Of a DNA stretch of 64,000 nt, positions 1 to 64,000 are shown piece by piece. A model generated the notes under the pieces. The model saw nothing but the letters and a program-made list of their open reading frames with translations, did no database searches and was not told the DNA's origin. Numbering within the stretch: position 1 is the stretch's first letter; each line of letters opens with the position of its first letter. The DNA lies in contig DUEV01000009.1 in NCBI GenBank assembly GCA_011170375.1, forward strand, positions 1,694 through 65,693, read 5' to 3'. This DNA is from Dehalococcoidia bacterium (GTDB lineage: Bacteria > Chloroflexota > Dehalococcoidia > Dehalococcoidales > Fen-1064). A program made the translations under genes and the position numbers.

Positions 1-14
1 CAACTGCCAAAGAG

Positions 15-180
15 ATACAAGAGGTTTGTCCCTGAGCGTAAAGAAGAGTAATTTATGACAATTCTATATTGGTGATTTAGCTTCAGGTGGTACTACGCAG
101 TACCACTTTATCATTTAATATGGTGAAAAGTTCGTTAGCAAAAATGTTAGCAAATTTTGAGGATTTGGCTAGTAGGCGGT
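15..180. repeat. ~165-nt intergenic repeat, copy A (just downstream of the minus-strand CPBP gene)
   Basis: Aligns by eye at roughly 70-75% identity with 1068..1236. It contains the hairpin GTGGTAC-N6-GTACCAC (87..106). The stem is conserved in copy B but the loop differs. Confidence 0.7.
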
Positions 181-200
181 ATATTACGATAGATAGAGCT

Positions 201-989
201 CTATTGAGTGTCACGTCTGTAAAAGTGTAGGTCGAATGGTAGCCAAACGATATGAAATAGCATATGAGCCATTATGGCAGAAAAAAGTCCGTATTGCCAG
301 AACAACCAGCCGAAGATTAGTGCAGCCCATAAATTTGAACTAATCGCTAGAGTGAGGAACATAGGTGTTTTTTGACATCCAGCTGCTAAATGACTGGGTA
401 AATGGCCAAGACCGAATAATACTCCAGAGATCACGATTGCTATCCATACCACTAAAGCGGTTGGATCCCCTGCTAACAATGATCCTAACCAAACAAGGAG
501 ACTCATCAACCCCCAGCGAGTCAAAACCTCCTCATATATACCACCATAGAGAATACGGCCCCATATCCCCAACCCCATTCTTAGGTTTTCCATACTCTTC
601 ACAGTCTGGTCATCCAATCGTGGTCTGAAAATGAGATAATAAGCAGCAATGAAGAATATCGAGCCGCCAATCCCTCCAATTAATGCAGGAACAATTTGTG
701 GTCGTAGTGCGTTCCATATTGACCCACCAGAAACTAAAGCTTCAAAAAATGGTGTTTGCAGATCGACACGATACGCGACAGCTGTCCCAACTGCTGCAGC
801 AATCGCAATTAGAGTCAAACTACCTGATATTGAAATAATGATAAGGACAGGCTTTGGCGGTATTTTCTGGCCAGCTGGTGGTTCGCTTACAACAGTCTTC
901 TCAACGGTATTAAGTACTTGGGGAATAGCTACTATTACACCAGGCGTAGATACTCCTAGAAGGCATAGGAACAACAACCAATCAAACAA
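201..989 (-). CDS. CPBP family intramembrane glutamic endopeptidase (CAAX protease / Abi-type)
   Basis: 262 aa polytopic membrane protein. It carries the three family motifs: EEVLTR (EExxxR), FGLGH (FxxxH) and HMLFH. The gene is AT-rich relative to its neighbours. Confidence 0.8.
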   Translation of the reverse strand: MFDWLLFLCLLGVSTPGVIVAIPQVLNTVEKTVVSEPPAGQKIPPKPVLIIISISGSLTLIAIAAAVGTAVAYRVDLQTPFFEALVSGGSIWNALRPQIVPALIGGIGGSIFFIAAYYLIFRPRLDDQTVKSMENLRMGLGIWGRILYGGIYEEVLTRWGLMSLLVWLGSLLAGDPTALVVWIAIVISGVLFGLGHLPSHLAAGCQKTPMFLTLAISSNLWAALIFGWLFWQYGLFSAIMAHMLFHIVWLPFDLHFYRRDTQ

Positions 990-1067
990 TTGCGTGCGAC
1001 TCTATATAGGACTTTATGGAATACATTAGTAGATATGTCTAGGCTCTGTCAACAAAATAATTAAAAA

Positions 1068-1236
1068 ATACAAGAGGTTTATCACTGAGCGTAAAACAGA
1101 GTAATTCCTAATACTGCTTTCTAGGTGATTTAGGTTTGGGTGGTACAATTAAGTACCACCTTGTCATTTAAAGTGGTTAGGAGTTCGTAGCGCTAACCTC
1201 AAAATATTGGGCAATAGGCTCTCCAACTAGTAGGCC
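1068..1236. repeat. ~165-nt intergenic repeat, copy B (downstream of the minus-strand serine hydrolase gene)
   Basis: Homologous to 15..180. The hairpin GGTGGTAC-N6-GTACCACC lies at 1139..1160. Both copies begin with an in-frame plus-strand ORF tail, YKRF(V/I)(P/T)ERK(E/T)E-stop. Confidence 0.7.
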
Positions 1237-1300
1237 TTTATGCAATGAAAGTCTGTTCTTGTGTCAGTATAACCGTTAATTGTTTGATAAACGTGACGAA

Positions 1301-2431
1301 TTAGAGACAGGCGCTATGGATGGTATCGGAGATATTGTACATGCGAAGGATGGCTTTTTCTCGGTCTGGAAGACCATTGGTGGCAATTGCCACTACCAGG
1401 TCACGAGAAGGCTCGACGAAGCCCAAAGAACTGCGATTACCGCCATGACCATAGGCGGACGGGGTACACTGGCGACCGAAGATGGTTACCATAGGCTCAT
1501 AGGGCCCCTTTTGGAATCCTAAGCCCCAGGGTGATCTAACCTCTACCCCCCAGTTAACAAGAAAGATTCTGTCCACCATATTCTTACGATGGGTGGCTGT
1601 GAAAAGGTCTACCGTTTCCTTCTTCAGGATATGGGTGCCTTCCCACTCACCCCCGTTCCAGAGAGCTAGATACAACCTACCCAGGTCATGAGCCGGGCCA
1701 TAACAGGTGCCGCCGGGTAGGGTGCGCCGTCGTGCCCTAGGGTCATTCCATGCTTCCATATTGATTGGCTGAGCGGACCTTTCCGAAATCTGAGACAGGC
1801 GGTCACCGAGTTCGGTGGCTCGTGCTTCACTAATCCCCAAGGTGGTATCCTTCATGCCAAGGGGCCTTGCTATCTCCTCTTCCAGATAGACTTCAATAGG
1901 ACGTCCATCCACCCGCCGCACGATTTCTCCCAGAATACACCAGCCAGATAGAGGGTGGTAGCCTGCTTCGGTGCCCGGTTCCCACTCCGCTGGTTCTTCG
2001 CATATTTTCTGGATGGCTGTGTCCCAATCGTAGCGTAAGAAAGGAAAGTTGTTCATCGGGAAACCGCCTGTGTGTGTCAGGACGTTTCGAATTGTAACTG
2101 CCTCTTTACCGTTGGTAAATTCGGGGATGTAGCTCTGGATACGGTCATCCAGACTCAACTTGCCCCGCTCGATTTGCTGCGCGATAGCCACCGATGTTAA
2201 CGGCTTACCAGCGGAGAACCAAAGCATCACTGAATCGGTTCGTAGTGGTACCGCAGGTTGAGCCTCACCGATTGCTATATCGAGAAGTGGCTGGCCCTTG
2301 CGAGCCACAAAAAGCTGGGCTCCATCTTGTAGACCTTGCTCCCGCTGCTCCTCTAATAGCTGTATAGCCTTCTCTAATCCTTCTCTGGCTACCCCGACCT
2401 TCTCGGGGTCACGTATGAGTCCTCCGTCCAC
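1301..2431 (-). CDS. serine hydrolase, beta-lactamase/esterase (class C-like) family
   Basis: 376 aa with an SxxK motif (FSAGKP), and length and composition typical of EstB/AmpC-like hydrolases. GTG start preceded by AAAGGGG. Confidence 0.7.
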   Translation of the reverse strand: MDGGLIRDPEKVGVAREGLEKAIQLLEEQREQGLQDGAQLFVARKGQPLLDIAIGEAQPAVPLRTDSVMLWFSAGKPLTSVAIAQQIERGKLSLDDRIQSYIPEFTNGKEAVTIRNVLTHTGGFPMNNFPFLRYDWDTAIQKICEEPAEWEPGTEAGYHPLSGWCILGEIVRRVDGRPIEVYLEEEIARPLGMKDTTLGISEARATELGDRLSQISERSAQPINMEAWNDPRARRRTLPGGTCYGPAHDLGRLYLALWNGGEWEGTHILKKETVDLFTATHRKNMVDRIFLVNWGVEVRSPWGLGFQKGPYEPMVTIFGRQCTPSAYGHGGNRSSLGFVEPSRDLVVAIATNGLPDREKAILRMYNISDTIHSACL

Positions 2432-2470
2432 GTTCAGCCCCTTTCATTCGATAAGATAGATAAATGGTTT

Positions 2471-5400
2471 TTATGCCTCAAGGATTTCTTTATGCTTCAA
2501 TGCACGCTCTAGGGAGGGCTGCATTTTCATCTCGCGGAACTCACTGATGGCGAAGTCCAGGTGCTGCAATGCTTCCTTTTTCTCCTCCGGGTAGTGCTCC
2601 AGGAGTAGCTCACCAAGCTGGAGCCGGGTGAGGGCTATTTCGGGGCGGAACCTCATATCGGTAGCGAGCTTCAGGGCTTCAGTGTAGTAGGTACGGGCTT
2701 CCTCCGGTCTGCCCAGGAGGGCCGCCGCTGCTCCCATATGACGTCCAGCGCAGGTTGTATAAAAATGACCCGTTGTGCGCCTGCTGCTATCAGCTAATCG
2801 GTCGAGCAGTAGTTGAACCGCCTGGTGGTGCCCCACCAGAATCGCGGCCTCCAGGAGCTGAATATCATGGTGTTCCGGCCTTTCATCCGCGGCAGAGCCA
2901 ATGCCAGGACGTGTCATAACATGCTCTTCTATAATCTTCACCGCCTGCTCCTCTCGTCCAAGGTGAGCCAGGCCGAGAGCCATTATTGTAGTATCAGCTG
3001 AAGCCTCCAACGTTTGCTCGAGGTAATCGTCGGCTTTTCCAAGATGTAACTGCGGCCTGAGGCTACTTACAGCCGCCTGTATGCTAGCAAATTCATGAAG
3101 CTCCAGTTCTTCGCCGCGAGACACGATGTCATGGGCCATTTTTACGGCCTCTTCTAAGTGCCCATCCAGGGCAGCCAGGGCGGTATCGAACGACTGTGAT
3201 ATGAGCAGAAGATTTGCCTGTTTGTTGTGCTCAGCCAGACCTCGGAACTCTATCATGATCTCTTCGGCACGTTGCCGTTGCCCCCAAGTGAGGAAAGTTG
3301 ACGCCGTCATGTATAGCGCCATGATAACCATTCCGGTACGCGACATTGCCGCCAGTTCCTCAGCCAGTCGAAGCTGTTCCTCAGCATGCTGTGGCGCCAA
3401 TACGAAGTGCATCCAGTAGGAGGCAACCAGCCAGAATGTTCCGGGCTGGTCAAGGCGACGAGCCAGCTCAAGGGCTCTACTGAGTAGAGGGACTCCCTCG
3501 TCTGGATGGTCCATAGTGCATTTAACTGTTCCTAAAAACATGTCAGCCCGAGCCCGGTCTACTGTGTCTGGTTCAGCATATTGGTCAGCTCTCTCCGCCC
3601 ACTGGACTGCCTCAGGGCTGCGAAACGCCGACAGAGCACCATAGTTTATCAACGCAGCCATAGCCCGCCGGCAGACCTGCAATGCACGCTTCCTGTCACC
3701 GATATCCTCGGCCAGGGAAAATGCTGCGGGCAGTTCAACGTCGAGAGCACGTCTAGGTTCACCGGCGATATTCAGGGCGCTTGCCAGGACCTCGAGCAGG
3801 TCACACCGCTTTCCCTTATCCTCTGGGTCCACTATCTCTTGTATCTTCAGGGCCTGCGCCAGCAACCGTACCGCTTCCGCGTAAGCGTAGACAGACCGTG
3901 CTCGTTGCGCGGCCATCTCACCATAGCTGACTGCCTTGGCTAGGTCAGCAGCATCTGAGGAGTATGAGAAATGTTCGGCAAGCTCAACAGCGTGCTCCTC
4001 AAGTCGTGTAGCATAAACCTCCTCTAATACTCGGGCTACCTGCTGGTGTAAACGGATACGCTCAGGGGCAATCATCTCCTCATACAGGGTCTGACGGAAG
4101 AAGGCATGAGCAAAGCGGTATGTCACCGCCGCTCCCACCGAAGGACGTTCCTCCACAACCGCGGCCCCTTTCGCCTGCCGTAAGACAGCAAACAGCTCGT
4201 CTTCAGAAACTCCAACTACGCGTTGCAATACTACCAGTCGGAATTCCCGCCCGATAACAGAGGCAATGGAAAGCAGGCGATTGCACTCCGGGCTCAGAAG
4301 GGTCAGACGCTTGCCAATGACGTCCCGCAACCCTTCCGGTATGCTCATCGCTAGAGGTGTATCCCTAGTCGCCCGCCAGCGTCCTTCTTCATGGCTGATG
4401 AGCCCCTCTTCGACCAGGTAACGCACTACCTCCTGCACGAAGAGCGGATTCCCCTCTGTCTGCCGGTGTACCGCTTCGGCCAAGCTCCAAGGGATTTCCT
4501 GTCCCGTGATGCTCTCCAGCATCCGCCTGACCTCATCAGCATTGAGGCCACGCAAGAGGACGCGGTCAAAGGTAGCAACACGCCTTAGCTCAGCCAGCGC
4601 TGCTGACAACGAATGGGTACGGTTAATTTCCACATCGCGATATGTGCCAACAATTAAAAGCCGCACCCCGACAAGGTTGTGGGAGACATGTATCAACATC
4701 TCTAGAGTACCCTTGTCGGCATCATGCAGGTCTTCCAGTAAAATAAGCAGCGGCTGGACTTTAGCAGCATTGGTAAGGAAACTGGTAACCGCCTGCATGA
4801 GGCGGTAGCGCTCTTCCTCTGGACTCTCGGATGGTTTTGGCTCTACCTTCAGCTTCTCCCTTATCTCAGAGATGATACGGGCAACGTCAGCCGCACCAGT
4901 ACCAAGCTCCCTCCTCAAGTCTCTGGTATCACGGGTGAGGACATAGGATCGCATCGCTTCAACGAAAGCCAGGTATGGAAGCGACAAAGACCCTTCCTCG
5001 TAGCAGTGTCCCACCAGGGTCTTGCCACCTCTGAGTGTCACGTAGGTAGATAGCTGCTCACAAAGGGCGGTCTTACCGATACCCGGCTCACCCACCACCA
5101 TCATCAAGGCGCCCTGCCCCGACATGGCACCGTCAAAGGCTGCCTGGAGCTGTTTCTGCTCCGTTTCACGGCCAACGAAGACACGGCGGTAGAGGGGACT
5201 TTCGGGTGCCGTGGCTACCTGTGATACTGTCTCGGTTACCTTACCCTGTTCAATGGACTCCAGGATTTTGAGGACGTCAGCCGCCGAGGCGGGTCTTTTC
5301 TCTGGGTCTTTCTCAAGTAGTTGCAGAATAAGCACTTCTAGTCCCGGCGGCAGGTCGGCCCGGTGCCAGGTGGGTGATACTACCGAGGTGTTGATGTGCT

Positions 5401-6262
5401 GCCCAATGATAGCCACCGAATCATCCCCGATGAAGGGTGGTCTACCCGTTACCATCTCGTAGAGCATCGCTCCCAGCGAGTAGAGGTCTGCTTTCGGTGT
5501 TAACTTGCCGCCCATTGCCTGCTCCGGTGGCATGTAGGATACCGTACCTACCATCATCCCCGACTGCGTAAGGCGGGAGAGGTCGACCGCCACCGCTAGA
5601 CCGAAGTCGCCTATCTTGGCAGTACCGTCGGCACTAAGCCAGACGTTACCAGGCTTCAAATCTCTATGGATGATACCCTTCGAGTGAGCAAACTCCAGGC
5701 CCTGGCAGACTGATTTGGTAATGCCGATAACCTGCTCGAGAGGTAGTCGGTGTTCGGGTGCCTTCTCGATAAGCCCCTCGACGTCCCCGCCGGACATAAC
5801 AGGCAGGACAATGTAGGGCTGGCCCTCGTGCTCCCCCATATCATGGATAGTGACGATATTGTGATGGTCACCGAGCCTGCCCATAGCCTGAGCTTCACGC
5901 TTGATACGGGTACGAGCCTCGTCGTCAAGTTTCTCGATCTTTATAAGCGCAAAGGCAACGTCGCGGTCTAGGGTATTGTCATGTACCAGGTAGACCTTCT
6001 TCTTACCACCTTCACCAAGTAACTGCTTGACTTGGTAACGGCCACTAGCAAAGGAGGTGGGTTGAGAGGAGGATGGCGCTTCGGGGGTTGGTACAGGTGC
6101 CTGCTCAGTCAAGGGATGGCCGCACTTAAAACAGAATTCATGGTCCTGCGGATTCGCATTCCCGCATTGTGGACACACGATCTCGGACTGGAGCGACTGG
6201 CCGCACTTACCGCAGAATAGTGCTCCACCCAGATTGTCGTACTGGCACTTCGGGCATATCAT
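2471..6262 (-). CDS. multidomain Ser/Thr protein kinase: double zinc ribbon + kinase + AAA/STAND ATPase + TPR-like C-terminal region (PknK-like architecture)
   Basis: Domains read from the translation:
- Two CxxC..CxxC pairs at the N-terminus.
- Kinase motifs VAFALIK, HRDLKPGN, DFG and SYMPPE.
- Walker A GEPGIGKT and Walker B LLILLEDLHDAD.
- A long helical repeat C-terminus.
I moved the start to MICPKCQ (6262), because the ORF-track start at 6307 overlaps a promoter conserved with the paralog. Confidence 0.85.
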   Translation of the reverse strand: MICPKCQYDNLGGALFCGKCGQSLQSEIVCPQCGNANPQDHEFCFKCGHPLTEQAPVPTPEAPSSSQPTSFASGRYQVKQLLGEGGKKKVYLVHDNTLDRDVAFALIKIEKLDDEARTRIKREAQAMGRLGDHHNIVTIHDMGEHEGQPYIVLPVMSGGDVEGLIEKAPEHRLPLEQVIGITKSVCQGLEFAHSKGIIHRDLKPGNVWLSADGTAKIGDFGLAVAVDLSRLTQSGMMVGTVSYMPPEQAMGGKLTPKADLYSLGAMLYEMVTGRPPFIGDDSVAIIGQHINTSVVSPTWHRADLPPGLEVLILQLLEKDPEKRPASAADVLKILESIEQGKVTETVSQVATAPESPLYRRVFVGRETEQKQLQAAFDGAMSGQGALMMVVGEPGIGKTALCEQLSTYVTLRGGKTLVGHCYEEGSLSLPYLAFVEAMRSYVLTRDTRDLRRELGTGAADVARIISEIREKLKVEPKPSESPEEERYRLMQAVTSFLTNAAKVQPLLILLEDLHDADKGTLEMLIHVSHNLVGVRLLIVGTYRDVEINRTHSLSAALAELRRVATFDRVLLRGLNADEVRRMLESITGQEIPWSLAEAVHRQTEGNPLFVQEVVRYLVEEGLISHEEGRWRATRDTPLAMSIPEGLRDVIGKRLTLLSPECNRLLSIASVIGREFRLVVLQRVVGVSEDELFAVLRQAKGAAVVEERPSVGAAVTYRFAHAFFRQTLYEEMIAPERIRLHQQVARVLEEVYATRLEEHAVELAEHFSYSSDAADLAKAVSYGEMAAQRARSVYAYAEAVRLLAQALKIQEIVDPEDKGKRCDLLEVLASALNIAGEPRRALDVELPAAFSLAEDIGDRKRALQVCRRAMAALINYGALSAFRSPEAVQWAERADQYAEPDTVDRARADMFLGTVKCTMDHPDEGVPLLSRALELARRLDQPGTFWLVASYWMHFVLAPQHAEEQLRLAEELAAMSRTGMVIMALYMTASTFLTWGQRQRAEEIMIEFRGLAEHNKQANLLLISQSFDTALAALDGHLEEAVKMAHDIVSRGEELELHEFASIQAAVSSLRPQLHLGKADDYLEQTLEASADTTIMALGLAHLGREEQAVKIIEEHVMTRPGIGSAADERPEHHDIQLLEAAILVGHHQAVQLLLDRLADSSRRTTGHFYTTCAGRHMGAAAALLGRPEEARTYYTEALKLATDMRFRPEIALTRLQLGELLLEHYPEEKKEALQHLDFAISEFREMKMQPSLERALKHKEILEA

Positions 6263-6294
6263 GTCGAACGCCTCTGTGCTGGCTCGGTGCCCAT

Positions 6295-6323
6295 AGTCTA
6301 GAGGCAAATCAGGGTGATGTCAA
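6295..6323 (-). promoter_or_regulatory. sigma70-like promoter of kinase 1 (-35 TTGACA, 17 nt spacer, -10 TAGACT)
   Basis: The minus strand reads TTGACA-N17-TAGACT. The same arrangement and surrounding sequence are conserved upstream of the paralog at 10359..10387. Confidence 0.5.
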
Positions 6324-6528
6324 GACGCGAAAGCGTAGAATGAAAAAACATCGAGATGTCGACATGGGCGTAAAAATTACTTGATTCCTTTTTGTTTCAG
6401 TGTAAAAAGGTCACAATCTGAGTATTTGTGACATTACGGTTACTACCTACTAAATTGTTAAACGGAATAAAAAAAGGAATGAATGTCTGCCTGCGTGGGG
6501 GTGGGTAAGTACCAACAGGGCTGAGGTT

Positions 6529-9500
6529 CTACGCCCCCAGTATCTCCTTGTGCCTCAGTGCCCTCTCCAGCGAGGGCTGCATCTTCATCTCGCGGAACTC
6601 GTTGATGGCGAAGTTCAGGTGCTCCAGTGCCTCCTTTTTCTCCTCCGGGTAGTGCTCTAATAGGAGCTCGGCGAGCTGGAGACGGGTGAGGGCCAGCTCT
6701 GGGCGGAACCTCGCATCTGTGCAGACCTTGATGGCTTCCTGGTAGTGCTTACGGGCTTCTTCATATCTGCCCAGAAAAGCGGTGGCAGCTCCAAGATGGC
6801 GTGGGACGCATGTCATTGTCCACACAACGTTTACAGGAGCGAAACTGCCGGTGTACCGACGAAGCAGCAGCTCAGCCCCTTCCTGGTGCCTGACCAGCAA
6901 TGCTGCCTCAAGATACGCAATACTTTCGGACCCGGGGGTCTCGTCCGCGGCGGAGCCAGCACCCGGGCGTTTCACGACAAGCTCGTCCAGCATTTCCTTC
7001 ACCTCAGCATCCCGGCCGAGGTGCGCCAGCCATAGCACCCTCTCTTCGGGTCTTACTGTTGCCTGACGGGTTTCCATGAACCGAAGATGTTCCTCGAGCT
7101 TTCCGAGGTAGAGCGGGGCCTGTCCAGTGCCACCAGTTATTGTGAGAGCGAATTCAAGGACACCCAGTTCCTCGGCACGGGCGAACAGTCGACCATATAT
7201 CTCTACGGCTTCCTCCAGGTGCCCATCCAGAGTCGCCAGCCAGATGTCATACCACATTGATATGATTCGGTAAAGCCCTACTCTGGAACGCTCTACCAGA
7301 TCCCGGCACTCGCCCATGCACATCTCATAGCGCTGGCGCTGCCCCCACTCCAAGAAGACAGCGCCCATATATTGGAGGGTATTTATTTGGTCCCGTATGT
7401 TCTGGTCAGCACGTGATTGCTTTATTATTTCCTCCATTTCCTCTGCCAGGTGCAGCCTCTCCTCGGCGTGCTGTGGCGCCTGTACCCAATACAACCACAA
7501 ACTGGCTACCAACATGAATGTGAGGGTGTCACCAAGGCGGCGGGCCAGCTCGAGGGCACGGGTGAGGAGGGGCACGCCTTCCTCCCAATTGTCTACAACG
7601 CACTTCACCTGCCCAAGAAACATGTCAGCCCAGGCTCGCGCCGCTGTACCCGGCTCAGCGTAGCGGTCGGCCTGCGCCGCCCATTCGGCTCCCTCAGTGC
7701 CGACCTCCTTAGTCCAGCTAAGCAGCGCCCCCCTAGCCAACTGGCAGGTCCGGAAGGCACGCCGGCTGTCACCGATTTCCTCGGCCAGTGAGAAAGCTCT
7801 CGGTATCTCGACATCGAGAGCGTGACGAGGTTCGTCTGCCAGGACGAGAGCATTGCCCAGGGCTCGCAGCAGGTCGCACCGCTGGGTCTTGTCCTCTGGG
7901 TCAAGCACCTCCTGTACCTTAAGGGCTTGCTCCAGTAGCCGCACGTTTTCCCCGTAGGCGTAGACAGCCAGTGCACGTCGCGCCGCCATCTCACTGTACT
8001 CCAGGGCTTTCACCAGGTCCTCATGTTCGGTGCTCTGAGCAAAGTGCTCGGCCAGCTCAGCCGCATGCTCCTCGCGCCGTCTTGCGTACACCTGTTCCAG
8101 AGCACGGCCCACCTGCTGGTGGATGCGGATACGGCGTGGGGTAAATATCTCTTCATAGAGTATCTGGCGGAAGAAGGCATGGGTGAAACGGAAGGTAGCA
8201 CCGACCCCCACGGCGGAGCGCTCCTCCAGCACCGCAGCGTTCTTGGCTTCTTCCAGAGCAGAGAGAAGCTTGTCCTCTGGTACCTCAGCTACTCTCTGCA
8301 GAACATCAAGACGGAACTCCCGACCGATGACAGCAGCAATAGAGAGTAGCTGGTTGCACTCCGTGCTCAGAAAAGACAGGCGTTTGCCTACGACGTCACG
8401 CAACCCCTCGGGGATGCTCATCTCCAGTGTGGTAACCCGCCACTGTCCTTCTTCACGACTGATAAGCCCCTCCTCAACCAGATAACGTACCACCTCCTGC
8501 ACGAAGAGGGGGTTGCCCTCGGTCTGGCGGTGTACCGCCTCGGCCAGACCCCAGGGTACCTCCTGCCTGGTGATGCTCTCCAGCATCCGCCTGACCTCAT
8601 CGGCATTGAGACCACGTAAGAGGACGCGGTCAAAGGTGGCGACACGCCGTAACTCCGCGAGCGCTGCCGATAATGGGTGGCTGCGGTCTACTTCAACATC
8701 ACGATAGGTGCCGACAATCAGGAGCCTTGCACCTGACAGGTTACGCGAGACGTGGGTCAGCATCTCTAAAGTACCCTTGTCAGAATCGTGCAGGTCTTCT
8801 AATATAATCAGTAATGGCTGAACGGTGGCAGCGCTGGTTAGGAAACTGGTGACAGCCTGCATGAGCCGGTAGCGCTCCTCCTCAGGGTCACCTGGTGGTC
8901 TCGGCTCTACCTTGAGCTTTTCCCTTACCTCGGAGACGATACGGGCAACATCTGCAGCCCCCGTACCCAGTTCCCTCCGCAAGTCTCTGGTCTCTCGTGA
9001 CAGCACATAGGAGCGCATCGCCTCGACAAAGGCCAGATAGGGCAGCGACAGCGAGCCTTCCTCGTAGCAGTGACCCACCAGGGTCTTACCGCCTCTCAGT
9101 GTGACGTAGGTAGCCAATTGCTCGCAGAGAGCGGTCTTACCGATACCCGGCTCTCCTACTACCATCATCAGGGCACCCTGCCCCGACATGGCACCGTCAA
9201 AGGCCGCCTGCAACTGCTTCTGCTCCGGTTCACGGCCAACAAACACCTTTCTATATAGGGGGCTCTCCGGGGCAGCCGTTACCTGTGATGGCTCTTTCTC
9301 AACCTTACCCTGCTCAAGGGACTCTAAAGCCTTAAGCACATCACCAGCCGAGTTAGGCCTTTTCTCCGGGTCTTTCTCAAGCAGTTGCAGGATGAGCACC
9401 TCTAGTCCTGGTGGCAGGTCGGCCCGGTGCCATGTGGGCGATACCACCGACGTGTTGATGTGCTGGCCAATGATGGCCACCGAGTCGTCCCCGATGAAGG

Positions 9501-10326
9501 GCGGTCTGCCTGTCACCATCTCGTAGAGTATTGCCCCCAGTGAATAGAGATCGGCTTTCGGTGTTACCTTGCCACCCATCGCCTGCTCCGGGGGCATGTA
9601 GGACACCGTGCCCACCATCATGCCCGACTGTGTCAGGCGGGAGAGGTCAACTGCCACCGCCAGACCGAAGTCGCCGAGCTTGGCGGTACCGTCGGCACTG
9701 AGCCAGACGTTACCCGGTTTCAAGTCTCTATGGATGATACCCTTGGCATGGGCGAACTCCAAGCCCTGACAGACACACCTGGTAATGTAGATAGCCTGTT
9801 CGAGGGGTAGTCGGTGCTCGGGTGCTTTCTCGATAAGCCCCTCGACATCACCACCAGACATCAGGGGTAGAACGATATAGGGCTGGCCCTCTTGCTCCCC
9901 GAAGTCATAGACAGTGACGATATTTGGGTGGTCGCCGAGCCTGCCCATCGCCTGGGCCTCACGCTTGATGCGGGTACGGGCCTCGTCGTCGAGCTTTTCG
10001 GTCTTAATCAGGGCAAAGGCCACGTCACGGTCAAGGGTGTTATCGTGGGCCAGGTATACCTTTTTCTTACCGCCCTCACCGAGGAACTGCTTGACCTGGT
10101 AGCGGCCCCCAGCGAAGGAGGTGGGTTCGGGGGAGGGGGGCGCTTCAGAAACTGGTGTGGGTGCCGGTTCGGCCAATGGGTGGCCACATTTCTCACAGAA
10201 TCCACTGTCTGCAGGATTGGCATGTCCACACTGAGGGCACTCAAGTTCTGATTGCAGTGACTGGCCGCATTTTCTGCAGAACTCAGCCCCTTCGCGATTC
10301 TCTGTCTGGCATTTTGGGCACTTCAC
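6529..10326 (-). CDS. multidomain Ser/Thr protein kinase, tandem paralog of 2471..6262 (zinc ribbon + kinase + STAND ATPase + TPR)
   Basis: 1265 aa with the same motif set (HRDLKPGN, DFG, GEPGIGKT, ILEDLHDSD). Identity to the neighbour is very high across the N-terminal about 650 aa and the last about 60 aa, and much lower in between. Confidence 0.85.
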   Translation of the reverse strand: MKCPKCQTENREGAEFCRKCGQSLQSELECPQCGHANPADSGFCEKCGHPLAEPAPTPVSEAPPSPEPTSFAGGRYQVKQFLGEGGKKKVYLAHDNTLDRDVAFALIKTEKLDDEARTRIKREAQAMGRLGDHPNIVTVYDFGEQEGQPYIVLPLMSGGDVEGLIEKAPEHRLPLEQAIYITRCVCQGLEFAHAKGIIHRDLKPGNVWLSADGTAKLGDFGLAVAVDLSRLTQSGMMVGTVSYMPPEQAMGGKVTPKADLYSLGAILYEMVTGRPPFIGDDSVAIIGQHINTSVVSPTWHRADLPPGLEVLILQLLEKDPEKRPNSAGDVLKALESLEQGKVEKEPSQVTAAPESPLYRKVFVGREPEQKQLQAAFDGAMSGQGALMMVVGEPGIGKTALCEQLATYVTLRGGKTLVGHCYEEGSLSLPYLAFVEAMRSYVLSRETRDLRRELGTGAADVARIVSEVREKLKVEPRPPGDPEEERYRLMQAVTSFLTSAATVQPLLIILEDLHDSDKGTLEMLTHVSRNLSGARLLIVGTYRDVEVDRSHPLSAALAELRRVATFDRVLLRGLNADEVRRMLESITRQEVPWGLAEAVHRQTEGNPLFVQEVVRYLVEEGLISREEGQWRVTTLEMSIPEGLRDVVGKRLSFLSTECNQLLSIAAVIGREFRLDVLQRVAEVPEDKLLSALEEAKNAAVLEERSAVGVGATFRFTHAFFRQILYEEIFTPRRIRIHQQVGRALEQVYARRREEHAAELAEHFAQSTEHEDLVKALEYSEMAARRALAVYAYGENVRLLEQALKVQEVLDPEDKTQRCDLLRALGNALVLADEPRHALDVEIPRAFSLAEEIGDSRRAFRTCQLARGALLSWTKEVGTEGAEWAAQADRYAEPGTAARAWADMFLGQVKCVVDNWEEGVPLLTRALELARRLGDTLTFMLVASLWLYWVQAPQHAEERLHLAEEMEEIIKQSRADQNIRDQINTLQYMGAVFLEWGQRQRYEMCMGECRDLVERSRVGLYRIISMWYDIWLATLDGHLEEAVEIYGRLFARAEELGVLEFALTITGGTGQAPLYLGKLEEHLRFMETRQATVRPEERVLWLAHLGRDAEVKEMLDELVVKRPGAGSAADETPGSESIAYLEAALLVRHQEGAELLLRRYTGSFAPVNVVWTMTCVPRHLGAATAFLGRYEEARKHYQEAIKVCTDARFRPELALTRLQLAELLLEHYPEEKKEALEHLNFAINEFREMKMQPSLERALRHKEILGA

Positions 10327-10358
10327 GGCTCACTCGCAGGCACAGGTTCAGTGCCCAC

Positions 10359-10387
10359 AGTCTAGAGGTAAACTAAAGTGATGTCAA
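10359..10387 (-). promoter_or_regulatory. sigma70-like promoter of kinase 2 (-35 TTGACA, 17 nt spacer, -10 TAGACT)
   Basis: The minus strand reads TTGACA-N17-TAGACT, 33 nt upstream of the ATG at 10326. It is homologous to 6295..6323. Confidence 0.5.
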
Positions 10388-10516
10388 GTGACGATGAATT
10401 AGACAATTTAACTTCAGGTGCAGTATGAAACTAGAAGTTGCTGCAAGGCCAGAATTCTTCTTCCCAAATAGGAGTTCGTACATAAAATAACCGAAATTGG
10501 GCTTTGTGTCCTTGCC

Positions 10517-11269
10517 CTATTCGGCGGCAAGCTCCTGTTTCAGCTCGTCGACTATTCTCCTGACTTTTTTCTTGTGTTCCTCTCCGCCTATAGTGTACGA
10601 ATGAGGGACCCAGTTCATATCCTGCAGGTTTTCAACCATACTGGGGAGCAGGTCCCAGGGAATTGACATAAGTATCAGGCCTTCCGGAAAGAGTCGCCTC
10701 GATTTCATGCCGAATCCGAAGCCGGTGACCGTGAAATTCAGTTCACCGCTTGTGTATGGATAGATGTATAGCCAGGCACATCCTATTACCGGTGTTCCCT
10801 TGCTGCACCACAATTTTCCGCTTGTGTAGCTCATGGCTCTCAGTAGTATTTCAGCCTGACTCGTGCTGGCCGTAATAATTAATACGTCTGGCTCGAATGT
10901 CAGCTGGTCTAACGGAGAGAAAGCGACATAGTTAACAGTATCTTTGCCGAGTCTCGGAATGGCATGATAGAGTCTTCTATTGGCCCGTGCCTCCTTAAAT
11001 ACTTCCAGCTTGGGCCCCACTTGCCCGGCCTCGAAAATCGGGTCATGTTCCGTCATACCCAGTATCAGCGGCCCTATGCATGTGAAGTTCTCTTTGGTCA
11101 CATAAAAGGGACTGCTTTTTTGGGCTTCGACAAGCATCTCGCAAAAATCCAGAATCTTGTCCAGCCTCCCGATCCCATCTGGCTTCGTGAATAAGAACTT
11201 GACACCTACGGGTTGCGTCTCGAAGTTAAATTTGTCGAGTATGGACAGGTCCAGTTGCTCCGTGCCCAT
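10517..11269 (-). CDS. DUF169 domain-containing protein
   Basis: The N-terminus (F..QPVGVKFLF...DFCEML) is typical of DUF169 (COG2043). I placed the start at MGTEQLD, which follows a GGAAAGGAGG RBS. Confidence 0.6.
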   Translation of the reverse strand: MGTEQLDLSILDKFNFETQPVGVKFLFTKPDGIGRLDKILDFCEMLVEAQKSSPFYVTKENFTCIGPLILGMTEHDPIFEAGQVGPKLEVFKEARANRRLYHAIPRLGKDTVNYVAFSPLDQLTFEPDVLIITASTSQAEILLRAMSYTSGKLWCSKGTPVIGCAWLYIYPYTSGELNFTVTGFGFGMKSRRLFPEGLILMSIPWDLLPSMVENLQDMNWVPHSYTIGGEEHKKKVRRIVDELKQELAAE

Positions 11270-11296
11270 CTCTACCTCCTTTCCAGCCAATCCGGC

Positions 11297-12211
11297 TCAT
11301 TTCGTTAGTGAAACAACCATTTGTGTAAATTCACTGGCTTCCACGTCAATATCGTCAAAACGGACATGGGAACCCGGGCCTACGTCAAATGCGAAGCTCC
11401 CGAATATAATGGGGAAGTCACTATCGGTGTAATCCAGTTTCAATTCGTCATCAAGATAGAATTTTATATTTGCGCCATCCGAAACTATTTTCACCTCGTA
11501 CCATTTATACGGTTCCAGAATTAACTGCTCGCCAGTCAGATTGAGATACTCCTCGTTTATTTCCCGGGTTAACCCGAAACCTTCTCCGTTCATGTAGAGT
11601 AAATATCGTGAACGAAAGGGAGTCTCACTTCTTCTAAAACCGATGTTGAACTCTCCACTGGTGAGCTTTACTCTGGTTGTGAACGTATAATTAAACCATC
11701 CGCTACCCTTAGGATAAGCAGAACTCCACTGCTCATTCGAGCCACTCAGAACATAATTACCATCTTCGTGTATTACTTCCCAACCCGGACCCAGTGTCCA
11801 GCCGTCAGCCTTTCCGTCCTCGAAATCTTCAGGAAAGGAGATGAGGGTTGGTTCTTGTAAACACGCCCTGCGAAGCTCCTCCTCATGCCAGGGGGCTGCT
11901 ATTCCCAGGTCGCTCCCATATAATCCGAAACAAATAACGCCCACAAATATTAGTGCTGCTATGGCGTAAGAGAGGATGCTACGAATGCGGGCTACCCTTA
12001 AATAGTTCATCAACGCTTTACGATTCAGTATGATGTGAAAGCATATTAGAACTGCCAAGGCATCACTACTGTAGAAGTGTATCATACGCCACATGCTTTC
12101 ATTGTTAAGGCCAATCACGAGTCGTATGACGGGCACGAAAAGAATGCCTGTAGCTGCCGCTAAAGCGAAAGAAATGCATAGCAATAAGCTAACAGTGCGT
12201 CGGGTTCCCAT
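11297..12211 (-). CDS. membrane-anchored protein: N-terminal multi-TM (DUF4405-like) plus C-terminal concanavalin-like/DUF1080-like beta-sandwich domain
   Basis: The N-terminal half has 3-4 predicted TM helices. The C-terminal part (FEDGKADGW...W.V..DG...) resembles DUF1080/LamG-type domains. I placed the start at MGTRRTV, which follows a GGAGGTG RBS. Confidence 0.4.
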   Translation of the reverse strand: MGTRRTVSLLLCISFALAAATGILFVPVIRLVIGLNNESMWRMIHFYSSDALAVLICFHIILNRKALMNYLRVARIRSILSYAIAALIFVGVICFGLYGSDLGIAAPWHEEELRRACLQEPTLISFPEDFEDGKADGWTLGPGWEVIHEDGNYVLSGSNEQWSSAYPKGSGWFNYTFTTRVKLTSGEFNIGFRRSETPFRSRYLLYMNGEGFGLTREINEEYLNLTGEQLILEPYKWYEVKIVSDGANIKFYLDDELKLDYTDSDFPIIFGSFAFDVGPGSHVRFDDIDVEASEFTQMVVSLTK

Positions 12212-12415
12212 AATCACCTCCCGTGCTGCTAAATTGTCTGTTTGTGTCCCGGTCGAACTATGGGATGTATTGTATCTCATTCTATTAGGTCAAACAATGC
12301 TGTCCGGGCTGGGGAAACGGTATCGCCTCAGCAGGTAGGTGTCGCCTGAGGTCGGTGCTGCAAGTTAGGGGCTGAATCTACAGCCTGCCAGTCCCCGATT
12401 TGCTGCCGTACCGCA

Positions 12416-12444
12416 TTGCCCTTTTCAGGGTCGGCTGGTATAAT
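12416..12444 (+). promoter_or_regulatory. sigma70-like promoter upstream of tRNA-Asn (-35 TTGCCC, 17 nt spacer, extended -10 TGGTATAAT)
   Basis: TTGCCC-N17-TATAAT with a TGn extension, about 50 nt upstream of the tRNA 5' end. Confidence 0.45.
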
Positions 12445-12497
12445 ACTAGTCGCTGGTCGTGACTGAATTTTTGCTCTTGACTGACCGGCTTCAACGC

Positions 12498-12572
12498 TCC
12501 CTGGTAGCTCAATGGTAGAGCGGGCGGCTGTTAACCGCTAGGTTGTAGGTTCGAGTCCTACCCGGGGAGCCA
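12498..12572 (+). tRNA. tRNA-Asn (anticodon GTT), CCA encoded
   Basis: A manual cloverleaf fold gives a 75-nt tRNA:
- Acceptor stem TCCCTGG/CCGGGGA.
- D stem GCTC/GAGC.
- Anticodon stem GGCGG/CCGCT with loop CTGTTAA.
- T arm GTAGG-TTCGAGT-CCTAC.
- Discriminator G followed by CCA. Confidence 0.9.
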
Positions 12573-12774
12573 GCTATTTTCACCCATTTTGGCTAGTGAC
12601 TTCCGGTTGTAGGATTGAGTCACATTAACACGTATTTCTTCAAGTCTTTACACTCATGTGCTCATTCTGATGTTCGTTCACTCGCTACTCCCTGAATAAT
12701 AACGGCCTAAACGAACCCTTGACACTGACAGTGGTAGATGCCATCATTTGAACACTGAGAGGGGGACTATTCCG

Positions 12775-13455
12775 ATGCCGACATGGAATGAGCTATTTAC
12801 TGATGAGCTATATGTGAACAGAATCCCTGAATCAGAAGTGAATCACTTTGTCGATGTGTTGGAAATGCTCTTCTCAGAGCGTCCGTTACGTCTCTGGGAT
12901 GTGTGCTGCGGAGGCGGGCGCCATACCATTGCCATGGCACAGCGTGGCCACAAGGTTTATGCCAGTGATAATGCTCCAAACGCCATCCGTCTCACCCAGG
13001 AATGGATATCTTCGCTCAATCTGGAAGTATACCTGGAGCTAGCCGACATGACTGTCTGCCCCTGGCCAGAGATGGGCTTTCACGGTGCTATTTCTTGGGA
13101 TTCGCTGTATCACAATACTCTGGACAATATGAAAAAGGCAGTCAGTGAAATTCACCGTCATCTCCTCCCCGGAGGGCTCTTCATGTGCACGCTTATGTCT
13201 ACGAAATCAGACAGCTTCGTTTGGGGTTGTGGACAACAAGTTGAACCTCGTACGTTTATCCTTGAAGACTCTGCTGATGCTGGGGTACCTCATCACTTCT
13301 GCGATGAGAGCGAGGTCAGGGAACTATTTCGGGATTGGGAATACCTGAGTCTGGCCGAGCAGGTCATTACCTATCTTGAACGCGGTAAAAACTTCTTAGA
13401 TTACAATCCCTTCCCCTTCACCAAGTGGGGTGTACTAGTGCGGAAAATATCCTGA
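12775..13455 (+). CDS. class I SAM-dependent methyltransferase
   Basis: Motif I is VCCGGGRH. I placed the start at the ATG (MPTWNELF), which follows a GAGAGGGGG RBS, rather than at the TTG at 12748. Confidence 0.7.
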   Translation: MPTWNELFTDELYVNRIPESEVNHFVDVLEMLFSERPLRLWDVCCGGGRHTIAMAQRGHKVYASDNAPNAIRLTQEWISSLNLEVYLELADMTVCPWPEMGFHGAISWDSLYHNTLDNMKKAVSEIHRHLLPGGLFMCTLMSTKSDSFVWGCGQQVEPRTFILEDSADAGVPHHFCDESEVRELFRDWEYLSLAEQVITYLERGKNFLDYNPFPFTKWGVLVRKIS

Positions 13456-13502
13456 TATCTGTTGCTGTAAAAAATCGCCTAGATACAATAAAAACAGCCT
13501 CC

Positions 13503-14828
13503 TCACCCCAGTTTATCTATCAGTCTGTGCAGGGGAGCGGCAATCTGGTCCTCCTGGACATGTGGCGAGTAACAACTATCAATCTGCACCAGCTTCGCCA
13601 ACGGCATACGTGAGGCAATAGCTACGGCCAGCTTGTCTACTGTCCCCGATACTATTTCCTCGGAGATTATTTGTGCCCCGACGAGCGTTTTCGTCTTGGC
13701 ATCAGCAATAAGCTTGTAGTGGGCCGGCTTGCCATTAAATCTATCCCTGAGTCGGGCTGTATCCACCGAAATGGAGACTGCTTCCAGTCCCTTTTCTTTG
13801 GCCTCTCTCTCGGTAAAACCGACTGTTCCTACTTGGTGGCCGAATATCTTGGTGACGAACGGCATCACCGTTCCTTCATAGGTAAGTTGATTGCCGGAGA
13901 CCGCGTTTCTGCCTGCAATGTACCCAGTTCTGATAGCATTGGCAGCCAGCTGGTGCTGCCTCTTCGAGCCGGTCACGACATCCCAGTTTTCCATGCAGTC
14001 CCCGATGGCATAGATATCAGGGTCGCTGGTCTGCAGGTTCTGGTTAACCACTATGGCGCCTGTTTCACCAATCTCCAGTATGGCTTTTTGGGCCAGTTCC
14101 ACGTTGGGTCTGGTACCAGTGGCAAAAAAGACGAAGTCCGCTTCTACCTCTCTGTCAGAAAGCAAGATGTGCTTTCGGTCTCCTTTGGTGGCCATGCTCT
14201 CTATCCTGGCCGGCAGTACCAGCTCAACTTCGTTCTGCATAAGAACATCTTTGATTCTCTCTGCCATGTCCTCGTCCAGATAGGCACGCATGATTCCCGC
14301 CCTGACAAGCAGGTATACTCTGCTGTAGCCTCTTGCTTTAAGGGCGTCGGCTATTTCCAGCCCGATAGACCCTCCACCGACAATGGCTGCTTCCTTGGAC
14401 CGGGTGATAGCTTCGTCCAGAGCAACGCCGTCTGTCATATCGGTGCTCAGGGAGAATTCGTTTTTATTATCCAGTCCCGGTACAGTAGGAATGACCGGGA
14501 CAGCACCCAGGGCGAGAATCAGCTTATCGTAGCCATACTCCTTGCCATCGGCGATGATGCACTTTTTCTGTCTGTCAATATCGGTGACCCGGGCATTCAG
14601 GTGAACGGTTGCATTTCTCCTCTCCCAGAAGGAGATTTCCCGAAAACCACGAACAAGCTCGTCCCAGGTGGCAACAGTCCTGCCAAGTACCAGAGGCATC
14701 TCGCAGGGAGGGCAGCCCAGGCTGGTCCTTTTGCTGAAGACGTCGATTTGTACCTCGCTATCCAGGCGTCGAACCTGATTTGCGGCTGTTGCGCCGCCAT
14801 CTCCAGTGCCCACGATGCAAACCTTCAT
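13503..14828 (-). CDS. FAD-dependent pyridine nucleotide-disulfide oxidoreductase (CoA-disulfide reductase / NADH oxidase family)
   Basis: An N-terminal GxGxxG (IVGTGDGGATAA) and a second dinucleotide fold (IVGGGSIGLE). The redox cysteine region is SLGCPPCEMP. Length is 441 aa. Confidence 0.8.
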   Translation of the reverse strand: MKVCIVGTGDGGATAANQVRRLDSEVQIDVFSKRTSLGCPPCEMPLVLGRTVATWDELVRGFREISFWERRNATVHLNARVTDIDRQKKCIIADGKEYGYDKLILALGAVPVIPTVPGLDNKNEFSLSTDMTDGVALDEAITRSKEAAIVGGGSIGLEIADALKARGYSRVYLLVRAGIMRAYLDEDMAERIKDVLMQNEVELVLPARIESMATKGDRKHILLSDREVEADFVFFATGTRPNVELAQKAILEIGETGAIVVNQNLQTSDPDIYAIGDCMENWDVVTGSKRQHQLAANAIRTGYIAGRNAVSGNQLTYEGTVMPFVTKIFGHQVGTVGFTEREAKEKGLEAVSISVDTARLRDRFNGKPAHYKLIADAKTKTLVGAQIISEEIVSGTVDKLAVAIASRMPLAKLVQIDSCYSPHVQEDQIAAPLHRLIDKLG

Positions 14829-14857
14829 TTTTTGCCTCCAGTCTGTAATCTACCGGT

Positions 14858-15169
14858 CTAAATACTATTGAACCACCTTTCTCGCCACTTCTTCATGTAC
14901 TCTTCCTCAGGATAGGTCCTAGCTATGTCTTCCTCGGTGAAGCTGTACTTGTAGTCACCGCAGTAACTCAATAGCAGTTTGTATGCCTCGTTTAATTTCT
15001 TCATCATCGAATCATCTTCGGCACCGTCACTGCCGTGCTTATCAGGGTGGTGGCGATGAGACAGCTTTCGATAGGCGCTTTTAATCTCCTTCATTGTTGC
15101 TGTCTCGCCCAGCCCGAGTAGCCTTCGTGCCTCATCTATGTCATTGAAGTTGACCACTTTCCCTATCAC
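14858..15169 (-). CDS. J-domain (DnaJ-like) protein
   Basis: 103 aa with KSAYRKLSHRHHPDKH, which contains the HPD motif. Confidence 0.75.
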   Translation of the reverse strand: MIGKVVNFNDIDEARRLLGLGETATMKEIKSAYRKLSHRHHPDKHGSDGAEDDSMMKKLNEAYKLLLSYCGDYKYSFTEEDIARTYPEEEYMKKWRERWFNSI

Positions 15170-15180
15170 ACCATAGATAA

Positions 15181-15498
15181 TTAGAGTAATGCCTTGATTT
15201 TCGGTTGAATCATGCTTTCTGGTACTGCACCCAGGATACCATCGACTTGCTGACCGTCTTTAAATAAGAGCAACAGTGGTATACTCATTACCCGATATTT
15301 CTGGGCCATCTCCGGGTTTTCATCTACATTGAGCTTGCAGAATTTGACCCTGTTAGCGTATTCTTCTGATAACTTCTCGGTCACCGGCGCAATGATGCGG
15401 CACGGCCCACACCAGGGTGCCCAGAAATCGACCACTACAGGTATATCACTTTTGATGACTTCGTTTTCGAAGCTCTGGTCATTTATTTCAGTTACCAT
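15181..15498 (-). CDS. thioredoxin
   Basis: WCGPC active site in a length typical of thioredoxin. I placed the start at MVTEIND, which follows an AAGGAGGTG RBS. Confidence 0.85.
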   Translation of the reverse strand: MVTEINDQSFENEVIKSDIPVVVDFWAPWCGPCRIIAPVTEKLSEEYANRVKFCKLNVDENPEMAQKYRVMSIPLLLLFKDGQQVDGILGAVPESMIQPKIKALL

Positions 15499-15520
15499 CG
15501 TCACCTCCTTTAGATTAATA

Positions 15521-15850
15521 CTATTCTTTGGCTGCCAGGTCCTTTTGCCTGAGCTTTTCAATTCGTTTAATTAAGTCGTCTGCCGTTTGCTTCAGCGAAC
15601 CAACCTCGGATGCTAGCTCTGCCTCCGAGACGGGGCGGCTCTCTACAATGGCTTCTTGCGGGCAGGCTTCGAGACAGAGGCGGCACTGGTTGCACCTGGC
15701 CTGGTTTATTTCAGCCGTACTGGTGATAATTGTAATTGCTTGCCGGGGACAGCTTTCGACACACAGCCCACAGCCAAGACATAGACTTTTCTTTATCCTT
15801 AGTATCGTTCCACTTCTCGGTCTAACATTCTCATTCATAGCAGTGTCCAC
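15521..15850 (-). CDS. 2x[4Fe-4S] ferredoxin-domain protein with C-terminal coiled-coil tail
   Basis: Two cluster motifs, CLGCGLCVESCP and CNQCRLCLEACP. The C-terminal about 35 aa form a heptad-like tail (SLKQTADDLIKRIEKLRQK). Confidence 0.8.
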   Translation of the reverse strand: MDTAMNENVRPRSGTILRIKKSLCLGCGLCVESCPRQAITIITSTAEINQARCNQCRLCLEACPQEAIVESRPVSEAELASEVGSLKQTADDLIKRIEKLRQKDLAAKE

Positions 15851-15853
15851 TAT

Positions 15854-16573
15854 TCATAACCCGGCAGCAGCCGTCGTCCCTTTCCCAGCAATCATTATCG
15901 TAAATCCAGCATCAGGGAAATAGCCTTCCCGGGACTCTTCCATATACTGCACCTCTCCCGGACTCTGGAAGAGGGTCGAGACAGTCATCTCGTTCACAAA
16001 ACCTGCCTGAGCCATGAGTCTTACAACCTCATCGTGTCCATAGAACGTGGCGTACTTGTAGAAACGATGGCCTTCTGCCTTCTTCGCTTGGTAAAACTGG
16101 CCCCAGGGACTTTCCGCCAGAACCAGCCCCAGTACTATCTTGCCTCCCGGCCTCAGGATGCGGTTCGCTTCCTTCAGAACATCCAGCGGCGAATCAAGAA
16201 AACACAGGGTTACAATTAAGAAGACCGTACCGAACGATTCTTCATCAAACAGTTTCTGTTCCCCTTCGCCCAGCAGGGTATTTATTCCTCTCTTCATTGC
16301 TATCTCAGTAAGCCTGGCTGACGGGTCAACCCCCGTCTCTATACCAAGTGCCTGGGCGAAGCGACCACTCCCCACACCTATTTCAAGCCAGGGCTTCGGC
16401 AGCGATGGTAATATTTCTTCAAACGCACGTACCTCAATAGGGAAGATGAGGCTTCCTTCTCTGTCGAACCAGGCATCATATTCCTGGGCCAGGTCGTCGA
16501 AGGGAGAAGTGAGGTCTTTTTGGGATTCCATCCCTGCTAGTGGTTGTGGAGCTCTATATTTGTCTGATGACAT
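15854..16573 (-). CDS. class I SAM-dependent methyltransferase
   Basis: Motif I is LEIGVGSGRF, and the post-I and motif II regions also fit. Length is 239 aa. Confidence 0.7.
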   Translation of the reverse strand: MSSDKYRAPQPLAGMESQKDLTSPFDDLAQEYDAWFDREGSLIFPIEVRAFEEILPSLPKPWLEIGVGSGRFAQALGIETGVDPSARLTEIAMKRGINTLLGEGEQKLFDEESFGTVFLIVTLCFLDSPLDVLKEANRILRPGGKIVLGLVLAESPWGQFYQAKKAEGHRFYKYATFYGHDEVVRLMAQAGFVNEMTVSTLFQSPGEVQYMEESREGYFPDAGFTIMIAGKGTTAAAGL

Positions 16574-16603
16574 CCTCGCTCCTTAAGGATATGCTCGATT
16601 TCG

Positions 16604-16954
16604 TTAACTTGATGAGTACTTCATTCCACTAATACTTTCGGACGTCGCGCTACTCAGCAAAGCTCTCAGTGAACTTCGCTCTTGAAAGCCAAGGAGCCTC
16701 TTTATCGGTTTTGAATTATGGAAGAGAAGGATGGTCGGTACAGCAATGACGTGATATCTTTCGGCTATCTCATAGCTCTCTTCCACGTCCAGCCTGACGA
16801 ATTTGACGACCCCGTGATACTCTCTGGCTAACTGGTCAGCGACAAGGCATGTAGCGAAGCAGGGCTGGCACCACTCGGTAGTGAAGCAGGCGAACACAGG
16901 CACTTCACATCCCAGCACTTCTTTTTCGAAATCTATTCCGGTAATTTCAATCAT
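16604..16954 (-). CDS. thioredoxin-like protein (WCQPC)
   Basis: 116 aa with a thioredoxin-fold pattern and a CxxC motif, WCQPC. Confidence 0.7.
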   Translation of the reverse strand: MIEITGIDFEKEVLGCEVPVFACFTTEWCQPCFATCLVADQLAREYHGVVKFVRLDVEESYEIAERYHVIAVPTILLFHNSKPIKRLLGFQERSSLRALLSSATSESISGMKYSSS

Positions 16955-17022
16955 CGTGGTAAATTTCTTCCGGTAATTCGAACCTCATAGCCTCAGATAG
17001 AGGTATTGTATTATTGTCATCC

Positions 17023-17472
17023 TCAGTATTTGCGGTACGCCTTTTTCCAGGGCTCTCGCTTCATTGCGATGCAGTCTCTTATGGCTGCTCTGAGGGTATT
17101 TGCCGCCAGTAGTGCGCAGTGCTCACTTTCCTGGGGAAGTCCGTCCAAGGCATCTAAAATGTCCTGTTGACTAATCCTCTGAGCTTCATCAATGCTTTTC
17201 CCTTTAATTATCTCGGTGATCATGCTGCCAGAGGCTATAGTTGTTCCACAGCCGTCAGTCATGAAGCTGGTATTGATAATGGTGTCGCCATTTACCTTCA
17301 GCCATATCTCCATGGTGTCGCCGCAGGGTCCCGTCACGCTGGCAAAGCCATCAGCATCTTGTATAATGCCTGCATTCCTCGGATTCATGGCGTGGTCAAT
17401 CACCGTTTCGGAATATAACTTACGGGCATCTGCAGATAATAATTCCTGAAGCTCATCAAATTCGGTAGACAT
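17023..17472 (-). CDS. IscU/NifU N-terminal-type Fe-S cluster scaffold protein
   Basis: Three conserved Cys contexts: GPCGD, DGCGT and HCALLA. Length is 149 aa. Confidence 0.8.
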   Translation of the reverse strand: MSTEFDELQELLSADARKLYSETVIDHAMNPRNAGIIQDADGFASVTGPCGDTMEIWLKVNGDTIINTSFMTDGCGTTIASGSMITEIIKGKSIDEAQRISQQDILDALDGLPQESEHCALLAANTLRAAIRDCIAMKREPWKKAYRKY

Positions 17473-17487
17473 TCTTTCGTCTCCTGC

Positions 17488-18492
17488 TCAGTTGCCCCCA
17501 GCCGTCAACGCCTGGACTAGGGATTCACCTAGCTTGGTAACTATTTCGCTGTCATATCGTTCAATACCACCCTCGTCACAGAGCCTGGCCAGTTCAGGAT
17601 CTATCGGCAACTGGCCCAGGAGGGGGGCGTTCACAGCACGAGCCATTTCCTCACCGCGGCTCTGGCCAAAAATCTCAATCTTCTTATCTATTTCAGGTAC
17701 ATACAGGTAACTCATATTCTCGACCACACCCAGAACACGCTTTTCCATTTTCCGGGCCATGTTCACTGCCTTACGGACAATCATTTCGACCAGGTCCTGA
17801 GGGGTAAAAACGACGACTACCCCCGAAATAGGAAATGATTGCATTAGCGTGAGTGGTGCGTCTGCGGTGCCAGGAGGCAGGTCAACAATCAGATAATCAA
17901 GCTTACCCCACAGCACCTCTTCACCAAACTGTTTGATGGCATTGCCAATAAGAGGGCCGCGCCAGATGACGGCGTCATCCTCGCTGGGCAGCAGAAGATT
18001 GATAGACATTACTTCGATACCTGAGGTCGAAAGTACCGGTAGTATCCCGCTCTCATTGCCACTTGGTCGGTCGTTGAGGCCGAACATCTTGGGTATACTC
18101 GGGCCGGTGATATCGGCATCCAGAATGCCTACCTCATAGCCATTACGATTTAGAGCCACCGCAAATAAGCTCGATACCAGGGACTTACCCACTCCTCCCT
18201 TACCACTCATCACGGCAATCATATGGTCAATGTCATTCAGCTCCGTTGCTTTGGCATCGGTGTATTCTGTCTTCACATCATTGACTTCGGGCAGTTGATT
18301 TATTGCTTCTTTTACTTTGGTACTTAGCCAGTCCTGTGCGCCTGGTATCAATCCGGTTGATGACAGGGTAACGTTTACTTCGTTATCGGAAATGGTTATC
18401 TCTCGCACCAAGTTCATCCCGACGATGCTGCGTTGTACGGCAGGCACCAGCACGGTTTCTAATTTCTCTTTAACCTGCTCCTCAGTTATCAT
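17488..18492 (-). CDS. Mrp/NBP35/ApbC family Fe-S cluster carrier ATPase with N-terminal DUF59-like domain
   Basis: Deviant Walker A SGKGGVGKS, plus the family pattern DLPPGT and a ParA-like core. Confidence 0.85.
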   Translation of the reverse strand: MITEEQVKEKLETVLVPAVQRSIVGMNLVREITISDNEVNVTLSSTGLIPGAQDWLSTKVKEAINQLPEVNDVKTEYTDAKATELNDIDHMIAVMSGKGGVGKSLVSSLFAVALNRNGYEVGILDADITGPSIPKMFGLNDRPSGNESGILPVLSTSGIEVMSINLLLPSEDDAVIWRGPLIGNAIKQFGEEVLWGKLDYLIVDLPPGTADAPLTLMQSFPISGVVVVFTPQDLVEMIVRKAVNMARKMEKRVLGVVENMSYLYVPEIDKKIEIFGQSRGEEMARAVNAPLLGQLPIDPELARLCDEGGIERYDSEIVTKLGESLVQALTAGGN

Positions 18493-18515
18493 AGTCTATA
18501 CTCCAATCTCATCCC

Positions 18516-18854
18516 CTAGTGGTCACAAATGTTATCTCCTGTAGCCAGCTGGCCGTCGAGATGGTTCAGGACCGCCTTCTCCGGGTCGCTTTCCAACGCA
18601 CCAAGAATGACTCCGATGCGATTTTGCTGGAAAAGGTTTTGTGCCCTGGAGCCCATCCCACCGGCAATCACAAAGGAGACGCCCTGCTCTGCCAGCCACT
18701 CTGGAAGAAGACCGGGCTGGTGTCCTGGTGACGGAACAAGCTCCTTCTTTAGAATCTCTCGTGTTTGCTCGTCGATGTCGAAAAGGGCAAAATGCTCGCA
18801 ATGACCGAAGTGCGGCGAGACTGCCCCATTGCTTACTGGTACTGCATACCTCAT
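18516..18854 (-). CDS. NifB/NifX-family (dinitrogenase FeMo-cofactor-binding domain) protein
   Basis: 112 aa. The segments HFGHCEHF.LFD and GVSFVIAGGMG match the Nitro_FeMo-Co domain pattern. Confidence 0.7.
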   Translation of the reverse strand: MRYAVPVSNGAVSPHFGHCEHFALFDIDEQTREILKKELVPSPGHQPGLLPEWLAEQGVSFVIAGGMGSRAQNLFQQNRIGVILGALESDPEKAVLNHLDGQLATGDNICDH

Positions 18855-18866
18855 AGCAACCTCCCT

Positions 18867-19160
18867 TTACTCATTTGTTTTCAGTTCGTATTCTGGCTTA
18901 CCTTCGTCGAAAGATATCCCAACAGTCACTTGTTTCCCCTCAGCAAGGTACCTTTCCGATTCGTCCCGCAGCCTACGTGACTCAGGAGATTTTAGAAATG
19001 AGACCAGCATTTCAAACCTCTCGGTCATCTCTTTATCATCTCCTACCGCTCTCAGCAGCGACAGAAGGCAGTTATTTAGCTCCTGCTCAGCCAGGCACTT
19101 GATGCACTTTCCGGGCACCTCACTGGTCGAATACCTGGGGTCGAGGTTAATTGTGTCCAT
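18867..19160 (-). CDS. hypothetical protein (97 aa, CxxC..C)
   Basis: ORF within the operon. I placed the start at MDTINLD, which follows an AGGAGGA RBS. The longer ORF-track version would overlap the upstream gene. I recognise no family. Confidence 0.45.
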   Translation of the reverse strand: MDTINLDPRYSTSEVPGKCIKCLAEQELNNCLLSLLRAVGDDKEMTERFEMLVSFLKSPESRRLRDESERYLAEGKQVTVGISFDEGKPEYELKTNE

Positions 19161-19173
19161 TTGACCTATCCTC

Positions 19174-19410
19174 CTAGTACCGTCGGCAAGTGTCCCCGGT
19201 GGAGCAGGGTGGCGCATCGCAACGCTCGTTCCGGCCACAGCAGGTAGTACCCGCAGCCTGACTACCTGACTTGATCATGTAGGACGCAGACACCAGCTTC
19301 TCAAGATTACCGCTACCACAATCAGGGCAACGAAGCGCTTGCTCACTACTGCGGACAAACACCTCCGAGACCTGGCTACAATCCAGACACTTAAACTCGT
19401 AAATTGGCAC
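19174..19410 (-). CDS. FmdB-family zinc-ribbon protein
   Basis: MPIYEFKCLDC....CPDCGS is the characteristic CxxC..CxxC N-terminus of this family. Confidence 0.75.
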   Translation of the reverse strand: MPIYEFKCLDCSQVSEVFVRSSEQALRCPDCGSGNLEKLVSASYMIKSGSQAAGTTCCGRNERCDAPPCSTGDTCRRY

Positions 19411-19472
19411 CTTCTAGCTTGCCTCCTTCCAGATGATTTTAGGTGAGACACACTGCCTCATGAACTGACACT

Positions 19473-19664
19473 TCAGGTGGGACCGCTCGGAGTACATGAA
19501 TTACCAGAAATTGTGAAAAAGGGAGAGAAGATACGGTGCGAATCCTCTGCCCCACACGCGGGACACTTTGCTTCCCGGTTGCTATCGCTCATGCTACGCC
19601 GTAGCTCGAAACGCTCACCACATTTAGTGCACTCGTATTCATAGATTGGCATGTCGTATGTCAC
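19473..19664 (-). CDS. FmdB-family zinc-ribbon protein
   Basis: MPIYEYECTKCG....CPACGA. It shows a 4-nt overlap (ATGA) with the upstream gene. The true start could instead be the internal MPIYEY. Confidence 0.7.
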   Translation of the reverse strand: MTYDMPIYEYECTKCGERFELRRSMSDSNREAKCPACGAEDSHRIFSPFFTISGNSCTPSGPT

Positions 19665-20533
19665 CCTTTGCTATCATTCTCAAGCATCGCCGAGAGAATG
19701 CTCCAGGTCCTTTCTATCTCCTCGGAGACTCTACCATCGGAATGCTCCACTACCGGTATTCCTTTGACAATCGACTGGGTTACAATATTATCAAAGGAAA
19801 TCTTCCCGGCTATTTTGACTCCTTGGTCCAAACAGCTACTCTCTATATGCTGTGTGTTTTCCTCATTCAGGTCGCATTTGTTTATGCAGACTAGGGGCAC
19901 TACGCCGAAGTGTCGGCAGACGCCAAGCACCCTCTCTAAATCGTGCATTCCAGAGAGAGTGGGCTCGGTCACCAGTAGAGCCAGATTGACTCCGGATAGC
20001 GACGAAATCACCGGACAGCCGATGCCTGGCGGACCGTCACTGATAATATAGTCCAAATTCCTCTCATTGGCAATTTGTTTGGCCTGCTGCCGGACTGCCG
20101 CTACCAGTTTTCCCGAGTTTTCTTGGGCGATTCCCAGACGGGCGTGAACCAGCGGTCCGTAACTGGTATCGGAGATGAACCAGTATCCAGACATATTCTC
20201 CCGCATAGTTATGGCTTCAACCGGGCATATGTGGGAGCAGAAGCCACAGCCCTCACAGGATACCGGATCAACCCTGAAATCCTTGATGGCATTAAAACGG
20301 CAAAGCTCCTGGCACAGACCACACTCAGTACAGCTGTCTTCATCTATACGAGCTACCTGGCCACTCCAGAACTCGCTTTTTTGTTGCTCTGAAGGGCTGA
20401 GTAGCAAATGGAGGTCGGCGGCATCCACATCGCAGTCGGCAAGCACCTTCCTTTTTGCCAAGGCAGCAAAGGAACCGACAATGGTGGTCTTTCCGGTACC
20501 TCCCTTACCGCTTAATACTATGATTTCTTTCAT
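19661..20533 (-). CDS. MinD/ParA-superfamily P-loop ATPase with inserted 2x[4Fe-4S] ferredoxin domain (COG1149-type)
   Basis: Walker A SGKGGTGKTT, and cluster motifs CTECGLCQELC and CEGCGFCSHICP. Confidence 0.85.
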   Translation of the reverse strand: MKEIIVLSGKGGTGKTTIVGSFAALAKRKVLADCDVDAADLHLLLSPSEQQKSEFWSGQVARIDEDSCTECGLCQELCRFNAIKDFRVDPVSCEGCGFCSHICPVEAITMRENMSGYWFISDTSYGPLVHARLGIAQENSGKLVAAVRQQAKQIANERNLDYIISDGPPGIGCPVISSLSGVNLALLVTEPTLSGMHDLERVLGVCRHFGVVPLVCINKCDLNEENTQHIESSCLDQGVKIAGKISFDNIVTQSIVKGIPVVEHSDGRVSEEIERTWSILSAMLENDSKG

Positions 20534-21372
20534 CCGTCAGTACTCTTCACTCTATTGTAAAGCTTCAGAAAGCTCTCCTTCCACTGCGGGAGCCCCTCGA
20601 CCAGAGGAATGCCCCGTGAATACAGGCGGGCAATCTCAATGTCCAAGGGAATAGTTAGTAGTACGGGAATATTCTCTTTCTTACAATACTCCTCTACTCT
20701 GCTGTCACCGACACCAGCACGATTGAGCACAACGCCGCAGGGGATGTTAAGTTCCCTCACCGTTTTGACGGCAAGGGCTAGGTCATTAAGCCCGAAGGGT
20801 GTTGGCTCCGTTACCAGCAAGCAAAAATCACTATCCTTAATGGCTTCCACTACTGGACAGGATGTCCCCGGCGGAACGTCGACGATAGCGGTGTCATCGT
20901 TGTTGGTATATTCCTTTACCTTCCTGATAACAGGTGGTGCCATCGCTTCGCCTACAGTGAGTTTACCCTGGACATAGCCCACACCATCCGCATGTCCCCA
21001 TTCAACAATCCCCGTTTCTCGACTCTCTTCGGAGATAGCATCTTCTGGACAGAGGTAGCTGCAGGCGCCACAGCCATGACATAGCTGGGGGAAGGTCAGC
21101 ACATGATTGCCCAGGACGGCAATGGCATTAAAGGCACATACCTGTGCACACTTACCACAGTAGGTACACTTGCTTTCGTCTACGCTGGGAACCAGTATTG
21201 ATACAGCTTCGCTGTCGACGATTTCGGGCTTTAGAAACACGTGGTCATTCGGCTCCTCCACGTCGCAGTCGAGAAGCTGCACCCTGTCAATATTCCTCAA
21301 AGAAAGGGCAAGGCTGGTGGCGACCAGGGTCTTACCCGTCCCTCCTTTGCCACTGGCAACTGATATAATCAT
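20530..21372 (-). CDS. MinD/ParA-superfamily P-loop ATPase with inserted 2x[4Fe-4S] ferredoxin domain (COG1149-type), paralog
   Basis: Walker A SGKGGTGKTL, and cluster motifs CTYCGKCAQVC and CHGCGACSYLCP. It overlaps the downstream paralog by 4 nt. Confidence 0.85.
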   Translation of the reverse strand: MIISVASGKGGTGKTLVATSLALSLRNIDRVQLLDCDVEEPNDHVFLKPEIVDSEAVSILVPSVDESKCTYCGKCAQVCAFNAIAVLGNHVLTFPQLCHGCGACSYLCPEDAISEESRETGIVEWGHADGVGYVQGKLTVGEAMAPPVIRKVKEYTNNDDTAIVDVPPGTSCPVVEAIKDSDFCLLVTEPTPFGLNDLALAVKTVRELNIPCGVVLNRAGVGDSRVEEYCKKENIPVLLTIPLDIEIARLYSRGIPLVEGLPQWKESFLKLYNRVKSTDG

Positions 21373-21409
21373 TCTAGCCTCTTAGACTAGTCCCGCTCCG
21401 GTGATGCAT

Positions 21410-22042
21410 CTATTTTTTCTTTTTTTCCAGCTCATCAATCCGGCGCTGGATTTCCGATAGCTGCTGAGCCATTGCTTGGGATTGGGCCTTAAGGGCGTCA
21501 AGTTCCTGCTCTGGGGACTGTGGCTGAGGTGCTGGGCCTGTAGGTGGACTCATGCCACCCCCCATCCCCATGCCTCTACCCATGCCACGGCCCATACCCA
21601 TACCACGGCCCATACCCATACCACGGCCCATGCCCCTGCCTCTGCCCATACCGGAGCCACCTCCCATCCCAGCCCCGCCACCCATACCAAAGTGGTCGGG
21701 CACGTTTGCCTGAGCGCTTGCCTGGAACTTGCCTGACTGGTAGCCCTCGATGACGTCCTTTATTTTACCAGAAATACCGGTCAATATTTGGATGCCGGCC
21801 GAGGACAACACCTGATAGGCGTTAGGCCCGCAGTTTCCGGTCAGGACAGCCTGCACACCCTTGTCGGCAATTGTCTGAGCAGCGGAGATACCGGCTCCAC
21901 CGGCTGCCATAGCACTGGAGTTGTCCATCGCCTCGAACTCCATTGTTGCCGGGTTGGCAATGATGAAATACTGGCAGCGTCCGAAACGGGGGTCAACCTC
22001 AGCATCTAATCCGGGACCGGTGGCTGAAATAGCAATCTTCAT
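21410..22042 (-). CDS. NifB/NifX-family domain protein fused to a Gly/Met/Arg-rich repeat and C-terminal coiled coil
   Basis: The N-terminal about 115 aa match the Nitro_FeMo-Co pattern (DPRFGRCQYF, GVQAVLTGNCGPNA). This is followed by GMGGGAGMGGGSGMGRGRGMGRGMGMGRGMGMGRGMGRGMGMGGGM and then the tail ELDALKAQSQAMAQQLSEIQRRIDELEKKKK. Confidence 0.8.
   Translation of the reverse strand: MKIAISATGPGLDAEVDPRFGRCQYFIIANPATMEFEAMDNSSAMAAGGAGISAAQTIADKGVQAVLTGNCGPNAYQVLSSAGIQILTGISGKIKDVIEGYQSGKFQASAQANVPDHFGMGGGAGMGGGSGMGRGRGMGRGMGMGRGMGMGRGMGRGMGMGGGMSPPTGPAPQPQSPEQELDALKAQSQAMAQQLSEIQRRIDELEKKKK
21585..21638. repeat. 18-nt tandem repeat (2 perfect units plus 1 degenerate) inside the CDS, encoding GMGRGM repeats
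   Basis: The unit CCACGGCCCATACCCATA occurs at 21585..21602 and 21603..21620, with a degenerate third unit at 21621..21638. Confidence 0.85.
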
Positions 22043-22045
22043 AGC

Positions 22046-22348
22046 TTATCCTTGCTCCTTCCCACTCTCTATTTCCTGTATCCTTGCCTCTATCTCTTTC
22101 AGGTCATCACTCATAGATTGGGACAGACCCCTAAGGTAATCGACCTCGTCTTGTCGGGATATCACTGGCGAGAATGGATAAGCTCCGCGATAAGGCACAC
22201 CCCACGGCACAGCGTATGGGTAGGGCATATATCGTGCCCTCCAGGCGTATCCCGGCCATACCGGCCGTATTGAGGTGGCGCAGAATCCTCTGCCGCCACC
22301 TGTCATCGGGCCTATCCCACGAGGACCGGTACCATCGAATCCTGGCAT
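22046..22348 (-). CDS. DUF5320 domain-containing protein
   Basis: The N-terminus MPGFDGTGPRGIGPMTGGGRGFC matches the DUF5320 signature. The C-terminal tail is a coiled coil, EVDYLRGLSQSMSDDLKEIEARIQEIE. Confidence 0.7.
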   Translation of the reverse strand: MPGFDGTGPRGIGPMTGGGRGFCATSIRPVWPGYAWRARYMPYPYAVPWGVPYRGAYPFSPVISRQDEVDYLRGLSQSMSDDLKEIEARIQEIESGKEQG

Positions 22349-22367
22349 GGTTGCCTCCTTTATAAGA

Positions 22368-22718
22368 TTAATCTTCCTTTTGTTCGCTCTCCAGACCCCT
22401 CATTCTGGACTCGATTTGCTCTAGCTGCTCCTTTACTGCCTCTGCCTGCTCCCTGAGGTAATCAAGCTCTTCTTCCCTGGTCATTTGGGGGGTGAAGGGT
22501 GCATATCCCGGGTAGGCAGGTTCTTGGCCGTAGAAGGGTGTCTGGTACGGCCATGGTTGCTCAGCACCAGGGCCACTGAAAAAATACCCGCAACGTGGTA
22601 GCCCTCCTCTACCTATCCCAACATAAGGCCAGGGAGGAGAAGCGCCTCGAAAGCCGAAGCCCATGCCTCTACCAAATCCACGGCCAAAGCCTCTTCCTCG
22701 TCCAAATCCATTAGGCAT
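22368..22718 (-). CDS. DUF5320-like protein with RG/FG-rich N-terminus
   Basis: The N-terminus is GRGRGFGRGFGRGMGFGFRG. The C-terminal tail is EELDYLREQAEAVKEQLEQIESRMRGLE. Confidence 0.6.
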   Translation of the reverse strand: MPNGFGRGRGFGRGFGRGMGFGFRGASPPWPYVGIGRGGLPRCGYFFSGPGAEQPWPYQTPFYGQEPAYPGYAPFTPQMTREEELDYLREQAEAVKEQLEQIESRMRGLESEQKED

Positions 22719-22745
22719 TTTTGACCTCCTCGAATGAACTTTTTT

Positions 22746-22955
22746 CTACCACCGTGGGTAGTAGTGGGGTGCGTACCAGCGCCTGCCGAAACCACGGCCT
22801 CTGCCACGGCCCCAGCCTCTCCAGCCAAAGCTGAACCACCGTCTTCGTGGCATCAGGCTGGCAAAACCGGGACGGCCGAAACCGGCGCAGTAGCCGGCAC
22901 CTCTTCCAGTCATTGGTCCCATTCCTCTGGGTCCAGTTCCATCTCCGAATGGCAT
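22746..22955 (-). CDS. DUF5320 domain-containing protein (short form)
   Basis: MPFGDGTGPRGMGPMTGRGAGYCAG signature followed by an RG-rich tail. It has no coiled coil. Confidence 0.65.
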   Translation of the reverse strand: MPFGDGTGPRGMGPMTGRGAGYCAGFGRPGFASLMPRRRWFSFGWRGWGRGRGRGFGRRWYAPHYYPRW

Positions 22956-23093
22956 TTACCTCACCTCCTCTTCACGCGATTTTTTTCATTTCATCAACAC
23001 TGACTGTCAAGATGCTCCTAATCGAAGCTGGTGTTTTCCTTGATTTTTGCCTCTGCCCAAAAGGCTGCTCTGACTCACGCTACAGTCAAACCC

Positions 23094-23567
23094 TTACCAG
23101 CCACGTCCTCCTCGATGGCGTCTCTTCCAACCACCTCTGCCCCGGCCCATCCCTGCGGGCAAGAGAGGCATTATACTCGGTGTTTCACACTCGGGGCAGG
23201 ACTCGGGTGGGGCAGATATCATGGCTTCAAAAGGAACATCCCATTCATGACCGTTAAGGCACTGGAACCGACTCCAGGCCATCTCAAAATTGCCACCCTC
23301 AATTCTCATTGCTTTTCCATTAAGGAGAGCGTTGGCTATTTTTTGCCGCGCGGAGGTCAAGACTCTTTGAAAGGTTGGGCGGGAGATATTCATTCTTTCC
23401 GCACCCTTCTCCTGTTCCAGACCTTCCAGGTCCTTGAGCCGTATTGCCTCAGCCTCCTCTACCGAGAGAACAATTTCGTCAAGGACTCTCAGTGGCACAC
23501 CGGTTGGCTTGAAATATGTTGTTTGTGGCAGGAATGCGACTCGGCGGCATTTTTGCGGTCTTGGCAT
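23094..23567 (-). CDS. DUF134 (UPF0251) family putative DNA-binding protein with C-terminal zinc ribbon and GR-rich tail
   Basis: The N-terminus MPRPQKCRRV....F.P.G is the DUF134 hallmark. An HTH-like segment (ISRPTFQRVLTSARQKIA) follows, then C..H...CPEC, and the tail GMGRGRGGWKRRHRGGRGW. Confidence 0.75.
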   Translation of the reverse strand: MPRPQKCRRVAFLPQTTYFKPTGVPLRVLDEIVLSVEEAEAIRLKDLEGLEQEKGAERMNISRPTFQRVLTSARQKIANALLNGKAMRIEGGNFEMAWSRFQCLNGHEWDVPFEAMISAPPESCPECETPSIMPLLPAGMGRGRGGWKRRHRGGRGW

Positions 23568-23592
23568 ATCTGAATCATTTCCTCGTTTATAT

Positions 23593-23606
23593 TGAGCATA
23601 TGCTCA
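23593..23606. promoter_or_regulatory. perfect 14-bp palindrome TGAGCATATGCTCA, candidate operator of the DUF134-led operon
   Basis: It lies 26 nt upstream of the DUF134 ATG, immediately downstream of the predicted -10 element at 23613..23618. Confidence 0.4.
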
Positions 23607-23612
23607 TAATGT

Positions 23613-23641
23613 ATATTAACATATGTCTATGTGTTAGTCAA
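23613..23641 (-). promoter_or_regulatory. sigma70-like promoter of the 19-gene operon (-35 TTGACT, 17 nt spacer, -10 TAATAT)
   Basis: The minus strand reads TTGACT-N17-TAATAT. A GAGGA RBS precedes the DUF134 ATG. Confidence 0.5.
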
Positions 23642-23713
23642 TATTGTCGAGGTAATGTCCGGGTGAGTTTGAATTACGCCGGATGCGGTGTATTACCTGA
23701 GAACACGAATAAG

Positions 23714-23758
23714 TTGTTAACCGTTAGGTTGTAGGTTGGAGTCCTACCCGGGGAGCCA
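23714..23758 (+). pseudogene. displaced 3' half of tRNA-Asn (anticodon loop to CCA), direct repeat of 12528..12572
   Basis: 42 of 45 nt are identical to the 3' part of the intact tRNA-Asn. There is no 5' half upstream. The roughly 95 nt downstream (to about 23860) also resemble the sequence downstream of the intact tRNA (12573..12670). Confidence 0.8.
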
Positions 23759-23964
23759 ATTATTTCTACCTAATTTAAGCTAATAACCTCGGGTGGCAGG
23801 TTTGGACCGCACCCAGGGGCATTTCTTCTGAGTCATTACAATCATGTCGTCATCCCGGTGTTTGTCTGATATAGAAATGTTCCCTTTATTAATTCATTTG
23901 ACGCTGAATGTGCAGAGTATGTATATTTGTAGGAATAGTTGCTCTCCGCACTGAAGGAGGCGTA

Positions 23965-25458
23965 ATGCAAAAGACAATAATGATAATTGGGGCTGGCTTA
24001 GCTGGCTTATCAGTCGGGTGCTACGGCCAGATGAATGATTACAACACCCGTATCTTCGAAATGCACGACAAGCCCAGGGGACTATGCACCTCCTGGAAAC
24101 GTAAGGGTTATACCTTTGATGGGTGCATCCATTGGCTGATGGGTTCCGGGTCTGGCAACTTCCACCGCTTATACGAGGAACTGGGGGCAGTACAGGGTCG
24201 ACGTATGATCAATCACGATGAGTGGATGCGCTTTGAAGGGCTCGAAGGAGAGACATTCATCGTATACACAAACCTCGAGCGCCTGGAACAGCATATGAAG
24301 GAACTGTCCCCTTCGGACGCCAGTGTAATCGAAGAGCTCTGTAATACTGCACGTTCCTTAACACCCCGTGATTTGCCGGTAGAAAAGCCCGCAGAGCTGA
24401 TGGGACTGTCTGACTTACTCAAGGTGATTAAGGCGATACCGATAATGCGAGTCATACGTCAGTACAGCAAGATATCAAATCAGGACTATGCGTCACGCTT
24501 CAGCAATCCTTTCTTGCGTGAGGTATTCCCATTGATATTAGATGATATGCCCAACTTGTCATTGATGGCCGTACTGTGGTTACTAACAAATTCACACATA
24601 CATAACGCAGGTTGGCCTGTCGGTGGCTCACTAGAATTTGCCCGATCCATAGAAAAGCGTTATCTTAGTCTGGGCGGTGAAGTGCAATACCATGCACCTG
24701 TTGAGAAAATCCTGGTCGAAAACGACCGTGCTATAGGTGTGCGCCTTGCTGACGGTACCGAGCATCACGCTGACCTGATTGTCTCCACTGCTGATGGTCA
24801 CACCACCATCTTTGACATGCTGGATGGCAAGTATGTCAATGACGAGATACGCTCCTACTATAATGAGTGGCCTATATACCAACCGATGATCCAGATCTCA
24901 CTAGGGGTAGCGCGCGACTTCTCGAATGAACCCCGTTCGGTGAAAATTCTTCTCGAGGAGCCGATCAATGTCGGCAACGAGGTTCGCAGCTGGCTACATT
25001 TCCATCACTACTGCCATGACCCTGCTATGGCCCCACCTGGTAAGTCTGTGGTCGTGTTTGAATTCCTGAATAATGACTATGCGTATTGGAAAGAGCTCTA
25101 TGAGGATCGTGAGCGCTACAAGGCAGAAAAAGAGCGTCTTGCTAATGCAGTTATTGACCAGCTGGAACGGTGTTTCCCCGGTGTCAAAGATGAAATAGAG
25201 GTCGTGGATGTAGCTACCCCGGTAACATACGAGCGCTACACCGGCACTTGGCAGGGTTCCTACATGGGCTGGGCTGATACTACCGGAAAGTTCGGTAAGT
25301 CCATGAGTAGAACACTTCCGGGACTGGGTAGTTTCTCTATGGCCGGACAATGGGTCTACTTTGGAGGCGGTGTACCCGGTGCAGTGATGTCGGGTCGGCA
25401 CTTGATACAAATTATCTGTAAAGAAGATAAGAAGAAGTTTGTAACCAGCGCTCCATGA
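23965..25458 (+). CDS. NAD(P)/FAD-dependent oxidoreductase, phytoene desaturase (CrtI)-like family
   Basis: The N-terminal dinucleotide motif is IIGAGLAGLSVG. The product is about 500 aa with a family-like C-terminus. I placed the start at MQKTIMIIGAG, which follows a GAAGGAGG RBS. Confidence 0.7.
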   Translation: MQKTIMIIGAGLAGLSVGCYGQMNDYNTRIFEMHDKPRGLCTSWKRKGYTFDGCIHWLMGSGSGNFHRLYEELGAVQGRRMINHDEWMRFEGLEGETFIVYTNLERLEQHMKELSPSDASVIEELCNTARSLTPRDLPVEKPAELMGLSDLLKVIKAIPIMRVIRQYSKISNQDYASRFSNPFLREVFPLILDDMPNLSLMAVLWLLTNSHIHNAGWPVGGSLEFARSIEKRYLSLGGEVQYHAPVEKILVENDRAIGVRLADGTEHHADLIVSTADGHTTIFDMLDGKYVNDEIRSYYNEWPIYQPMIQISLGVARDFSNEPRSVKILLEEPINVGNEVRSWLHFHHYCHDPAMAPPGKSVVVFEFLNNDYAYWKELYEDRERYKAEKERLANAVIDQLERCFPGVKDEIEVVDVATPVTYERYTGTWQGSYMGWADTTGKFGKSMSRTLPGLGSFSMAGQWVYFGGGVPGAVMSGRHLIQIICKEDKKKFVTSAP

Positions 25459-25476
25459 GGGTATTACTCCCCCTCC

Positions 25477-25531
25477 CCCCACCCCACCAGCGCAAATGCT
25501 CTGGAGAAATGGCCGGAATGTGACCAATAAC
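25477..25531. repeat. ~55-nt intergenic repeat, copy 1 (core CCCCACCCCACC-N-CGCAAATGCTCTGG)
   Basis: Aligns with 27111..27162 and 28397..28450 in the same orientation. Confidence 0.7.
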
Positions 25532-25579
25532 TCCTGGATATGCTTAACGCAAGCACTCGAGATTTGGAGAGGTCGGCCT

Positions 25580-27019
25580 TCAAGCTGCGCGTGTCTCTAG
25601 CGCATCGAGGACGTCGGCTGCAAAACGGGTGAGCCGGAAGCCACCCTGTCCTTGTTCGTCCATGATATCGAAACCACGGCGAACGATTACAACATTCCTT
25701 GAGGGAATAACCATGGAGTATTGGCCGCGAGCACCGGCTGCGGCGTAAACGCCCTCGGGCAAACCCTGCTTGGGGCCAAAGAGCCAGAATTGAGCGCCGT
25801 AGCCACGTCCGTCTGGCATTTGAGGCTGGTCGGGTGCCGGTGTAGCGACATATTCAGACCAACCTTCAGGAAGAATCCGTTCTCCGTTCCAGACCCCATC
25901 GTTGAGATAAAGAAGGCCAAACCGGGCAAAATCCCGGGCTGTGCTCCAGGCCTGCCCGGACATCAGGAAGTCACCGTTCCAATCCGTTTCAGTGTTTGTT
26001 CGGGTCATCCCAGTCTTCCAGAAGATTTCCTGAAAAGGAAATAGGTGAAAACGGGCATCATTTCTCATGGCAGTGCGTACGGCACGGACCGCCAGAATTG
26101 TGTCTGAGCCGGCATAGACCCATCGCTTACCCGGCATGCAGTCAAAGATATTGCGGGCAGAACGTTCAGCGGCAGCCACACCCCCAAAATACAGTTCTTG
26201 TTGAGGATTTCCAGCTCGTTCGGTATACAGGCCACTGCACATGTGTAACAGGTCGTTTATCGTGATTTGTCCTCGGGGGTCCCCAGGCGTGTGCCATTCA
26301 GGGAGGGGTGCCTTTTCATAGATATCAATTAGTCCCTGCTTCACAGCTGCACCAACAACCGATACGGCAAAGCCTTTGGCCGCTGAATTGGTTCGATGGG
26401 GTGTGTGCATGTCGTAACCACGATTATTGTCGTAGTGCTCACTTACTATCTTACCGTCCTTAACGATAACTACTCCCCACGTAATTCCACCATAGACCTC
26501 TCCGTCAAACGCGTTTTTCACAACACGATCCAGTGCATCAGCCTGTGTGGAGGGGAGCGTGACTGTCGCATCCTTATCTCCCTGAGGCCATGGTTCGTCA
26601 TCGGTGTTGGGTATAATAATATCTTCCGATAATCGTGGTAGGTATTTCACTGCATCCAGCGTGGCGCCAATGGGAAGCTGAGTTGAACCCAGACCGGGTC
26701 GCCAGGCAGCGATACGCGGTGGCATGTCCGGAAGATAGGTCACCGCCACAGTCTTGTTTCTTTCATCTATCTCAGCGGGCATTTCCGGGAAGAGGCTTTC
26801 CCATACGGGAGAAACGCCGGTAAACACATCGGCTTCAATCCTTTCTGGCGTGTGGCCGGCAGTAAAAATACCACTGCAATAATACATGGCCTTGTAGGCT
26901 GCGGCCATGGCCCTGACATGACGTCTCGTGTTCATTCCGGGACGTCTTCTTGGCTCTCGCCGAGCAACTGATGGCGATTCAACTGTGTTTATGTTCTCTC
27001 TGTCGCTTTCTGTCATCAT
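25580..27019 (-). CDS. serine hydrolase, beta-lactamase family
   Basis: SxxK motif (NSAAKGF) in a product of about 480 aa. I moved the start to the ATG that follows a GGGAGGAG RBS (ORF-track start 27034). Confidence 0.65.
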   Translation of the reverse strand: MMTESDRENINTVESPSVARREPRRRPGMNTRRHVRAMAAAYKAMYYCSGIFTAGHTPERIEADVFTGVSPVWESLFPEMPAEIDERNKTVAVTYLPDMPPRIAAWRPGLGSTQLPIGATLDAVKYLPRLSEDIIIPNTDDEPWPQGDKDATVTLPSTQADALDRVVKNAFDGEVYGGITWGVVIVKDGKIVSEHYDNNRGYDMHTPHRTNSAAKGFAVSVVGAAVKQGLIDIYEKAPLPEWHTPGDPRGQITINDLLHMCSGLYTERAGNPQQELYFGGVAAAERSARNIFDCMPGKRWVYAGSDTILAVRAVRTAMRNDARFHLFPFQEIFWKTGMTRTNTETDWNGDFLMSGQAWSTARDFARFGLLYLNDGVWNGERILPEGWSEYVATPAPDQPQMPDGRGYGAQFWLFGPKQGLPEGVYAAAGARGQYSMVIPSRNVVIVRRGFDIMDEQGQGGFRLTRFAADVLDALETRAA

Positions 27020-27110
27020 CTCCTCCCGTATCACCTGTTCAGGACCGTGGAATGGATAATCTGGCCCATATTATACCATTTCCTTCTCTTATAGAAAGCC
27101 CTTACTTTCC

Positions 27111-27162
27111 CTCGCCCCGCCGGCGCAAATGCTTTGGGAAATAGGCGTGTCTGGTCGATAAC
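27111..27162. repeat. ~55-nt intergenic repeat, copy 2
   Basis: CTCGCCCCGCCGGCGCAAATGCTTTGGGAAATAGGCG... aligns with copies 1 and 3. Confidence 0.7.
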
Positions 27163-27209
27163 CCGTTAATGTTAACCTGGAGACCGGTTATGGGCGCTTG
27201 TGCTCTCCC

Positions 27210-28283
27210 TTAGCGGCGGCGTGCACTCTTGGCGGCTACCATCCGCGCCATGGCAGCCTGTGCCAGCGGTTCCAGGGCTTCTTCCGGGAAAGGGTATACT
27301 GCCTGGATGTTTACCTCGCACAGCATATAGGTATCCTCGCCGGTCGCGGTCTTTGGCCCGTACAGGAAGTCCGCATCCCAGATCGCCGGAAGCGACTCCG
27401 TGTCGATGCCCAGCAGCCGCTGCATCTGGGGGACCCACTCGGATTCAAGTATGGATTTTATCGCCTGAAACTCAGGCTTCTGTGGCCCGTAATACAGGCG
27501 CGGAGGGACTTCCGCAGCCTCAGGGCCAGCCTCGGGTGGCGGGGGAGGCACGAGCGCTTTGACGAACTGGAATCCGAAACCGGCTACCCGGTCTTGTACG
27601 AGGTAGCAACGAACCATCCCGTCTCCCAAACGTTCCATGAACGGCTGGTCAATCATACAGCCAGAATTGTCGAAGTAGGGCAGACAGCGTTGGACAAAGT
27701 CGCCAAGACGCATCTCCTCAATCACACTACCGCGCAACCCGTGAAGTACCCGCACGGCGGCTTCATTGGCAGGGGAGGCGCTGCGTACCAGCTCCACCTT
27801 CCAGGTGCCGTTACCACCATTGCCCCGGTGCTGCTTCACCACCCTTGGACCTGATGAGAGAAGCCGTGAAAGCCCCTCGGCTAACTCGTCAGGAGTATGA
27901 TACAGGTGAGTATCTGTCCCCCACCCGAGGTGGCGTGTGCGGTGGAGGACTTCTTTCGTGCCCATTTTCATGATGATGTCGGGATGGGCACTTACCCACA
28001 CGCCCTTTGACGCCACGTCCAGAAGTATCGCGTCCAGTCGCGACCGGTCCTGGCCCCTGACAATCGGGTCCACCCATACGAGTACGCCGTCCAGGCCCAT
28101 CAGTTGCTTGTGTACGTGGTCAGCGGCTTCATCCGAATAGACCACCGGCTTCCCGATGATTTGGAGGGCCTCCAGCGCGTCGAAAACGCCCCTCAACCTG
28201 TTTTCCTCGCGGGGCGGAGGTGGCTTTGTGGTATCACCCCGCCAGAGTATACCGATACGCCCGATGGCTGCGTTACTGGTCAT
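27210..28283 (-). CDS. conserved hypothetical protein (possibly ATP-grasp-like)
   Basis: 357 aa ORF with ordinary protein composition. I recognised no definitive motif, and the fold guess is weak. Confidence 0.4.
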   Translation of the reverse strand: MTSNAAIGRIGILWRGDTTKPPPPREENRLRGVFDALEALQIIGKPVVYSDEAADHVHKQLMGLDGVLVWVDPIVRGQDRSRLDAILLDVASKGVWVSAHPDIIMKMGTKEVLHRTRHLGWGTDTHLYHTPDELAEGLSRLLSSGPRVVKQHRGNGGNGTWKVELVRSASPANEAAVRVLHGLRGSVIEEMRLGDFVQRCLPYFDNSGCMIDQPFMERLGDGMVRCYLVQDRVAGFGFQFVKALVPPPPPEAGPEAAEVPPRLYYGPQKPEFQAIKSILESEWVPQMQRLLGIDTESLPAIWDADFLYGPKTATGEDTYMLCEVNIQAVYPFPEEALEPLAQAAMARMVAAKSARRR

Positions 28284-28396
28284 GGCATTGCACCCCGTTC
28301 AGTAGCAGTATGTAACCAGAGCTAATGGTAGGGCTTGAAGGATATGTTGTCAAGGAGATTCCCGACTTCTAAACTCGGTAGTTTTCAGTGTCATTC

Positions 28397-28450
28397 CCCC
28401 ACCCCACCGTCGCAAATGCTCTGGGAAAACAGCCGAAGCGCGATCAACAG
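28397..28450. repeat. ~55-nt intergenic repeat, copy 3
   Basis: CCCCACCCCACCGTCGCAAATGCTCTGGGAAAACAGCCG... aligns with copies 1 and 2. Confidence 0.7.
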
Positions 28451-28473
28451 GTAAACAGGCTATCGAGAAATAG

Positions 28474-28513
28474 TTGACAAACCAATGAGAATGGGATATG
28501 CTACTTAGGTAGC
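28474..28513 (+). promoter_or_regulatory. sigma70-like promoter (-35 TTGACA, 17 nt spacer, -10 TATGCT) overlapped by the inverted repeat GCTAC-TTAG-GTAGC, upstream of marR
   Basis: TTGACA lies at 28474..28479 and TATGCT at 28497..28502. The inverted repeat at 28500..28513 overlaps the -10/TSS region, which is a typical position for a MarR operator. Confidence 0.45.
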
Positions 28514-28562
28514 AACTAATTATTCTTTAATACACAATGATTAGTATAGAGCTAATAATCCT

Positions 28563-29009
28563 GTGAAACAGGGCGACACTGAGAGACTGGTTCGGCAGAT
28601 TCTGCAACGAGCCGAGGATATCTATAACATGTTTTCGCCCGGCATACCAGTCGAGTGGTTTTCATCGGACCTGACGGTAGCCCAATTACGTGTTCTACTG
28701 GTGCTCCAATCATCGGGAGCTAGTCGGATGAGTGATATTGCTTCGATTCTTGATGTCGCTTTACCAACCGCTACCGGCATTGTCGATAAGCTGGTCAAGA
28801 AAGAACTGGTTATCCGAGAGGCCGACTTGCAGGACCGGAGGCTGGTCATCTGCAGGCTGTCAGACGCTGGGCAGGAGCTTATTAATCGACTGTGGACATT
28901 TGGTCAGTTTCAGATGGAGAGGCTCCTTAACGGGCTTACTGAAGAAGAGCTTGAGAAGGCAGCCGAAGTGGCCGAAATTCTATTTGACAATCTGACAAGT
29001 AATAAATAA
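28563..29009 (+). CDS. MarR family transcriptional regulator
   Basis: 148 aa with the winged-helix pattern (LTVAQLRVLLVL....MSDIA..L....ATGIVDKLVKKELV.R..D..DRR). The GTG start is uncertain. Confidence 0.8.
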   Translation: MKQGDTERLVRQILQRAEDIYNMFSPGIPVEWFSSDLTVAQLRVLLVLQSSGASRMSDIASILDVALPTATGIVDKLVKKELVIREADLQDRRLVICRLSDAGQELINRLWTFGQFQMERLLNGLTEEELEKAAEVAEILFDNLTSNK

Positions 29010-29032
29010 CCCTCAAGGGTGGAGGTGGGGCA

Positions 29033-31447
29033 GTGAAGAGACTACCCGTAATATTGGCCCGGTTCATCGCACGGCATCCATGGTGGATTGTTTTGGGAGT
29101 CCTGGTACTGACCGCAGCGACAGCACCAGGTATCAGCATGCTAGAAATCGAGACAGGCTTTGACGCGCTGATCTCGAGTGATTCGGATATAGCGCAGGGT
29201 GATTCGCGCTACGAGGAGCAGTTTGGGGGAGACCCCATAACAGTGATCCTGACCGGTCAGATACAAGAGATACTTTCGGCTGACAACCTGATGATTTTAA
29301 GCCAACTCGAGCAGCAGATTTCCGAGGACAGTCGCTACCGGGCAATTATCAGTCCGTTGACCCTGTTACAGACGGCAATTGAAGAGGCGGATAGAGCATG
29401 GCAGACGCTACAGGAACACATAGCCACTGGCCAGGATGAGGCGGCTGCTCTGGCAAGACAGGCCGCCGCCGAGCAGGGCTTATCTGAAATACAACAGGAG
29501 GCGGCGGCACAGCAGGCACGTGCCGATGTCCTGCAGGAATTCCAGCCACAACTGGCCCAGATGCAGGCAATAGGAGAACCGTCACTGGGTACCCCGGTTT
29601 TTGTAGCCGCCGTTCTCTACAACTCTGACGGCACTATCAGTGACACAATGAGCGCACTCATTCCGGATGACCAGCACGCCCTGGTGATGATTACGCCGAC
29701 GGGGAACATGGCCCATAGTGTAGCCCTGGAGGCGGCTACGGATATCGAGAACTTTTTCTCCTCCCACCCCCTGTCCGGGGTAGAAATCTCCGTAATCGCC
29801 GATACCAAGCTCGTGGAGGCCGTCAGCAACTCTATGGGGCAGGGCATGATGGTCCTTCTCGGCATGTCTGTGGGTGTCATGGTTTTAATTCTGTTCGTCA
29901 TGTTTCGCGTACGCTGGCGCCTGTTGTCCCTGCTCATGGTGGGTCTCGGCGCCCTCTGGACCTTCGGCATAATGGGCTACGCTTCGGTGCCGCTGTCAAT
30001 GGTCACCATGGCAGTACTACCGATACTGATTGGGCTGGGAATCGACTACTCGATACAGTTCCACAACCGCTATCAGGAAGAACTCACCAGAAGCAGGTCG
30101 GTCGCGGAGGCGATTATCAGCTCCATATCACGCATGTTCCCCGTGGTTGGCATTGCATTGCTGGCAACCATAATCGGTTTCATCACCCTGTATATTTCTC
30201 CGGTACCAATGGTACGTGACTTTGGCGTGATGCTGGCTGTAGGGGTCGTCTTCAGCTATGTGGCAGGTCTGTTTCTGCTCTACAGCATCGTGTATCTGGC
30301 GGACAGGAAAGTATCCATCACCACACTGGGCAAGGAGGCAACGAAAGCGAGCGGCCGTATCGAACGGTCCCTATCGGCAATCGCGAGACTGGCTGTACGT
30401 TACCCGCTCCCTATTTTCTTGATAGCGCTTATTTTTGCAGTTGGCGGCGGTATTGTGGACCACCTGCTTCCGACAGTCACCGACTACGAAGGGCTGGTGC
30501 CTCAGGAACTGGAAGAACTAGGGGAATTACGGGAATTGCGTGAGATAGTTGGTAGCGAGTTCGAGATTTACTTCATGGTTGAGGCAGATGATGTGACCAG
30601 TCCTGAGGTCTTAAACTGGCTGAAGGGACATCAGGAGGAACTCATGGCACTTAACCCCGAGCTACTCTCGACCAATAGCCTGGCTACCCTCGTCAGTGAG
30701 GCGGCGGGAGGGGTGATACCGACTGAGCAGCAGATTGCCGGCATACTTGAGAATCTTCCATCCCTCTATCTTGAACAAGTCCTGTCCGACGACCACCAGA
30801 TGGCCAGCGTATCATTCAGTATTCCGCATATGTCACTCGAGGAGATACATGACCTTCTCGAGCAATCGACAGACAGTGCTCAACCACCAGATGGGGTGAA
30901 AATATCATCGGTTGGCACTGTTGCTCTGACAGCGGAGACCATTAACACCATGGTCGGAACCAGGCACTTAATGAACCTGCTGTGCCTTGGCGCTGTATTT
31001 ATTGTCCTGCTGGCAGTATATCGGCGTATCGGTCCTGTTATATTTACGGTGTTACCTGTTGGTGCGGTGATAGCGTGGTCATCACTGGATATGTACATCA
31101 GCGGCATTCCCCTCGACCCTATTACGGCCGTCGTGGGCATAATCATAATCGGCATTTGCACCGAATTCATGGTGCTGCTGTTCGGAAGGTACGAGGAAGA
31201 AAAACGACAGGGCCAATCACCCCGTGACGCCATGGTGACGTCGATATCAAGAATAGGACGAGCTATTGTCACCACCGCCATTACTACCCTGGGTGGCTTC
31301 GGTGTGCTGATAATCTCTAACTTCGTAATGATACGTAACTTCGGTATCGCGACGGTGCTGGGCGTCTTCCTCTGCCTGCTGATAACCATCACCGTTATGC
31401 CGGGAATAATTGTCTGGTTCGAAGAACGGGTACGCAGGAAAGTCTGA
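29033..31447 (+). CDS. MMPL/RND-superfamily membrane transporter
   Basis: 804 aa with two blocks of about 6 TM helices separated by large soluble loops. It is translationally adjacent to marR. Confidence 0.75.
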   Translation: MKRLPVILARFIARHPWWIVLGVLVLTAATAPGISMLEIETGFDALISSDSDIAQGDSRYEEQFGGDPITVILTGQIQEILSADNLMILSQLEQQISEDSRYRAIISPLTLLQTAIEEADRAWQTLQEHIATGQDEAAALARQAAAEQGLSEIQQEAAAQQARADVLQEFQPQLAQMQAIGEPSLGTPVFVAAVLYNSDGTISDTMSALIPDDQHALVMITPTGNMAHSVALEAATDIENFFSSHPLSGVEISVIADTKLVEAVSNSMGQGMMVLLGMSVGVMVLILFVMFRVRWRLLSLLMVGLGALWTFGIMGYASVPLSMVTMAVLPILIGLGIDYSIQFHNRYQEELTRSRSVAEAIISSISRMFPVVGIALLATIIGFITLYISPVPMVRDFGVMLAVGVVFSYVAGLFLLYSIVYLADRKVSITTLGKEATKASGRIERSLSAIARLAVRYPLPIFLIALIFAVGGGIVDHLLPTVTDYEGLVPQELEELGELRELREIVGSEFEIYFMVEADDVTSPEVLNWLKGHQEELMALNPELLSTNSLATLVSEAAGGVIPTEQQIAGILENLPSLYLEQVLSDDHQMASVSFSIPHMSLEEIHDLLEQSTDSAQPPDGVKISSVGTVALTAETINTMVGTRHLMNLLCLGAVFIVLLAVYRRIGPVIFTVLPVGAVIAWSSLDMYISGIPLDPITAVVGIIIIGICTEFMVLLFGRYEEEKRQGQSPRDAMVTSISRIGRAIVTTAITTLGGFGVLIISNFVMIRNFGIATVLGVFLCLLITITVMPGIIVWFEERVRRKV

Positions 31448-31717
31448 TATTTAGATTGTCGGTTGATCTAGCGTGTTGACAACTAATAGTCTAATAGTCT
31501 TGGTATTTACGAAAATGCCTGAGAAGCCTCTCCCTTTCAGATAATTGCCGGGTGTGTAGAGGTTACTAAAGACAGGTGAACTGTTCCCCCCCTTTCAGTT
31601 CTCAAGCTTGTCCTTTTGGGTCATATAGTTGACCCCTTGGGACTTTCAAACCTGATACAGTGGGTCTAGAATCTTAGTTGCTAGGACAATCCCGGCGCAT
31701 TTGAAACGGGGAGGATT

Positions 31718-32158
31718 ATGGGGGCTATGAATACTACTGCGAACGAGACGTCCTCTGCGGACAGGGTAAAAGAGTTGATCCAGATAGTGGAGAGTCTCGC
31801 CGAGCAGGTCAGGCGTTGGCAAGATAAGCAGGAAAAGACATACTCCTCAGGCCTTGAGGCCCTGAAGAGTCAGGTGGATGAGATAGGGAGTGAATTAAAT
31901 AACGTCTCTTCATGCATTAATACCTACAATGAAGTGCTGGAATCTGTCCCTAAATCGTCTCTGGGGGCTACCGAGATACCGGTCCTGGAGCACCTGGCGC
32001 TTAGAGTTACCCACATGGAGAGGTGGGTTGCCAAGCTGGAGGAGAAGTTTAGAAAAGATGCCTCAATGGCGAGGAAGCAGTTCTATGTCTCTCTGGTTAC
32101 TTTGGCTGCCGCAGCTGTGTTCTTGGGGGTAGCGGTCTGGCATGGGCTGAGTGGTTGA
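31718..32158 (+). CDS. hypothetical coiled-coil protein with C-terminal TM anchor
   Basis: 146 aa with heptad-rich sequence and a C-terminal hydrophobic helix (YVSLVTLAAAAVFLGVAVW). Confidence 0.5.
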   Translation: MGAMNTTANETSSADRVKELIQIVESLAEQVRRWQDKQEKTYSSGLEALKSQVDEIGSELNNVSSCINTYNEVLESVPKSSLGATEIPVLEHLALRVTHMERWVAKLEEKFRKDASMARKQFYVSLVTLAAAAVFLGVAVWHGLSG

Positions 32159-32245
32159 CGGAAAACTTTATTAATGAGCAGGGGTGTACCCTCTAATATA
32201 TCAATATCAGGGTATAACAAGTATTAAAGGAGGTTTTTGGGGAAG

Positions 32246-33346
32246 ATGGAAATAATGGGTAGAGAATTCCGCCTTGTTAAGAATGGCCTTGACCCGGAGG
32301 AGGTCATCGAGTTCCTGAAGGCGGCCACCGCCTCGAGTGATGATGCCTTCAAGCGTTTGGAGGAGTTCTCCGCGTTACAGGCGGTTACGAAGACGATGGA
32401 GGAATCGATAACACAGGCGAAACGTCTGGCGGAACATGCCAAGAAACAGGCGGAGGTGGAGGCTCGGCAAGGGAAAGACAGGACAATAAGTGAGGCGAGG
32501 CAGCAGGCTCAGGCGATGATCGACCGGGTGAGGGAGAGCTGCACTGCCTTAATTGATGATGTCCGTTCCGTTCTGTCGAGCAATCTAACTAAGGCTTTCG
32601 AGCAGGCGAGGGAAACCGTCTCCAACAATCTTAAGGACCTGGACAGGAGTTTCCAGAAGGTGATTGATGCACCGCACAGCCAGTCGGATGTAGAAAGCGA
32701 GCAGCCTGACCCGGAACCATCAGACCGGCCGACTGACTCTGCTGTTGCTGCTACCGATGAAGCGGAGGCGGCAGAGCCGGAGGAGCCGGAAGAGGATTCT
32801 ACCCTTGATCTAGCAGATCTGCAACAGAGCTTGCTGGACTTAGAGAACAGCCTTACGAGTTTGCATAATAGTAGGGACGGCGTAGAGAGTGAGACGGAAC
32901 TCAAGCCTTCCACTCAGGAGTCTGGTTATGATGTTGAAGACAAGAAGGAGTCGCCTAGTGCAGAGGCACCTGCCGATGAACCGGGCGATGATAACCATCG
33001 TTATAGTGGTGAGGTAGTGGTGTCGATTCCTGCCGGTGCTGATGAGTCATGGATGCGGGAACTACGACAGCGTACGCTTGAACTGCCGGGTGTACACATC
33101 CGGGCGGAATCAGGTACGGATGACAAAACGACCCTGGTGACACTGTCGCTTGGGGAACCTGTGGCACTGCTTCCCATGCTGCAGGCAATGCCGAAGGTGA
33201 GCAGGGTTGTTGAAGACCAGGCTAAGGAAGAATCTTCGGGTAAGTCGCGATTCAACCTGCTGCAGAAGGCCCCGAAGAAACAAAAGCAACCTACCATCAC
33301 AGTAGAGCTTGACACGGACTCCTACAATGTACCTGTTCTGCTGTGA
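32246..33346 (+). CDS. DivIVA-domain-like protein with acidic linker and unknown C-terminal domain (paralog 1)
   Basis: GREFRLVKNGLDPEEVIEFL resembles the DivIVA N-terminal motif (F..x.RGYD..EVD.FL). A coiled coil and a D/E/S/P-rich linker follow. An AAGGAGG RBS precedes the ATG at 32246. Confidence 0.55.
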   Translation: MEIMGREFRLVKNGLDPEEVIEFLKAATASSDDAFKRLEEFSALQAVTKTMEESITQAKRLAEHAKKQAEVEARQGKDRTISEARQQAQAMIDRVRESCTALIDDVRSVLSSNLTKAFEQARETVSNNLKDLDRSFQKVIDAPHSQSDVESEQPDPEPSDRPTDSAVAATDEAEAAEPEEPEEDSTLDLADLQQSLLDLENSLTSLHNSRDGVESETELKPSTQESGYDVEDKKESPSAEAPADEPGDDNHRYSGEVVVSIPAGADESWMRELRQRTLELPGVHIRAESGTDDKTTLVTLSLGEPVALLPMLQAMPKVSRVVEDQAKEESSGKSRFNLLQKAPKKQKQPTITVELDTDSYNVPVLL

Positions 33347-33447
33347 GGTCCACTAGCAGACCTATGTCAGTACCTTTGATTGTCCGTATCGAGACCCAAA
33401 GTACTATTCACATCTTGAGGGCTTGAGCTTAGAATTAGAGTACGAGT

Positions 33448-34554
33448 ATGAGCGTAGTGGATTCAAAGAACAGGTCTGATTCTCCTGCCGAGTCGAAGTC
33501 GCTAGGGACGAGGGAGGGAAGTTACGTGGAACTACTTGGCAGAGAATTCCGTGTCGTTGAGCAGGGCCTTGACCCGGAGGAGGTCATGGCATTCCTGCAG
33601 GCAACTGCTGGCTCGAGTTATGATGCCTTCAAGCGGCTGGAACAGTTCTCCGCGTTGCAGGCGGCGGCGAAGACGATGGGGGACTCGATAGCACAGGCCA
33701 GGCGTCTGGCAGAGTACGCTAAGAAACAGGCGGAGACCGAAGCCCAGCAGAAGAAGGCTCAAGCAGCTGAGGAAGCGCAACGACAGGCTACAGCGATAAT
33801 TGGCCAGGCGAGAGAGAGCTGTATTAGCTTTGTCGATAGCACTCATACGGCTCTTCTTGAGGCTATCAAGGAGGCTCTTGGGCAGGCCAGGGAAACGGTC
33901 TCCCATAGTCTAGCAAGTATACATCAGGGTATTGAGGAGGCCGCGGGGCCGCACCTTGCCCAGCAGCGGGAAGCAGATGTCGAGCAGGCTACGGAACAGT
34001 CATCAGGCTCCAAGGAGGGGTCTGCTGATGTCAATCCGGATGATGAAGTGACGGAAGAAGAGGAACTGAAAAAGGCAGTTCCTGACCTGCTCCGTCTCTC
34101 CGGAGATTCAACAGGTCCAGGCAGGAGTGAGCCCTTGCCTGATGAGACGCCGGTGGTAGACTCAGAAAGTGGGGGAACCAGCAGTACTGAAGCTCTGGGG
34201 TTAGCGGACGGTGAGTTGGTCGAAGCGACTGATGCCCCCTATAGCGGCAGTATTAGAGTGATAATACCCCGTGGTACAAAAGAAACGTGGATGCAGCAGT
34301 TTCAGGACCGTATGTCCAGGATACCGGGGGTGCGGATTCAGGGAGAGTCGGAACGTGATAATGAGAGGATCGAGGTGACATTGTCGCTGGAGAAACCTGT
34401 TGAAATACTGCCCTTGCTACAGGAACTGCCGAATGTGAGGAAGGTAATGGAGGCGTGGAATAGCAATGGCTCTCCTGAAGAACGGGGTGCAGGACAAGCT
34501 CATCAGGTCTCCAAGGATTCGGGAGAAGTGGCTCTGATACTGCAGTTTGCCTAG
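33448..34554 (+). CDS. DivIVA-domain-like protein (paralog 2)
   Basis: GREFRVVEQGLDPEEVMAFL and the same architecture. Both the N- and C-terminal domains can be aligned with 32246..33346. Confidence 0.55.
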   Translation: MSVVDSKNRSDSPAESKSLGTREGSYVELLGREFRVVEQGLDPEEVMAFLQATAGSSYDAFKRLEQFSALQAAAKTMGDSIAQARRLAEYAKKQAETEAQQKKAQAAEEAQRQATAIIGQARESCISFVDSTHTALLEAIKEALGQARETVSHSLASIHQGIEEAAGPHLAQQREADVEQATEQSSGSKEGSADVNPDDEVTEEEELKKAVPDLLRLSGDSTGPGRSEPLPDETPVVDSESGGTSSTEALGLADGELVEATDAPYSGSIRVIIPRGTKETWMQQFQDRMSRIPGVRIQGESERDNERIEVTLSLEKPVEILPLLQELPNVRKVMEAWNSNGSPEERGAGQAHQVSKDSGEVALILQFA

Positions 34555-34588
34555 TGAGATAAAGGACGTTCAAACAGTAATGGATTAA

Positions 34589-34616
34589 GGGAGTCCCAGC
34601 CGGGACTCCCTTTTTT
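34589..34616. terminator. intrinsic terminator between convergent genes
   Basis: GGGAGTCCC-AGCC-GGGACTCCC followed by TTTTTT. Confidence 0.8.
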
Positions 34617-34662
34617 GTGTTAGTAGACCACCTGCCAGCTTGACATGGTCTGGTTTGCCCTC

Positions 34663-35229
34663 TTAATCAACCTCTTCATATTCTTGGTCGGGGCCACTTT
34701 CGGCAATTTGCGGTTGAATTATATATTGCCCACTTTGACCAGCCTTGACGACGGTAACATCGTAGACAAACTCGGTAACTTCATCCTCTATTATTTCAAA
34801 AGGATAGGAAATTTGTAGTCTGCCGCTGGGTAGCTTTATGGTGTACCCATCTTCGTTCGGGACCCCTATGATCTCGCTTGCATAGATGAAGACCTTGATA
34901 TATGTGCCTTCCTCAAGTTGCCCAGTCCAGATTTCTGTGGCTTTGCTCCCCTCTAGGTCGGTCAAGTCTACTATCTCTACCGGGTCAAGCTCAAACTCGA
35001 GCCAGGAACCCGAATCCCCGCTCTGGTGCACACCAATCTTGGTGATGGTCACATTTAGCTCTTCGAAATCACCGATGGCATTGACCTCATCGCTAATCAG
35101 GAGGCGGAAGTTCACGTCTTCCGGGTTCGTGTTGTCGTATGCCTCCATTAGCGTTGTCAGACCTTCACAGCCTCCGGCAGTTAGTGCAAGTAGCGCCAGA
35201 AGTACCGTAACTGCCAGGTATCTTTTCAT
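34663..35229 (-). CDS. DUF4382-like lipoprotein
   Basis: A signal peptide ending in LTAGGC, with a beta-rich mature part (NVTITKIGVHQSG..W.EF) that resembles DUF4382. Confidence 0.5.
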   Translation of the reverse strand: MKRYLAVTVLLALLALTAGGCEGLTTLMEAYDNTNPEDVNFRLLISDEVNAIGDFEELNVTITKIGVHQSGDSGSWLEFELDPVEIVDLTDLEGSKATEIWTGQLEEGTYIKVFIYASEIIGVPNEDGYTIKLPSGRLQISYPFEIIEDEVTEFVYDVTVVKAGQSGQYIIQPQIAESGPDQEYEEVD

Positions 35230-35266
35230 TTTCGGCCTCCTTGCGAACCCCTCGGACCGATATGCG

Positions 35267-36103
35267 TTATGGGTTCACCTGCCAGCAGGTTATGCTTGTC
35301 GTACCACTCTCCCAGAAGCCAGTCCTGATTGTGGCTATCACCGTACCGTTAGCGTCTTTAGCTTGAGCGGTAACCGTAAACGGACTGCTGTCCGTATCCC
35401 AGACGGTACCCTCGTCCTGTCTACGTGCTTCGACGCAGCAGTGGCCTTCGACCCCGGAAACATCGGGAGGACCGCTTAGCTCAAAGAAATGTACTCGTGA
35501 TTCGGTCATCGGTATAGTGGGATAAGGGTCAAACTGCCAGTAGATTGTTATACCCGTGGTGGCATCACCGACCACCATAGGGTCATCATTATAGAGGTCT
35601 CCACCGGTTGAACCCGTCACATAATCGAGGCCCGGAGGGAAATCAATCAGAATCCCCTCTATTTTTATATTCCCATCGCCGTCGTTGGTTATTGTTATAG
35701 TGTAGGTGTATATCCCCTCATCATAAGTTATTGATTTGTCAATTATCAGCCAATCGGCATGCACCCCGAAATCCCCTATCTCTACCCCGGCAATGGTGGT
35801 AATCTTATCAATCACCACGTCTACCGTCATGCCGTTAATGTCGGTAAGCTCGTAGGAGTGGGGGAAATTATCAGGAATAGCGTTTATCATTTTCCACAGA
35901 GCGTCTTCTACACCGGCTTCGGCAGCGTAGAGGGCTTCCATCTTCTCTTCAAAGACCTCCCCGGTCTCGATGCTGGTGGCGGCGAAGTTGAGAGTAGGTA
36001 TCACAAGCACGCTACCAAGTGTCATCATTATCAGGACAACGAGCAGGGTCACGCCCTCTTCCCCTCGAGCTATCTTAGAAAACAATTTCTTCATATTCTT
36101 CAT
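35267..36103 (-). CDS. PilX-N-like pilus/pseudopilus-associated protein
   Basis: N-terminal hydrophobic helix (GVTLLVVLIMMTLGSVLV) followed by AAEAGVEDALW, as in PilX N-terminal domains. It lacks Glu at +5. Confidence 0.5.
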   Translation of the reverse strand: MKNMKKLFSKIARGEEGVTLLVVLIMMTLGSVLVIPTLNFAATSIETGEVFEEKMEALYAAEAGVEDALWKMINAIPDNFPHSYELTDINGMTVDVVIDKITTIAGVEIGDFGVHADWLIIDKSITYDEGIYTYTITITNDGDGNIKIEGILIDFPPGLDYVTGSTGGDLYNDDPMVVGDATTGITIYWQFDPYPTIPMTESRVHFFELSGPPDVSGVEGHCCVEARRQDEGTVWDTDSSPFTVTAQAKDANGTVIATIRTGFWESGTTSITCWQVNP

Positions 36104-36123
36104 AGGTGTGTAACACTCTAAGT

Positions 36124-36642
36124 TTATTCCTGGAGTCTCTGACTGATTTCATATTCTCGTGTGACACTCTTGTCACCGGAGTGAGTTTCCACCGTTAGTC
36201 TCCATGAACCAGTCTGGGGGGTAAGGGTTGCTGAGTAGATGTTGTCTGCTATCAGAGCTGTCGTGTTGCTCAATTCCACGCTCCCGGTATCACGGACGAC
36301 CTGGTTTCTCTTGAGTTGTTTCAGCGAGTCAGCCGAATCAAACCACAGGTAACGGGTGTCATAGGTGTACCCGTTCTCCCAGTCCTTCCAGAAGAGGGAA
36401 ATAAACTCGAGCTCAGCGGTTTCAGGATCATCGCCGATGTCAATAGTACTTACTGTCAGCGCATCCTGACTGACCCAATAGCCAACACTCTGGGCTTGGC
36501 GCAGCGCCACGTTCCAGTCGCTGTTTTGTTGAGAACCCCTGAAAATCTGTGCGGTGGTCATGCCTGCACCAGCGGCGAGCAGTGCCGAAATGCTGATGGT
36601 TATTAGTAACTCGACTAGGGAGTAGCCCTTCTCGCTCTTCAT
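36124..36642 (-). CDS. prepilin-type N-terminal cleavage/methylation domain protein (pseudopilin)
   Basis: MKSEKG/YSLVELLITISISALLAAG, a classic G-cleavage site with Glu at +5. Confidence 0.75.
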   Translation of the reverse strand: MKSEKGYSLVELLITISISALLAAGAGMTTAQIFRGSQQNSDWNVALRQAQSVGYWVSQDALTVSTIDIGDDPETAELEFISLFWKDWENGYTYDTRYLWFDSADSLKQLKRNQVVRDTGSVELSNTTALIADNIYSATLTPQTGSWRLTVETHSGDKSVTREYEISQRLQE

Positions 36643-37064
36643 CTGGCCACCTTATAAATAACGATTGAAAGGACGGTTTCATCATTATGCTGAGCAGAGA
36701 CTGTCACTTCCTGCAGACCGTCATCACTGCCGTGTACCGGCACGACAGCAGGGGGTGGTACCGTCCAGCTTTCAGGTATGGTAAGTGTGGGGTCGACCGG
36801 GTATTCCGAGGTGTCATACTGATAACCACACCTCTTAACGTACTCCGCTTCGCTACGCACTAGGCTCTCAGCAATTGACTGTTCCTTGGTGATAATGGTC
36901 GCCTGGGTGCTCGTGCCCATACCGCCAAGATAGGCAATTCCCACCAGGCCGAGGATAGCAATGCCAAGCAGGACCTCAATCAAGCCGGTACCTCTCTCAC
37001 TTCGTACAGGGCAGCCTTTAAGTAGCTCTGAGGTTCTTCCTAAGTGCCTCCACCAGCCGAACAA
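36639..37064 (-). CDS. prepilin-type N-terminal domain protein (pseudopilin)
   Basis: RSERG/TGLIEVLLGIAILGLVG with Glu at +5. The leader is unusually long, so the start is uncertain. Confidence 0.6.
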   Translation of the reverse strand: MFGWWRHLGRTSELLKGCPVRSERGTGLIEVLLGIAILGLVGIAYLGGMGTSTQATIITKEQSIAESLVRSEAEYVKRCGYQYDTSEYPVDPTLTIPESWTVPPPAVVPVHGSDDGLQEVTVSAQHNDETVLSIVIYKVAR

Positions 37065-37202
37065 ATGAAATCACCTCCTGACAGTTGGTTAGGTCAGGTT
37101 ACCTTATTAATACATTCTAACTGCACGTCTACATTTCAGGTAGATTACTTTCGTACACTCGGGATGGTACCTTAGTTCTGAGTAGGCGTGGTGAAAGTAT
37201 CT

Positions 37203-37231
37203 GTGACACTTTCACCCTCGCATCGTATAAT
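37203..37231 (+). promoter_or_regulatory. sigma70-like promoter of the serpin gene (-35 GTGACA, 17 nt spacer, -10 TATAAT)
   Basis: GTGACA-N17-TATAAT about 60 nt upstream of the ATG. A GGGAGG RBS is present. Confidence 0.45.
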
Positions 37232-37290
37232 CAAACAAGGAAGCCCCGGAGATTGCCGGTGGCAATAAGTGGCAACGGGAGGTAGCTAAG

Positions 37291-38571
37291 ATGAAGAGGA
37301 GGCTCGTCTCGGTACTGATAGTAACTATGGCCTTGGTGCTGGTCTTGACGGCTTGCAGTACCACTCTGGCAAGTGAGGTGCTAAGCTCGGAGAAGGATAG
37401 GATTACTTCGCCGGATGTGCCTCAGTCTGACCTGGCCCTTCTGGTTGAGGGCAACAGTGCCTTTGCCTTAGATCTCTATCAGGCTCTTAGAGATGAAGAA
37501 GGAAACCTGTTTTACTCCCCCTACAGCATCTCGCTGGCACTGGCGATGACGTATGCTGGTGCCCGTGGTGAGACAGAACAGCAAATGGCAGATGCCCTGA
37601 ATTTCCTGTTGGAGCAAGAGGAGCTTCACCCGGCGTTTAACAGCCTGGATATCCTGCTAAGTCAACGGGGTGAGGGTGCCGAGGGCAAGGATGAAGAGGG
37701 CTTTCGACTAAACATCGTCAATGCTATCTGGGGCCAGAAGGACTATGAGTTCCTGGATGAATTCCTCGATGTCCTGGCTGAGAACTATGGCGCCGGGCTG
37801 CGGCTTGTGGATTTTATCAATGAGACTGAGAAGTCCCGCGTTGCCATCAATGACTGGGTCAGTGACCAGACGGAGGGTCGTATCGAAGACCTGATTCCCC
37901 CGGGTATCATTACGATACTGACACGGCTTGTCCTCACCAATGCCATCTACTTCAATGTGGCCTGGGAATATCCCTTCGATGAAGACGCTACCTACGATGG
38001 TACGTTCTACGTGCTCGACGGGAGCGAAGTCACCGTGCCGATGATGAGCCAGACGGAGTCCTTCGGCTATGCTGAAGGTGAAGGCTATCAGGCCGTCGAG
38101 TTACTGTACGATGGCCGTGAACTATCGATGGTAATCCTGCTCCCTGAGGAGGGACAGTTTGAGGCATTCGAGGGTTCTCTGGATGCTGCTCTCGTGGACG
38201 CTATTATAGACAGTCTGGGATCTCAAGAGGTTGCCCTGACGATGCCCAAGTTCGAATTCGAGTCTGAGTTCGGTCTCAAGCAGACTCTGGCGGCGATGGG
38301 TATGCCGATTGCCTTCACGGACGCTGCCGACTTCTCCGGTATGACAGGCGTGCGGGACCTGCGCATAGCCGAGGTCATTCACAAGGCGTTTGTCTCCGTG
38401 GATGAGGCTGGTACGGAAGCAGCCGCTGCCACCGCCGTGATTATGGAGCTAACGGCAATGCCAGAGGAACCAGTTGAGCTTACTATTGACCACCCCTTTA
38501 TCTTCTTGATTCGGGATATCGAGACAGGTACAGTACTGTTTGTCGGGCGTGTCTTAGACCCGAGTGTATAA
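37291..38571 (+). CDS. serpin family protein (serine protease inhibitor), lipoprotein
   Basis: Lipobox LTAC at the N-terminus. Serpin core motifs are present (NLFYSPYSISLALAM, NAIYFNVAWEYPF). The reactive-centre-loop hinge is EAGTEAAAATAV, followed by HPFIFLIRD. Confidence 0.85.
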   Translation: MKRRLVSVLIVTMALVLVLTACSTTLASEVLSSEKDRITSPDVPQSDLALLVEGNSAFALDLYQALRDEEGNLFYSPYSISLALAMTYAGARGETEQQMADALNFLLEQEELHPAFNSLDILLSQRGEGAEGKDEEGFRLNIVNAIWGQKDYEFLDEFLDVLAENYGAGLRLVDFINETEKSRVAINDWVSDQTEGRIEDLIPPGIITILTRLVLTNAIYFNVAWEYPFDEDATYDGTFYVLDGSEVTVPMMSQTESFGYAEGEGYQAVELLYDGRELSMVILLPEEGQFEAFEGSLDAALVDAIIDSLGSQEVALTMPKFEFESEFGLKQTLAAMGMPIAFTDAADFSGMTGVRDLRIAEVIHKAFVSVDEAGTEAAAATAVIMELTAMPEEPVELTIDHPFIFLIRDIETGTVLFVGRVLDPSV

Positions 38572-38619
38572 CGTACTCTGAAGATTGGTGGCAGTCCTGG
38601 GTACTGGTCAAGGCTAACC

Positions 38620-39900
38620 CTAGGCTATAATGCCTTTGTCTTTGAACTGAGCGATGTCCTCCCAGGTGTAACCGTACTCGAGGAGGACTTCCTCGGTGTG
38701 CTGCCCGACCTCCGGGGCTGCCATTCTTATCGTGGCCGGAGTCTCACTGAGCATGACCGGGTTTGCCAGAACTTCGAGACGGCCATGGGTGGGGTGGTCG
38801 TAGGCTACAAAGAAATCGTTAGCCCTGGCCTGGGGGTCGTTGATAACCTCGCGCATGTTCTGGTGCACCGCGTAGGGAATCCCTTCTAGAAGTGGTTTCC
38901 ATTCCCCTAGCGTTTTCTTGGCAAAGGCCTCATCAAGTATCGGGTAAAGGATGGCGTTATTTTCCTCTCTGCCCTCAATCGTGTTGAACCTGGGGTCATT
39001 CTCCAGGTCTTCCCGCCCGATGGCCCGGCAGAACTTGCCCCAGTAGCGGTCGGGTTGTAGGGCGACAAACACAATAATCCTCCTGTCTTTGGTTCTGTAG
39101 TACCCGGCGAGTGGATTATGGGCCTTGCTCCTGTAGAAAGCCCTTAGCGGGACAAACGCTGCTTCGACGGCGGCAACTACTTCAGCGGGAGGTTCATCCC
39201 ACCAATCTTCGAAGTCAAGTCCCGTGGCCAGGGCTCCGGCAACGTCGAAACCGAGCTGGTAGAGTCCGGCATGAAGCAGGGCCAAGTCTACTTCCTGGCC
39301 TTTTCCGGTCTTTTCACGCACGTAGAGGGAGGTCATGACACCGTAGGCCAGGGCCAGTCCGGCAAGGTTATCTCCGAAGGCCGGGCGGAAACCTGGCTGG
39401 GACATGCCGCGTCTGGTAAGCATATGGGGGATGCCTGACCTCGTCCAGTAGGCAGTGGCATCATAGGCGGGGGCGTCCCGCTCCGGGCCTTTCTTGCCAA
39501 AACCGGTGAGGGCAGCGTATATCAGTCTGGGATTGAGCTTACTCAGGGTCTCATATTGCATGTTGTATCTTTCCAGTTCGAAAGGCCGTAGATTTGTCAG
39601 GAACACGTCTGCCGTTTCCACGAATTTGTAGATGACATCCTGCCCACCCTTCTGAGAGATATCAATAGTTACGCTCCTTTTATTACGATTGAAGTTCTCC
39701 CAGTTGTAGTTAATCTCCGATGGTGCCCCTGCTCTCCCCGTCTCCTGACCGGCTTGGTAGACCCGCCAGGAATCGCCTGTTTTCGGGTTCTCGATATGTA
39801 AAACATCCGCTCCGAAATCTGCCAGGTGTCTGGCCGCCATGGGTACGGCTGCCACCTGTGAAACATCGATGACCTTGATACCAGCCAGGGCGCTAGACAT
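38620..39900 (-). CDS. family III CoA-transferase (CaiB/BaiF family)
   Basis: N-terminus LAGIKVIDVSQV.A.P.A...LADFGADV, with length typical of the family. Confidence 0.8.
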   Translation of the reverse strand: MSSALAGIKVIDVSQVAAVPMAARHLADFGADVLHIENPKTGDSWRVYQAGQETGRAGAPSEINYNWENFNRNKRSVTIDISQKGGQDVIYKFVETADVFLTNLRPFELERYNMQYETLSKLNPRLIYAALTGFGKKGPERDAPAYDATAYWTRSGIPHMLTRRGMSQPGFRPAFGDNLAGLALAYGVMTSLYVREKTGKGQEVDLALLHAGLYQLGFDVAGALATGLDFEDWWDEPPAEVVAAVEAAFVPLRAFYRSKAHNPLAGYYRTKDRRIIVFVALQPDRYWGKFCRAIGREDLENDPRFNTIEGREENNAILYPILDEAFAKKTLGEWKPLLEGIPYAVHQNMREVINDPQARANDFFVAYDHPTHGRLEVLANPVMLSETPATIRMAAPEVGQHTEEVLLEYGYTWEDIAQFKDKGIIA

Positions 39901-40000
39901 CTCTCCACTCCTCCTGATTCCGCAGTTCTTCTGGCCCTGAGTTTATCATCCGAGTAGCTCGTATGTAAAATGTTTGAGATGGGGATGTCTGCAGATTAAC

Positions 40001-40029
40001 TTGACAATCTCAGCCTGAAATGTCAATAT
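40001..40029 (+). promoter_or_regulatory. possible sigma70-like promoter (-35 TTGACA, 17 nt spacer, -10 CAATAT)
   Basis: The motif spacing fits. It lies about 80 nt upstream of the NifU-like gene. Confidence 0.3.
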
Positions 40030-40108
40030 CAAAGTGTGGCGGGTGAGCAGATTGTGCGGGGCAAACCCGACCGCAAGACCCTAAATATGAATAGGTGGGA
40101 GGTAGTCG

Positions 40109-40327
40109 ATGAACGATAAAGTAGAGGCAATCCTGAATGAGATAAGGCCTTCTTTGCAGGCTGATGGTGGCGACGTTGAGCTGGTAGGTGTCAATGATGG
40201 CATGGTCAGTCTGAGGCTGACTGGTGCCTGTGCTGGTTGTCCCATGTCCACGATGACCCTGAAAATGGGGATTGAGCGAATCCTAAAAGAGAAGTTACCC
40301 GAAGTCAAGGAAGTCGTCGCTGTGTAA
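40109..40327 (+). CDS. NifU C-terminal-domain-like Fe-S protein
   Basis: 72 aa with IRPSLQADGGDVELV and a CAGCPMS motif. Confidence 0.8.
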   Translation: MNDKVEAILNEIRPSLQADGGDVELVGVNDGMVSLRLTGACAGCPMSTMTLKMGIERILKEKLPEVKEVVAV

Positions 40328-40595
40328 ATAGGACTTGAGAAGCAGGCTTTACCTGCCACCTCCAGGGTAGAGAGGGGGTGGGGATTGTCGGAACAGGTTG
40401 TGGGCTTCGTCTCTCTAAGGCAAGTTGGTTTAGGAGTGACGAAGCCTATTCTGTTTTATTTAATGCCTTTTCTCAGTTCATCGATGTTGGTTTCAAGTGA
40501 TTCCGAGGTGGACATATAGCGTATAACAACCTAAAATTACTGGACAAGTGTAATATTTTTGAAGTCTACCGCGAAATCGCCCTGTAACTCGACCG

Positions 40596-41309
40596 GTGGG
40601 TTCCCTGGCTACTCTTATGGATAGAATCAAACAGGTGGAAGACTATGTCAGGTCAACAATGACCGGAGCAGTCGCCCATGACTTCAAGCATGTTGACCGA
40701 GTCCGCCGTTGGGCACTGCGAATCGCCGAAGAAGAAGGGTTTGAAGACCTGGAGATAGTAGAAGTCGCCGCGTTGCTGCATGATATTGGCTTGCCGTCTG
40801 TAGATGAGGAAAGCGAAAGAAACAAACACGGTCAGGTGGGGGCCGAAATAGCGGCAAGGTTCCTGAAGGAAAAATCCGTATTTACTGAAGAGCAAATTGA
40901 GCATATTGCCTTAGCAATTCGACATCACTGCTCACAGCCTGCGCTGGTGGCAGAACTTCTCAAGACCATCGGGGAAAAAGGCAGGCTAATAGCAATCATT
41001 CGTGATGCTGATACGATGGACGCTATTGGTGCTGTTGGCCTGATGCGGGCGTTTACATCCAAGGCTGCCAAGCCCGAATATGACCCTGAAAATTTAAAGG
41101 GTGATACCTGGGGACTGTCCGGGAGAGAATTTGACGAGAGGTTCGCTAAAGGGCTGGGTATAGGTGATACTATCATTGACCAAGTTAATTTTCAGATAAG
41201 CTATTATGATAACCTGAATACGAAAGCAGCTAAGCGTCTGGCGAAGCCGCTTGTCGAATTCATGAAAAAATACATTATTCAGCTTAAGCGGGAAATTAAT
41301 AATCGCTGA
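40596..41309 (+). CDS. HD domain-containing phosphohydrolase
   Basis: H..RV and LLHDIG motifs. The start may be the internal MDRIKQVE. Confidence 0.7.
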   Translation: MGSLATLMDRIKQVEDYVRSTMTGAVAHDFKHVDRVRRWALRIAEEEGFEDLEIVEVAALLHDIGLPSVDEESERNKHGQVGAEIAARFLKEKSVFTEEQIEHIALAIRHHCSQPALVAELLKTIGEKGRLIAIIRDADTMDAIGAVGLMRAFTSKAAKPEYDPENLKGDTWGLSGREFDERFAKGLGIGDTIIDQVNFQISYYDNLNTKAAKRLAKPLVEFMKKYIIQLKREINNR

Positions 41310-41324
41310 GAGGTACGATGTAGA

Positions 41325-41840
41325 GTGCCTGCGGACGAACTCTATGAAGAGAACCTGCCCTTTCCCCTGGCCACGGTCGCCACGCTGGTAATACTCCTGA
41401 TTGCCCTGCTAATGCTCATTCTATTTGTCTTGCAGATAGTTTCTGGCCCGATTGGTAACCGCCCCGCCCCGGACTGGTTCTACCTGGTAATGTTTATTTT
41501 CATGGCGGCCATTACCTTCCTGGTCGCTAATTTCAGAGTACTGACCATCAGGATGACCGGTCAGTCCGTGATGGTGGCCTACGGTCTGATAAAGAAGACG
41601 ATACCTTGGGGCGATATTGAGGAGGGTTTCCTCGATAGCTCTTCGCCGTGGGGTTATGGGGGCTGGGGCGCTCGTCTTGCCCGGGTCGGAGGCAGGTGGC
41701 GACTTGCTTTTAATGTTATGGGTGCTCCCCGAGTAATACTGCGGCTGCGGAAGGGCAGAGCACGTGAGTTCATGTTTTCCACGAGGAACCCGGAGCAGGT
41801 ACTGGCAATTATCGCCCGGCAGACTGGAACGGGTGGCTAA
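41325..41840 (+). CDS. hypothetical membrane protein
   Basis: Two N-terminal TM helices and a basic C-terminal domain. I recognise no family. Confidence 0.45.
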   Translation: MPADELYEENLPFPLATVATLVILLIALLMLILFVLQIVSGPIGNRPAPDWFYLVMFIFMAAITFLVANFRVLTIRMTGQSVMVAYGLIKKTIPWGDIEEGFLDSSSPWGYGGWGARLARVGGRWRLAFNVMGAPRVILRLRKGRAREFMFSTRNPEQVLAIIARQTGTGG

Positions 41841-41892
41841 CGCATTCTGGGCTGCTTGATTTTACGTTCCTTCCCCTCTATTATGGTCATCA

Positions 41893-42645
41893 ATGGTGAC
41901 GTCAGATTCCAAACAGGTTGCCGTCGACATCAACGAAGTAACCTTCCGCTATGGCAACATCAGGGCGCTTGATGCGTTGTCGCTGGAGATTCCTGCCGGT
42001 ATAAGCTTCGGACTTCTTGGTCCTAACGGAGCAGGGAAGACAACCCTCATCCGGTTACTGGTGGGTTTGCTCAAGCCGAAGCATGGCAGTGTCCGGGTAC
42101 TGGGAGAGGTACCTTCACGGCGTGTGGCATATCGCATTGGCTACATGCCGCAGCTACATTCTCTCTATACTGAGCTATCTGTCCAGCAGAATGTGGACTT
42201 CTTTGCCAAGATTAACCGGCTGAGCGGTGGAGCTGAGCGTGCCCGGCGGGTAGAGGAGACCATCCGGCTGGTAGACCTCTGGCCCCGCCGTAACGATTCC
42301 GTGGTCAAGTTGAGCGGTGGTATGAGGCAGAGGGTGAGCCTAGCCTGTGCTATCGTCCACAATCCTCCCTTACTCCTCCTCGACGAGCCGACGGTCGGCC
42401 TCGACCCGGAGTTGAGGGTCACTTTCTGGGAGCATTTTGCTAATCTGAATGAACAGGGGGTCACCATCATTGTTTCCAGCCACACCATGGATGACGCTGC
42501 CCACTGCGACCACCTGGCTTTTATGCGTGACGGCCGGGTAATTGCTCAGGGTGGCCCTGAAGAACTGCGGAGCGATACCGGGCAGACGACCCTAGAGGAC
42601 GCTTTTCTGTACTATGTGCGGAGTGGGGAAAGAAATGCTGCCTAG
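41893..42645 (+). CDS. ABC transporter ATP-binding protein (ABC-2 type)
   Basis: Walker A GPNGAGKTT, signature LSGGMRQR and Walker B LLLLDEP. Confidence 0.9.
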   Translation: MVTSDSKQVAVDINEVTFRYGNIRALDALSLEIPAGISFGLLGPNGAGKTTLIRLLVGLLKPKHGSVRVLGEVPSRRVAYRIGYMPQLHSLYTELSVQQNVDFFAKINRLSGGAERARRVEETIRLVDLWPRRNDSVVKLSGGMRQRVSLACAIVHNPPLLLLDEPTVGLDPELRVTFWEHFANLNEQGVTIIVSSHTMDDAAHCDHLAFMRDGRVIAQGGPEELRSDTGQTTLEDAFLYYVRSGERNAA

Positions 42646-43372
42646 GTATGCCTTTACCATTGCCGGTCGTGTTTGCCGACAGCTACTTCGTGACCGGCGC
42701 ACGATGGCTCTGATTGTGGTAGTACCGATTGTGGTGATGACCCTTATCGGCCTGAGCTTCCCCGAGGGGATAGTGCTTGACCGTATTGCCCCGGCGCTGC
42801 TGGCGACGATGGCACTCTTCTTCAGTTTCCTCCTTACCGGCATCAGCTTCCTCCGGGAGCGCTCCCAGGGTACGATGGAGCGTCTGATGGCGTCATCGGT
42901 ATCGCGACTGGACGTGGTGCTCGGCTACCTGTTAGGCTTCTTCATCTTTGCCCTGACGCAGACATTGATTATTTTGCTGTTCACGATATACGTGCTGGAT
43001 GTCAACTATAACGGAGACCTGTGGCAGATATTCGTATTTCAGATTGTCATCATTGCCGGTGCGGTCAATCTGGGCATCTTTATCTCAACCTTTGCCCGCA
43101 ACGAGTTCCAGATGGTGCAGTTCATTCCCCTTATCCTCTTCCCTCAGGTATTTCTCTGCGGCGTTATCTGGCCGGTAGAGCAAATGCCGGAATATCTGCA
43201 GTGGATAGGAAGATTTCTCCCGCTTAAGTACGGCGTCGATGGCCTGCGGGATATCATGCTTTCCGGGATGAGCCTGATTGACGTCTGGTTCGAGCTGCTG
43301 GTACTGGTCGGCTTTACCGTGGCAACCTCTGTCCTCGCTACACTTACATTGAGGAGGGGGGTGGGGGGATAA
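42635..43372 (+). CDS. ABC-2 type transporter permease
   Basis: About 6 TM helices. The ATG at 42635 follows a GGGGAAAG RBS and overlaps the ATPase gene stop. Confidence 0.8.
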   Translation: MLPRYAFTIAGRVCRQLLRDRRTMALIVVVPIVVMTLIGLSFPEGIVLDRIAPALLATMALFFSFLLTGISFLRERSQGTMERLMASSVSRLDVVLGYLLGFFIFALTQTLIILLFTIYVLDVNYNGDLWQIFVFQIVIIAGAVNLGIFISTFARNEFQMVQFIPLILFPQVFLCGVIWPVEQMPEYLQWIGRFLPLKYGVDGLRDIMLSGMSLIDVWFELLVLVGFTVATSVLATLTLRRGVGG

Positions 43373-43430
43373 GGAACTACATTCGAAAGCCCTCATGGCA
43401 GCCTTCGTTTTGTGGTAGAATCTAGACAGG

Positions 43431-43580
43431 TGCTGAGAAAGGGGAGCCCAGAGGGGCAAAGCCTCTTTGGCGGGGGTCTGGGGGTGTCCCCCAGATATAA
43501 TTATTCCCCCTTCCTGGCTAGGAAAGGGGGTCAGGCCTGCTCGCCGCACAAGGCTTTGGCAGGCGAGGGGATGGTCGAAA
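43431..43580. repeat. cluster of GC-rich hairpins (REP-like intergenic element), copy 1
   Basis: Three hairpins: AGAGG-N7-CCTCT, TCTGGGGG-TGT-CCCCCAGA, and ATTATTCCCCCTTCC..GGAAAGGGGG. It shares CTCTTTGGCGGGGGTC and TTATTCCCCCTTCC..GGGGGT with 49940..50200. Confidence 0.65.
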
Positions 43581-43624
43581 CCTAATCAAATCCAGTGTAA
43601 GTAGTATAAGAACCTGGGGATTAA

Positions 43625-44656
43625 ATGCAGGCAGTTATCCTGGTGGGTGGGCAGGCGACAAGGCTCCACCCCCTAACCGCCAACACACCCAAGGCAATGG
43701 TACCGGTGCTTAACCGGCCGTTCCTCGAGTACGTCATCCAGAACCTCAGTCGGCACGGGGTAACAGAAATTGTCCTAGCACAGCACCATCTGGCCGGGCC
43801 GATTGAGAGCTACCTCGGCGATGGAAGTCAGTTAGGGGTTCGTCTTACCTATGTAATTGAGGAAGAAGCACGGGGCACTGCCGGGGCGATAAAGAACGTC
43901 GAGAGATACCTGGACGGGACTTTTCTTGCCCTGAATGGTGACATATTCTCTGACCTTGACATAACGGAAATGGTCAGGTTTCATAAGGAGCAGAACGCCG
44001 TGGCAACAATTGCTCTTGTCCCCGTGGAAGACCCCACCGCCTATGGACTGATTGAGACTGACCTTACCGGCCGGGTGCAGCGCTTTCTTGAGAAGCCCGA
44101 CCCCAGCGAGATAACCACCAATATGATAAACGCCGGCACCTATGTCCTCGAACCGGAGGTGCTAACGCAGATACCCTCGGAAAAACAGGTCAGCATCGAG
44201 CGGGAGACATTCCCAATGCTGGTAAGTAGTGGTCGGCCAGTCTATAGTTTTCCCTCCTCGGGTTACTGGATGGATGCGGGTACCCCGGAGAAATACCTGC
44301 AGCTTCACCGGGACCTGCTCAGTGGTAAGAGTACCTGGTATACACCGGGGGTGGATGTGGAGGTGCTTATCGGGGAGGGGTGTAATATTGACCCCACGGC
44401 ACCGCTAATCGGTCCCGTACTCATCGGTGCCGGGTGTACCATCGGGGAGGACAGTGTCATTGAGGACTCGGTCATCTGGCACGGTGTTCAGGTAGGGAGC
44501 CGGGTGAGGGTGAAGTCATCAGTGGTAGCCAACAACTGCACACTTGGTGATGACAGTACCGTGGAGGGAGGGGTTCTCGGAGACCACGTCACGGTTGTTG
44601 CCGGTGGCAGAGTGGGGCTGGGCAGTCAGGTTGAGTCGGGTGAGACGGTCGGGTAA
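43625..44656 (+). CDS. NDP-sugar pyrophosphorylase (mannose-1-phosphate guanylyltransferase-like) with C-terminal left-handed beta-helix
   Basis: N-terminal motif ILVGGQATRL.PLT. The C-terminus has hexapeptide repeats. Confidence 0.8.
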   Translation: MQAVILVGGQATRLHPLTANTPKAMVPVLNRPFLEYVIQNLSRHGVTEIVLAQHHLAGPIESYLGDGSQLGVRLTYVIEEEARGTAGAIKNVERYLDGTFLALNGDIFSDLDITEMVRFHKEQNAVATIALVPVEDPTAYGLIETDLTGRVQRFLEKPDPSEITTNMINAGTYVLEPEVLTQIPSEKQVSIERETFPMLVSSGRPVYSFPSSGYWMDAGTPEKYLQLHRDLLSGKSTWYTPGVDVEVLIGEGCNIDPTAPLIGPVLIGAGCTIGEDSVIEDSVIWHGVQVGSRVRVKSSVVANNCTLGDDSTVEGGVLGDHVTVVAGGRVGLGSQVESGETVG

Positions 44657-44787
44657 GAGTGGCTGTACATATAGACGCCGATTTCAGCTTATAGCTTCCT
44701 CCTCTTTAAAGGGTTTTTACTTCTCTCTCTTTGTTATATACTGTCGTCGGCTGATGTTCCTTTCTTGAGTAAATCTGGAGGTGGACA

Positions 44788-46065
44788 ATGCCGGTAACAG
44801 CGATTGTCGGTACCAACTGGGGTGATGAGGGCAAAGGAAAGACGACTGATTACCTGGCGGCCAGGGCTGATCTTGTAGTCCGTTTTCAGGGCGGGAATAA
44901 CGCTGGGCATACCATCATCAACGAGTATGGCAAGTTCGCCCTGCACCTGGTACCGTCCGGCGTCTTCTATCCTGACGTGGTCAATGTGCTTGGTCCCGGG
45001 GTGGCGGTAAACATCGCAGCCTTTCTCGGCGAGCTGGAGCAGCTAGTCCAGCGCGGCGTGCCGGAGCCGGTTGTACGGATTTCGGAGCGGGCCCAGGTTG
45101 TCTTACCATACCACATATTGTTTGACGAGTATGAGGAGGAGCGACTCGGAAGTCAGCAATTTGGCTCCACTAAAATGGGGATAGCGCCCTTTTACGCCGA
45201 CAAGTATATGAAGGTCGGGGTGCAGGTGGCTGATTTGTACCATGAGAAACGCTTGCGGGCACGGATCGAATCGGCGCTGGCGGTCAAAAATGTCCTGGTG
45301 GAACACCTGTATCGCAAACCGCGTCTCGATATAGACGAAATTATCGCCGGGCTGCTGGAAGACGGCCGGCGTGTCGACCGTTTTGTTTGTGATACGACCT
45401 CACTTTTACACAGCGCGCTGGCCGAGGGAAAGGAAATCCTGCTGGAAGGGCAACTGGGTGCTTTACGTGACCCTGACCACGGGATTTACCCTTATCCGAC
45501 CTCGTCCTCGCCGCTGGCCGGGTTTGGTGCTATTGGGGCTGGTGTCCCGCCCTATGCCATCACCCGAATCATTGCCGTGACCAAGGCGTATTCCAGCTGC
45601 GTTGGAGCCGGACCTTTTGTAACCGAGTTGATAGGCCCGGAGGGGGATGAGCTACGTCTGAGAGGGGGAGATGAGGGGGAGTTCGGGGCAACGACCGGTC
45701 GCCCCCGTCGGGTGGGGTGGTTCGACGCCGTGGCGACTCGCTACGGCTGCCGGGTACAGGGTGCTACTGAAGTGGCTTTAACCGTGCTGGACGCACTGGG
45801 TTACCTGGACGAAATCCCTATCTGCGTGGCCTATGAGATTAATGGGAAAACGGTCAGTGAGTTCCCCAATCCGGCTGAGCTTGAGGGTGCCTTGCCCGTC
45901 TTCGAGGTGCTCTCCGGTTGGAGAGAGGATATTTCTGGTGCCAGGCACTTCGACGACCTTCCTGCCAATGCGAAGGTATATGTCCTGCGAATCGAAGAGC
46001 TGATTGGGGTACCGGTGAAATTCGTATCGGTGGGGTCGGACCGCCAGGCAATGATTGTACGATAA
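44788..46065 (+). CDS. purA: adenylosuccinate synthase
   Basis: GTNWGDEGKGK P-loop, GGNNAGHT and TTGRPRR motifs. Length is 425 aa. Confidence 0.95.
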   Translation: MPVTAIVGTNWGDEGKGKTTDYLAARADLVVRFQGGNNAGHTIINEYGKFALHLVPSGVFYPDVVNVLGPGVAVNIAAFLGELEQLVQRGVPEPVVRISERAQVVLPYHILFDEYEEERLGSQQFGSTKMGIAPFYADKYMKVGVQVADLYHEKRLRARIESALAVKNVLVEHLYRKPRLDIDEIIAGLLEDGRRVDRFVCDTTSLLHSALAEGKEILLEGQLGALRDPDHGIYPYPTSSSPLAGFGAIGAGVPPYAITRIIAVTKAYSSCVGAGPFVTELIGPEGDELRLRGGDEGEFGATTGRPRRVGWFDAVATRYGCRVQGATEVALTVLDALGYLDEIPICVAYEINGKTVSEFPNPAELEGALPVFEVLSGWREDISGARHFDDLPANAKVYVLRIEELIGVPVKFVSVGSDRQAMIVR

Positions 46066-46083
46066 TTTCATGAATTGAGACCA

Positions 46084-46776
46084 ATGAAATACGAAGCCGT
46101 TATCTTTGATTTATTCGGGACGCTGGTGCCGGCTCTGCCTTACCGGGAATATCGGCTGGTACTTGGGCGAATGGCATCAACTCTCTCGATACCGGTGGAT
46201 GATTTTAACCGAATATGGTTCGAGACCTCCCAAGAACGCAATACAGGAGTCATGCTGACTATCGAGGCCAACATCGAGCATGTATGTAAGGAGCTGGGAA
46301 CACGTACTGGTGATGACGAAATCAGGCGGGCTATGCGGATAAGGATTGATTTCGTTACGCGGATAATGCAGCCACGACCGGATGCTATAGAGGTGCTTTC
46401 CCGGCTGAAGTCACAGGGATTCAAGATTGGGCTTATCAGTAACTGCTCTGCCGATACTCCGGTAATCTGGCAGGATACGCCCTTCGTACCGTTCTTTGAT
46501 GTCACCATATTTTCCAGTTCGGTGGGGATGAAGAAACCCGACCCGCGTATCTATAGCCTGGCTATGGGACAACTGGGGGTAAAGCCGGAGGACTGTCTCT
46601 ATGTTGGCGATGGGGCCAGTCAGGAGTTGGCCGGAGCTGCCCGGGTCGGCATGAACCCTGTCCTGATAAAAGTCTTAGATGAGGATTTCGACGATGCACT
46701 TCCGGAGGATGCCAGGGAGGAGTGGGATGGCCCGACGGTCTCTTCGTTGACGGCAGTGCTGTCGCTGGTTGAGTAA
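46084..46776 (+). CDS. HAD-superfamily hydrolase, paralog 1 (motif I FDLFGTL)
   Basis: Motif I is AVIFDLFGTLV, motif II GLISNCS, motif III KKPDPRIY and motif IV YVGDGASQEL. Confidence 0.8.
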   Translation: MKYEAVIFDLFGTLVPALPYREYRLVLGRMASTLSIPVDDFNRIWFETSQERNTGVMLTIEANIEHVCKELGTRTGDDEIRRAMRIRIDFVTRIMQPRPDAIEVLSRLKSQGFKIGLISNCSADTPVIWQDTPFVPFFDVTIFSSSVGMKKPDPRIYSLAMGQLGVKPEDCLYVGDGASQELAGAARVGMNPVLIKVLDEDFDDALPEDAREEWDGPTVSSLTAVLSLVE

Positions 46777-46812
46777 CTCAACCGATCTTGCATTAGTACA
46801 CGGAATGAATCA

Positions 46813-47490
46813 ATGAAATACCCAGCCGTCATTTTTGATTTATTCGGGACACTGGTCAACGACCTCGCCGGGCCGGAATATGAGATTGTACTCCGGCAGA
46901 TGGCTTCATTGCTGTCCATGCCGCCTGATAAGTTCAGACAATTATGGTCCGATACCTTCTACAAAAGAAATACTGGGGGTTTCGATAGTATTGAGGCCAA
47001 TGTCACATATATTTGTGGTAAGTTCGGGGCTCAAGTAGAACAGCGAGTTATCAATCGTGCTGCACGAATCAGACATGATTTCAAGAGAAGCGCGATGTTG
47101 AAGCTGAGAGCAGACGCTATAGAGGTACTTTCTTGCCTGAAATCTCAGGGCCTCAAGATTGGCCTTGTCAGCAACTGCACTCCTGCTGCCCCGGTAATCT
47201 GGCCGGATACGCCTCTCGCTCCTCTGTTTGACGTAACGGCGTTTTCCTCTGTGGCAGGTGTAGTTAAGCCAGACCCCCGCATTTATTTCTTAGCTACGGA
47301 GCAGCTGGGGGTGCAGCCAGAAGATTGCCTCTACGTCGGTGACGGAGGTAGCCAGGAACTGACCGGTGCTGCTAAGGTGGGTATGACTCCTGTCCTTATT
47401 CGTGCCCCCGTAAAGGATTTTGTTGTCAGGGAAGAGTGGAATGGTCCTACTATCTCTTCGCTTTCAGAATTACTGTCGCTGCTTGAGTAG
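46813..47490 (+). CDS. HAD-superfamily hydrolase, paralog 2
   Basis: Same motifs as paralog 1. Long stretches are near-identical to paralog 3 at the nucleotide level. Confidence 0.8.
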   Translation: MKYPAVIFDLFGTLVNDLAGPEYEIVLRQMASLLSMPPDKFRQLWSDTFYKRNTGGFDSIEANVTYICGKFGAQVEQRVINRAARIRHDFKRSAMLKLRADAIEVLSCLKSQGLKIGLVSNCTPAAPVIWPDTPLAPLFDVTAFSSVAGVVKPDPRIYFLATEQLGVQPEDCLYVGDGGSQELTGAAKVGMTPVLIRAPVKDFVVREEWNGPTISSLSELLSLLE

Positions 47491-47526
47491 CCAAACTGAT
47501 TCTGCATTGGTATCGGGAATGAATTA

Positions 47527-48204
47527 ATGAAATATAAAACCGTCATTTTTGATTTATTCGGGACGCTAGTCGACGACTACTCTGGGCCAGGGTATGAGGC
47601 TATACTCGGTCAAATGGCGTCTGTTCTGGGTGTATCTTACAGTGATTTCCGGCGACTGTGGTCAGAAACCTACCACAGAAGGAATACAGGTGGTTTTAAG
47701 AGCATACAGGATAATGTTGCATATATTTGTCAGCAACTTGAGGTTCAGGCGGAGCAGGATGATATCAATCGTGCCGCACGGATTAGGCATGATTTCAAGA
47801 GAGGCGTGATGTTAGCGCCCAGAGCGGACGTTTTAGAGGTGCTCTCTCGCCTGAAATCTCAGGGCCTCAAGATTGGCCTTGTCAGCAACTGCACTCCTGG
47901 TGCTCCGGTAATCTGGCCCGATATACCTCTCGCTGCACTCTTCGACGTAGCAGTGTTTTCCTCTTCGGTAGGTATATTGAAGCCAGACCCCCGCATTTAT
48001 CTCTTAGCTACAGAGCGGCTGGAGGTACAACCGGAGGACTGTATCTATGTCGGTGATGGAGGTAGTCAGGAGCTAAGCGGTGCTGCTAGAGTAGGTATGA
48101 CCCCTGTTCTTATCCGTGCCCCCGTAAAGGATTTTGTTGTCAGGGAAGAGTGGAATGGCCCCACTATTGCGTCTCTTACGGAATTGTTGTCGCTGATAGA
48201 GTAA
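47527..48204 (+). CDS. HAD-superfamily hydrolase, paralog 3
   Basis: Same motifs. The C-terminus GMTPVLIRAPVKDFVVREEWNGPTI is identical to that of paralog 2. Confidence 0.8.
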   Translation: MKYKTVIFDLFGTLVDDYSGPGYEAILGQMASVLGVSYSDFRRLWSETYHRRNTGGFKSIQDNVAYICQQLEVQAEQDDINRAARIRHDFKRGVMLAPRADVLEVLSRLKSQGLKIGLVSNCTPGAPVIWPDIPLAALFDVAVFSSSVGILKPDPRIYLLATERLEVQPEDCIYVGDGGSQELSGAARVGMTPVLIRAPVKDFVVREEWNGPTIASLTELLSLIE

Positions 48205-48222
48205 GTTGTTGTAAGTAACATT

Positions 48223-48687
48223 ATGGGTGGCGAAAGGGGTGTGAGTATGTCCGAGTCGTCTGGACGCGAGTATCCGCAGCGTCCCGTTCCTGGCGTCCAT
48301 GCGGCCATCCTGAAGGAGAACCGTGTGTTACTGGTGAAGCGCCTTAATGAGCCTAGTCGTGGGAGGTGGAGTCTTCCTGGCGGCAGGATTGAGCTTGGTG
48401 AGACTATCTACGAGGCAGTTAAGCGTGAGGTGCTTGAAGAGTGTTCCATCGAGATTGAGGTGGAGCGTGTTCTTGATGTGGGAAATAACATTGTCCGGGA
48501 TGATGATGGTCGTATTCGCTACCATTATGTTTTAATATACGTGTTGGCTCGACATACGGGGGGAGAGGTGCAGGCGCAGTCGGACGCTGGGGATTTCATG
48601 TGGGCTAAGGCCGAGGAAATTCCGAAGCTTGATATGCACCCTGAGCTGCAGAGGATGCTACCCTTAATCATTGAGATATGCGCCTAG
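48223..48687 (+). CDS. NUDIX hydrolase, paralog 1
   Basis: Nudix box GGRIELGETIYEAVKREVLEECSI. Confidence 0.85.
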   Translation: MGGERGVSMSESSGREYPQRPVPGVHAAILKENRVLLVKRLNEPSRGRWSLPGGRIELGETIYEAVKREVLEECSIEIEVERVLDVGNNIVRDDDGRIRYHYVLIYVLARHTGGEVQAQSDAGDFMWAKAEEIPKLDMHPELQRMLPLIIEICA

Positions 48688-48727
48688 AATTCCTGTCTTC
48701 ACTGGTAGTCTGCAGAGGTCGAAATCA

Positions 48728-49417
48728 ATGAAATATAAAGCCGTCATTTTTGACCTGTTCGGGACACTTATTGACAACTTCTCGGCTGAAGAATACTTCG
48801 GGGTATTGAGAGAGATGGCCTCAGTGCTTTCGGCTCCTGAAGAAGAATTCACGAACCTGTGGTTAGGTACGTTCGATGAGCGCGCGACTGGACTTATAAA
48901 GAGCCTCGGAGCCAATATCGATCATGTCTGCCAGAAACTCAACCTATTAGTAGATGACAGGCAGGTAGAACTTGCTGCCCAAATCAGGTTTGATTTCGAG
49001 ACACGCTCGGTGATACCACGACCAGATGCCATAAAGGTGCTTTCCTGTTTGAAGTCGGCAGGTTATAAGACCGGTCTTGTTACTGATTGTTCGTCTGAGC
49101 TGACGACGATGTGGGAAGAAACACCTCTTGCCCCTTTAATCGATGTCCCCGTATTCTCCTGCGTAGCAGGTATCAAGAAGCCCGACCCGCGTATTTATCT
49201 GCTGGCCACGGAACAATTAGGAGTACAGCCGGAGGAGTGCCTCTATGTCGGTGACGGTAGCAGCCAGGAACTGAGCGGTGCCGCTAGTGTTGGTATGAGC
49301 CCTGTCCTGATTCGTGTACCTAGTGACGAATCTATTCACTACTATCGAATTGATGCTGAGGACTGGGATGGGCCCAGCGTCTCTTCGTTAAGTGAAGTTC
49401 TGAAGTTGGTTAAGTAG
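48728..49417 (+). CDS. HAD-superfamily hydrolase, paralog 4
   Basis: MKYKAVIFDLFGTL with the same motif set. I placed the start at the internal ATG, matching the other paralogs. Confidence 0.8.
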   Translation: MKYKAVIFDLFGTLIDNFSAEEYFGVLREMASVLSAPEEEFTNLWLGTFDERATGLIKSLGANIDHVCQKLNLLVDDRQVELAAQIRFDFETRSVIPRPDAIKVLSCLKSAGYKTGLVTDCSSELTTMWEETPLAPLIDVPVFSCVAGIKKPDPRIYLLATEQLGVQPEECLYVGDGSSQELSGAASVGMSPVLIRVPSDESIHYYRIDAEDWDGPSVSSLSEVLKLVK

Positions 49418-49435
49418 TCTGTTGGAGGGGAGAGC

Positions 49436-49909
49436 GTGAGCTCTGAAAGGACAAGCCCTGACTCCTTTAGCCGTGAGTACCCACAGCGCCCGATAGTCAC
49501 TGCTGTGGCGTGTGTCTTTCGTGGGGACAAGGTGCTCTTGATAAGACGTGGACAAGAACCCAACAAAGGTCGCTGGAGTGTACCCGGTGGTGCTATTAAT
49601 TTGGGAGAAAAAATCTACGATGCGGTACGGCGCGAGGTTCGCGAAGAGTGTGGCATCGAAATTGAAGTGGTCAAGGTCATCAATGCGGCCGACGGCATTA
49701 TTCCAGACGAGGCCGGGCGCTTCTGGTTTCACTACGTGCCGATATACATACTGGCCCGCCATATGAGTGGAGAGGCACGCGCCGATACGGATGCCATGGA
49801 TGTTCGATGGGTGATAAGGGAGGAACTGGATACCTTCGATCTGAGCCCCGTTACCTACGAGAATGTGGTTCGGGCCTTTGACATGGCACATGACCTGGGC
49901 TTTTTCTAA
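49436..49909 (+). CDS. NUDIX hydrolase, paralog 2
   Basis: Nudix box GGAINLGEKIYDAVRREVREECGI. It shares the N-terminal segment REYPQRP with paralog 1. Confidence 0.85.
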   Translation: MSSERTSPDSFSREYPQRPIVTAVACVFRGDKVLLIRRGQEPNKGRWSVPGGAINLGEKIYDAVRREVREECGIEIEVVKVINAADGIIPDEAGRFWFHYVPIYILARHMSGEARADTDAMDVRWVIREELDTFDLSPVTYENVVRAFDMAHDLGFF

Positions 49910-49939
49910 CAGAGAATCCCATTATCTCTACGGATGGGA

Positions 49940-50200
49940 AGCGAGCCAAGGGGGACACCCCCTTGGAATCCCCCGTAAAGAGGGGTTCCACCCCTCTTTG
50001 ACTCCCCAAAACGGTGTGGAGCTAGTTCTTTGGCGGGGGTCGTTCGCACCTTGAAAGGTGCCACTTCATCAAAGCCGGGGCTATGCTGAGATGTATTTTA
50101 GAGAGGTGTTAAAGAGGGGCGCAGCCCCTCTTTTCTATTATTCCCCCTTCCCCTTGGGGAAGGGGGTAAGGGGGATGGGGCCATCACCACCAGACAGGTA
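49940..50200. repeat. cluster of GC-rich hairpins (REP-like intergenic element), copy 2
   Basis: Four hairpins: CCAAGGGGG-ACA-CCCCCTTGG, AGAGGGG-TTCCA-CCCCTCT, AGAGGGGC-GCA-GCCCCTCT followed by a T-rich run (terminator-like, 50113..50138), and ATTATTCCCCCTTCCCCTTGGGGAAGGGGG. Confidence 0.65.
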
Positions 50201-50289
50201 AAAGAAGGGCAAAATATCCCTTTATTTATATGAGCGTATGTCCTTAAGTATTGCCCAGGCCTGTGTTATAATTCTATCGGTGACAGAAA

Positions 50290-51360
50290 ATGTGGGATAA
50301 GCTGGAACAAATAAACAATCGATACCAGGAAATCGACCGGCAGATGGCTGCCCCTGAGGTTGCTTCTGACCCGAAAGAACTACAAAGACTGGCCCAGGAG
50401 AAGGCCTCAATTGAAGATATGGTGTCCATTTACCGGGAGTACCGGGCTGCTGAGAAGTCGCTGGAAGAGACCAGGGGGATGCTTCGTGCTGAGCAGGATG
50501 ATGAGATGGCTGCACTGGTCAAGCAGGAGGTTGCCGAACTGGAATCGAAGCTGGGCGAGTTGGGTGAGCAGTTAAAGCTGACCTTGGTACCCAAAGACCC
50601 CAACGATGAGAAGAACATCATAATGGAAATTCGGGCGGGGGCTGGTGGTGATGAAGCGGGCCTGTTTGCCGCCGACCTCTTTCGTATGTATACCCGGTAC
50701 GCGCAGGCGAGGGGCTGGAATGTCGATATTATCAGCGCCAATGAGAGCGGTATCGGCGGCTTCAAGGAGATTATCTTCGAGGTCAGGGGAAAAGGTGCTT
50801 TCAGCCGCCTCAAGTATGAACGGGGTGTTCACCGTGTGCAGCGGGTGCCGGTCACCGAGTCTTCTGGTCGGATTCATACCTCCACCGCCACCGTAGCCGT
50901 TCTGCCTGAAGCTGAAGAAATAGAACTGGATGTTAATCCTGAAGACCTGCGGATTGATATCTTTCACAGTGGGGGTGCTGGGGGACAGAACGTTAACAAG
51001 GTTGCCACGGCAGTGCGTATTACCCACCTGCCGACCGGGATGGTGGTCGTCTGCCAGGATGAGCGATCGCAACTGAGAAACAAGACGAAAGCTATGGCGG
51101 TGCTCCGTGCCCGGCTGCTTGACATCGAGCGTCGGCGACAGGAGGCAGAGGTGAGTACGCAGCGTCGTTCTCAGGTGGGTACCGGTGACCGCTCTGAGAA
51201 GATTCGTACCTATAACTTTCCGCAAGACCGTGTCTCAGACCACCGCATTAGTATGAATCTGCATAACCTGCCCCGTTTCATGGAGGGGGACCTCGACCAG
51301 CTAATCGATGCCCTCGCCACCGATGACCAGGCAAAACAGCTGCAGGAACAACTGGCGTGA
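50290..51360 (+). CDS. prfA: peptide chain release factor 1
   Basis: GGQ motif (SGGAGGQNVNKV) and a PxT-type tripeptide (PVT). Confidence 0.95.
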   Translation: MWDKLEQINNRYQEIDRQMAAPEVASDPKELQRLAQEKASIEDMVSIYREYRAAEKSLEETRGMLRAEQDDEMAALVKQEVAELESKLGELGEQLKLTLVPKDPNDEKNIIMEIRAGAGGDEAGLFAADLFRMYTRYAQARGWNVDIISANESGIGGFKEIIFEVRGKGAFSRLKYERGVHRVQRVPVTESSGRIHTSTATVAVLPEAEEIELDVNPEDLRIDIFHSGGAGGQNVNKVATAVRITHLPTGMVVVCQDERSQLRNKTKAMAVLRARLLDIERRRQEAEVSTQRRSQVGTGDRSEKIRTYNFPQDRVSDHRISMNLHNLPRFMEGDLDQLIDALATDDQAKQLQEQLA

Positions 51361-52196
51361 TTATAAGGCAGGCCCTGGTTAATGGGCGGAGGATGCTCGA
51401 GGAGTACGAAATTGAAGACGCTCCGCTTGAGGCTGAGATTCTGCTCAGGGACGTCCTCAAGAAAACACGAGCGGAGTTGCACCTGGAGTTTGACAGCGAG
51501 TTGAGCCCACATCAGTATGCTGCCTTCCGTCAATTAATTAGGCGACGCTGTCGTGATGAACCCACCGCTTATATCCTAGGGCGTCGTGAGTTCTATGGGC
51601 GTGATTTTCTGGTTGATAACCGTGTCCTCGTGCCGCGTCCGGAGACCGAACTCCTGGTGGAGAAGGCCATTGAGTTTGCCCGTGACTACGAGGCTCCTTT
51701 ATTAGCTGACGTTGGTACCGGCTGCGGCGCCGTTGCCATTGTACTGGCGCTTGAGCTATCGGAGTCCACAGTTTATGCTACTGATGTCTCGGCTGATGCT
51801 CTCACAGTAGCCCGTAAAAACTGCCGGAAGCATGGGGTCGAACTCAGTGTGCGTCTTCTGAAGGGGAGCCTACTTGACGTGCTACCGGAGCCCGTTGACA
51901 TAATAACTGCCAATCTGCCGTATGTCCGCAAAGCCGACTTGCCCCAGACCGGTCCGGTCAGCACCGAGCCACGTCTGGCTATTGATGGTGGCTTTGATGG
52001 GCTGGAACAGATACGCCAGCTCTGCCGCCAGGCAGGCAATAAACTTAATCCTCATGGCCATCTGCTTCTGGAGGTAGGGCAAGGTCAGGCGGAGGCTGTT
52101 ACTATTCTGTTGCGCGGCCTGTTTCCCATGGCTCAAATACAGATGGTACCGGACCTGAGCGGTATTGACCGGGTAATCAGTCTGTCGTTGCCTTGA
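51357..52196 (+). CDS. prmC: release factor glutamine N5-methyltransferase
   Basis: It overlaps the prfA stop by 4 nt. SAM motif DVGTGCGA and an NPPY-type motif (ANLPY). Confidence 0.9.
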   Translation: MIIRQALVNGRRMLEEYEIEDAPLEAEILLRDVLKKTRAELHLEFDSELSPHQYAAFRQLIRRRCRDEPTAYILGRREFYGRDFLVDNRVLVPRPETELLVEKAIEFARDYEAPLLADVGTGCGAVAIVLALELSESTVYATDVSADALTVARKNCRKHGVELSVRLLKGSLLDVLPEPVDIITANLPYVRKADLPQTGPVSTEPRLAIDGGFDGLEQIRQLCRQAGNKLNPHGHLLLEVGQGQAEAVTILLRGLFPMAQIQMVPDLSGIDRVISLSLP

Positions 52197-52220
52197 TGTC
52201 AGTTAAGAGGAGGTTCTCAA

Positions 52221-53414
52221 ATGGCGGGACCATTAGCCGGGATAAGGGTGCTTGACTTGGGGCGTTTCATCGCCTGCCCTTTCTGCGGAATGCTGCTGGC
52301 TGACCTTGGTGCCGAGGTTATTCGGGTAGAGAGGCCGGGTGGGGGCCAGGACCGTTACCTCGGCCTGCTGGCACCAACCGGCGATAGCTATGGTTTCACC
52401 AACCACAACCGCAATAAAAAGGGCATATCACTCAACTTCGAAAGGACTGAGCGCGGTCGGGAGATACTGAACGAGTTGATAAAGCGCTCGGACGTGGTGA
52501 TTGAGAACTTCAGCCCCGAGGCCGCTAAAGCCTTGGGCATTACTTATGAAGACTTAAAGAAGGTCAGGCAAGATATCATCTTTGCCGATGTATCTGCCTT
52601 CGGCACTACCGGTCCATACAGCCACCGTCTTGGCTTTGACCAGATTGCTAAGGCGATGTCGGGAGCAATGGCTATAAGCGGCTTCCCCGGCCCCCCGACC
52701 AAAGAGCAGACGCCTCACACCGACTACCTGACGGCCACTCTGGCGGCGGTGGGTGTTGTTTCTGCCCTCTATCACCGGGAGCGGACCGGGGAAGGACAGA
52801 TGATAGAGACTGCCCTGCTACAGACCGCCGTTACCATGATGGCACCGACGATAGCGGAGTGGGAGACCGGAGGGAAGATTCGCCAGCAGACTGGTAATCG
52901 GGGGCCGTGGTTGGGGCCGAGCGACCTTTATAAGACAAAAGATGGCCAATGGATAATGTTAGCCCTCATAACCAATTCTATATGGCGGCGGTTCTGCCAC
53001 TTCATTGGTCGTGATGACCTGGCAGAGGACCCCCGCTTCCACAATGATATGGCCCGCTGGGAACACCACGATGTTATCGACCCGGTGGTTGCGGAGTGGG
53101 TGGCCTCGCATACTGCTGAGGAAATCATGGCGGCCGCGGAGAAGATACCCATCCCTGCCGGGATTTGCCACGAGCAGACCGAGGTCGCTAGCAATCCCCA
53201 GGTGAAAGCACGTGAGATGCTGACTGATGTGCCTTTTCCCGATGGCAGCGGTAATGCCTTGGTTACCGGGCTGCCCATTCGTATGTCAGGCACTCCTACT
53301 GAGGTACAGCGTTCCTTCCCGGCAGTGGGGGAGCACAATGAGGAGATATACTGCGGTCTGCTCGGGTACAGTCGTGAAGACTTGACCCGGCTCGCCGAAG
53401 AAGGCATAATCTAA
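52221..53414 (+). CDS. family III CoA-transferase (CaiB/BaiF family)
   Basis: PLAGIRVLDLGRF.A.P.C...LADLGAEVI N-terminus. Length is 397 aa. Confidence 0.8.
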   Translation: MAGPLAGIRVLDLGRFIACPFCGMLLADLGAEVIRVERPGGGQDRYLGLLAPTGDSYGFTNHNRNKKGISLNFERTERGREILNELIKRSDVVIENFSPEAAKALGITYEDLKKVRQDIIFADVSAFGTTGPYSHRLGFDQIAKAMSGAMAISGFPGPPTKEQTPHTDYLTATLAAVGVVSALYHRERTGEGQMIETALLQTAVTMMAPTIAEWETGGKIRQQTGNRGPWLGPSDLYKTKDGQWIMLALITNSIWRRFCHFIGRDDLAEDPRFHNDMARWEHHDVIDPVVAEWVASHTAEEIMAAAEKIPIPAGICHEQTEVASNPQVKAREMLTDVPFPDGSGNALVTGLPIRMSGTPTEVQRSFPAVGEHNEEIYCGLLGYSREDLTRLAEEGII

Positions 53415-53459
53415 GTCCACAGTTATACCCGGCGGTAATCACGTGATGGGGGTTTAACT

Positions 53460-54209
53460 ATGCCGCAGTCAATTCCCTGGCACGAAGATGATACCTTCTG
53501 GGAAACATTTGAAGAGGCGATGTTCTCCCGTAGACGCTGGGAAGTTACTCCAGTGGAGGTTGACAGCATCATCTCTTTGCTGAATATCCAACCGGGTATA
53601 AGTGTACTCGACCTTGGCTGCGGATCGGGAAGGCACTCGCTGGAGCTGGCCCGCCGCGGCTTTCATGTGACCGGGGTGGACCGGACACGAAAGTACCTTG
53701 ATGAGGCTGTTGAGCAGGCCAAGAAAGAAGGCCTCGGTATTGAGTTCGTACAGGAGGACATGCGTACCTTCTGTCAGCCAGATGCCTTCGATGCTGTTAT
53801 CAATCTGTTCACCTCATTCAGTTATTTCGAAGATCCGGAGGAAGACCGACAGATAGTCATAAACGTTCACCATTCACTTAAATCAGGTGGTGTTGTTCTC
53901 TTGGAGACTGTTGGTAAGGAGGTTCTTGCCCGTATTTTCTAGGAGAGGAATTGGGAGGAAGTAGATGGTGTTATCGTGCTCCAAGAGCGGAAAGTCAGCC
54001 AGAACTGGGGCTGGATGTGGAACCGCTGGATAATGCTCAAAGGAAACGAACGTGTTGAAAGGGAAATATCACACCGTCTCTACTCGGCCACGGAAATAGT
54101 CTCACTTCTGAAAGAATGTGGTTTTACTGCTGTTGATGTCTATGGTGGTCTTGACGGCAGTCCCTACGACCACACCGCACGGCGTATGGCGGTCGTAGCA
54201 AGGAAATAG
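53460..54209 (+). pseudogene. class I SAM-dependent methyltransferase interrupted by a single in-frame TAG (53940..53942)
   Basis: The ORFs 53460..53942 and 53976..54209 are in the same frame. Read through the TAG, they give one 249-residue protein of typical methyltransferase length, with motif I LDLGCGSGRH. Confidence 0.7.
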
Positions 54210-54321
54210 CGGACTTCATTTTGTTACTTGACGCTGAAATCTTTTAGATGATACAGTACTTAATTGGGTTATTATTAGGTTAAAATAAGGGAACAATGTG
54301 CATAAGGAGGAAGCGCACACG

Positions 54322-55122
54322 ATGAATATGATTGTCTGTGTCAAACAGGTAATCGATCCGGAAGCGCCGCCGGCCAGCTTCAAGATTGATACCGCATCTA
54401 ACTCCGTGGTGCCACCGGCTGGTGTTCCGCCCGTAATCAGTCCTTTTGACGAACAGGCGGTGGAGGCAGCGCTGCGGATAAAGGATGCCATGGGCGGTAC
54501 GATTACGGCGGTGAGTCTGGGTACTGGCCTGCTGCGTGATGTCGTCAAGAAGCCTTTGTCGATGGGGGCAGACGAGCTCGTTCTGCTTGAGGATGCCGCC
54601 TTTGACGGTGGTGATAGCTGGTCGATTGCCGCTGCTCTGGCGGCCGCTATCAAGAAAATCGGTGAGTACGACATCATCTTCTGTGGTCGGCAGGCAGCCG
54701 ACTGGGATGCGGGGCAGGTGGGCTCCGGTCTCGCCGAATTACTTGGTCTGCCCAGTGTAACCCTGGCGAAGAAGGTAGAGGTCAACGACGGTAAGGCCAC
54801 GGTCGAGCGGGTTATCCCGGATGGCTACGAGGTTGTTGAGGTGTCTCTGCCAGCCTTGATTACCGTCAGCAACGAGCTTGGCGAACCCCGATACGCCACC
54901 ATCAAGGGCATCATGGCGGCCAAGAGGAAAGAGCCGATTGTCTGGACACCGGCTGATCTTGGAATTGATACCTCTCAGATTGGTGCTGCCGGTCGGCGTA
55001 CCAGGATGCTCAGGCTTTTCCAGCCGGTTCGTGAGGGCACCTGCGAAATTATCGAGGGCGAGGACGAGGCAGACGCTGGTGCCAATCTGGCAAAAAGACT
55101 TTCGGAGGCAAAGCTGCTGTAG
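54322..55122 (+). CDS. etfB: electron transfer flavoprotein beta subunit
   Basis: MNMIVCVKQV...D... N-terminus typical of EtfB. The ATG follows an AAGGAGGA RBS. Confidence 0.9.
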   Translation: MNMIVCVKQVIDPEAPPASFKIDTASNSVVPPAGVPPVISPFDEQAVEAALRIKDAMGGTITAVSLGTGLLRDVVKKPLSMGADELVLLEDAAFDGGDSWSIAAALAAAIKKIGEYDIIFCGRQAADWDAGQVGSGLAELLGLPSVTLAKKVEVNDGKATVERVIPDGYEVVEVSLPALITVSNELGEPRYATIKGIMAAKRKEPIVWTPADLGIDTSQIGAAGRRTRMLRLFQPVREGTCEIIEGEDEADAGANLAKRLSEAKLL

Positions 55123-55170
55123 TAGTCCGGTTGGACTGCTATCTTGTTTTGAAATAAGGAGGAGATTCAG

Positions 55171-56166
55171 ATGGCTGATAATAAAGGCGTTATGATTCTG
55201 GCTGAGGTTGGAGATGGCAAGTTGGCGGCGATTGCCACCGAGCTACTGGGCGCTGGACGGAAGCTCGCCGACGACCTGGGTGAGGAACTCTCCGCGGTGA
55301 TGGTTGGTAGCGGGGTCGGTGCTGTCGCTCAGGAGGCGATTGCCTTTGGTGCCGATAAGGTTTACGTGGTTGATGACGCATTGCTCAAAGATTACCGGAC
55401 AGATTCATATATGGCCGTGATGGAGAAAGTAGCCAAGGAGGTCATGCCTAAGGTTTTGCTCATGGGGCAGAACTCGATTGGTCGTGACCTGGCACCTCGG
55501 CTCGCTTTCAGATTGGATACCACGGTTACCATGGACTGTGTCGAATTGGCGATTGACCCGGACTCCAAGCTGCTACTGCAGACTAAACCGGTCTACGGTG
55601 GCAATGCCCGGGCAATCTTCACTTCGGAGTCGATGCCGCAAATGGCTACCCTCAGGGTGAAGGCCGGTGAACCGCTGGCGCGCGATGATTCCCGCAAGGG
55701 AGAGGTCGTTAATATTGATGCCGGACTGGATGCTTCGGCTATCAGGACTGAGGTCAAGGACACCGTGCTTGAAGAAGTCAAGGGTATCAAGCTGGAAGAT
55801 GCCAACGTGGTTGTCGCTGGTGGTCGGGGTATCGGTGGCCCTGAGGGTTTCCAGGAACTGGAAGAGCTGGCCAAGCTGCTAAAGGCAGCCGTTGGTGCCA
55901 GTCGGCCACCGTGCGATAACGGATGGGTGCCGGATACCATTCAGGTAGGCCTGACCGGCAAAATTGTCTCACCGGATGTCTATATTGCCGTGGCTATTTC
56001 GGGTTCCAGCCAGCACCTGGCCGGCTGTAGCGGCTCGAAGAACATTATCGCCATTAACCGGGACGCTGAGGCCAACATCTTCAAGGAGGCCGCCTACGGC
56101 GTCGTTGGTGACTGGAAGAAGGTAGTCCCTGCCTTCAGGGACAAGCTCAAGGAACTGCTGGGCTAG
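55171..56166 (+). CDS. etfA: electron transfer flavoprotein alpha subunit
   Basis: FAD-binding C-terminal signature ([24 protein letters not shown]). The gene follows etfB. Confidence 0.9.
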
Positions 56167-56192
56167 TAGTATTAGTCTACCAATGATGTAAA

Positions 56193-56227
56193 GCGGGGCT
56201 GTTTATAAAACAGCCCCGTTGTCTTTT
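56193..56227. terminator. intrinsic terminator between convergent etfA and the EF-G paralog
   Basis: GCGGGGCTGTT-TATAA-AACAGCCCCG followed by TTGTCTTTT. Confidence 0.75.
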
Positions 56228-56244
56228 CTGGTGATTAGACAGGA

Positions 56245-58299
56245 CTAAACCTTCTCTTTTTCCGCCTGACGGGCGGCGATGACCTTCTGGGCAGCAGCCG
56301 GAGGTACTTCTTGGTAGTGGCTGAGCTGCATGGTGAAGGTCCCCTTGCCCTGGGTGATGGACTTCAGGGCTATCGAGTAGCGTAGTACCTCGGCCAATGG
56401 CACCTGTGCATCAATGACGTTCATGCCGTTCTCGGGGTTCATCCCCTGCACCTGGGCCCGTTTTGTGTTGAGGTCACCGATGATGTCACCGGTATACTCC
56501 TCCGGTGCCCTCACCTGGATGTCCATAATCGGCTCCAGCAGGACTGGTTGGCCATCGGTTAGTCCTTTTTTCACAGCACCGGCACCGGCAATCTTGAAGC
56601 ATATCTCTGATGAGTCAACCGGGTGGTAGCTGCCGTCGTAAACGGTCACTTTGATATCATCGACCGGATAGTGGGCGAGGACTCCATCCTCGACTGCCTC
56701 GTTGAAGCCCTTTTCGACGGCGGGGATATAGTTCTTTGGTATTGTGCCACCAACTACCCTGCTGCCGAATTCACGCCCAGAGCCGCGGGGTAGTGGCTCC
56801 AGTTCGAGCAGGACATGACCATACTGGCCGTGTCCGCCTGTCTGCTTCTTGTGCTTGTATTCGGCGTTGGTCGGCACGGTAATTGTCTCTTTGTAGGGGA
56901 CTTTCGGGGTTTCCAGGTTGACGTTAACACCGAATTTCCGCTCCATTTTCTCCGCGGCCACTTCAAGCTGGGTATCACCCAGGCCGGACATTATGGTTTC
57001 GTTGGTGGTGGTATCCCGATGGACCTGAAGGGTGGGGTCTTCCTCAACCAGCTTGGCGAGCGATGCTCCCAGTTTGTCGAGGTCAGCCTTGGTCTTGGGG
57101 TAGACCGCTTCGCTGAAGACGGGTGCCGGGAAGGGGACAAAAGCAATCTTCAGTGGTTTGTCCCGTGTGCCGAGAGTATCACCAGTGGCTGTCACGTTCA
57201 GTTTGGCGACGGCGCTGATGTCCCCCGCTGTTATCTGGGTAACCGGTTCCTGGTTCTTGCCCCGAAGGACGAACAGTTGGCCGATGCGCTCGTTCTCACT
57301 CTGTGTGGAGTTCCATGCCTGGGAATTGCTGCTGAGTGCCCCGTTATAAACGCGGAAGTAGGTGAGTTTACCGACATACGGGTCGGCACTGGTCTTGAAT
57401 ACCAGGGCGGCTAGTGGTCCTTCCTGGCTCGGTTTAAGCGTGTCACCATCAGCAAGCGTAATTTCCCTTTCTGCCGGTGATGGCATGTAGTTGGATATGG
57501 CATCCATCAGCAGACCAGTGCCGATGTTCTTTGTGGCTGAGGTTACCAGAATCGGGATGATCTTGCCACTGACTACTCCCTGTCGCAGGCCGGCTACCAT
57601 TTCCTCCCGGCTGAGCTCCTCGCCTCCCAGGTATTTTTCGATAAGGGCATCGTCAACCTCGGCGATGCCTTCAACCAGCTTCTCCCGGTAGGATTCGACC
57701 TCGCTTTGCAGGGATTCGGGTATTTCGCCCTCAGTCGCTGCTGTGCCGGTGTAACCTTTCATCGTTAGCAGGTCGACCACTCCCTCAAAATTGCTGGCGG
57801 CTCCAACGGGCAGTTGTATCGGCACGCAATGACGCCCAAACTTTGACTGGATTTCAGCAACGGTACGGGAGAAGTTGGCGTTTTCCCGGTCCATTTTATT
57901 AATTACAATCATGCGTGGAAGACTGGCTTCTTCAGCGTAGCCCCATACCTGCTCTGTCCCTACTTCAACGCCAGAGGCGGCACACACCACAATGACGACT
58001 CCTTCGCTGACACGCATGCCTGACTTGACCTCACCGACGAAATCAGGATAGCCTGGCGTGTCAATGAGGTTTATCTTGTTACCCTGCCACTCGTATGGTA
58101 GCATGCTCAGGTTAATACTGATGTTGCGTTTCTGCTCCGCCGGGTCATAGTCCGAGGTGGAGCTGCCATCGTCGACCTTGCCCAGCCGGTTAATTATCTT
58201 AGCGTTGAAAAGTATGGCTTCGGCCAGAGACGTTTTACCGGCACCATTGTGCGACAACAAGGCAAGGTTGCGAATGTTTTCCATTTTATACTCTGCCAT
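56245..58299 (-). CDS. elongation factor G family GTPase (EF-G2-like paralog)
   Basis: 684 aa. G1 is SHNGAGKTS, G3 is DTPGYPDF and G4 is NKMD, followed by EF-G domains II-V. Confidence 0.8.
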   Translation of the reverse strand: MAEYKMENIRNLALLSHNGAGKTSLAEAILFNAKIINRLGKVDDGSSTSDYDPAEQKRNISINLSMLPYEWQGNKINLIDTPGYPDFVGEVKSGMRVSEGVVIVVCAASGVEVGTEQVWGYAEEASLPRMIVINKMDRENANFSRTVAEIQSKFGRHCVPIQLPVGAASNFEGVVDLLTMKGYTGTAATEGEIPESLQSEVESYREKLVEGIAEVDDALIEKYLGGEELSREEMVAGLRQGVVSGKIIPILVTSATKNIGTGLLMDAISNYMPSPAEREITLADGDTLKPSQEGPLAALVFKTSADPYVGKLTYFRVYNGALSSNSQAWNSTQSENERIGQLFVLRGKNQEPVTQITAGDISAVAKLNVTATGDTLGTRDKPLKIAFVPFPAPVFSEAVYPKTKADLDKLGASLAKLVEEDPTLQVHRDTTTNETIMSGLGDTQLEVAAEKMERKFGVNVNLETPKVPYKETITVPTNAEYKHKKQTGGHGQYGHVLLELEPLPRGSGREFGSRVVGGTIPKNYIPAVEKGFNEAVEDGVLAHYPVDDIKVTVYDGSYHPVDSSEICFKIAGAGAVKKGLTDGQPVLLEPIMDIQVRAPEEYTGDIIGDLNTKRAQVQGMNPENGMNVIDAQVPLAEVLRYSIALKSITQGKGTFTMQLSHYQEVPPAAAQKVIAARQAEKEKV

Positions 58300-58530
58300 C
58301 TAGTCCCTTCCTCTGTGATGTACTTGCCTGATAGATATAGTTAATACAGAGAAATACTCAGGTCTGTATTTCTTCTTATTATAGTAGTAGCGTGATATAT
58401 ACGGCAAACGAAGGCGCAAGTCATAACCAACACTGGATTTAACCGTAACGAATATAACATATGATAGCCCTGGCGGTTTTTGTGGCTGGGGCCAGTTACT
58501 TCAGGTATTTATTAGTGTAAGGATGTACTG

Positions 58531-59097
58531 CTAGGCAGCCGGGAACTTCTCGTGGAAAACTATCTCGGACAGTTCTTTACGTGGCGGCGCATTGGCCTCT
58601 TGGTCCGGATGGCCTAGAGGCGTCATCTCAACCACACAATACTCTTCCGGTACACCCAGGATATTTTCTACCTTCTTGGCGTCAAAGGCACCGACGTGCA
58701 CCGTACCCAGTCCCAGGGCATGAGCAGCCAGCACCAGGTTCTGCATCGCCAGCCCTACGTCGAACATAAGCCAGCCATCACCCTTATCAGTGGATGGCTC
58801 GCCATGGTAATGTCCGGACCTTTTCTTTTGGGCGCAAGCCACGATAACTAGCGGAGCATTCTTAATGGCATCGGTAGCGGGATTTGTGCTTTCCGGTCTG
58901 GAACCTTTTAGCGTGTCTGCCAGTTCTGCTTTCTTTGCCGGTTCGCCGACCACGACAAATCGCCAGCACTGTGTATTGGCCCAGGACGGCGCCCACTGTG
59001 CCGCCTCCAGAATCTGCTCCAGAGTCTTGTCGTCTACTGGAGTAGACTTGTATTTACGAATGCTCCTCCTCGTTTTAATTGCCTCTAAAACTTCCAT
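58531..59097 (-). CDS. nitroreductase family protein
   Basis: RRSIRKY N-terminal motif. Length is 188 aa. Confidence 0.85.
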   Translation of the reverse strand: MEVLEAIKTRRSIRKYKSTPVDDKTLEQILEAAQWAPSWANTQCWRFVVVGEPAKKAELADTLKGSRPESTNPATDAIKNAPLVIVACAQKKRSGHYHGEPSTDKGDGWLMFDVGLAMQNLVLAAHALGLGTVHVGAFDAKKVENILGVPEEYCVVEMTPLGHPDQEANAPPRKELSEIVFHEKFPAA

Positions 59098-59208
59098 TTC
59101 GCACCATCTCTTATCATCGCTGATTTAATAATGTACCTGAGGCATTATAGCCCAGACCGGCTCTGGTATCAACTGCGACGCAGTTGTTTCAGTATGAAGA
59201 TAATACCT

Positions 59209-59847
59209 TTACTCTTCTGACCAGGCACCTTTGCCGATCAGGGAGACAAAGCGGCAGGCACCGAGGTTACGGACCTCATTACGGTTCCGGTGCCGCGTAA
59301 GCTTGCATAGTTCCTGTACGTAGCGAGAACCTACCGGGATTATCATCCGTCCCCCGATTTTCAGCTGGGCAACCAATTCTTCTGGGATACGTGGTGCAGC
59401 CGCTGTAGCAATGATAGCATCGTAGGGAGCGCCTGCCTTCCAGCCCAGCGTCTCCTCTGCCAGGTGTAGCTCAATATTTTTATACCCCAGGGTTTCCAGC
59501 GATTTCCGGGCCATCTCTAACAACTGCGGCAGGCGCTCGGTGGACACTACCACTCTGGCCAGTTCAGCCAGAATGGCTGTCTGGTAACCGCTGCCTGTCC
59601 CGATTTCCAGCACCTTTTCCTTACCAGAGAGTTCCAGTGCCTCGGTCATACAAGCGACGATAAATGGTTGCGAAATCGTCTGGTCCAGCCCTATCGGTAG
59701 AGGTCTGTCTTCGTAGGCGTGGCGGGAGCTTTCGGGAGGGACGAAACGCTCCCGGGGTATACGAGCCATCGCTGCCAGCACGCGCTTGCCTTTGATTTCG
59801 CTGGCGAGGCTTTCGATGAGGCGGGTTCTCGCCCCTTCAAAGTCCAT
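59209..59847 (-). CDS. pcm: protein-L-isoaspartate O-methyltransferase
   Basis: Motifs RERFVP, QTISQP and LEIGTGSGYQTAILA. Confidence 0.9.
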   Translation of the reverse strand: MDFEGARTRLIESLASEIKGKRVLAAMARIPRERFVPPESSRHAYEDRPLPIGLDQTISQPFIVACMTEALELSGKEKVLEIGTGSGYQTAILAELARVVVSTERLPQLLEMARKSLETLGYKNIELHLAEETLGWKAGAPYDAIIATAAAPRIPEELVAQLKIGGRMIIPVGSRYVQELCKLTRHRNRNEVRNLGACRFVSLIGKGAWSEE

Positions 59848-59871
59848 AATGAATCCTACTGCCGGACGGGA

Positions 59872-60153
59872 CTAGCTCAAGGTCAGATACAAGATAATGA
59901 GGGTAATCAATATTATACCGGCGAGAATACCGATTGTCCGCAGTTCAGCTCCAATGTAGGGATGCCGGATTGTCTGGGTCGAGGCGGGTTGACGTGGGGC
60001 AGTAACTGGTGGAGAAGACGCTTCCGGTGGAGCAGCCGATTCGTTGGGCTGGGGGGTAATCGGTACCGGAGCGGCGGCGGTGGTGCGTTGCCGGGTCTCT
60101 ATCTTCCGGCGTTGGGCCTGCTTAACTCGCTTGCGTCTTGATTTTCCTGCCAT
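59872..60153 (-). CDS. hypothetical small protein: basic N-terminus, Pro-rich linker, C-terminal TM helix
   Basis: 93 aa ORF lying between pcm and the recombinase gene. I recognise no family. Confidence 0.4.
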   Translation of the reverse strand: MAGKSRRKRVKQAQRRKIETRQRTTAAAPVPITPQPNESAAPPEASSPPVTAPRQPASTQTIRHPYIGAELRTIGILAGIILITLIILYLTLS

Positions 60154-60178
60154 AAAGGGATTTCCTCTTAGTTACGTG

Positions 60179-61102
60179 CTATTTGGCCCGGGGGTGAGAT
60201 TTCTCATAATCGCGCCGGACATGTTCGGTGGTGAGGTGGGTATAGACCTGAGTTGTGGAGATATTAGCGTGGCCAAGTAGTTCTTGAACAGTCCTCAAAT
60301 CACCACCACGATTAAGCATGTGAGTTGCGAAGCTGTGTCTCAGTGTGTGGGGCGTGACTTGCGATTCCAGTCCGGCAGCTTTGGCGTATTCCTTTAGTAT
60401 CTGCCAGAAGCCCTGCCGGGTCAGCCGGTCGCCGCGCCGGTTCAAGAACAGGGCTTTTTCGGTATCGCGACGTACTAGGCGGGGACGGGCCTCTTTGATA
60501 TATTCCTCCACTGTCGAGGCTGTGGGTGGGGCAATCGGAATAAGGCGCTCCTTGTTGCCTTTGCCGAAGCAGCGAACCTCATTATCCCTCGTATTGACGT
60601 GCTCGACGTCCAGGGATACCAGTTCACTGACCCTCATGCCACTGGCATAGAGCAGTTCCAGCATGGCCGAGTCTCTTTTGGCTTCTGGGGTGGATTTCTT
60701 AGCAGGCTGTGCCAGCAGGAGTCTGGCTTGGCTTTCCGAGATAGGTTTGGGCAATGAGCGCCCTACATTGAGTGATTCCATGTTTTGCGTCGGGTCTTCC
60801 TTGATAACACCCTCTGCCACCAGGAACTTGAAGAATGACCTAGCGGCTGCTACCTTGCGGGCTCGCGTGGTTTCGGCATAGCGCTTCTCCTGAAGATTGA
60901 GCAGGTAGCTGAGCATTCCCTGTCGGTTGAAGTCAGACCAGGAAGGGTCTCTGCCCTGGTTAGCGGCCTCCGTTTCCGCGAAACTGGCAAGCTGGGTGAG
61001 GTCGTTTTTGTAGGCGAGTACTGTGTTGTCAGAAAAGCCTTTTTCTACCTGCAGATACTTGATGAAACTGTCAATGCCTTCTTTCACCACGCTCCTCCGC
61101 AT
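60179..61102 (-). CDS. XerC/XerD-family tyrosine recombinase
   Basis: Catalytic region LRHSFATHML..GGDLRTVQELLGHANISTTQVYTH, preceded by an N-terminal SAM-like domain. Confidence 0.85.
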   Translation of the reverse strand: MRRSVVKEGIDSFIKYLQVEKGFSDNTVLAYKNDLTQLASFAETEAANQGRDPSWSDFNRQGMLSYLLNLQEKRYAETTRARKVAAARSFFKFLVAEGVIKEDPTQNMESLNVGRSLPKPISESQARLLLAQPAKKSTPEAKRDSAMLELLYASGMRVSELVSLDVEHVNTRDNEVRCFGKGNKERLIPIAPPTASTVEEYIKEARPRLVRRDTEKALFLNRRGDRLTRQGFWQILKEYAKAAGLESQVTPHTLRHSFATHMLNRGGDLRTVQELLGHANISTTQVYTHLTTEHVRRDYEKSHPRAK

Positions 61103-61255
61103 AGATGAATTGGGTGCTTAAGTTAGTCGATTCTATTTTAACATAACTAAACATAAAAATCAGCCTGTGATAGGTTACCGTAGCACAGTAACCCAAATTT
61201 TATTGTAGCTCACCGGGAGCAGACACAGCTCATTAGATGGCAAAGGCAGGGAAAT

Positions 61256-62809
61256 TCAAGTTCCTTCTATATTTCTCGGATTTGGTGGTGTTTCAAGACT
61301 GGGCTGTAACTTCAAGGCGGGTGTCTTATTGAATTTTCTAGCGACTCTACGGAAGTGTAGTCCATAGACCGAAAGACTCATGGATAGGGGGAAGAGCTTA
61401 GGCCGTTTTAGGAGGGTGGAGATGAAGAATCTCCAGTAGCGTGTCCTGCCGCTCTCCATGACGCCAAGCACCCACATCGACTTCACAAAGGCCCGGATGT
61501 AATAAAATCGGAGTTTGGATATGCCGTGCACCCGCCGAGGTCTATATTCTTTCAAAAAAGTCGTTATACGCTCGTAGTATTGCCTGGGGGCGTAGATAGT
61601 ATTCACGATGTGCTTGTAGCCATCGATAAGTGTCTCGTAATTCATTTTGGGAACAAAGTTGATGGAGAAGTCTGTGTTGTCACCGGTGGTGTCCTTCAGC
61701 AAGCGGTTTTCCCGGCTGAGACGCTGGTAGAGCCGGGTGCCGCGGGGGGCATTGAGGAGCCCAACCATGGCGGTGACAATACCACTGTTCTGGATGAAGT
61801 TAATCTGGCTGCGGAAGATGGAAAGGGGGTCACTATCAAAGCCGACAATGAAGCCTCCCTGTACCTCCATGCCAAAGCTCTGGATTCTCTTGACAGAAGC
61901 AACCAGGTCGCGGCCCTTGTTGGTAAACTTGTTGCATTCGACCAGGCTGTCCTCGTTGGGTGTTTCAATGCCGACGAACACCCGGTCGAAGCCTGCTTCA
62001 ACCATCAGATGCATCAGATTTTCGTCGTCGGCAAGGTTTATTGAGACCTCGGTGAAGAAAGTAAAGGGATACTTCTTTTCTTTCGACCACTGTGTTATAG
62101 CCGGGAGAATCTCTGCCCTTAATTTCTTCTTGTTACCGATGAAATTATCATCGACAATGAATATGGCTTCCCGCCAGCCCCGTTTGTAAATGGCTTCGAT
62201 TTCAGCCAGCATCTGTTCAGCGGTCTTGGTACGTGGTTTGTGTCCGTTGAGGATGACAACATTGCAGAACTCGCAGTTATAAGGACAGCCCCGGGAGTAC
62301 TGGATACTCATCGAGGAGTATTTCTTCATATCTATCAGCGACCATAGTGGAATGGGGGTCTTGGTAATGTCCGGTCGCTTGCTGGATGTATAAATATGCT
62401 GGGCTTGGCCTTTTTCCAGGTCTTTAAGGAATGGTGGCAGAGTGCATTCTCCCTCGTCGAGTATCAGGTGGTCTACCTCATCGAACTCATCATACTCGCT
62501 GGTGAATAGGGGACCACCGGCAACCACTTTGGTGTCGAGCGTGTGGCAGCGGGCAATGGTCTCCTTCACCGAATCCCTCTGTACTACCATGGCGCTGATG
62601 AACACGTAGTCCGCCCATTCAATGTCTCTGTCTTTCAGGGTGGTGACATTCATGTCCACCAGTTTCTTTTCCCACTCTTCGGGGAGCATCGCGGCCACGG
62701 TCAGTAGTCCGAGAGGCGGGTGCGATGCCTTCTTGGAGATGAATTTCAGGGCGTACTTGAAACTCCAGAAGGTATCCGGGTATTGGGGATAAACAAGCAA
62801 TATTTTCAA
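61256..62809 (-). CDS. B12-binding domain-containing radical SAM protein (with DUF4070-like C-terminus)
   Basis: An N-terminal B12-binding-like domain, then the radical SAM motif CPYNCEFC. Length is 517 aa. Confidence 0.8.
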   Translation of the reverse strand: MKILLVYPQYPDTFWSFKYALKFISKKASHPPLGLLTVAAMLPEEWEKKLVDMNVTTLKDRDIEWADYVFISAMVVQRDSVKETIARCHTLDTKVVAGGPLFTSEYDEFDEVDHLILDEGECTLPPFLKDLEKGQAQHIYTSSKRPDITKTPIPLWSLIDMKKYSSMSIQYSRGCPYNCEFCNVVILNGHKPRTKTAEQMLAEIEAIYKRGWREAIFIVDDNFIGNKKKLRAEILPAITQWSKEKKYPFTFFTEVSINLADDENLMHLMVEAGFDRVFVGIETPNEDSLVECNKFTNKGRDLVASVKRIQSFGMEVQGGFIVGFDSDPLSIFRSQINFIQNSGIVTAMVGLLNAPRGTRLYQRLSRENRLLKDTTGDNTDFSINFVPKMNYETLIDGYKHIVNTIYAPRQYYERITTFLKEYRPRRVHGISKLRFYYIRAFVKSMWVLGVMESGRTRYWRFFISTLLKRPKLFPLSMSLSVYGLHFRRVARKFNKTPALKLQPSLETPPNPRNIEGT

Positions 62810-62924
62810 ATCAAGCTCTCTGTTTATTAAAGCTAAAAAGCAATTATACTATATATTATGGTAAATGTCTATAATTACTTAAGCTGCCGGATTCTAATTG
62901 TTAGCCGATTGCTGTCTCTGTGCC

Positions 62925-62953
62925 TTGACACCTCTTTGAGTACTGGTTATACT
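62925..62953 (+). promoter_or_regulatory. sigma70-like promoter of tRNA-fMet (-35 TTGACA, 17 nt spacer, -10 TATACT)
   Basis: TTGACA-N17-TATACT ending 10 nt before the tRNA 5' end. Confidence 0.55.
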
Positions 62954-62963
62954 TTGGGTGCAG

Positions 62964-63038
62964 CGCGGGGTGGAGCAGTGGAAGCTCGTCGGGCTCATAA
63001 CCCGAAGGTCGCTGGTTCGAATCCAGCCCCCGCTACCA
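62964..63038 (+). tRNA. initiator tRNA-fMet (anticodon CAT), CCA encoded
   Basis: It closely resembles the E. coli tRNA-fMet sequence (CGCGGGGTGGAGCAG...TCGGGCTCATAACCCGAAGGTC...). There is a 1:72 mismatch (C1/T72). Three consecutive G:C pairs close the anticodon stem. Confidence 0.9.
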
Positions 63039-63048
63039 ACTTTCAAAG

Positions 63049-64000
63049 CTAAAATGCCTCTGGTTCTCCCTTGATTTCGGAGGCATTTTCTTTTTTGCTA
63101 ATAATTTGCAAATAATGATTTTCAACAGTGGGATTTTCACGCCTAATATTGAGTATTTTATCAAAGCTCTCTGCTGCTGCTTCTTGAAGTCCGGGAGCAA
63201 CATGGCTATAAGTATCGAGTGTTAATGCAATAGAGCTGTGCCCTAACCGCTCCTGTACTATCTTTGGATGTATTCCTGCCTTAAGCATTAATGAAGCATG
63301 GCTGTGCCTCGCATCATGCAGGCGAATTCCTCTCAAGTTTGTACGTCGTACTAGCTTAATCCAGGCGTGAGTTACTGTGTCGGGTAAGAGTGGTTTACCT
63401 TCCAGATCGCTAAATACTAGGTCATCATCTCTTAATGGTATTCCAAGCATGGTACGATCCAGCTCTTGCTTTTCCTTATGCTCTCTAAGGACCGAAACGG
63501 CTGTGGGCGAAAGGGCAATCATACGTCGACCCTTCGTTGTCTTGGGCGCTTTAAAGATAATGTTTCCATCCCGGAGATGATGAAGAGTGCGGGTGATATA
63601 AATCTGACAAAGAAGAAGATCAATGTCAGACCACCTTAATGCTAGTAGTTCCGATCTTCTCATGCCGCTATAAATTGCTGTGTGGAATAAAGCATAGTAG
63701 GGTGTTGATATGGCAGTTTCAAGGAGGGTATGAATATCATCTTCACTAAGTGTGTTCCATTCTGGACGTTGATACCGAGGTGGGCTAACTCCATCTGCGG
63801 GATTCCTTGATAACAATCCCCATTTTACGGCACTCTCTAAGGCGTCATGCAGAGTTACATGGTGGTGTCTTACGGTACGAGGACTTAATGCTCCTTTACC
63901 ATCACAACGTCCGTTTGACAGTTTTTCGGAGTAGTAGCGTTGAAGGTTCTCAGGTTTTAGTTGTGCTAGTGGCATATTACCAAGTGAAGGTATGAGGTGA
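63049..64000 (-). CDS. tyrosine-type site-specific integrase (phage integrase family), 5' end beyond the window
   Basis: Catalytic motifs RRSELLALRW, HDARHSHASLML, LGHSSIALTLDTYSH. The reading frame stays open upstream of the first ATG as far as the window edge (..TLIPSLGNMPLAQLKPENL, a typical core-binding domain motif). The stop codon lies 11 nt from the tRNA-fMet 3' end. Confidence 0.85.
   Translation of the reverse strand, partial: HLIPSLGNMPLAQLKPENLQRYYSEKLSNGRCDGKGALSPRTVRHHHVTLHDALESAVKWGLLSRNPADGVSPPRYQRPEWNTLSEDDIHTLLETAISTPYYALFHTAIYSGMRRSELLALRWSDIDLLLCQIYITRTLHHLRDGNIIFKAPKTTKGRRMIALSPTAVSVLREHKEKQELDRTMLGIPLRDDDLVFSDLEGKPLLPDTVTHAWIKLVRRTNLRGIRLHDARHSHASLMLKAGIHPKIVQERLGHSSIALTLDTYSHVAPGLQEAAAESFDKILNIRRENPTVENHYLQIISKKENASEIKGEPEAF

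Follow-up and report, generated by a model that had tools for sequence, protein, structure and literature searches.

The operon at this locus encodes a putative regulator, small proteins, a NifX-like carrier and a ferredoxin, and the initial annotation had noticed Gly/Met/Arg-rich tracts and a common coiled-coil tail on these otherwise unrelated proteins. This raises the question of what the shared segments are and what they do. The window, that is the whole stretch of DNA analyzed here, comprises 64,000 nucleotides of a Dehalococcoidia bacterium. Every peptide that had been quoted was found in its place in minus-strand open reading frames (Table 1). Among the 249 six-frame ORFs of the window with 60 aa or more, just 5 contained G/R-dense segments of 18 residues, and four of these belong to this set of adjacent genes. 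Downstream of the DUF134 gene, each of the four proteins with a tract or tail matched the Pfam family PF17253 (DUF5320) above the gathering score, so that "otherwise unrelated" was only partly right. The shared heptad tail corresponds to profile positions ~60-99, the C-terminal half of DUF5320, and an N-terminal motif to positions 1-25. Judged from sequence, the G/R-rich tracts and heptad tails are one homologous, shuffled DUF5320 module.

Table 1. Features of the operon; positions are those of the window
Feature	Position	Strand	Basis
DUF134 putative HTH regulator, first operon gene	23094..23567	-	PF02001 E 1.3e-24
DUF5320 paralog, 69 aa, without helix	22746..22955	-	PF17253 E 5.7e-15, profile positions 1-59 only
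DUF5320 paralog, 116 aa	22368..22718	-	PF17253 30.4 bits vs cut-off 27; tail HMM E 3e-18
Canonical DUF5320, 100 aa	22046..22348	-	PF17253 E 3.2e-15 across whole profile
NifX-type/DUF5320 fusion protein, 210 aa	21410-22042	-	ORF
Orange-protein/NifX-type globular domain of fusion (PF02579, IPR003731)	21689..22042	-	PF02579 E 1.3e-23
Fusion G/M/R tract and Pro-rich linker, residues 119-176	21515..21688	-	AlphaFold2 pLDDT <50, residues 120-174
Fusion C-terminal heptad helix (DUF5320 tail), residues 177-210	21413..21514	-	PF17253 on residues 123-205, E 5.8e-9
Two MinD/CbiA-type P-loop ATPases, each with 2x[4Fe-4S] ferredoxin insert (Orp3/Orp4-like)	19661..21372	-	PF01656, PF10609, Fer4 families
Second NifX-like protein, 112 aa	18516-18854	-	C-terminal domain of NCBIfam MrpORP
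Mrp/NBP35 carrier	17488-18492	-	context gene
IscU/NifU_N-like scaffold	17023-17472	-	context gene
2x[4Fe-4S] ferredoxin	15521..15850	-	Fer4 families
Ferredoxin conserved C-terminal helical tail, residues 73-109	15524-15634	-	homolog alignment

The module divides into three parts that can occur separately: an N-terminal peptide that is nearly invariant (MPGFDGTGPxGxGPMTGxGxGxC), a predicted-disordered cationic Gly/Arg tract with aromatic residues and Pro (or Met in the NifX fusion), and a C-terminal helix of ~30 residues, about four heptads. Three stand-alone DUF5320 paralogs are present in the window, together with one orange-protein (ORP)/NifX-type carrier fused to tract and tail. In this fusion the tract and helix are kept and the N-terminal peptide is replaced. 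AlphaFold2, run on monomers, predicted disordered tracts and a single confident C-terminal helix (pLDDT 80-94) for the canonical DUF5320 protein and the fusion. A published function of DUF5320 was not found, the name appearing in two papers, just in passing, and literature searches on the separable parts, subfamilies and ferredoxin fusions that we delineate from sequence comparisons found no earlier description. The initial annotation had known of no description. This did not hold, since tail and tracts form an annotated Pfam family, whose homologs NCBI already names "DUF5320 domain-containing protein", IssA and IssX provide a precedent (PMC5524996), and an RG motif common to DUF134 and DUF5320 proteins has been described in Methanosarcina mazei (PMC7565180).

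In the canonical 100-aa protein the first 23 residues (22280-22348) are near-invariant; their columns are invariant or ≥90% conserved in 30 homologs, residue by residue and beyond composition. A Pro/aromatic cationic middle and the C-terminal helix (22055-22156) follow, with pLDDT values of 40-52 for residues 1-60 and 84-94 for helix residues 65-98. The 116-aa paralog, which includes GRGRGFGRGFGRGMGFGFRG and has orthologs at about 30 loci, combines a GFGRG tract (22644-22718), a conserved FRGASPPWPYVGIGRGGLPRCGYF block, a Pro/aromatic linker and an acidic helical tail (22371-22484). The 69-aa paralog starts with the N-terminal motif MPFGDGTGPRGMGPMTGRGAGYC, continues with a G/R/W/F tract and ends in W; it includes GPMTGRGAGYC and GWGRGRGRGFGRRW and has a pI of 11.9, a net charge of +12, 15 aromatic residues and one Cys. 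Its orthologs in many Dehalococcoidia loci likewise end in ..YPRW or ..W. In the fusion protein the NifX-type domain was modeled with pLDDT >90. The approximately 46-aa GMGR tract that had been reported is indeed 46 aa long (57% Gly, 26% Met, 13% Arg) and is encoded by a degenerate 18/6-bp tandem repeat (21547-21652). Tract and linker have a pI of 12 and a net charge of +6; the tract contains neither acidic nor aromatic residues. Among 108 homologs the tract ranges from 36 to 80 residues at constant composition (G 41%, M 18%, R 7%, acidic residues nearly absent). The helix (residues 177-209, pLDDT 80-87) carries L,L,S,L,L,I,I,L at a/d positions spaced 3-4 apart, with the Ser at one "a" position 99% conserved. 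The tail is about as conserved as the globular domain (pairwise identity within the family 0.71 and 0.76), whereas tract length varies.

The heptad tails of the NifX-type protein and two DUF5320 proteins had been called closely alignable. In pairwise comparison they were significantly alike, with z = 9-10.5 when the controls were shuffled for composition and z = 5.1-7.2 when shuffling retained the heptad register. A tail HMM matched exactly these three among 533 window ORFs. For the ferredoxin, to which a similar tail had also been ascribed, the picture was mixed. About 70 of 78 homologs retain its tail (PVSxxELxxTVxSLKQKxDDLxxRIEKLK), which is also found on an unrelated Fe-S domain, in PF04060-type FeS proteins (L001, L009, L030, L039). 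The tail of the window ferredoxin gave no match to PF17253 and no significant pairwise similarity to the three tails (z 0.3-2.0). At profile level a weak likeness was seen (hhalign score 24.4, P 5.6e-5, probability 66%), above heptad-preserving column permutations (15.5 ± 2.9, maximum 23.5; 0 of 60 reached the real score). The ferredoxin tail is a separate conserved module, weakly like the DUF5320 tails and at best a distant relative of them. It may serve as a docking helix, either related or convergent. The ferredoxin domain itself is 49% identical to that of a ferredoxin+DUF5320 fusion from another locus (L005).

The tail also occurs in other genomes. A tail-only profile matched 2,895 protein clusters (E ≤ 1e-3), almost always at the C-terminus. 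A search with NifX+DUF5320 gave 7,680 matches (E ≤ 1e-3), and PF17253 and PF02579 occurred together in nearly all of the 120 listed. Besides NifX/ORP-type carriers, the partners include 2x[4Fe-4S] ferredoxins in three fusions (L005, P0432, P0437), where the body of the 116-aa paralog is fused behind the ferredoxin. Further arrangements of the module were a NifX+tract+zinc ribbon fusion (L024), the N-terminal motif with a zinc ribbon, the N-terminal motif with the helix but without the tract, and tandem double tails. The fusion of tract and tail to carriers as well as ferredoxins suggests that these proteins work together. At 80 loci, which cover more than ten phyla of anaerobes, the genes immediately downstream of DUF5320 encode NifX-like proteins and paired MinD-ferredoxin ATPases; the module-bearing genes number one to six per locus. 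A NifX-like gene followed within 1.5 kb in 53 of 72 loci and a MinD-ferredoxin ATPase within 5 kb in 45 of 55 (a pair in 43), and in 34 of 56 DUF134 preceded the DUF5320 genes by no more than 2.5 kb. The usual order is DUF134, DUF5320 genes, NifX-like gene, two MinD-ferredoxin ATPases, Mrp and IscU; the segment NifX-like, Mrp/NBP35, IscU-like recurs in L001, L003 and across loci. The DUF5320 module is a regular component of ORP-type clusters in strict anaerobes.

The orange protein is reported to hold an anionic Mo-Cu-S cluster. The ORP proteins Orp3, Orp4, Orp5, Orp8 and Orp9 of Desulfovibrio vulgaris Hildenborough form a five-protein physical complex, whose published list does not contain the first gene of the orp7-8-9 operon (PMC6345978). 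The window resembles this system in its NifX-fold ORP-type protein (best solved relatives 2WFB "ORP", E 4e-27, and MTH1175, 1EO1, E 3.8e-25), in two MinD-like ATPases with two ferredoxin motifs and in the combination of Mrp/NBP35 with a NifX-like domain. However, the D. gigas ORP (120 residues) has neither tract nor tail, MrpORP is split into two genes in the window (the 112-aa protein scored 120.5 bits, under the NCBIfam cut-off of 450), and the operon is headed by DUF134, whereas the D. vulgaris operon is under the sigma-54 activator OrpR. The ORP literature examined does not mention DUF5320 among the members of the complex.

The closest precedent for the tracts is IssA (PF2025), the iron-sulfur storage protein of Pyrococcus furiosus, beside which "IssX" forms an uncharacterized clade (PMC5524996); the likeness is one of composition, and the physiological role of IssA itself is unsettled. 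As in the window fusion, a NifX-type IPR003731 domain is followed by an unstructured cationic glycine-rich tail. This tail (70 residues, Pro-rich, 7 cationic, 14 aromatic, 15 Gly, one Cys, pI 10.7) is a proposed binder of anionic thioferrate, and IssA forms large particles (PMC5524996). The disordered parts of the stand-alone DUF5320 proteins match this chemistry (63-78 residues, 6-7 cationic, 12-17 aromatic, 12-20 Gly, 11-13 Pro, exactly one Cys, pI 10.0). The fusion tract differs in being 26% Met without aromatic residues, and tail-like tracts are found here also on free small proteins and on ferredoxins. The term coiled coil does not occur for IssA in the main text of PMC5524996. IssA was absent from the initial annotation.

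By analogy, we favor with moderate confidence that the DUF5320 tracts bind polyanions in the manner proposed for the IssA tail. A short coiled coil would render them multivalent and tether the carrier and the small paralogs, possibly with ferredoxins. Through the C-terminal helices the paralogs would form homo- or hetero-oligomers, and the carrier, as well as a ferredoxin in other genomes, would be drawn into this assembly. Hydrophobic residues at a/d spacing argue for a coiled coil, although a helix of 30 residues might alternatively pack against a folded partner. The tracts would attract an anionic inorganic species by charge. This could be iron sulfide resembling thioferrate, or else an anionic cluster of metal and sulfide such as the orange protein holds. 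Oligomerization would raise valency and nucleate or organize a protein-mineral particle. The attachment of DUF5320 to iron-sulfur carriers and ferredoxins in anaerobes would probably serve to gather them into one assembly, which perhaps also takes up charged iron-sulfide material. The common coiled-coil scaffold proposed in the initial annotation gains from the fusions and the cross-phyla adjacency to NifX-like genes and loses from the distant window ferredoxin tail.

Since IssA itself forms large particles, this explanation overlaps with an unlikely alternative, in which DUF5320 proteins are block polyampholytes (a cationic Arg/Gly/aromatic block and an acidic coiled coil) that phase-separate unaided and concentrate carrier and ferredoxin clients with the same tract and helix in a membraneless cluster-assembly compartment. 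Arg and aromatic "stickers" with Gly spacers, opposite net charges (+5 for the disordered part, -5 and -7 for the helices), the predicted disorder, the multiple genes per locus and the existence of tandem double-tail proteins would fit. McdB-type adaptors, which are positioned by McdA, are likewise small, combine a basic disordered region with a coiled coil, and have their genes next to those of MinD/ParA-family ATPases. The paired MinD-family ATPases, whose genes are constantly adjacent to DUF5320, might position such a compartment in a similar way. This is an analogy only, and the window ATPases differ by their ferredoxin inserts and metal-cluster context. Moreover, conservation in the N-terminal motif and in the block FRGSSPPWPYVGLGRGGLPRCGYF extends to individual residues, which is unusual for composition-driven regions, and the fusion tract has no aromatic residues.

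It is quite improbable that the RG/RGG-like tracts bind DNA or RNA, with DUF5320 proteins as co-regulators or antagonists of DUF134. The DUF134 protein, which has a zinc-ribbon-like insert (C..H..CPxC), ends in GMGRGRGGWKRRHRGGRGW; under the favored explanation too, its basic G/R/W tail (residues 139-157, 23097-23153; pI 12, net +7) probably makes DNA contact. By composition, almost every one of the 56 operon-linked DUF134 ORFs, which come from different phyla, has a matching G/R-rich C-terminus, and DUF134 is often close upstream. However, the fusion partners of the tract are cluster carriers and ferredoxins and not DNA-binding domains, linkage is tighter to the NifX-like and MinD-ferredoxin genes than to DUF134, and the acidic helix and single conserved Cys are left unexplained.

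The conservation of the N-terminal 23 residues in sequence suggests a specific partner or site, for which the electrostatic model offers no explanation. N-terminal peptides of MinE, ParB and McdB contact and stimulate MinD/ParA-family ATPases. The DUF5320 peptide, placed at the extreme N-terminus, with two conserved Arg and predicted to be disordered alone, might act in the same way on the two ATPases, which are paired at most loci; the helix would dimerize and the tract serve as spacer. As an account of the shared segments this is hardly probable, since the NifX and ferredoxin fusions drop the peptide and keep tract and helix, so that the segments at issue are not the N-terminal peptide; besides, DUF5320 adjacency is closest to NifX-like genes, and the idea is an analogy with ParA/MinD partners.

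Least of all do we expect the fusion tract, with its recurring M-G-M and M-G-R-G-M spacing, to bind Cu(I), as Met motifs do, or a thiometallate as in the orange-protein cluster: 12 Met in 58 residues with MxM-like spacing, the tract composition kept in the 108 homologs, and the ORP as best solved relative of the domain would agree, but stand-alone tracts have aromatic residues in place of Met, Met may merely reflect the 18-bp repeat coding, and among the ORFs and domain matches of the operon there was no gene for copper or molybdenum.

The peptide strings that the initial annotation had quoted were all present in the window. G/R-dense stretches occurred in five of its 249 six-frame ORFs, and four of these were adjacent genes at 21410-23567. 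The claim that three C-terminal heptad helices (tails, ~30 residues) are closely alignable was borne out (z = 9.0-10.5 against composition shuffles and 5.1-7.2 against shuffles keeping the heptad register), and both tests rule out chance or generic heptad likeness. A tail HMM matched only these three among 533 ORFs of the window. By sequence comparison, a single Pfam family, DUF5320 (PF17253; gathering score 27 bits), accounts for the shared segments, which correspond to its two C-terminal parts. The ferredoxin at 15521-15850 and the DUF134 protein had no PF17253 match. The initial interpretation is supported in part: the same tract and helix are fused to Fe-S-related partners, but the segments belong to an already known, unstudied family. 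[quoted passage not shown] Our literature search found essentially nothing on DUF5320 itself. [quoted passage not shown]

The genes of the 15521-23567 region belong to a co-directional minus-strand operon according to ORF calls, Pfam and NCBIfam. A scan of the operon for promoters and terminators yielded sites no more numerous than in shuffled sequences. The 3' end of a 78-aa zinc-ribbon ORF (19174-19410) is overlapped by a 123-aa ORF (18867-19238) that lies in a different reading frame and matches no family.

Genes of the window operon, followed by architectures of DUF5320-type modules at loci in other genomes or contigs (L) and among protein matches of the tail profile (P). N-motif, N-terminal DUF5320 peptide; tract, predicted disordered G/R-rich segment; helix, C-terminal heptad tail
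Feature	Position or occurrence	Strand	Remark
DUF134	23094-23567	-	operon head; Pfam
DUF5320, 69 aa	22746-22955	-	PF17253, 56.7 bits
DUF5320, 116 aa	22368-22718	-	PF17253, 30.4 bits
DUF5320, 100 aa	22046-22348	-	PF17253, 57.5 bits
Fusion, 210 aa	21410-22042	-	N-terminal Nitro_FeMo-Co/NifX (PF02579, E 1.3e-23); PF17253 at residues 123-205 (37.5 bits, E 5.8e-9)
Two MinD/CbiA ATPases with ferredoxin inserts	20530-21372; 19661-20533	-	CbiA/ParA and Fer4 families
Two FmdB-type zinc-ribbon proteins, second NifX-like protein (112 aa), Mrp/NBP35, IscU-like scaffold		-	next in order
Thioredoxin, methyltransferase		-	then; Pfam/NCBIfam
2x[4Fe-4S] ferredoxin	15521-15850	-	
Thioredoxin, DnaJ, pyridine-nucleotide disulfide reductase		-	after ferredoxin
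N-motif + tract + helix	89 ORFs		
GFGRG tract + FRGSSPPWPYVGLGRGGLPRCGYF block + helix, or Trp/Tyr-rich segment + helix	39 ORFs		
N-motif + tract ending in Trp, no helix	most of 30 ORFs having the N-motif without helix		
N-motif + G/R tract + four-Cys zinc ribbon	remainder of these 30 ORFs; L001 9870-10100, L026 10405-10629, L029 2542-2772, L030 11398-11628		small proteins
N-motif + helix without tract	L001 8496-8723		
N-motif + NifX-fusion-type tail variant	L042 1055-1168		tail KLEALKAQSQALAQQLSEIQRRIEEI
NifX + G/M/R tract + helix	31 ORFs		
NifX + tract + zinc ribbon	L024 3188-3814		
NifX + short Arg-rich tails	L073, L075		
NifX + G/M/R tract + divergent helix	L034, L050		Bipolaricaulota
NifX-like with Cys/His-rich tail	L035 1348-1770; L053 6586-6984; L061 7966-8358; L070 10491-10892; L076 10498-10896		
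Two tails in tandem	P0346, P0356, P0402		
2x[4Fe-4S] ferredoxin + G/R tract + conserved block + helix	L005 3359-3931, P0432, P0437		

The regions of the stand-alone DUF5320 proteins were defined from an alignment of 30 homologs. These share an almost invariant N-terminal peptide, MPGFDGTGPRGMGPMTGGGRGFC, a variable middle of Pro, aromatic residues, Arg and Gly, and a conserved tail, TREQELDxLKxxAQxMRxxLxxIEARIQxLE. In the window, the N-motif MPxxDGTGPxGxGPMTGxGxGxC is present in the 100-aa and 69-aa proteins and degenerate in the 116-aa protein, and in the fusion the NifX domain takes its place. The helix ends the 100-aa, 116-aa and 210-aa proteins and is missing from the 69-aa protein. AlphaFold2 predicted residues 1-60 of the 100-aa protein to be disordered (pLDDT 40-52) and residues 65-98 to form one helix (pLDDT 84-94). 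A search of the PDB for relatives of DUF5320 gave none, with coiled-coil noise only (e.g. myosin-7, E 0.03).

In the corresponding model of the fusion, the NifX fold (pLDDT >90) is followed by a predicted disordered tract at residues 120-174 (pLDDT <50) and a helix at 177-209 (pLDDT 80-87). The tract has a pI of 12.0 and a net charge of +6, with 27 Gly in 58 residues, 12 Met and no acidic, aromatic or Cys residue. Its DNA is a degenerate 18/6-bp tandem repeat, and among 108 fusion homologs its composition stays constant while its length ranges between 36 and 80 residues. The exact 210-aa sequence was absent from a collection of 15 billion proteins, in which its three DUF5320 neighbours were present (70,218-bp contig); another gene call or a difference in repeat length within the tract are possible reasons.

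The predicted helices of the 100-aa protein and the fusion are 33-34 residues long (pLDDT 80-94) and carry a coiled-coil pattern: hydrophobic residues occupy the a/d positions, with 3-4 spacing, through about four heptads. In the 108 fusion homologs the positions at this spacing are L3, L6, S10, L13, L17, I20, I24 and L27; one 'a' position is Ser in 99% of them, and conservation reaches 89% or more at several surface positions (Q, Q, A, Q, Q). Pairwise identity of the tail (0.71) is about equal to that of the globular domain (0.76). A membrane-targeting amphipathic helix, as at the MinD C-terminus, is not favoured, because the hydrophobic positions keep strictly to a/d spacing along 27 residues, and conserved polar residues make up the remaining faces.

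The initial annotation had called for a survey of the same tail on other partners, and such partners were found: tract and helix are shuffled as modules (Table) and are joined to at least two kinds of Fe-S-related domain, the NifX type and the ferredoxin. In the small zinc-ribbon proteins the ribbon follows the consensus ..CVCPSCGxxxPHxxGxPCYxxxCPxCGxxMxR, and at L024 the same tract and ribbon follow a NifX domain; helix and ribbon thus look interchangeable as end modules. Some NifX-like proteins encoded beside DUF5320 genes, in Omnitrophota and other phyla, have in place of the G/R tract a different conserved tail rich in Cys and His, GGESLCxPGAGKGYGxxKTxCDHPH.. The tail variant at L042 may stem from paralogs having recombined, or from chimeric assembly at the end of a contig. 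That the small Gly-rich proteins are RiPP precursors is an idea we dropped, because they are also fused to folded Fe-S domains and the window operon lacks a radical SAM gene, unlike L001 and L003, where one is present.

With the fusion protein as query, 7,680 proteins matched at E <= 1e-3; among the 120 matches listed, nearly all contain both PF17253 and PF02579. Among 1.84 billion representative proteins, the tail-only profile matched 2,895 clusters at E <= 1e-3, of which 215 also passed E <= 1e-10, nearly always at the C-terminus. Two of these matches, P0348 (150 aa) and P0491 (257 aa), have unrelated N-terminal parts, one resembling by eye a PurE-type fragment and the other a hydrophobic, membrane-like region; both probably stem from errors of gene calling or assembly.

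Synteny across the entire operon was seen in two other places, a 613-kb metagenome contig and a Dehalococcoidia MAG. Scanning genomes with the DUF5320 alignment gave at least 485 loci, the best 80 of which belong to Dehalococcoidia, Desulfobacterota, Bipolaricaulota, Omnitrophota, Planctomycetota, Clostridia and Thermoanaerobacteraceae, Thermotogae, Atribacteria, Latescibacteria, Cloacimonadota and Caldithrix. The ORFs of these 80 loci were scanned with HMMs made from the window proteins. The recurring order is [DUF134], DUF5320 (1-6 genes), NifX-like, (NifX-like), MinD-ferredoxin, MinD-ferredoxin, (NifX-like), Mrp, IscU. Within this set, a NifX-like gene lay <=1.5 kb downstream of the DUF5320 genes at 53 of 72 loci, a MinD-ferredoxin ATPase <=5 kb downstream at 45 of 55 (a pair at 43 of 55), and DUF134 <=2.5 kb upstream at 34 of 56; these counts are lower bounds, because the HMMs derive from a single lineage.

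DUF5320 genes hold a fixed place in clusters of the ORP (orange protein) type. The best solved relative of the fusion's NifX domain is 2WFB 'ORP' (E 4e-27, residues 2-113), followed by MTH1175 (E 3.8e-25). Like ORP clusters, the window operon encodes an ORP-type NifX-fold protein, and its two MinD/CbiA ATPases match the Orp3/Orp4 pair of MinD-like ATPases, each with two [4Fe-4S] motifs. The putative halves of MrpORP (Mrp/NBP35 plus a NifX-like domain) are separate adjacent genes, the 112-aa protein scoring 120.5 bits on the C-terminal part of NF041136, below the cut-off of 450. The operon is an ORP-type cluster that differs from that of D. vulgaris in having MrpORP apparently divided between two genes and in starting with DUF134; an OrpR-like gene was absent from its ORFs and Pfam assignments. 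In D. vulgaris, Orp3, Orp4, Orp5, Orp8 and Orp9 assemble into a complex with a putative link to cell division (PMC6345978), and the orp operons are switched on when the redox potential is low (PMC8359166). Papers of 2019 and 2021 still termed the role of this complex in the cell 'putative'.

To our knowledge, IssA is the sole characterised iron-sulfur storage protein. It consists of a NifX-type IPR003731 domain and a 70-residue unstructured tail, which is Pro-rich, then contains 7 cationic, 14 aromatic and 15 Gly residues and the protein's single Cys; the pI is 10.7, and the tail is proposed to wrap anionic thioferrate electrostatically (PMC5524996). The same study places MTH1175 in the IssA clade and describes an uncharacterised clade, 'IssX', with glycine-rich, high-pI tails (PMC5524996). 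The fusion resembles IssA in its N-terminal IPR003731 (PF02579) domain, and IssA and IssX in its predicted unstructured, Gly-rich, high-pI tract. However, this tract lacks Cys and aromatic residues, whereas the IssA tail contains Trp; the tract fits the 'IssX' description better than that of IssA. The predicted disordered parts of the window's DUF5320 proteins are IssA-like: they span 63-78 residues at a pI of 10.0, hold exactly one Cys, and contain 6-7 cationic, 12-17 aromatic, 12-20 Gly and 11-13 Pro residues. No coiled coil is mentioned for IssA (PMC5524996).

We infer that the helix is a short coiled coil that would oligomerise the paralogs and tether the ORP-type carrier and, in other genomes, a ferredoxin. 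The cationic tracts may bind anionic inorganic Fe-S species, as proposed for IssA, and the helix would multiply their valency. As block polyampholytes, the stand-alone DUF5320 proteins carry opposite charges in the disordered part (+5) and the helix (-5 or -7), and such charge blocks would favour self-association; the condensate-like assembly suggested initially therefore overlaps with the IssA-like model and does not contradict it. A more far-reaching reading, to which we assign only a slim chance, is that DUF5320 proteins supply the organising subunit that the ORP machinery in strict anaerobes has so far lacked. Free and fused IssA-like tails on a shared coiled coil would then build a multivalent cationic scaffold holding anionic thioferrate-like iron-sulfide or metal-sulfide clusters as a protein-mineral condensate, with the MinD-ferredoxin ATPase pair loading, unloading or positioning the particle. 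If true, IssA-type iron-sulfur storage would extend from hyperthermophilic archaea to mesophilic bacteria in more than ten phyla. Because the N-terminal peptide is conserved residue by residue, it may have a specific partner, possibly the MinD-type ATPases; the favoured mechanism leaves both this conservation and the Met-richness of the fusion tract unexplained.

Four points appear to be new: the module dissection, the ferredoxin fusions, the ferredoxin-type tail as a module apart, and the almost invariable association of DUF5320 with ORP-type clusters. A catalogued small-protein family, a near-constant neighbour of ORP-type genes and repeatedly fused to carrier and ferredoxins, combines the chemical signature of the IssA tail with a predicted oligomerisation helix. 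Its tract, helix and stand-alone paralogs give a concrete handle on what ORP-type clusters do, and we regard the finding as a useful handle on an open question rather than a new kind of system. Should functional assays be negative, it remains tidy domain shuffling inside a known DUF.

The tail of the ferredoxin at 15521-15850, initially described as similar to the DUF5320 tails, did not bear this out in pairwise comparison (z 0.3-2.0, not significant). The DUF5320-tail HMM gave no match to ORFs with this tail even at E <= 10, and none of 78 ferredoxin homologs had a precomputed DUF5320 match. The tail itself, PVSxxELxxTVxSLKQKxDDLxxRIEKLK, is kept in ~70 of the 78 homologs. It also occurs on an unrelated Fe-S domain (PF04060) at L001, L009, L030 and L039 and is therefore a separate mobile module. 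When the two tail profiles were compared by hhalign, they aligned in register, RIEKL on RIQEL (score 24.4, P 5.6e-5, probability 66%); column permutations scored 9.1 +/- 2.2 and heptad-preserving ones 15.5 +/- 2.9 (maximum 23.5), and 0 of 60 reached 24.4. In the reverse direction, 14 of 32 sub-threshold matches of the ferredoxin-tail HMM were DUF5320 tails. The ferredoxin domain is 49% identical to that of the ferredoxin-DUF5320 fusion at L005. We read the ferredoxin tail as a putative distant relative of the DUF5320 tail or a convergent docking helix, and kept it outside DUF5320 because the link consists of the profile-profile comparison and the sub-threshold reverse matches.

A basic G/R C-terminus, often with Trp, was found in nearly all 56 operon-linked DUF134 ORFs, also on short forms without a zinc-ribbon-like insert. 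The plain reading is an auxiliary DNA-contact tail of an HTH protein. Among the DUF134 proteins of the window (23097-23300) and of L001-L084, those of Dehalococcoidia have a zinc-ribbon-like insert of the form C..GHEW..VPFE...CPxC ahead of the G/R tail; in Desulfobacterota and Bipolaricaulota the insert is missing and the basic tail is retained.
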